Assembly: GCA_965644315.1 (NCBI GenBank)
Contig: CBFFRQ010000206.1
Coordinates: forward strand, 1-16,915
Reading direction: 5' to 3'
DNA from: Caecitellus pseudoparvulus
Taxonomy: Eukaryota; Protista; Bigyra: Bicosoecida
DNA length: 16,915 nt
Positions 1-16,915 of the stretch are shown here, one piece after another. The position numbers were made by a program, and so were the translations under genes. How positions within the stretch are numbered: the stretch's first letter is position 1; every line of letters starts with the position of its first letter. The notes beneath the pieces are model-generated. The model ran no database searches. It was not told the origin of the DNA and worked only from the letters and a program-made list of their open reading frames with translations.

Positions 1-3000
1 CTGAAGATTTTTGATGGTCTAAACCCTCGAGCACGGCCAGCGAAGTTGGCCCTCGCTGCCCTTGAGAAGCTAGAGGTACGTTGCTGCCTGCATGTTTCGC
101 GCTTGTATGAAGCTCTGTTCCCCGCACTTTGATTGCTTTTCTTCACAGACACCTCCAGACGTAAACCTGGTGCAAGCTTTCGTTTCAAGCGGCTTCATTT
201 CCCAAGTTGACATTGGGATTCGATTCGAGAAGGATAGTACCAAGAAACAGATTCAAGTTCTTGCCTCTCTTCTTGAGTTGACAATGGACGTTAGCTTGAA
301 GCTGTGTCAAGAAGGTGAACTGATCAGCTCGATCGGGGTAGAGTTCGAAAACCGCGTTGCTCAAGTGTGGGCGGAGAAGTTGCCGACGTACTTATGCAAA
401 GCAAAGGCCGAACTGTTGAGGATCGAAACACATGAAGCTGGTGGTGCTGAGTTGTGGGAGATCCTGGAGCGGTCTGGGGTTGTGAAGACCTCTCTGGAGA
501 TGGTGCAAGATGCGGCGAAGGGACTAGCCACGGTCAAGGTTCTGGGGAAAGTTTGTTCGCACTCTGTGGACTCTCTGGCCGAGTGTGACATTGACAAGTT
601 ATTTGAGGATCACGTGCCTGAGCATGTATCCGCAAACTGGATGTCCAGCTTCAAAGCGCAGCTGGAAGCGGCCGTTCGCACTGCATGGTTCAACAGTCAA
701 GCTCGGGCGCTGGGAGTTGTGAACTTGGCCGTGCCACTCCGTGCACTGCTGCTGTTGAAGAAGCGAGGCGAAGACGCGGCCAAGAAGCAGCTCGAAGATG
801 CGGGTGTTGTGGATAAGCAGTTCATCCAGAGACTCCTCAACACAGACGAAGCAACTTTGGATGTCTTGGTGGACAACTTCGGCTGGATGCTCGAGGCCGG
901 GGATGCCTTCCTACGAAAAAATGCGACAGTGTGGGACGTTTTCGAAGCGCTAATGACAGGGCTCGCCGAGGAAAAGTGCCTTCCGAATGCCGAAGAAGGC
1001 GAAAAGGGCATCGAGTGGACGACAGGGTGCTCTCCCATCTTCATGGACGGCATTTTGGAGGCTGTGGTTCTCCGCTTGCCTATCTGGAATGGCCAGCCGT
1101 TTCTGTTTGGACACGACAAGACAGGCTTGACAGAGGTTCCCTTTGGAGACTTGTCTCTGCAAGGCTTGCGACCAACAACGTACGGCATCCGCCCTGAATC
1201 ACCTTCGACTATGCTGCGTAAGGACCTATCCGTGACGACGTATGTCCTGACTCGTGGGCGAGTGAAACTGTTTGAGAAGGCCACCAAAACTTGCTTTGGA
1301 ACTCAGCTTGGGGTCATGACAACAGCCTCTCACGGAACTGGCAAATCTGCGTCAATGCGAGCGTTGGCGTTAATGTTGGGCCTTGGCGCAGGCGGCGATG
1401 TGATGTACTTGCCCAAGTCAGAAGTGTTGGTGCCAGGCACAGAAACGTTCAAAAAGCGAGCGCGCAGTCTGATGGAAGGCGGGCTTGCGCTGTCCTGCGC
1501 CAAAAGTCTCAAGAAGCCTGAGTTGTGCCAAGACATGGCGTCGATTGGCATTTATGGTGCTGACGCACACGAAGCCCTGGAACGCACGATGGTTCGTGGA
1601 GGTTCAGTGTTCCATCACAACGGCAAACAAGAGGGGGACTTTCCCACCCCTAGCTTGCTCATCATTGACGAAGCCAACAGTGTGCAAGGCGAGCTGCTCC
1701 GTCGCGAAGCATTGTCCGGAAGTGACGGCCAGCCTGCTGAGGAGGACAGCCAGCATGCCCAGTGGTGGTACCAACTGAAGGAGTTGTTCAAGTGGACAGA
1801 GGGCTCGAGCAAGGTCTTTGCATTCTCGCCTGATTTTCACGCAAGCCTTTTTGAGAAGAAAATCTACGAGCCTGTGGAAGAGCTGTTTGAAATCAAGACT
1901 TCCAACGACATGTATCATCCCTTCTTTGAGATGGAACGCATGAGGCCCGAGCTTGCGCTCCGGCTCATGCTGGGGCCAAAGGATGGCAAAGGCTCACTTG
2001 GGTTGTCAAAGAAGGTTGGCAGGGTCGCAGACATGCCAGCAGGTCACGATTCCTCCCTTCAGCTGCCTCCTCGGGCAATGGAAGCTCTGCGCACGAAGAG
2101 CAATTTGAAAATGCTCAAAGACTTCATTGAGTCTGTTGATGGCGTCGCTCGTCCGCTGAGCCATGCTGCGGAATTCGCAAAGTCAAGCACGGTTGTTGGT
2201 CCCACCTATTTCTCCGCGGCTGTGTGGCGAGCGTGGATAGAGGTTCGGGGTGACATGGAAAGGCGGTGTCTCAAGAAACTCCAAAGTTTGACCTCGAAGA
2301 ATCTGGTGGACAATAAGCCAGGCGTGGCCATGTTCCTGGATCACTCCATGGCTGCCTCGTCGATCCTCACCAGGGTCAACCCTGACATCTTGGAGTTGCA
2401 CGGGAACGTGGACTTCGCATCTCACATAGCAAGGCATGCTTTCATACGGGCGCTGCTGAGGCGCCACCGAGAAATTGCCGGGTCAAATGCTGACCAGGCA
2501 ACAAAGGATGCTTGGGACAGACTGCTGAACGGGGTGGCCCACCTTGGTGATGGCACCCACTTTGAGCACACTGTGGCAAGTCTGCTGGAGATGGGCATGT
2601 TTGGCTCCGACTACACACCGCTGTCAAAGTCAGCAGACAGAGAGCCAGTTGAAATGCTTCGAAGCTACTTCTACACCAAGGGCACCAACGCATTTTCCAA
2701 AGCCCAAACAAAGGAAGCAGCCGAGGGTGCCGGGCTTTCAGCCGCTGACGTATATGCCGTGCAGACCCTGAAGCCTGAGAGTGTACATGTGGTACGCACG
2801 CCCCACAGCTTTCCGGCTGTGGACTTTGTTGTTTTCCGGCGTCCACCCTCGCCAACTCCAGGGGCGGAACACAATCGAGCAAAGCTGCAGGTGGCTTTCA
2901 TTGAGACCACCGTGTCTTCCCTAGAAACTCATGGGCAGAGCCGCAAATTGAAGAATCTTGCCGTTTCTTCAAATGGCTCGCTCACGACGGGCGAGGTTGT

Positions 3001-3643
3001 ACTACCACAGTCCCTCAGAGACATCGCGAACCTCGCTTGCAACGTCAAGTACTTCACGGAAGTCGAAGGGTCACAGATGAAGTTTAGGAAGTCGAATCTT
3101 ATGGGTCGGAAGAAAACCACGATGGCGAACGCCATCCTGTGGACGTTTGGCGTGCCCGTCGACCTCAACTGTACAGTTCAGTGCTATTCCAAGAAGGAGT
3201 TCGGCAGGCTTATCATGGAGCCACAAGTGTTGTCCGGCACATCGCGAAGCAACGCTCTTGCCAATGCTGCTCAGTTGCTCCAAACACATAAAGATGCTGA
3301 TGAAGAGGATGATGATATTGGAACTCTTGAAGTGGCAACCAGTGAAAGCCTAGAAGGTGAACATGCAGACGAGAGGGCAGTTGCTGTGGAGGTCAGTGAG
3401 AGCGGAGCAGTGGCAGCCGAAGCGAAGGAGGAGTTGGAGAACCTTCCACTTGCGGCAGCCATCCAGGAAAGCAGTGATGTTGAGTTCTTCTTCATCTACT
3501 GCACACCACAGCCAATAGACGAGGGCAGTCACTCACCTGAGGTGGCGACAATCCCAGGCTTCTACGGAGTGTTTGAGCTAGGGTTCCTTCCTCCAGAAAT
3601 GAAGTCCCTGGAAGTCCCCGTGCCAGCCCAAGAAAAGAAGTAA
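1..3643 (+). CDS. Crinkler/RHS-type (CR) protein with P-loop NTPase plus C-terminal PD-(D/E)xK-like REase domain; 5'-partial, exons <1-75 and 149-3643
   Basis: Seen: Walker A-like TTASHGTGKS (~1325-1348), Walker B LLIIDE (~1655-1672), and GTHFE...PHSFPAVDFVVF...VAFIETTVS...H (~2550-2935). Established: NTPase followed by a P-x-x-F-P-x-x-D...(Q/E)-x-T-V...H REase is the CR/RHS effector architecture. Bases 1-75 are an open frame (LKIFDG...LEKLE) that splices in phase 0 to TPPD at 149, so the ATG at 92 is probably intronic. Ends in TAA. Confidence 0.7.
76..148 (+). other. Spliceosomal intron (73 nt, phase 0)
   Basis: GAG|GTACGT donor, pyrimidine-rich TTGCTTTTCTTCACAG acceptor; removal joins two open frames. 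Confidence 0.75.
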
Positions 3644-3686
3644 TGCAATGCTGGTCACATGTCTCCCACCACATCCACTCCATACC

Positions 3687-4036
3687 TGCTCCTCTTCCGA
3701 TCCACCTCGCCCAGGAGCGAGGTGGATCGGCATGATCCAGGCGCCAGGCGTGGCGGCCGTGTAGCGGGCTCGCCGCGCGAGGTCCGCGGCGGGCTGCCCG
3801 CGTTTCACGCCTGCGCCCTGAAGTTGAGCTTCTACCACGTGATCAAACACGGTCTTACAGTACCGAATGCACGTTTTCAGGACCTTCGTCCATCCGGGAG
3901 GTGCGGCGACCACCTCGTGGGGCCAGTAGAAACTTTTGCCCTCTGCGGCACCCCCAGAATTCGGGAGCAACTTTTGTCGCAAGGGCCCAGCAAATGCCTC
4001 CAATGCCTCAACGGCTTCCAGTGGGCCCTGGGACAG
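3687..4036 (-). mobile_element. 350-bp fragment of the 3' coding end of the non-LTR retrotransposon (copy of 9658-10007)
   Basis: Ungapped hand alignment with offset 5971 gives about 31 mismatches in 350 nt (~91% identity); translations are nearly identical (EALEAFAGPLRQKLLPNSGGAA...HLAPGRGG). Confidence 0.92.
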
Positions 4037-4822
4037 CGTGTGTGCGTGTTTCAAACGCAAGCTCTGCTTCATGTGCATTTCGTTGGATCAACAATCAGCG
4101 GACGGGCAGTGGCTCCAGCGTTGGGAGAGCAGCCTTTGACATTTTCAATGCAAGCTTCCGCCCAAGCAAGAACTACTAATTAGGGGGCTGTTGCTGAAGC
4201 TTTGCCCTTCCGGGCAGGTTTCGAGGCATGCAGTTCATCGCGTGGCGAGCCAGGGGCGAGCGTTGTCTCACCAGATTGAGGCCGTGCCGCCGCAAGTGCC
4301 CGCCAAACAAATGATTCTCGCATTTTCGAAATCTAATCAGGCTGTATGCACATTCCACTGCTGTCGACACTCTTGATCAGCCATGATTTTGTGGGCAGCG
4401 ACACGCAACAGCTGACGCTGCTGTTGGGATGAGCCAGTCAACCATCTCGTGAAGACTGGAGACGAGAGCCTGAGAGATGGGAGAACAGGACGGCGAACGT
4501 GAAGTCTGAGCGCTGTAGAAACTGTTCCGATATCTGTATTTCTGACATCTATCCGCAATAAAGGGCCAGGGGGCTGTACAGTGCAGGCAGCTGAGCTGCG
4601 GAAATTGGTTGTGCCTGCCACGACTGGCGCAGTCGATGCTGGAGAAGCTGACGCAGGGAAGGGGCGTCCGCAACGATGGGCAAACAAGTGCCATGAGGTT
4701 ATGGTCTTCTGTGAGGCATGAAGGCTGTGAGTCCCTTCCGGTGCCGCTTTTGCCCGGAGAGTTCGCCGCTGCGGTAGAGTTTGCTTGCGCTTGTGACGCT
4801 GGCGTCTAGCAGGCCAAGTTAG

Positions 4823-7800
4823 ATGCGGGGAGTCGGAGATCCAGCCACGCCTTCCTCGTCAGCTGCATCCACCCCCAGCAATTCTCCCTCTGTGACGCCA
4901 TCAGTGACAGCAACTCGCAGCGTGACCCGGTCATCAAGGCCGCCCGTGTGGCTCTCCTCGACTGTGCAGCAAGAAGTGGCCTTGAATGGGCGCACCATCG
5001 TAGCAGCACTGCACGATCCAGCGGTGCTGTTAGTTGGTGCATAGACAGGGACCAGTGTTGGCGCCCCCCTGTTTCCATCTGATGCAGCAAACCCGACGTC
5101 TGCTGCAACTCTGGTTCTTTTGAGCGTGTCTTGCATCGATACGAGGCTTGAGGCTTAGGGTCCATGTTTGCACTCGACAGACTGGTGGAGGGTGACTCGA
5201 ACCTTTCCGTCTACGTTTCCACGCTTGGCCGTCTCCCTTTCCTTGCAGCTTGGGCCTGCCGCAGTTGATGGGCTGCCACGACTCCCCAGCTCGTACTTGG
5301 AGTCGACTGGGAACTCGAGAGCATTTGACCTTGTGGTTCACGTCCGTGGCGTCGTAGGCTTGAATGCGACTGCAGTCGTGCCTGTGAAGGTGGTCGACTT
5401 GGCCCAAAGTTCAGCGCCACTGCCTTCCATCGCCCCGTCCAGGTCGCCCCTCGTGCGCCCGTCGAGCAGCAGAACGCCAACGCCAACGGCATCCAGCAGT
5501 GCATCCACCCAGCCAACGAAATCACCCGTTGCCTCTCCCTCGTCCACCGCCAGCGTCACTCCTCAACCCCTGCCGTTCCTCACCGCCTTCCCTGTGGAAG
5601 TGGGCGCTGCTTTCGAGCTGAACGGACAGTCTGATACAAAGGCTCAAGCTGTCATCGTGTCCAGTGCCGAACACGTGCACTGGGACGCTCAGGTTTCCTT
5701 TCGGGGCCAACAGCAGGGCTGGCTGACGCTGTCTGCATCCCAGAAGGCGCGACTCCCCGCAAACCAAGGCCAGCAAGGAGTCGTCTTGACCATGCAGTCT
5801 GCGAACCTTCCTCCTGGTCTGCACCGGGCCACTGTTACCTTCCAGGTAAACTCGACGGCTTCAAACGAAGCGGCTGGCGGGGCAACTGGGCGACTTCGGG
5901 TGGCCGACCTTTTGCCTGTCATTGTGCAGGTTTCATAGCGGGTCATCGCGCCGATCTCGGACATACGGCCTCGCATGGTGGAGCGCAACTTCATCCCAGG
6001 CGGCAACAGCACCCAACAGCTGCTTCTGCGAAACGTCGGGTCTGGCACCCTGACCTGGAGACTTGACCACGCGGACGCTACATTGGCACCATGGCTCGCA
6101 GTGTGCACCCCAGCAGGTGTATGTGGCCATGCTGGAGGCACCGGCTCCGACATTGCTTCCGTGCTTGCCAGTGAGCAGGGCGTCGTTTCCGTCGGCTCCC
6201 TTCGAGAAGAGTCAGGGGTGCTGCAGGGGTCTCTTGGCGTGGGTGAGCGTGTGCACCTCACAGTCTGGCTGGTTTCCCCGGGTGCAGCTGTCAGCGGGCT
6301 GTTTTCGAGCACCCTGCGCTTGCGCACGAATGAGTACGATCCCATGTCCAAAGCTGGGCAGCTTGATCATGTGCTGCCGGTGACCATGCGCTCTACGCTG
6401 CTTTCTGTGGTCCCTGGCACGGTGTCGCTGGCAGTGGCGCCCAGCAAGGAAGCCTCCGGCGTCGCCATCCTGCAAACGTTGGCATCCTTCGCTGATCTAC
6501 ACGTGCAAGTGGTACCGTCGCAGGGCACCATGTCCACAGCCACATGGCTGCAAACAACCACGACAAAGGATGAGCTCTTGCTGCCTGCTTCCACTGGGCA
6601 ACTGGTGGTGCATTTCAGCGTTGTGCATGGGGGTGAGCTGTGTCTTGGACCATGGCCACCACTTGGACTTCTGTGCGGCAGCAGAGAGCTAGCGGCAACA
6701 ATCCTGGTGCGCATCACTGCATCTGGGGCAGAAGGTGCGTCAGGTGCGACAGACGTGGCTGCGCTGGCTGCGTACGAAGAAATCCGGGCCATCCCTGTGC
6801 GAGTGCAAGTGCGCGGTGGAGGGGCATTCTCGCACACGAGCAGATTCATGCTGATCGATGCAGTTTCGTGGCCCAAACGCGCTGACCGCGAAGTGATCGC
6901 CATTCAGTCTGCTTTGAGCGGGCAACGCAACATGTCCATGGTGGATGCCTCAGCGTCTGGAAGCACAAACATTGTTTCCGAGCGGCAGCAAGTGGGGCTC
7001 TTGCTTGATGCCCGAGATGCCACAAGTCGCGAAGTGGAGTCCCTCGTTGAGTTACCGCAAGTGCGCCAGCTAGTGACTGGCGAAGCCGACCTGACTGTCG
7101 GGCTCGCCGCCCTGGACGAAGGGCGTGCCGTACTGCAAGTCCAACCGTCTCAGCCACAAACTACGCTGCTCAGATCCTCTATCTCTGGGCAAGCCATATA
7201 TCCGTATCTGTCACGGGGTGCGGTGGCTGTGCCTGCTGTGGTAGTGAGCCCAACTTGCCGCACCGACAGCGAGGTGCTGGCTGACTCGCAGATGGACTGC
7301 ATTTGTGCCACGGGCTGGCAGCGCCGCCAGAGCACCAATGACACTTTTGGGCTTCGTTGTGAATGCTGCCCTCCTGGAACAATCCGCGCCAACGTAGAGA
7401 ACCAAGAGGCCGCATGCACGCAGTGCCCTGGCGGCACGTTCGCCAACCTGGCCCAGACCAAGTGCTTGCAGTGCCCCTTGAACGGCGTCAGCTGTGCTGC
7501 TGGGCAGTTCAGGCCTCGCCCGGGTTTCTGGTGTGATACCTGCGTGACCGATGCGTCCACGGTGCCATCACACCCCAAGCTGCAGGAAAGGTACTGGAGC
7601 AAGCTGAAAGATGTGGCCAGTGCCGAGCTGCAGGGTGACACAACCAGCGCTGATTCGCCCGCGAGACGGCGTCTGCAAGCACTTGTGAATGAGACAGCTG
7701 AGTTGCAGGCCGCAGTCGCAGGGAAAGCGGTTCTTTACGCTGGTGCGAGCATCCTTCAGTGCACGCCTCCAGATGCGTGCAGGCCTGTAGCGAACTCGAG

Positions 7801-9106
7801 TGGCATCTCCTGCGTGCCTGGGCACAGGGGCATCCTCTGTGGCGAGTGTGCTGAAGGCTGGGCAAGGTCCAGCCCACAGCTGCTCTGTGTGAAGTGCCCC
7901 GATGACAGTTTTGGCTTTCTGCAGAGCATCGGCTCTTGGGTTTTGTTCGCGGGGCTCCTCGTTTACTTGGCCCTGCGCACGAGTGATCGGGAGAGCAAGG
8001 AGGGGCAAAGCAGGGGCCTGCTCATTGGAGTCTTCCGTGTCATGACCGGCTGGGCCCAGATGTTCGCAGTGCTGCTGAGTACCCGCTTGCCGCCTGAAAG
8101 CGCGTTGGATGGCATCATGGCGTGGCTCTCCTCAGTGTCAGTCGGCGTCAGCACCAACCCGGTCCCTGTCCAGTGTGCCTTGCGCGCAGACATGTACACT
8201 CGCTTCTTCATCACCCTGAGCATACCCATTGCTGCAGTGAGCATTCCGTTGATCGTAGCGGGTGTGACCAGCATCTTGCAGCGGCAAAGCCACGCAGTGC
8301 TGCAGGCTGCTGCTGAGAGGTATGCTGAGGAGAAGGGTGGGGGCTCAGTTGGCGGGGAAGGCGCTGCCGAGTCTGGGATGGTGGCGCCACAGCCCCTTGC
8401 CGCTTCCACTCCTCCCAAGAAAGAGGGTGCTCTGGTTGATGATACATTTGCCTTCCCTGCGCCAAAGACCCTGGTGTCTCCAACTTCCAGGCCTTCCGCG
8501 CTGGTTCCAAGGTCCACCTCATTCCAAGACGACACAGGCCCGACCGACCCATCTCCAGCAGCGAGATGGACATCTACGTGGGCTGACTTGGACGATCTGG
8601 CCGAGGCTGACGAAGAGTCAGAAGGCTCAGTTGTCATTGATATGCGCAAGCCGCGATCAAGCCGCGGCCAGGCGGCAGCGCAGGCTGAAGCAGCTGTGAT
8701 GCCTGGCGCACCGCCGGCTCACCCTGCAAGCATGCGCTCTGAGGAGAAAGCTGTGCTGGCAAAGACTGTGGACCTCTTCAAGCAGCGGGCGAGGTGTGCT
8801 GAGCAAGCGCATCGCGCAGCCTTCATCCTGCTCTTGCTGGTGCACTTCCCTGTAGTCGAGGCATGTCTGCGCATGCTGGACACGTACGACTTCCGAATCC
8901 TGGGCTTCCTGTTCCTCCGTTCAGAGCACTGGCCCGCACCATGGTTCGGGCGCTGCCGAAGGCTTATCAGAACCAAATTGTGCCGCGACAACTTGGGTGG
9001 CTTCGACAAAAGACTTTTCAGCTCTGTCTGCGATGGCACGTGGAGACAACTTCCATCCGCTGCTTGGGCACGGGGGTCCATGGCTGGGCTTGCAGCGCCT
9101 CCATAG
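4823..9106 (+). pseudogene. Large cell-surface multipass membrane protein gene (Ser/Thr/Pro linkers, cadherin-like and Ig-like domains, Cys-rich repeats, TM helices), interrupted by three in-frame TAG codons and probably 3'-truncated near 8925
   Basis: ORFs 4823-5044, 5168-5938 and 5975-9106 share one frame, separated only by TAG at 5042, 5156 and 5936. Motifs: GTSVGAPL..SD and FDLVVHVRG...VPVKVVD (cadherin-like), QQLLLRNVGSGTLTW (Ig/BACON-like), CxxCPxGTF and CVPGHRGILCGECAEGW (Cys-rich repeats typical of protist multipass receptors), several hydrophobic helices. True start and end are uncertain. Confidence 0.6.
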
Positions 9107-9420
9107 TCAAAGCCAGTGCCTACGCAGAGGCAGCACCGTTGCTGTGGCGCTGTGGGCGGTGAGCAATGTGCTTTAGCAGCGCACCTGGATCATAGCCCAC
9201 GACTTCTGACGAATATCTGGGCATTTGCACCACGAAATGGTGCGAGGTGTCCGACTCTGCGCTGCATGGAGGCTTAGGAAGTTCAATGCATTGTAGCCTC
9301 TTGTTTTCACCACACTCACCTCACACTTGCTCCTCGAAAGAAGCGGGCCACGGTTCTCGCTTGCGTCGCGCACATATCTTGCACGAAACATGGTGAGTCA
9401 CCATGTGAAGTAAGCTTGTT
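8925..9420 (-). pseudogene. Possible fragment of an intron-containing host gene on the minus strand (introns 9262-9319 and 9120-9184)
   Basis: Minus-strand GTGAGT...CCATGCAG (58 nt) and GTGCGC...CTGCGTAG (65 nt); splicing both keeps an open frame (...FFRGASVS AESDTSHHFVVQMPRYSSEVVGYDPG TGFDYGGAASPAMDP...). No homology evidence is available. Confidence 0.3.
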
Positions 9421-9644
9421 CTTTTCAGAACATGGTACTTTAATGTTCTTCGTCGTCATTCAGGCGTTCGGCGCCTGTTGGGTGAGTTGGGCGCGGGTTT
9501 CGGCCTTGGCGTGTTGGGGGCGCCGCGGCGACCCCGCGCACACCTCACCACCCCGCGACCCAGAACAACCCCGCCGCGCGTTACGACACTGGGAATTTCG
9601 GAATAACATCTTAGAATGCACTATCAACCCAAAGCAAGCTTTTA

Positions 9645-12143
9645 TCACTCACTTTCTTGCTCCTCTGCCGCGCCACCTCGCCCGGGAGCGAGGTGGCTTG
9701 GCATGGTCCAGGCAGCAGGCGTGGCGGCCGTGTAGCGGGCTCGCCGCGCGAGGTCCGCGGCGGGCTGCCCGCGTTCCACACCTGCGCCCCGGAGTTGAGC
9801 TTCTACCACGTGATCAAACACGGCCCCACAGTACCGGATGCACGTTTTCAGGACTTGCGTCCATCCGGGAGGTGCGGCGACCGCCTCGTGGGGCCAGTAG
9901 AAACTTTTGCCGTCAGCGGCACCCCCAGAATTCGGGAGCAACTTTTGCCGCAAGGGCCCAGCAAATGCCTCCAATGCTTCAGCGGCTTTCACTGGGTCTT
10001 GGTCCAGTAGATGGGTCGAGTTTCGGACTGGAACACGCAGCCGTTCCATGTGTGGCGCCGTGAGGGCAGCACAAGTTGCGTGATCCCAGTCCGCACACTC
10101 GGGTGCTCCCGTGGGCCACTGACCACACAGGGCGAGCCGCTTCAGCAACGCCCGGGTGTTCTGGCATGAGATACGTGTTCCAGTGTCCAGTTGACAGCCA
10201 GCCTGCACCGCTGTGTGCAGACTTTCTGGAATGGTGACGTATCTCAGAGGTGGGTGCCGAAGGGCCTCGGCCGTCGGCCGCCTCGGCACAGCGGTTGACT
10301 TTGCCGCTTCGTCACAGTCCAGCAAGTTCTGCGCAGCCTCTCGGAAGAACGCCAGACGTTCTAGAGACACTGAAGGGCAGTCCAGCAGAATGTGGTCTAA
10401 AATGAACTCCGCATCGCGTATTTCGGGGTCCAGACAGAGAGGACATGCGATATACGGCGTCAGGAGTGCACCCGGATGCAGGAGCTGCTGTGTCTGCAGC
10501 ATGAACACCTTCGGCAACCAACTTCTGTCAGGATGACAGGCAGTCCAAGCGCTACAGGGAACACTTGGAATCGGATGCAGTTCCGCGTGTGTTCGCGCTC
10601 GGACGTCCAAATGGTGAGGCCTCGGCGAGAGCGTCGGATTCACTCTTTTGTCGCCTATTTCTCCCCGAGGCGAGTGGCCCGGGTACTCAGCAGGTAGGAA
10701 CATGGTCTCCCGATACATGTCTGTTCTTTGCGTTCGTGCAATGAACAAGTACGACTGCAGGAGGTCCAAACGCTGCCTCAACGTGAAAGTGGCAGGGAAG
10801 TCAACCAACTTGTCGAACCTCGCAGAGGCCACAGGAACACTTGTTGCGACGAACAACTTCGGGCCGTTCTGGGCCGTGTTCTTGGGCAGCTTTAAGGCCT
10901 TTTGGAGAGATCGCATCTCTTCGTGTAGGGCCGTGGTGTCCCGATTTCCGCTCAAATCGTGCCACCTCGTGGCCATGGCCAGAACGCCGAACACACCTTC
11001 GTGGTACCCTAACAGGCGCAACTCCAAGAGGGGTCTGACGGCCCACGGAGTGCCTGTGCCATAGAAGGTGTGTTTCGAGGCCGCTACGTCTTCCAAAAGG
11101 AGGGCCGAAGGGACCCTCTCGTCCGGGACGTCCGCGACCATCGTTCGGCCCTGCCACACGCTCACCATCAGGATCTTGAAAGCAGGCGAATCCACCACAG
11201 CCTGCTTAAGTGTCCGGACTATGAAACCAATGCGACTTCGCATCGTGCGCATGTGTGTCAGAGGAATACCAGCCGCTGCAAGGACCGCGCCGTGTTGGAC
11301 GCGCATCGGATGAAGCTGAAAACCGAACACGGATTTGTCCAGAACACTGCCAATGGCATTGTCACACATGCGGTTGGGCATGAGCGAGTGTTTGCCGGTG
11401 ATTGCCAGTGTGTAGTCCGCTGCAGCGACCACTGAGGTCCTCAAAAGGCGGTGCGCTGCCGATGGGGCGAGCCATTCGGCCGCAGAAATCGCCACAGAAG
11501 AATGCCCAGCCATGCTCAAGGTGGTTGCGGCATGTCGACGAGCTGTTTTATGTTGTATGAACAGCTTGGCTTGTAGCGGTGTTCCTAAGTACTCGTACTC
11601 GTCCGTGAGAGGGATCCGCTTTCCGTCGACGGTTAGCGCCTGTGACTCCGCAGCAAGGCGTTTCTTGGCGCTGACTATCTGCACATGGAGTCGGCTCATG
11701 CGATACGCAAGTCGTGGTGTTGGTCGCATGATCATGATGGCCGACTTGGAGGCGTTGACTCTGAGCCCCAGCAGCGCCCCGACCCGCCTGACGATGGTGA
11801 TCGCACGGATCACGGCGTCCGCGCTGTCTACGACGAGTCCCAGGTCGTCTGCGTACAGCGCGTGGCTGAATCGGGGTCCAGTGTGGACTGGGTCCCCCTT
11901 TGAATGCAGTAGCTTGACCCCCAGTGTCGGTTTTTCCCCCGTTCCCTCCCCCGGAATGTGGTTCAAGGAGAGCGCACGGGACACCAGGTCGACCGCGATC
12001 TTGAATAGGAGGGGCGAGAGGACGCTTCCTTGCGCTACGCCACTGGTCGCGTGAATGGCCTCGGTCATGCCGTGTTCCGTGTCGATGCAGACGCTGGCGT
12101 TCTCGATGAAATCCACGAGGAGTCGCCTGGTGGTGCGGTCCAG
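9645..12143 (-). mobile_element. Non-LTR (LINE-like) retrotransposon ORF, 5'-truncated: C-terminal half of reverse transcriptase plus CCHC zinc knuckle
   Basis: GVAQGSVLSPLLF, LYADD, LGLRVNASKS, YEYLG RT motifs; CPLC...DHILLDCP. The frame extends upstream of the GTG at 12116 (LDRTTRRLLVDFIEN) to ~12143-12146, then meets TGA inside the palindrome. N-terminal RT motifs and endonuclease are absent. Ends TGA TAA. No poly(A) or TSD seen. Confidence 0.9.
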
Positions 12144-12247
12144 CTGTCACCCGCCAAAATCAATGAATTCAATTACTTATTAAGAGGGGCCCTATATAGT
12201 GCCCCTCTTAATAAGTAATTGAATTCATTGATTTTGGCGGGTGACAG
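12144..12247. repeat. 104-bp near-perfect palindrome (hairpin/cruciform) at the host-element junction
   Basis: 12144-12190 is the exact reverse complement of 12201-12247 (47 bp). The centre C-CTATATAG-T is self-complementary except for one C/T mismatch (12191/12200). Confidence 0.98.
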
Positions 12248-12327
12248 GGGGCTTTTATGGTGTCATTTTCAACCATTCAATCATTCAATTCTGTGACCAT
12301 CATCGTCTCATTTCTGTCATTCATTCA

Positions 12328-12481
12328 TTTCTGGCGGATGTTCAGTCTCACTCAATTCACGCAATTCATTCATTCAATTTCACGACCATCACCGTGTCAT
12401 TTTTCTTTTGTATTTGTTTCTGGCGGATGTTCAGTCTCACTCAATTCACGCAATTCATTCACTCAATTTCACCACCATCAC
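12328..12481 (+). repeat. 65-bp direct repeat x2 (12328-12392, 12417-12481) within a G-poor TCAAT/CATT low-complexity tract (~12255-12625)
   Basis: TTTCTGGCGGATGTTCAGTCTCACTCAATTCACGCAATTCATTCA...ACCATCAC, 63/65 identical, period 89. Confidence 0.93.
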
Positions 12482-12703
12482 GCTCTCAATTCAATCCACT
12501 CAATTCAATCATTTTCTCTCTCAGTCACAACTTCTTCAATCAATTATTTTCAACACCATCAACGCTCTCAATCCACTCAATCAAATCATTCACTTACAGT
12601 CTCACCAGTCACAAAAACCACTTTTTCACACGGCGCTCCCAAAGGTCGCACCGCGCAACGAGCGACAGCGAGTGAGCACACACCTCAAAAACAACATACC
12701 GCT

Positions 12704-13044
12704 GGTGACAATAATTATCGTCACCCATTCTTATGCTCTTAATATTTCACTCATTTTATCTCTTATTAGACACCTACTATGGTCTTGTTCTTTCAACATT
12801 TTTAGAGGGTGACGGAGTGACGATAATTTCGGACTACCTCCTCGTAAAAAATCAAGTTGTAACACAAACACTACAACTTAAAAAAAGATAAAAGGGTTCT
12901 CCCAAATTATCGTCACTCCGTCACCTCTTACTATAATTATCACACTACTCTATCACTTTGTTACCATAACTGGTATAAATCTCACGGTGACAATAATTTT
13001 TTGTTTTCGTCACCTTCCGTCACCTCCGTCACCTTTTCGTCACC
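12704..13044. repeat. GTGAC/GTCAC iteron-like array with inverted and direct copies; putative replication origin or protein-binding region
   Basis: GTGACRATAATT at 12705(+), 12713-12724(-), 12817(+), 12905-12916(-), 12987(+). Perfect 22-bp inverted repeat 12808-12829/12904-12925. CGTCACC x4 at 13008, 13018, 13027, 13038. The repeats are seen; the function is inferred. Confidence 0.8.
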
Positions 13045-13080
13045 CACACCCTATCCCACATCTCTCTCATATTGAGGGGC

Positions 13081-13890
13081 TTACTTAAAGCGTCCGCGCT
13101 CACGGTTCAGCACCACCGAACTATACACTCCACCAATTAACGTGCTTAATTTATGTGCTTTTAATGTGCTCTCTGCGGGTATTTTTAACACCACCGTATT
13201 CCATGGCGACACACTTGCTATATTTTGACTTATTACATCACCCTCCACCACATAGTTTGTTGCTAACTGATTTCTAAACATATCCTCGTTCTGTAATGGA
13301 CTTGAACCTGCGTTAAATGTTATTACTCTTGATGTCTTGAATGTTTGAAAACCCAAATCTAATGCTATATCTCCACCTAACGAAAATCCTGTTAAAATTA
13401 TATTATCTGCGTCAAATCCACTATTCATTAAACCCATAACTCGTAACTTAACCTCCTCTACCATTTCAAAAAATGACAAAGTCCCTGTTCCAGTCAATAA
13501 ACCCATATCTGCTTGTATGTCATTCACATCTGTTAATTTCGTGCCTCGTATTGCTACGATTGCTGTGTTTGTTAAGAATGTCTTTGTATAAACTGCTACA
13601 CGCTCCGTGCTGTGCTTCCTACTATACAAATAATATGTGTCAAACACACCCTGCCTATTCTCCACAGACTTAAATGCCTCATTACACATCTCACCACATA
13701 AATATGCCTCGTGAGGTATTTCTATTTTTTGAAACACATCACTTATGGTTGAAACTTGTAAGGGATTGTAATTCATTTTATATTTTTCTGTCACCTTCTC
13801 TCTACTACTTGCTGTGACTTTATCAAAAACATAAGACTTTAATGCCTCTTCTAACAATTCATAAAAGACTGTTGCCATTATAATATACAT
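13081..13890 (-). CDS. Alpha/beta-hydrolase, class 3 lipase-like (start may be ATG at 13878)
   Basis: IVAIRGT, nucleophile elbow TGFSLGG (GxSxG), TFNAG, GDVIS (candidate catalytic Asp), KAH (candidate catalytic His). Confidence 0.85.
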   Translation of the reverse strand: MYIIMATVFYELLEEALKSYVFDKVTASSREKVTEKYKMNYNPLQVSTISDVFQKIEIPHEAYLCGEMCNEAFKSVENRQGVFDTYYLYSRKHSTERVAVYTKTFLTNTAIVAIRGTKLTDVNDIQADMGLLTGTGTLSFFEMVEEVKLRVMGLMNSGFDADNIILTGFSLGGDIALDLGFQTFKTSRVITFNAGSSPLQNEDMFRNQLATNYVVEGDVISQNIASVSPWNTVVLKIPAESTLKAHKLSTLIGGVYSSVVLNRERGRFK

Positions 13891-13904
13891 TATGGTGATA
13901 TATT
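13884..13904 (-). promoter_or_regulatory. Shared AT-rich upstream motif AATATATCACMATAATGTATA (copy 1)
   Basis: 20/21 identical to 15812-15832; both sit at the same distance from the ATG-N9-ATG start. Confidence 0.65.
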
Positions 13905-13924
13905 ATAATATGTATTTATTTTGC

Positions 13925-14056
13925 TTACCCCATCTTTGCCATTATTTTTTTAACTTGGTTATATTCTTTTGTGCCCTTTTTTGGTACTAAATACTTTCCA
14001 GTTTTGTTGTGTTTAGAATTCCACTCCTTCAAAGCCATTATCCATTTATTAGCCAT
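13925..14056 (-). CDS. Small basic protein, 43 aa (MANKWIMALKEWNSKHNKTGKYLVPKKGTKEYNQVKKIMAKMG); not in the ORF track
   Basis: ATG to TAA, co-oriented, fills the gap between neighbours, Lys-rich, preceded by TGTATAATAAAAATG like the adjacent genes. Confidence 0.75.
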   Translation of the reverse strand: MANKWIMALKEWNSKHNKTGKYLVPKKGTKEYNQVKKIMAKMG

Positions 14057-14088
14057 TTTTATTATACAATACAATAATATTTTAATTT

Positions 14089-14165
14089 TAAGGGACGTGT
14101 CCCTTAGGATCCCTTTTGCTTACGCTTTTTCTAAAAGCGTGTCGGGGCATATGGGGTGTCCCCAT
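14089..14165 (-). terminator. Three tandem stem-loops directly downstream of the 186-aa ORF stop; putative 3'-end/polyadenylation signal
   Basis: TAAGGGAC-gt-GTCCCTTA (14089-14106), ACGCTTTT-tct-AAAAGCGT (14122-14140), ATGGGG-tgt-CCCCAT (14151-14165). Confidence 0.55.
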
Positions 14166-14726
14166 CTAAAAGTCATCCATTTCAGTCAATACATTCCCAC
14201 TTGCGTCTTCTAAATGATATGTAGATAAGAGAGCAGAAATGAATGATTCAATTTTATCCAGTTTTCCATCGTGTTCCACATCTTTTTGTTGCCTATCTGC
14301 GATTGCGGTTGAGAGTGATTGCGTAAGGGTGCTGTCCGCGTTTTCCAGTTGAGTAACAACAGCGTCATAAGCGGTTTGAGACACTTTTTCGTTAATTGCT
14401 TTATCCACTTCACCTTGGATTTCATTTGTATTGTTGGTAATCCACGCGTTAATGGCGTTAATAGAAGCATCTACACCATCTATACGAGTAGAAACATCGC
14501 TAAAAGAAGCATCTACACTAGCACGAATAGCGCCTCTGTCTTGGGCTGCCGAAGAAATTGAAGAAGATAGTTGAGATGCGAGTTGTGCGTTCTTGGTGTT
14601 TTGTGCTTGTGCGTTAGCATTTGCGTTAGACACGAAAGAAGTCACAACATCGTATAAGTATTTGGAGTAACCGAAAGCGCCTTGACCTGAAGGAACAGTA
14701 AATTGAGTTTGTGTAGTTTGGCTCAT
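14166..14726 (-). CDS. Coiled-coil protein, 186 aa; possible virion fibre/shaft
   Basis: A/S/Q/N-rich helical sequence with heptad-like pattern (LASQLSSSISSAAQDR, LTQSLSTAIADRQQKDVEHDGKLDKI). Function is inferred. Confidence 0.75.
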   Translation of the reverse strand: MSQTTQTQFTVPSGQGAFGYSKYLYDVVTSFVSNANANAQAQNTKNAQLASQLSSSISSAAQDRGAIRASVDASFSDVSTRIDGVDASINAINAWITNNTNEIQGEVDKAINEKVSQTAYDAVVTQLENADSTLTQSLSTAIADRQQKDVEHDGKLDKIESFISALLSTYHLEDASGNVLTEMDDF

Positions 14727-14759
14727 ATTATAACATAGAATTAGATAAAAAAATGCGTA

Positions 14760-15818
14760 TTAATTTATATCAATTCCATATACTTCTAATTCTTTCAATT
14801 GAACTGATGTGTCACTAATACTAACTAATCTTACTGCTTTGACATTCATAACATTACTAAATGGTATTTCTACTTTCTTATTTACATCATTATAATCTGC
14901 GGTTAATACTGATGTTAATACATTATCATCTTCATCTAATAGTTCTAATCTGTATTGCTTCCAACGATTAGCAGCCCAACTCTCTTGTAAAGTATAATAT
15001 ACAACTTTTTCAACACGCTTCTTCCCATTAAAATCAATTCGTAACCATTCCCCTGTTCGTTCTTCCGTAACAGATGCTATACGATAATCCCCATCTTTTA
15101 TACCGTTGTTTGAATAGATTGCGTAATTATCATCATTTGTTCCATAACGACTTGATTGCGTTGCTACACCTCCGTTTGTGTCTAATGCTACATTATATGG
15201 TTCTTGTTCTTGAACTATTCCGCCATAACTCACGAAAATAGTATATTCATTTAATCCATCTTCAAAATTAAACCTAAATAACTCTTCACGGTTTTCATTC
15301 AATAACACGAGCCTAAAATCATTTATTCTACTCATAAAACCATCTGCCCTGTTAAATACTTTTACACTTTGTATGTTAAAATCACTCACTAAATCAACTT
15401 CCCACCATTCATTATTTCCATTTGCGGTTAGAGACATTTTTTCACTATTTATAACTTTTACCCCATCAACCGCTTCTGGAGCAAATCGCTTGTTTTCTAA
15501 ACTTGAAGATTGTGTTGCTGGTTTAAAGAGTGCTACATTTGTATTTGTATTGTCATATGCCTCAACTTCTCTCAATTGTAAATATTGACCGTTTCCTGTG
15601 CGGTTTTCAATACGAACATACCTAACTAATGTGTCATTATTATTACCACTACTATCAACACCTCCGTTGTTGTTGCCACCACTTACTTCCCTTCCTAAAA
15701 AGTAATTGAAATTCACATCATTCTCACTTGCGTCTTTCATAACAAACACATCACTTTGATAATCCACATACGACTTCAATACTTTGCTAAAACCTACATA
15801 ACTCATATTATTATACAT
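14760..15818 (-). CDS. Protein with two F5/8 type C (discoidin / F-type lectin-like) domains; possible receptor-binding protein (start may be ATG at 15806)
   Basis: NVALFKPATQSS...AVDG...WWEVDL...VKVFNRADGFMSR and NVALDTNGGVATQSS...WLRIDF...VKAVRL...QLKELEVYG. Confidence 0.85.
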   Translation of the reverse strand: MYNNMSYVGFSKVLKSYVDYQSDVFVMKDASENDVNFNYFLGREVSGGNNNGGVDSSGNNNDTLVRYVRIENRTGNGQYLQLREVEAYDNTNTNVALFKPATQSSSLENKRFAPEAVDGVKVINSEKMSLTANGNNEWWEVDLVSDFNIQSVKVFNRADGFMSRINDFRLVLLNENREELFRFNFEDGLNEYTIFVSYGGIVQEQEPYNVALDTNGGVATQSSRYGTNDDNYAIYSNNGIKDGDYRIASVTEERTGEWLRIDFNGKKRVEKVVYYTLQESWAANRWKQYRLELLDEDDNVLTSVLTADYNDVNKKVEIPFSNVMNVKAVRLVSISDTSVQLKELEVYGIDIN

Positions 15819-15832
15819 TATTGTGATATATT
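15812..15832 (-). promoter_or_regulatory. Shared AT-rich upstream motif AATATATCACMATAATGTATA (copy 2)
   Basis: 20/21 identical to 13884-13904. Confidence 0.65.
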
Positions 15833-15849
15833 TTTTATGAACGTTTTAA

Positions 15850-16050
15850 TCAATCCATAGGCGTAAACTTCAATTCCACAAAAATCCTGTAATACACATC
15901 ATACTGCTGGTATCCTTCGCTATTCTTGTATAAATCTGATGAGTAATACACATTAAGGTTGGTTGTGTATGAGCTTGACTTCGTTATGGTCTTTGAAAAT
16001 ACGTGTTTTGTATTACACGCCACATAGTCATTACCATAATTGAGATTTGG
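15850..16050 (-). pseudogene. C-terminal 66 codons of a gene whose 5' part is replaced by the telomere; beta-rich, possibly a minor capsid (penton)-type C-terminus
   Basis: Open frame PNLNYGNDYVACNTKHVFSKTITKSSSYTTNLNVYYSSDLYKNSEGYQQYDVYYRIFVELKFTPMD* runs up to the first telomeric repeat with no usable start codon. The product guess is weak inference. Confidence 0.65.
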
Positions 16051-16900
16051 TTAGGGTTAGGGTTAGGGTTAGGGTTAGGGTTAGGGTTAGGGTTAGGGTT
16101 AGGGTTAGGGTTAGGGGTAGGGTTAGGGTTAGGGTTAGGGTTAGGGTTAGGGTTAGGGTTAGGGTTAGGGTTAGGGTTAGGGTTAGGGTTAGGGTTAGGG
16201 TTAGGGTTAGGGTTAGGGTTAGGGTTAGGGTTAGGGTTAGGGTTAGGGTTAGGGTTAGGGTTAGGGTTAGGGTTAGGGTTAGGGTTAGGGTTAGGGTTAG
16301 GGTTAGGGTTAGGGTTAGGGTTAGGGTTAGGGTTAGGGTTAGGGTTAGGGTTAGGGTTAGGGTTAGGGTTAGGGTTAGGGTTAGGGTTAGGGTTAGGGTT
16401 AGGGTTAGGGTTAGGGTTAGGGTTAGGGTTAGGGTTAGGGTTAGGGTTAGGGTTAGGGTTAGGGTTAGGGTTAGGGTTAGGGTTAGGGTTAGGGTTAGGG
16501 TTAGGGTTAGGGTTAGGGTTAGGGTTAGGGTTAGGGTTAGGGTTAGGGTTAGGGTTAGGGTTAGGGTTAGGGTTAGGGTTAGGGTTAGGGTTAGGGTTAG
16601 GGTTAGGGTTAGGGTTAGGGTTAGGGTTAGGGTTAGGGTTAGGGTTAGGGTTAGGGTTAGGGTTAGGGTTAGGGTTAGGGTTAGGGTTAGGGTTAGGGTT
16701 AGGGTTAGGGTTAGGGTTAGGGTTAGGGTTAGGGTTAGGGTTATGGTTAGGGTTAGGGTTAGGGTTAGGGTTAGGGTTAGGGTTAGGGTTAGGGTTAGGG
16801 TTAGGGTTAGGGTTAGGGTTAGGGTTAGGGTTAGGGTTAGGGTTAGGGTTAGGGTTAGGGTTAGGGTTAGGGTTAGGGTTAGGGTTAGGGTTAGGGTTAG
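16049..16900 (+). repeat. Telomeric (TTAGGG)n tract, ~142 units, G-rich strand running toward the window end
   Basis: Nearly perfect array; variants GTAGGG near 16117 and TTATGG at 16741. Confidence 0.99.
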
Positions 16901-16915
16901 AGCAATACTACATGT
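16901..16915 (+). other. Probable nanopore ligation adapter remnant
   Basis: AGCAATAC matches the start of the reverse-complemented ONT ligation adapter (AGCAATACGT...) and lies at the very end of the sequence. Confidence 0.6.

What the first reader, a model, noticed from the sequence alone, without database searches (positions are those of the whole stretch)
12144..12247. 104-bp palindrome that looks like an opened covalently closed hairpin end
Seen: 47-bp perfect arms plus a CTATATAG centre and one C/T mismatch five bases from the axis (12195/12196). The left arm abuts host DNA; the right arm continues into element repeats that share its TGGCGG and CAATTCA words. Established: hairpin-ended replicons (poxvirus/ASFV termini, protelomerase telRL sites, parvoviruses) give such palindromes, often with unpaired bases near the tip, whereas mavirus/Polinton ends are described as TIRs for protein-primed replication. 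Inference: a nick ~52 nt from a hairpin tip, unfolded and ligated to the chromosome, would produce exactly this structure.
Basis: partly seen in the sequence, partly recalled or inferred. Interest (0 to 1): 0.8.

Follow-up and report, generated by a model that had tools for sequence, protein, structure and literature searches.

The report
Palindromic end of integrated protist virus
A 102-letter palindrome marks the exact end of a small virus-like element inserted into a jumping gene near a protist chromosome tip; it likely folds into a hairpin when the virus copies itself, a kind of end that a 2026 preprint already described for related viruses.

Summary
The palindrome is real (52 paired positions, one C/T mismatch at 12191/12200) and is not a read artefact: short-read contigs of other samples span its axis, one letter for letter. 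The true unit is 12145-12246 (102 bp, TG...CA): C12144 is also in the empty retrotransposon site. It is the outer end of an AT-rich element, by its 43-aa gene a virophage or Polinton-like virus, inserted in a reverse-transcriptase gene and cut off by a telomere 3.9 kb further on. Three other junctions fall at the same TG (within 1 nt), so the end is fixed, and it fits the TGTNR end of rve integrases. Contig geometry shows variants changed in both arms at once, a variant without the mismatch, and about two arms and one tip per inner repeat. So the fold is kept, not the letters. Best reading: a hairpin-forming terminal palindrome, regenerated at fixed length and inserted by an integrase, as described for Halocafeteria virophages (bioRxiv 2026.07.28.741278). 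New member of a known kind.

The parts
9645..12144 (-). Reverse-transcriptase ORF of a multicopy retroelement (non-LTR type by its motifs, recalled), broken inside the RT domain by the insertion; its 5' part is missing from this chromosome end
   Evidence: ORF; Pfam RVT_1 positions 109-203 of 205 only; contigs of X1, X3, X8, X12 continue the gene past 12144 without the element; depth 379-500 against 49 for the element body in X1
12145..12246 (.). Terminal palindrome, 51-nt arms, starts TG and ends CA; outer end of the element
   Evidence: axis-spanning contig X12 record 13 (12161-12230, 0 differences); X8 records 26 and 28 begin at 12145 and end at 12246
12145..12149 (+). TGTCA terminus, fits the TGTNR end pattern of Gypsy/Ginger (rve) integrases
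   Evidence: sequence; pattern from PMC2836005 passages
12191..12200 (.). Tip: C/T mismatch around CTATATAG; predicted 10-nt loop; a variant without the mismatch is inferred in X12
   Evidence: X12 record 14 reproduced by the random-letter graph model
12247..13190 (.). Mostly non-coding AT-rich region, likely the rest of the terminal inverted repeat: 89-bp tandem repeats 12275-12492, inverted repeat 12808-12838/12895-12925; inner limit uncertain (about 13.1-13.2 kb)
   Evidence: higher depth and an alternative continuation at 13190 in X1, X3, X5; the second end of the element is absent, so the repeat is inferred
13081..13890 (-). 269-aa alpha/beta-hydrolase (lipase-like) gene
   Evidence: Pfam Abhydrolase_2 below cut-off in the window protein, above it in 2 of 3 homologues scanned; homologue in PLV-like contig L020, E 6e-9
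13925..14056 (-). 43-aa gene conserved in virophages and PLV-like viruses; the best marker of the element's kind
   Evidence: tblastn hits, 42-68% identity, in 19 of 21 IMG/VR loci; 10 of the 21 scanned: 5 with Sputnik-type capsid or penton, 5 with A32 ATPase
14166..14726 (-). 186-aa ORF, no family; 31 unnamed relatives
14760..15818 (-). 352-aa gene with two F5/8 type C (discoidin) domains
   Evidence: Pfam PF00754 E 4e-15; homologues
15850..16048 (-). C-terminal 65 codons of a gene cut by the telomere; unidentified
   Evidence: no hits
16049..16900 (+). (TTAGGG)n telomere joined directly to the broken element
   Evidence: contigs of X1 and X3 match up to 16048 with 0 differences and run 27 nt further (records 8 and 16; those letters not seen)

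Best explanation
The 102-bp TG...CA palindrome is the fixed outer end of an integrated AT-rich element, likely a virophage or Polinton-like virus, and it likely folds into a hairpin during replication of the free genome and is likely joined to host DNA at its terminal CA by a retrovirus-type integrase. Shown: palindrome, its position at the element/retrotransposon junction, the empty site, the same boundary at other junctions. Inferred from contig geometry: both-arm substitutions, a mismatch-free variant, two arms per end. Inferred from analogy: each single-stranded end folds back and primes DNA synthesis; a site-specific nick at or just inside the base of the stem, followed by copying, restores the open 102-bp end at constant length, one arm being templated or corrected on the other; the open end is the integrase substrate. 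After insertion into the RT gene this copy was broken 3.9 kb in and healed with telomere repeats, losing the core genes and the other end.
For: Fixed end: window junction plus X12 record 16 (arm, then 70% GC flank), a second X8 loose end at 12246, and a 35-nt arm remnant starting at the same TG in X1, X3, X5, X8; X8 arm contigs bounded exactly at 12145 and 12246, the pattern that several flanks give in the model. TGTCA fits TGTNR (about 1 in 128 by chance, my arithmetic). X12: five contig boundaries and depths (45 nt/106.7, 32/70, 70/36.7, 52/28.2, inner from 12218/59.2) are reproduced by a two-variant model with one both-arm change at 12189/12202 and no tip mismatch (45/100, 32/72, 70/36, 52/28, inner 50; weights were fitted to two of the depths), not by a one-arm change. 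X1: the arm contig has 1 difference that must lie in 12201-12225, and the tip contigs that overlap it on both sides have 1 and 2. Kind of element; GC 35-40% against 58-60%. [quoted passage not shown]
Against: No integrase, polymerase, primase-helicase, nuclease, capsid or ATPase gene is in the window, and no full-length copy was found, so TSD, second end and enzymes are untested. None of the contigs shown from X1, X3, X5, X8, X12 carries this window's own RT/palindrome junction (lists were cut for X3, X5, X8). The variant letters were not seen; they are deduced from counts and boundaries. In X12 only one outer flank (depth 4.9) was seen against about 50 expected; in X1 the tip is at depth 25 against 100 for the inner repeat, so the 2:1:1 ratio holds in 1 of the 2 runs with full lists (I ascribe both to hairpin drop-out and graph pruning, recalled, untested). 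The second X8 flank is A-rich and could be element rather than host DNA. Both-arm change also follows from selection for a protein-binding inverted repeat or from gene conversion. The remnant is one old locus and X12's junction is ambiguous by 1 nt.
Confidence: 0.68

Rival explanations
1. One reading: the free genome has covalently closed hairpin ends (poxvirus or protelomerase type); a nick about 52 nt from the tip opened one end, which was ligated to the chromosome by repair, giving variable arm lengths.
For: Geometry of the palindrome and an unpaired position near the tip; telRL-like hairpin ends are proposed for an endogenous algal giant virus (PMC13236599 passages).
Against: 4 of 4 junctions at the same TG within 1 nt, matching TGTNR; mismatch absent in X12 variant B; X12 depth 1.8:0.86:1 fits open ends (2:1:1), not read-through of closed hairpins or a circle cut beside one telRL-like site (2:1:2).
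Confidence: 0.1
2. The palindrome is a fixed double-stranded recognition site (for integrase, primase-helicase or a packaging protein) or a cruciform for excision, kept symmetrical by selection or gene conversion, and does not prime replication.
For: Fixed length, TG...CA, both-arm changes fit equally; in Cafeteria virophages a new primase/helicase comes with a new TIR sequence (PMC10945749 passage).
Against: 51 perfectly paired positions with almost no spacer are far more than a binding site needs (inference); the preprint links such ends to elements lacking the protein-primed polymerase.
Confidence: 0.17
3. Accidental fold-back made once by DNA repair at a break (the preprint's own alternative), in this subtelomeric, rearranged locus, or an assembly/read chimera.
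For: The locus is broken and telomere-healed; the window's junction was not seen in other contigs; the last 15 letters of the window look like a nanopore adapter remnant (recalled).
Against: The axis is spanned in contigs of three other runs from three studies (X1, X8, X12), with 0 differences over 70 nt in X12; several sequence variants keep the symmetry.
Confidence: 0.03
4. A transcription-end (polyadenylation) hairpin of the giant-virus type that happens to lie at the element's edge.
For: 54-74-bp palindromes occur downstream of genes in 3 related viral contigs, L016, L018, L025; all window genes point towards this end.
Against: It lies 835 bp beyond the nearest stop (13081) and coincides to the base with the integration boundary.
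Confidence: 0.02

Closest known systems
Terminal palindromes of endogenous virophages (subtypes 1, 2, 5, 6) and PLV subtype 4 of Halocafeteria seosinensis (bioRxiv 10.64898/2026.07.28.741278; passages and sections 7 and 10 read, figures and supplements not seen)
   Same: Palindrome at the outer edge of the TIR, next to host DNA; 52-nt figure for subtype 5 against 51-nt arms here; subtelomeric partial copies beside LINE RT; same hairpin-priming model
   Different: Another host (flank GC 58-60% against 47-48%); here TSD, second end and replication genes are missing; TG...CA ends, both-arm changes and a dispensable mismatch are not mentioned in the parts I read
Mavirus and EMALEs of Cafeteria burkhardae (PMC8547959, bioRxiv 068312; passages and one section read)
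   Same: Low-GC, intronless, TIR-bounded endogenous virophages with rve integrase; TIR 0.2-2.3 kb; insertion near repeats
   Different: No hairpin or palindrome is mentioned in the main text of PMC8547959 (0 occurrences) and no hairpin in the mavirus preprint; low-GC types use pPolB; host is high-GC
Gypsy LTR and Ginger transposon ends, TGTNR (PMC2836005, passages)
   Same: First five bases TGTCA; integrase superfamily shared with Polintons
   Different: No terminal palindrome described in the passages read; no integrase gene is left in this copy
Parvovirus rolling-hairpin ends; poxvirus and N15 telRL hairpin telomeres (recalled; PMC8956199 listing only; PMC13236599 passages)
   Same: Long terminal palindrome able to fold back; in parvoviruses an open duplex form of fixed length is made by a site-specific nick
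   Different: No HUH nuclease, resolvase or protelomerase found; flip/flop not testable; mismatch apparently dispensable; end is an integrase-type TG...CA

Membership tests
Endogenous virophage / Polinton-like virus | Capsid, penton, packaging ATPase (and protease) genes | tested here: inconclusive
   None in the surviving 3.9 kb; the element is cut by the telomere; the 65-codon fragment is unidentified
Endogenous virophage / Polinton-like virus | Accessory genes shared with virophages/PLVs | tested here: met
   43-aa gene in 19 of 21 viral loci; all 10 scanned carry virophage capsid/penton (5) or A32 ATPase (5); lipase homologue in L020. Some of the 21 are near-duplicates
Endogenous virophage / Polinton-like virus | Low GC, compact intronless genes, sharp boundary | tested here: met
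   GC 0.35-0.40 against 0.58-0.60
Endogenous virophage / Polinton-like virus | TIRs at both ends and a target site duplication | not testable with these tools
Halocafeteria-type palindromic TIR ends | Palindrome of 20+ nt arms at the TIR extremity, abutting host DNA | tested here: met
Halocafeteria-type palindromic TIR ends | Present on all copies, at both ends | tested here: inconclusive
   X12 depth ratio 1.8:0.86:1 says nearly every inner repeat has a tip; X1 tip is under-covered
Halocafeteria-type palindromic TIR ends | Non-pPolB replication gene and rve integrase | not testable with these tools
   Genes absent from the window; TGTNR end is indirect support for rve
Covalently closed hairpin telomeres (poxvirus, N15 telRL) | Fold-back molecules turning at the axis; genome sequence on both sides of the replicated junction | tested here: not met
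   Outer arm leads to non-element DNA in the window and X12; depth ratio does not fit read-through. Only contigs of cellular samples were available, so free virus DNA is untested
Covalently closed hairpin telomeres (poxvirus, N15 telRL) | Conserved unpaired bases with flip/flop forms | tested here: inconclusive
   Mismatch absent in X12 variant B; flip and flop cannot be told apart with 31-letter words because the arms are longer (inference)
Covalently closed hairpin telomeres (poxvirus, N15 telRL) | Resolvase or protelomerase gene | not testable with these tools
   No full copy

The most novel reading that the evidence does not exclude
A lineage of virophages/PLVs has swapped protein priming for parvovirus-like hairpin-transfer replication: closed or fold-back ends are opened by a site-specific nick placed so that the regenerated end carries the CA that the rve integrase needs, coupling end resolution to integration. 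The both-arm substitutions and mismatch-free variant seen here would be the first sequence-level footprint of that cycle, which the Halocafeteria preprint only proposes.
Probability: 0.35. Interest if true: 0.7.

Novelty: new member of a known kind. Interest (0 to 1): 0.42.

Why it matters
How virophages and PLVs that lack the protein-primed polymerase copy their ends is open; one preprint proposes hairpin priming and asks for wider characterisation. This locus adds another host and three testable details: the palindrome ends exactly at an integrase-type TG...CA, its arms change together, and its tip mismatch is dispensable. The family is present at many copies in sequenced cultures (X8, X12), so reads that exist could test flip/flop, TSDs and gene content. 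By itself the locus is a broken copy and does not establish the mechanism.

Tried and rejected
Exact-pattern scans: viral contigs 0, genome contigs 0; metagenome contigs 5 loci, all chance 21-letter matches with no palindrome or further similarity, dropped. The search for related loci in viral contigs found nothing for the lipase, its alignment, the discoidin and the 186-aa protein. The truncated gene had no significant match. Atlas gave no answer. No RNA holder listed. My first reading took the X1 loose ends at 12145 and 12179 for two insertions, one with a shorter arm; one search showed they are one 295-nt contig with a 35-nt remnant, so there is no evidence of variable arm length. X1 record 5 (depth 1.9, perfect tip) may be an error and is not counted. 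The shortage of outer flanks in X12 could mean free linear ends, but contig pruning explains it as well; not used as evidence. Palindrome scan of the 21 IMG/VR loci found arms of at most 37 nt, none like this end; short-read contigs rarely keep such ends. Earlier-findings look-ups by place and sequence were empty. Paper searches; passages of PMC6723459, PMC11296320, PMC6431247 and bioRxiv 2022.07.28.501842 held nothing on terminal palindromes of virophages. A recollection that the original mavirus paper mentions 50-bp hairpin-forming repeats was not confirmed.

Full report
Observation. The inverted repeat is at the stated place: arms 12144-12195 and 12196-12247, 52 nt, 98% complementary, no spacer. 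There are 47 perfect outer pairs, a C12191/T12200 mismatch at the fifth position from the axis, and four inner pairs. It folds as DNA at -57.9 kcal/mol, z -16.9, 0 of 200 shuffles as good, with a 10-nt loop; 20 of 20 simulated sequences of the element's composition gave arms of 8-11 nt. TGGCGG is shared with the downstream repeats; CAATTCA is not in the palindrome.

Setting. To the left is a minus-strand ORF 9645-12146 with the second half of a reverse-transcriptase domain, GC 0.60. To the right is a 3.9-kb stretch of GC 0.35-0.40: about 0.9 kb mostly non-coding with 89-bp repeats, then five compact minus-strand ORFs (lipase-like, 43 aa, 186 aa, double discoidin, and a cut C-terminal fragment), then 142 TTAGGG units. 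Contigs of X1 and X3 match the element to 16048 without a difference and run 27 letters on, as expected if the telomere follows there in those samples too (letters not seen).

What the element is. No core viral gene survives. The 43-aa ORF 13925-14056 has homologues at 42-68% identity in 19 of 21 IMG/VR loci drawn by a motif pattern (several loci are near-duplicates). I scanned ORFs of 10 of the 21: 5 carry Sputnik-type capsid or penton genes and 5 an A32 packaging ATPase; L020 also has a lipase homologue. The element is therefore most likely a virophage or Polinton-like virus, broken and telomere-healed; which of the two cannot be told.

Where the element ends. Twenty of 21 listed public runs hold part of the stretch, in 12 studies; five were laid, all as contigs. 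In X1, X3, X8 and X12 the RT gene continues past 12144 without the element, and read by eye the 30 printed letters keep its frame open. C12144 is thus in the empty site, and the element starts at 12145 with TG: the palindrome is 102 bp, TG...CA. Other junctions: X12 record 16 has the arm followed by a 70% GC flank after 12247 (mirror of 12144; one letter ambiguous); X8 has arm contigs that begin exactly at 12145 (depth 684) and end exactly at 12246 (depth 289), and two loose ends at 12246, one apparently the remnant below and one A-rich and unassigned; one host locus seen in X1, X3, X5 and X8 holds a 35-nt arm remnant starting at the same TG. So 4 of 4 outer junctions lie at 12144-12145. I first misread the remnant as a shorter-armed insertion; one search corrected that. 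TGTCA fits the TGTNR end pattern of Gypsy and Ginger integrases (PMC2836005 passages). Against: no contig shown carries this window's own junction (all 8 records listed for X1 and for X12; 8 of 9 for X5, 8 of 21 for X8). A 60-letter link between a high-copy retroelement and a high-copy arm is what contig assemblers prune (recalled), and a chimera would not be expected to join at the terminal TG, but the junction is unconfirmed.

Not an artefact; arms change together. X12 record 13 spans the axis (12161-12230) with 0 differences; X1 and X8 also span it. A de Bruijn model made of random letters reproduces all five X12 contig boundaries around the palindrome, and their depths, if X12 holds two variants: one like the window and one perfect palindrome with the same pair changed in both arms (12189/12202); a one-arm change gives other boundaries. 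The weights were set from two observed depths, the boundaries were not fitted. In X1 the collapsed arm contig has one difference that must lie in 12201-12225 (the next contig has none from 12226), and the tip contigs overlapping it on either side have one and two, again a both-arm change. The letters themselves were not printed. X12 depths are arm 106.7, tip about 51, inner repeat 59.2, or 1.8:0.86:1, near the 2:1:1 of an open palindrome on every end and not the 2:1:2 of closed-hairpin read-through or of a circle opened beside a single site. X1 does not show this ratio (tip 25, arm 88, inner 100), and X12 shows only one outer flank at depth 4.9; drop-out and pruning are my untested explanation. 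Flip/flop of the mismatch cannot be read from 31-letter words.

Mechanism. Shown: fixed palindromic end at an integrase-type terminus. Inferred: symmetry is maintained across variants, so the arms are copied from or corrected against each other, which needs the hairpin to form. Proposed (0.68 for the whole, about 0.85 for 'fixed end of a virophage/PLV repeat'): the free genome's ends fold back to prime synthesis, a site-specific nick near the stem base restores the open 102-bp end, and an rve integrase joins its CA to host DNA. Rivals: double-stranded recognition site or excision cruciform (0.17), closed hairpin opened by a chance nick and ligated (0.10), repair accident or artefact (0.03), transcription hairpin (0.02).

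Comparison. [quoted passage not shown] This locus matches in position, size and context; TSD, second end and enzymes could not be tested. The Cafeteria papers (PMC8547959 passages and section 7; bioRxiv 068312 passages; PMC10945749 passages) give TIRs, TSDs and a link between primase/helicase type and TIR sequence, with no hairpin in the passages searched. Six literature searches found no other report of such virophage ends, and TG...CA ends or both-arm changes are not in the parts of the preprint I read; its supplements may hold them.

Verdict. Real feature, new member of a recently described kind, with modest added evidence that the fold is maintained and that the end is an integrase substrate. 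Interest 0.42.

Noticed in passing
window 16040-16060: The element is cut inside a gene and joined straight to TTAGGG repeats: de novo telomere healing within a viral insertion, apparently shared by samples X1 and X3.
   Followed up: partly
X1 record 2, X5 record 23, matching window 12145-12179: A host locus shared by X1, X3, X5 and X8 holds only the first 35 nt of the arm (3-4 differences), starting at the TG: an old footprint of the same family.
   Followed up: partly
window 3687-3986 and 9658-9957: 92% identical repeat: a second, short 3' piece of the same retroelement sits just after the 1189-aa host ORF.
   Followed up: no
window 13876-13904, 14055-14083, 15804-15832: AT-rich motif repeated at the starts of three element genes (family D6), a likely promoter for a helper-virus polymerase.
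   Followed up: no
window 12808-12925 and 13009-13045: A 31-nt inverted repeat with 56-nt spacer and a cluster of GTCACC words, the same word as in the terminus; possible binding sites for the integrase or origin protein.
   Followed up: no
window 13094/14110 and 15422/15989: Contigs in X1, X3, X5, X8 skip the lipase and 43-aa genes, and in X1 and X3 skip 566 nt further right: related copies with different accessory cassettes.
   Followed up: no
window 16901-16915: Fifteen non-telomeric letters after the telomere resemble a nanopore adapter remnant (recalled, not checked).
   Followed up: no
L025:335-408, L016:15529-15588, L018:480-533, L007:94-150: 54-74-bp near-perfect palindromes in free virophage/PLV-like contigs, three of them downstream of genes, possibly transcription-end hairpins.
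   Followed up: no
window 74-3643 and 5159-9106: Host ORFs: a 1189-aa protein with a P-loop-like motif and no Pfam family, and a cysteine-rich membrane protein (weak DUF7630/NCD3G hits).
   Followed up: no

What the first reader, a model, noticed from the sequence alone, without database searches (positions are those of the whole stretch)
12144..16900. Candidate new system: hairpin-ended virophage/PLV-like element forming a chromosome end and capped by host telomere
Seen: host LINE | palindrome | subterminal repeats | iteron-like array | lipase, basic peptide, coiled coil, lectin protein, truncated ORF | (TTAGGG)n. Established: protist genomes carry AT-rich endogenous virophages/PLVs (e.g. mavirus-like elements in Cafeteria; mavirus encodes a lipase-like hydrolase), normally with TIRs and an integrase or tyrosine recombinase. 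Inference: an integrase-independent route in which a linear viral end patches a broken chromosome and telomerase seals it, or breakage inside a provirus followed by healing, which would inactivate it. A giant-virus or transpoviron-like origin cannot be excluded.
Basis: partly seen in the sequence, partly recalled or inferred. Interest (0 to 1): 0.85.

Follow-up and report, generated by a model that had tools for sequence, protein, structure and literature searches.

The report
Broken protist virus sealed by telomere
The last 3.9 kb before this telomere is likely the leftover end of a small polinton-like or virophage-type DNA virus that likely inserted into a jumping gene and was likely later broken and capped by the host's telomerase, which is close to what a 2026 preprint reports for another protist.

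Summary
The anatomy is real. A LINE is cut at 12144. It is followed by a 102-bp palindrome (12145-12246, TG...CA), a ~1.05-kb terminal repeat, four intact AT-rich genes, a start-less fifth ORF and 142 telomere units. Relatives of two of the genes (lipase, basic peptide) lie in one 17-kb viral contig with an rve integrase and an A32 ATPase, so the element is likely of the PLV/virophage supergroup. No hallmark gene lies in the window, so the class is open. Public contigs show: a relative running on ~1 kb past the telomere point, a second flank meeting the same TG tip, a relative capped by telomere 591 bp earlier, and the host LINE itself capped at two other points. Best reading: ordinary integrase insertion into a subtelomeric LINE, then breakage and telomere healing, which in this host is not specific to the virus. 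The window's LINE/palindrome junction was not independently bridged. Palindrome-tipped virophages and PLVs at chromosome ends and in LINEs are described in Halocafeteria (2026 preprint). A direct telomere cap inside one was not found in the texts searched. New member of a known kind.

The parts
9645..12144 (-). Host LINE ORF (C-terminal part of the reverse transcriptase plus a cysteine-rich tail), cut inside the RT domain at 12144
   Evidence: RVT_1 E 2.5e-11; aligns from residue 1390 of a 2159-aa endonuclease+RT relative, 29% identity; LINE continues past 12144 in other copies
12145..12246 (.). Terminal palindrome, 51-bp arms, TG...CA ends, one mismatched pair; likely the opened hairpin tip of the element
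   Evidence: centre crossed by a contig in X12, and a second flank meets 12145 in X1
12145..13190 (.). Terminal repeat, likely one TIR, ~1.05 kb, overlapping the last ~110 nt of the lipase ORF
   Evidence: loose ends behind 13190 in X1, X3, X5 and X12; X1 bin depth 108-363 against 48.9 on the inner contig
12275..12492 (+). 89-bp tandem repeat, 2.4 copies, with degenerate continuation to ~12614
12808..12925 (.). 31-bp inverted repeat with a 56-nt spacer
13008..13034 (+). 9-bp repeat x 2.9 (the weak 'iteron-like' array)
13081..13878 (-). Class-3-type lipase, 265 aa, GFSLG motif, predicted Ser-Asp-His triad
   Evidence: Ser invariant, Asp and His in at least 90% of 70 aligned relatives; model pLDDT 85.8; Foldseek hits include the mavirus lipase, E 1.2e-9, and a Qinghai Lake virophage protein; 30% identical to the lipase of viral contig L014
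13925..14056 (-). Basic peptide, 43 aa
   Evidence: 23 of 35 residues identical to an ORF in viral contig L014
14089..14165 (.). Cluster of short hairpins between two genes, possibly transcript end signals
   Evidence: fold; the same cassette occurs in variant terminal repeats (joints 13094/14110 and 14130/13091)
14166..14726 (-). Long coiled-coil protein, 186 aa, possibly a fibre stalk (inference)
   Evidence: single helix 19-169 in the model; 7 relatives, none informatively named; no fold match at E<=0.001
14760..15806 (-). Tandem F5/8 (fucolectin-like) domain protein, 348 aa, likely an attachment protein
   Evidence: PF00754 E 3.5e-15, two stretches; 6 PDB hits, all to fucolectin-type domains by name; start codon choice is inferred
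15850..16048 (-). 5'-truncated ORF, 65 open codons without Met, running up to the telomere
   Evidence: a relative's contig has 997 further letters beyond 16037 (X12 record 14)
16049..16900 (+). Telomere tract (TTAGGG)n, 142 units
   Evidence: junction carried by contigs in X1 and X3

Best explanation
This is likely the surviving 3.9-kb end of an endogenous polinton-like virus or virophage that was likely inserted into a subtelomeric LINE by a retroviral-type integrase and likely later broken inside its fifth gene and capped by host telomerase. Step 1 (shown): an AT-rich block with a palindromic TG...CA tip, a ~1.05-kb terminal repeat shared with other inner sequences, and four intact genes. 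Step 2 (inferred from gene sharing): the genes are the entry/attachment module (lipase, lectin, coiled coil, basic peptide) of a Polisuviricotina virus. Step 3 (inferred): the free genome has hairpin tips; opening one gives the palindrome with a CA-3' end, the end that DDE/rve integrases join to target DNA (established knowledge), here the LINE RT gene. Step 4 (truncation shown, cause inferred): a break or erosion removed everything distal, including capsid, replication and integrase genes and the second TIR, and telomerase added TTAGGG directly. This copy would therefore be dead as a virus. Step 5 (inferred): such healing recurs at this host's chromosome ends and is not virus-specific.
For: Viral identity: relatives of both the lipase (30%, E 2e-21) and the basic peptide (23 of 35) lie in one 17-kb IMG/VR contig with rve+chromo integrase, Pox_A32 ATPase and DUF5906 helicase hits. 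The lipase model matches mavirus and virophage proteins. Lipases are reported as abundant in PLVs and virophages (PMC4642659, passages) and paired F5_F8_C domains are reported in PLVs (PMC12220804, passages). TIR: the shared region ends at exactly 13190 in 4 runs (X1, X3, X5; X12); its length and 36% GC fit EMALE values (TIR median 0.9 kb, low-GC types 29.7-38.5%; PMC8547959 Results). Precise tip: a second 102-nt flank meets 12145 and the LINE reads on past 12144 in 4 runs. Truncation: start-less ORF at the junction; a 2480-nt contig of organism C matches to 16037 and has 997 more letters. Recurrent healing: organism B's relative joins telomere after 15457, and the LINE joins telomere after 9846 and 9982. 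At two of these joints (9846, 15457) the last three bases before the repeat fit its register, as expected of telomerase seeding.
Against: No hallmark gene (MCP, penton, ATPase, protease, polymerase, integrase) lies in the window and no full copy was recovered, so the integrase is assigned through a relative that shares only two accessory genes, and these move between virus groups. The lipase fold also matches giant-virus class 3 lipases, and 17 of the 30 hits at E<=0.001 have no name. The target-site duplication cannot be tested because the distal flank is gone. The window's LINE/palindrome junction is not bridged in any displayed contig. A third X1 contig leaves the palindrome at 12179, not at the TG tip, so not every junction is precise. 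The telomere joints have only 22 letters on the repeat side, which the tool flags as unreliable, and they were not listed when repeats were skipped. The 997 extra letters in organism C were not displayed. Contig depth is not copy number.
Confidence: 0.68

Rival explanations
1. Integrase-independent patch: a free linear viral end was ligated to a chromosome broken inside the LINE, and telomerase sealed the other side.
For: The LINE is cut mid-RT, LINE copies end at other chromosome breaks, no target-site duplication is visible, and one X1 junction falls inside the palindrome at 12179.
Against: The join is flush at the TG...CA tip with no microhomology or filler against the LINE continuation. 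A second flank meets the same base. The family has TIRs and a relative encodes rve integrase. Insertion into LINEs and subtelomeres is reported for integrase-bearing elements.
Confidence: 0.1
2. One old healing event, spread afterwards: a truncated, telomere-capped end was copied between chromosome ends or inherited, and then eroded further in organism B. The cap points would not be independent events, and the four genes might be kept by the host.
For: The two cap points are only 591 bp apart. X1 depth on this copy (48.9) is about twice that of a diverged second copy (26.7-29.3). All four ORFs are intact.
Against: Organism B's copy differs at 69 of 1872 letters plus 18 gap positions. Depth is not copy number. 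No RNA evidence was available.
Confidence: 0.1
3. The LINE/palindrome join is a long-read assembly chimera. The element-telomere end is real but belongs to another chromosome end or a free linear molecule.
For: No displayed contig bridges 12144/12145; both sides are repeats.
Against: The join is exactly at the natural tip seen with another flank. A short low-depth link between two repeats is expected to drop out of simplified contigs (inference). The inner element has the lowest depth of the stretch in X1 (48.9 against 379-501 for long LINE contigs), unlike an amplified free virus.
Confidence: 0.07
4. Fragment of a giant virus or a transpoviron-like element rather than a PLV/virophage.
For: Class 3 lipases of giant viruses are among the fold hits; the intergenic hairpins recall giant-virus transcript ends (recalled).
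Against: The only relative with known context is a 17-kb contig with rve integrase and A32 ATPase. The 1-kb terminal repeat with palindromic tip matches PLV/virophage anatomy.
Confidence: 0.05

Closest known systems
Palindrome-tipped endogenous virophages (subtypes 1, 2, 5, 6) and PLV subtype 4 of Halocafeteria seosinensis (bioRxiv 10.64898/2026.07.28.741278)
   Same: Low-GC TIR elements with palindromes at the TIR tips (52 nt in subtype 5), linked to RVE integrases, often near telomeres, complete or partial at 13 chromosome ends, often inside LINEs; hairpin-primed replication proposed.
   Different: Different host: the repeat here is the hexamer TTAGGG and flanks are ~58% GC, against TAACCCT and 47%. 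The text read does not describe a telomere added directly inside a viral gene; its supplements were closed. Sequence relatedness was not tested.
Mavirus and EMALEs of Cafeteria burkhardae (PMC8547959)
   Same: AT-rich, intron-free, TIRs of about 0.9 kb, rve integrase, lipase gene, insertion near host repeats.
   Different: The lipase is only 22% identical in the fold alignment and far shorter (265 against 712 aa). The main text holds 0 occurrences of 'palindrom' or 'telomer'. Truncated EMALEs there kept two TIRs. That host is 70% GC.
17-kb IMG/VR contig L014 (PLV/polinton-type by gene content)
   Same: Shares the lipase and the basic peptide.
   Different: 26% GC, other gene order, no coiled-coil or lectin relative. 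Its capsid gene is my inference from size and position: no hit in Pfam, PHROGs, NCBIfam or PDB.
De novo telomere addition (chromosome healing), e.g. Plasmodium subtelomeric breaks (PMC5550746, search listing only)
   Same: Telomere repeats joined directly to a broken gene, with short seeds in register.
   Different: Here the broken sequence is an integrated virus or a LINE.

Membership tests
Endogenous Polisuviricotina element (PLV/virophage/polinton) | Terminal inverted repeats of hundreds of bp | tested here: met
   Shared terminal region 12145-13190 with a second inner continuation in 4 runs; the inverted arrangement itself is inferred, since only one end is in the window
Endogenous Polisuviricotina element (PLV/virophage/polinton) | GC content well below the host's, intron-free dense genes | tested here: met
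   36.2% against 57.6-59.5%; ORF map
Endogenous Polisuviricotina element (PLV/virophage/polinton) | Double-jelly-roll MCP, penton and A32 packaging ATPase | tested here: inconclusive
   None in the window, which is truncated; A32 only in relative L014; no full copy could be fetched
Endogenous Polisuviricotina element (PLV/virophage/polinton) | Integrase (rve or tyrosine recombinase) | tested here: inconclusive
   Absent from the window; TG...CA tip and rve+chromo in L014 are indirect
Endogenous Polisuviricotina element (PLV/virophage/polinton) | Target-site duplication | not testable with these tools
   The distal flank was lost with the truncation; no genome assembly is held
Virophage (mavirus/EMALE type) | Virophage-type MCP and cysteine protease | not testable with these tools
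   Genes missing from the window; L014 shows no protease hit among 17 ORFs scanned and its 429-aa capsid candidate has no PDB hit below E 1.4
Palindrome-tipped elements of the Halocafeteria type | Palindrome at the outer tip of the TIR, next to host DNA | tested here: met
Palindrome-tipped elements of the Halocafeteria type | [quoted passage not shown] | not testable with these tools
   Replication module missing; L014 has a 399-aa ORF with polB-like motifs by my reading only, no database hit
Telomere-integrating herpesviruses (HHV-6/Marek type; recalled) | Virus-encoded telomeric repeat arrays used for integration | tested here: not met
   No TTAGGG or CCCTAA hexamer occurs in 12145-16048
Transpoviron | Superfamily 1 helicase on a ~7-kb TIR molecule tied to a giant virus (recalled) | not testable with these tools
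   No helicase among the window's five ORFs; the rest is missing

The most novel reading that the evidence does not exclude
A family of hairpin-ended polinton-like viruses couples parvovirus-style hairpin opening to a retroviral integrase and piles up at chromosome ends. Its host repeatedly disarms the proviruses by breaking them in the same lectin-gene region and adding telomeres, and keeps an intact lipase-lectin entry module. This would be telomerase acting as an antiviral editing tool.
Probability: 0.12. Interest if true: 0.75.

Novelty: new member of a known kind. Interest (0 to 1): 0.38.

Why it matters
It gives a base-level picture of how a protist provirus can die: exact TG...CA tip on one side, telomere added inside a gene on the other, and a second cap point in another organism's copy. 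It extends palindrome-tipped PLV/virophage ends to a further host, and shows that the palindrome's outer ends have the retroviral-integrase signature. That makes the untested hairpin-replication model of the 2026 preprint easier to test. If healing proved to be aimed at proviruses it would be a new antiviral route, but the capped LINEs suggest general chromosome-end turnover.

Tried and rejected
No genome assembly is held, so the all-ends survey and host single-copy depth could not be done. No RNA holder listed. Pattern scans for relatives found none in IMG/VR for the lipase, coiled coil, lectin, basic-peptide frame and relative P0013, none in JGI metagenomes and none in GTDB genomes; these scans reach close relatives only. 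One of the 8 viral scans succeeded. A 16-base tip motif gave 13 IMG/VR loci; none had BLAST similarity to the element, so they were dropped as chance. No phage tblastn match for the lipase; no Rfam match in 9000-16048; no fold match for the coiled coil. A suspected shared N-terminal motif between coiled-coil and lectin proteins scored only 5.6% probability, so it was rejected. The ESM Atlas did not complete. The host could not be named: host ORFs are not in the collection and relatives carry no informative names. Halocafeteria and Cafeteria burkhardae fit poorly by telomere repeat or GC (33, 62). Organism D (X16) covered 11 of 30 bins, nearly all in the terminal repeat, and gives no evidence on capping. 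Parts without cover in X5 and X8 are not taken as absence. Literature: 8 searches. No listed paper combined virophage with 'telomere healing' (20 of 112 listed) or polinton/virophage with 'de novo telomere' (12 of 191 listed). The Tetraselmis PLV preprint has 0 occurrences of telomer/palindrom/hairpin.
Full report
Observation. The window ends in GC-rich host DNA (57.6% over 1-9600), a LINE (59.5%), a 3.9-kb AT-rich block (36.2%) and a telomere. The LINE ORF on the minus strand (9645-12146) hits RVT_1 and aligns from residue 1390 of a 2159-aa endonuclease+RT relative, so it is cut inside the RT domain. The block starts with a palindrome. The repeat finder gave 12144-12247, but contigs show that 12144 is the LINE's own base, because LINE copies read through it and continue as LINE in runs X1, X3, X8 and X12. 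The palindrome is therefore 12145-12246, with 51-bp arms, one mismatched pair and TG...CA ends. In 100 shuffles the longest arm was 12. A 70-nt contig from organism C crosses its centre with 0 differences. Then follow 2.4 copies of an 89-bp unit, a 31-bp inverted repeat and a weak 9-bp array. Five minus-strand ORFs follow: lipase, basic peptide, coiled coil, tandem F5/8 lectin and 65 codons without Met that run up to the telomere. The telomere has 142 units, 140 perfect.

What the genes are. The lipase has GFSLG with Ser invariant and Asp and His in at least 90% of 70 aligned relatives, which were the 5 closest plus 65 chosen from the top of 150 listed hits. Its model (pLDDT 85.8) matches the mavirus lipase (E 1.2e-9), a Qinghai Lake virophage protein and giant-virus class 3 lipases; 17 of the 30 hits at E<=0.001 are unnamed. 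Close relatives (4 lipases at 51-99%, 7 coiled coils at 35-91%) are unnamed or 'hypothetical' proteins on short contigs. One more distant lipase relative could be placed: it lies in a 17,022-nt IMG/VR contig (L014), 30% identical. The same contig encodes a relative of the basic peptide, 23 of 35 residues identical. Of its 17 ORFs scanned, hits include rve + chromo integrase, Pox_A32 ATPase and DUF5906 helicase, plus a fibre-like ORF. A 429-aa capsid candidate and a polB-like ORF are my reading only; no library named them. L014 has no coiled-coil or lectin relative. The lectin's 6 PDB hits are fucolectin-type domains by name. Lipases are reported as abundant in PLVs and virophages (PMC4642659, passages), and paired F5_F8_C domains in PLVs (PMC12220804, passages). 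A pattern scan of GTDB genomes found no relative. The element is thus likely of the PLV/virophage supergroup, but no hallmark gene is in the window and the class is open.

What public contigs show. Twenty runs from 12 studies hold part of the stretch; I laid 6. (a) Telomere junction: a 2780-nt contig in X1 (13296-16070) and a 1069-nt contig in X3 (15007-16070) carry it with 0 differences, but with only 22 telomere letters inside the stretch, and X1 may be the source sample. (b) Truncation: a 2480-nt contig of organism C matches 14114-14752 and 15225-16037 and has 997 more letters on the distal side. They were not displayed; that they are not telomere is inferred, since k-mer contigs collapse such repeats. 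(c) Terminal repeat: contigs leave the window at exactly 13190 in X1, X3, X5 and X12, and X1 depth over 12194-13265 is 108-363 against 48.9 further in. This marks a ~1.05-kb repeat, likely a TIR. (d) Tip: in X1 a different 102-nt flank meets 12145; another contig leaves the palindrome at 12179 into GC-rich sequence. (e) Other caps: organism B's relative (69 differences and 18 gap positions in 1872 letters) joins telomere after 15457; the LINE joins telomere after 9846 (X3) and 9982 (X1, X3). These joints have 22 letters on the repeat side and were not listed when repeats were skipped. At 9846 and 15457 the last three bases fit the repeat's register; at 9982 the letters between are unknown, and at 16048 the original continuation is unknown. 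(f) Against: no displayed contig bridges the window's own LINE/palindrome join (32 of 2728 pieces and 24 of 126 loose ends shown; 32 of 150 and 24 of 52).

How it most likely works. Shown: a palindrome-tipped terminal repeat flush against a cut LINE, intact accessory genes, a cut gene, a telomere. Inferred: the free virus has hairpin tips; opening one yields the palindrome with a CA-3' end, which a retroviral-type integrase joins to target DNA (established chemistry of DDE integrases, from my own knowledge); the target was a subtelomeric LINE; a later break removed the rest of the provirus and the chromosome tip, and telomerase added repeats. The copy would be inactive as a virus. Because the LINE is capped in the same way elsewhere, healing looks like general chromosome-end turnover. 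Confidence 0.68. Rivals: integrase-independent patch 0.10; one old cap spread or eroded 0.10; chimeric left join 0.07; giant-virus or transpoviron origin 0.05.

Comparison with what is known. An earlier AI note in this scan pointed to a 2026 preprint, which I read (10.64898/2026.07.28.741278, parts 1-4 of 5: abstract to methods; supplements closed, and its Fig. S7 and Table S1 may show direct telomere joins). It reports palindromes at TIR tips of Halocafeteria virophages and one PLV subtype, linked to RVE integrases, with elements near telomeres, complete or partial at 13 chromosome ends and nested in LINEs, and proposes hairpin-primed replication. EMALEs (PMC8547959: abstract, passages, Results parts 1-2 of 3) match in TIR length and GC, but that main text has no 'palindrom' or 'telomer'. 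Also seen as passages only: 10.64898/2026.06.25.734631, PMC12747079, PMC10945749; 10.1101/2025.10.09.676808 gave no term hits. Eight searches listed no paper on a telomere added inside a PLV or virophage; only the top 9-20 rows of each were seen, and most subscription papers are not held.

Verdict. It works like a palindrome-tipped endogenous PLV/virophage; membership of a particular class is untested. It is a new member of a known kind, with one detail not found in the texts searched: direct, apparently repeated telomere capping inside the provirus. Interest 0.38.

Noticed in passing
window 9645-12144 and 3687-4031: The LINE looks telomere-associated: contigs join it to telomere repeats after 9846 and 9982, with its 3' end inward, and a 92% identical 345-bp fragment of its 3' part lies at 3687-4031. 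This recalls telomeric LINEs of Giardia and Drosophila (recalled).
   Followed up: partly
window 92-3643: Intron-free 1183-aa host ORF with a P-loop-like motif and a C-terminal nuclease-like motif, reminiscent of subtelomeric Crinkler/RHS proteins (recalled); no significant Pfam or NCBIfam hit.
   Followed up: no
window 5168-9106: Two ORFs (256 and 1043 aa) that may be one frame-broken surface-protein gene with cysteine-rich repeats (weak DUF7630 and NCD3G hits) and membrane segments.
   Followed up: no
window 14753-15224: Organism C's relative lacks these 472 bases, which would leave a single-domain lectin.
   Followed up: no
window 13845-15989: Run X1 holds a second, diverged copy of the gene block at depth 26.7-29.3, matching only in patches.
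   Followed up: no
window 13091-13094 and 14110-14130: Variant terminal repeats in X1, X5, X8 and X16 carry a copy of the intergenic hairpin cassette that the window's copy lacks at this place.
   Followed up: partly
window, upstream of 13878, 14056, 15806: A shared TGTAT-type AT-rich motif lies just upstream of three of the four intact ORFs (3 of 6 pattern matches in the element), a possible promoter; the coiled-coil gene has a variant and two TCTA words (mavirus motif).
   Followed up: partly
window 16903-16915: Non-telomeric tail resembling a nanopore adapter remnant (recalled), consistent with a true molecule end.
   Followed up: no
L014 1-15730: A 17-kb PLV/polinton-type contig whose capsid and polymerase candidates escape Pfam, PHROGs and NCBIfam, and PDB sequence search; possibly an undescribed group.
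   Followed up: partly
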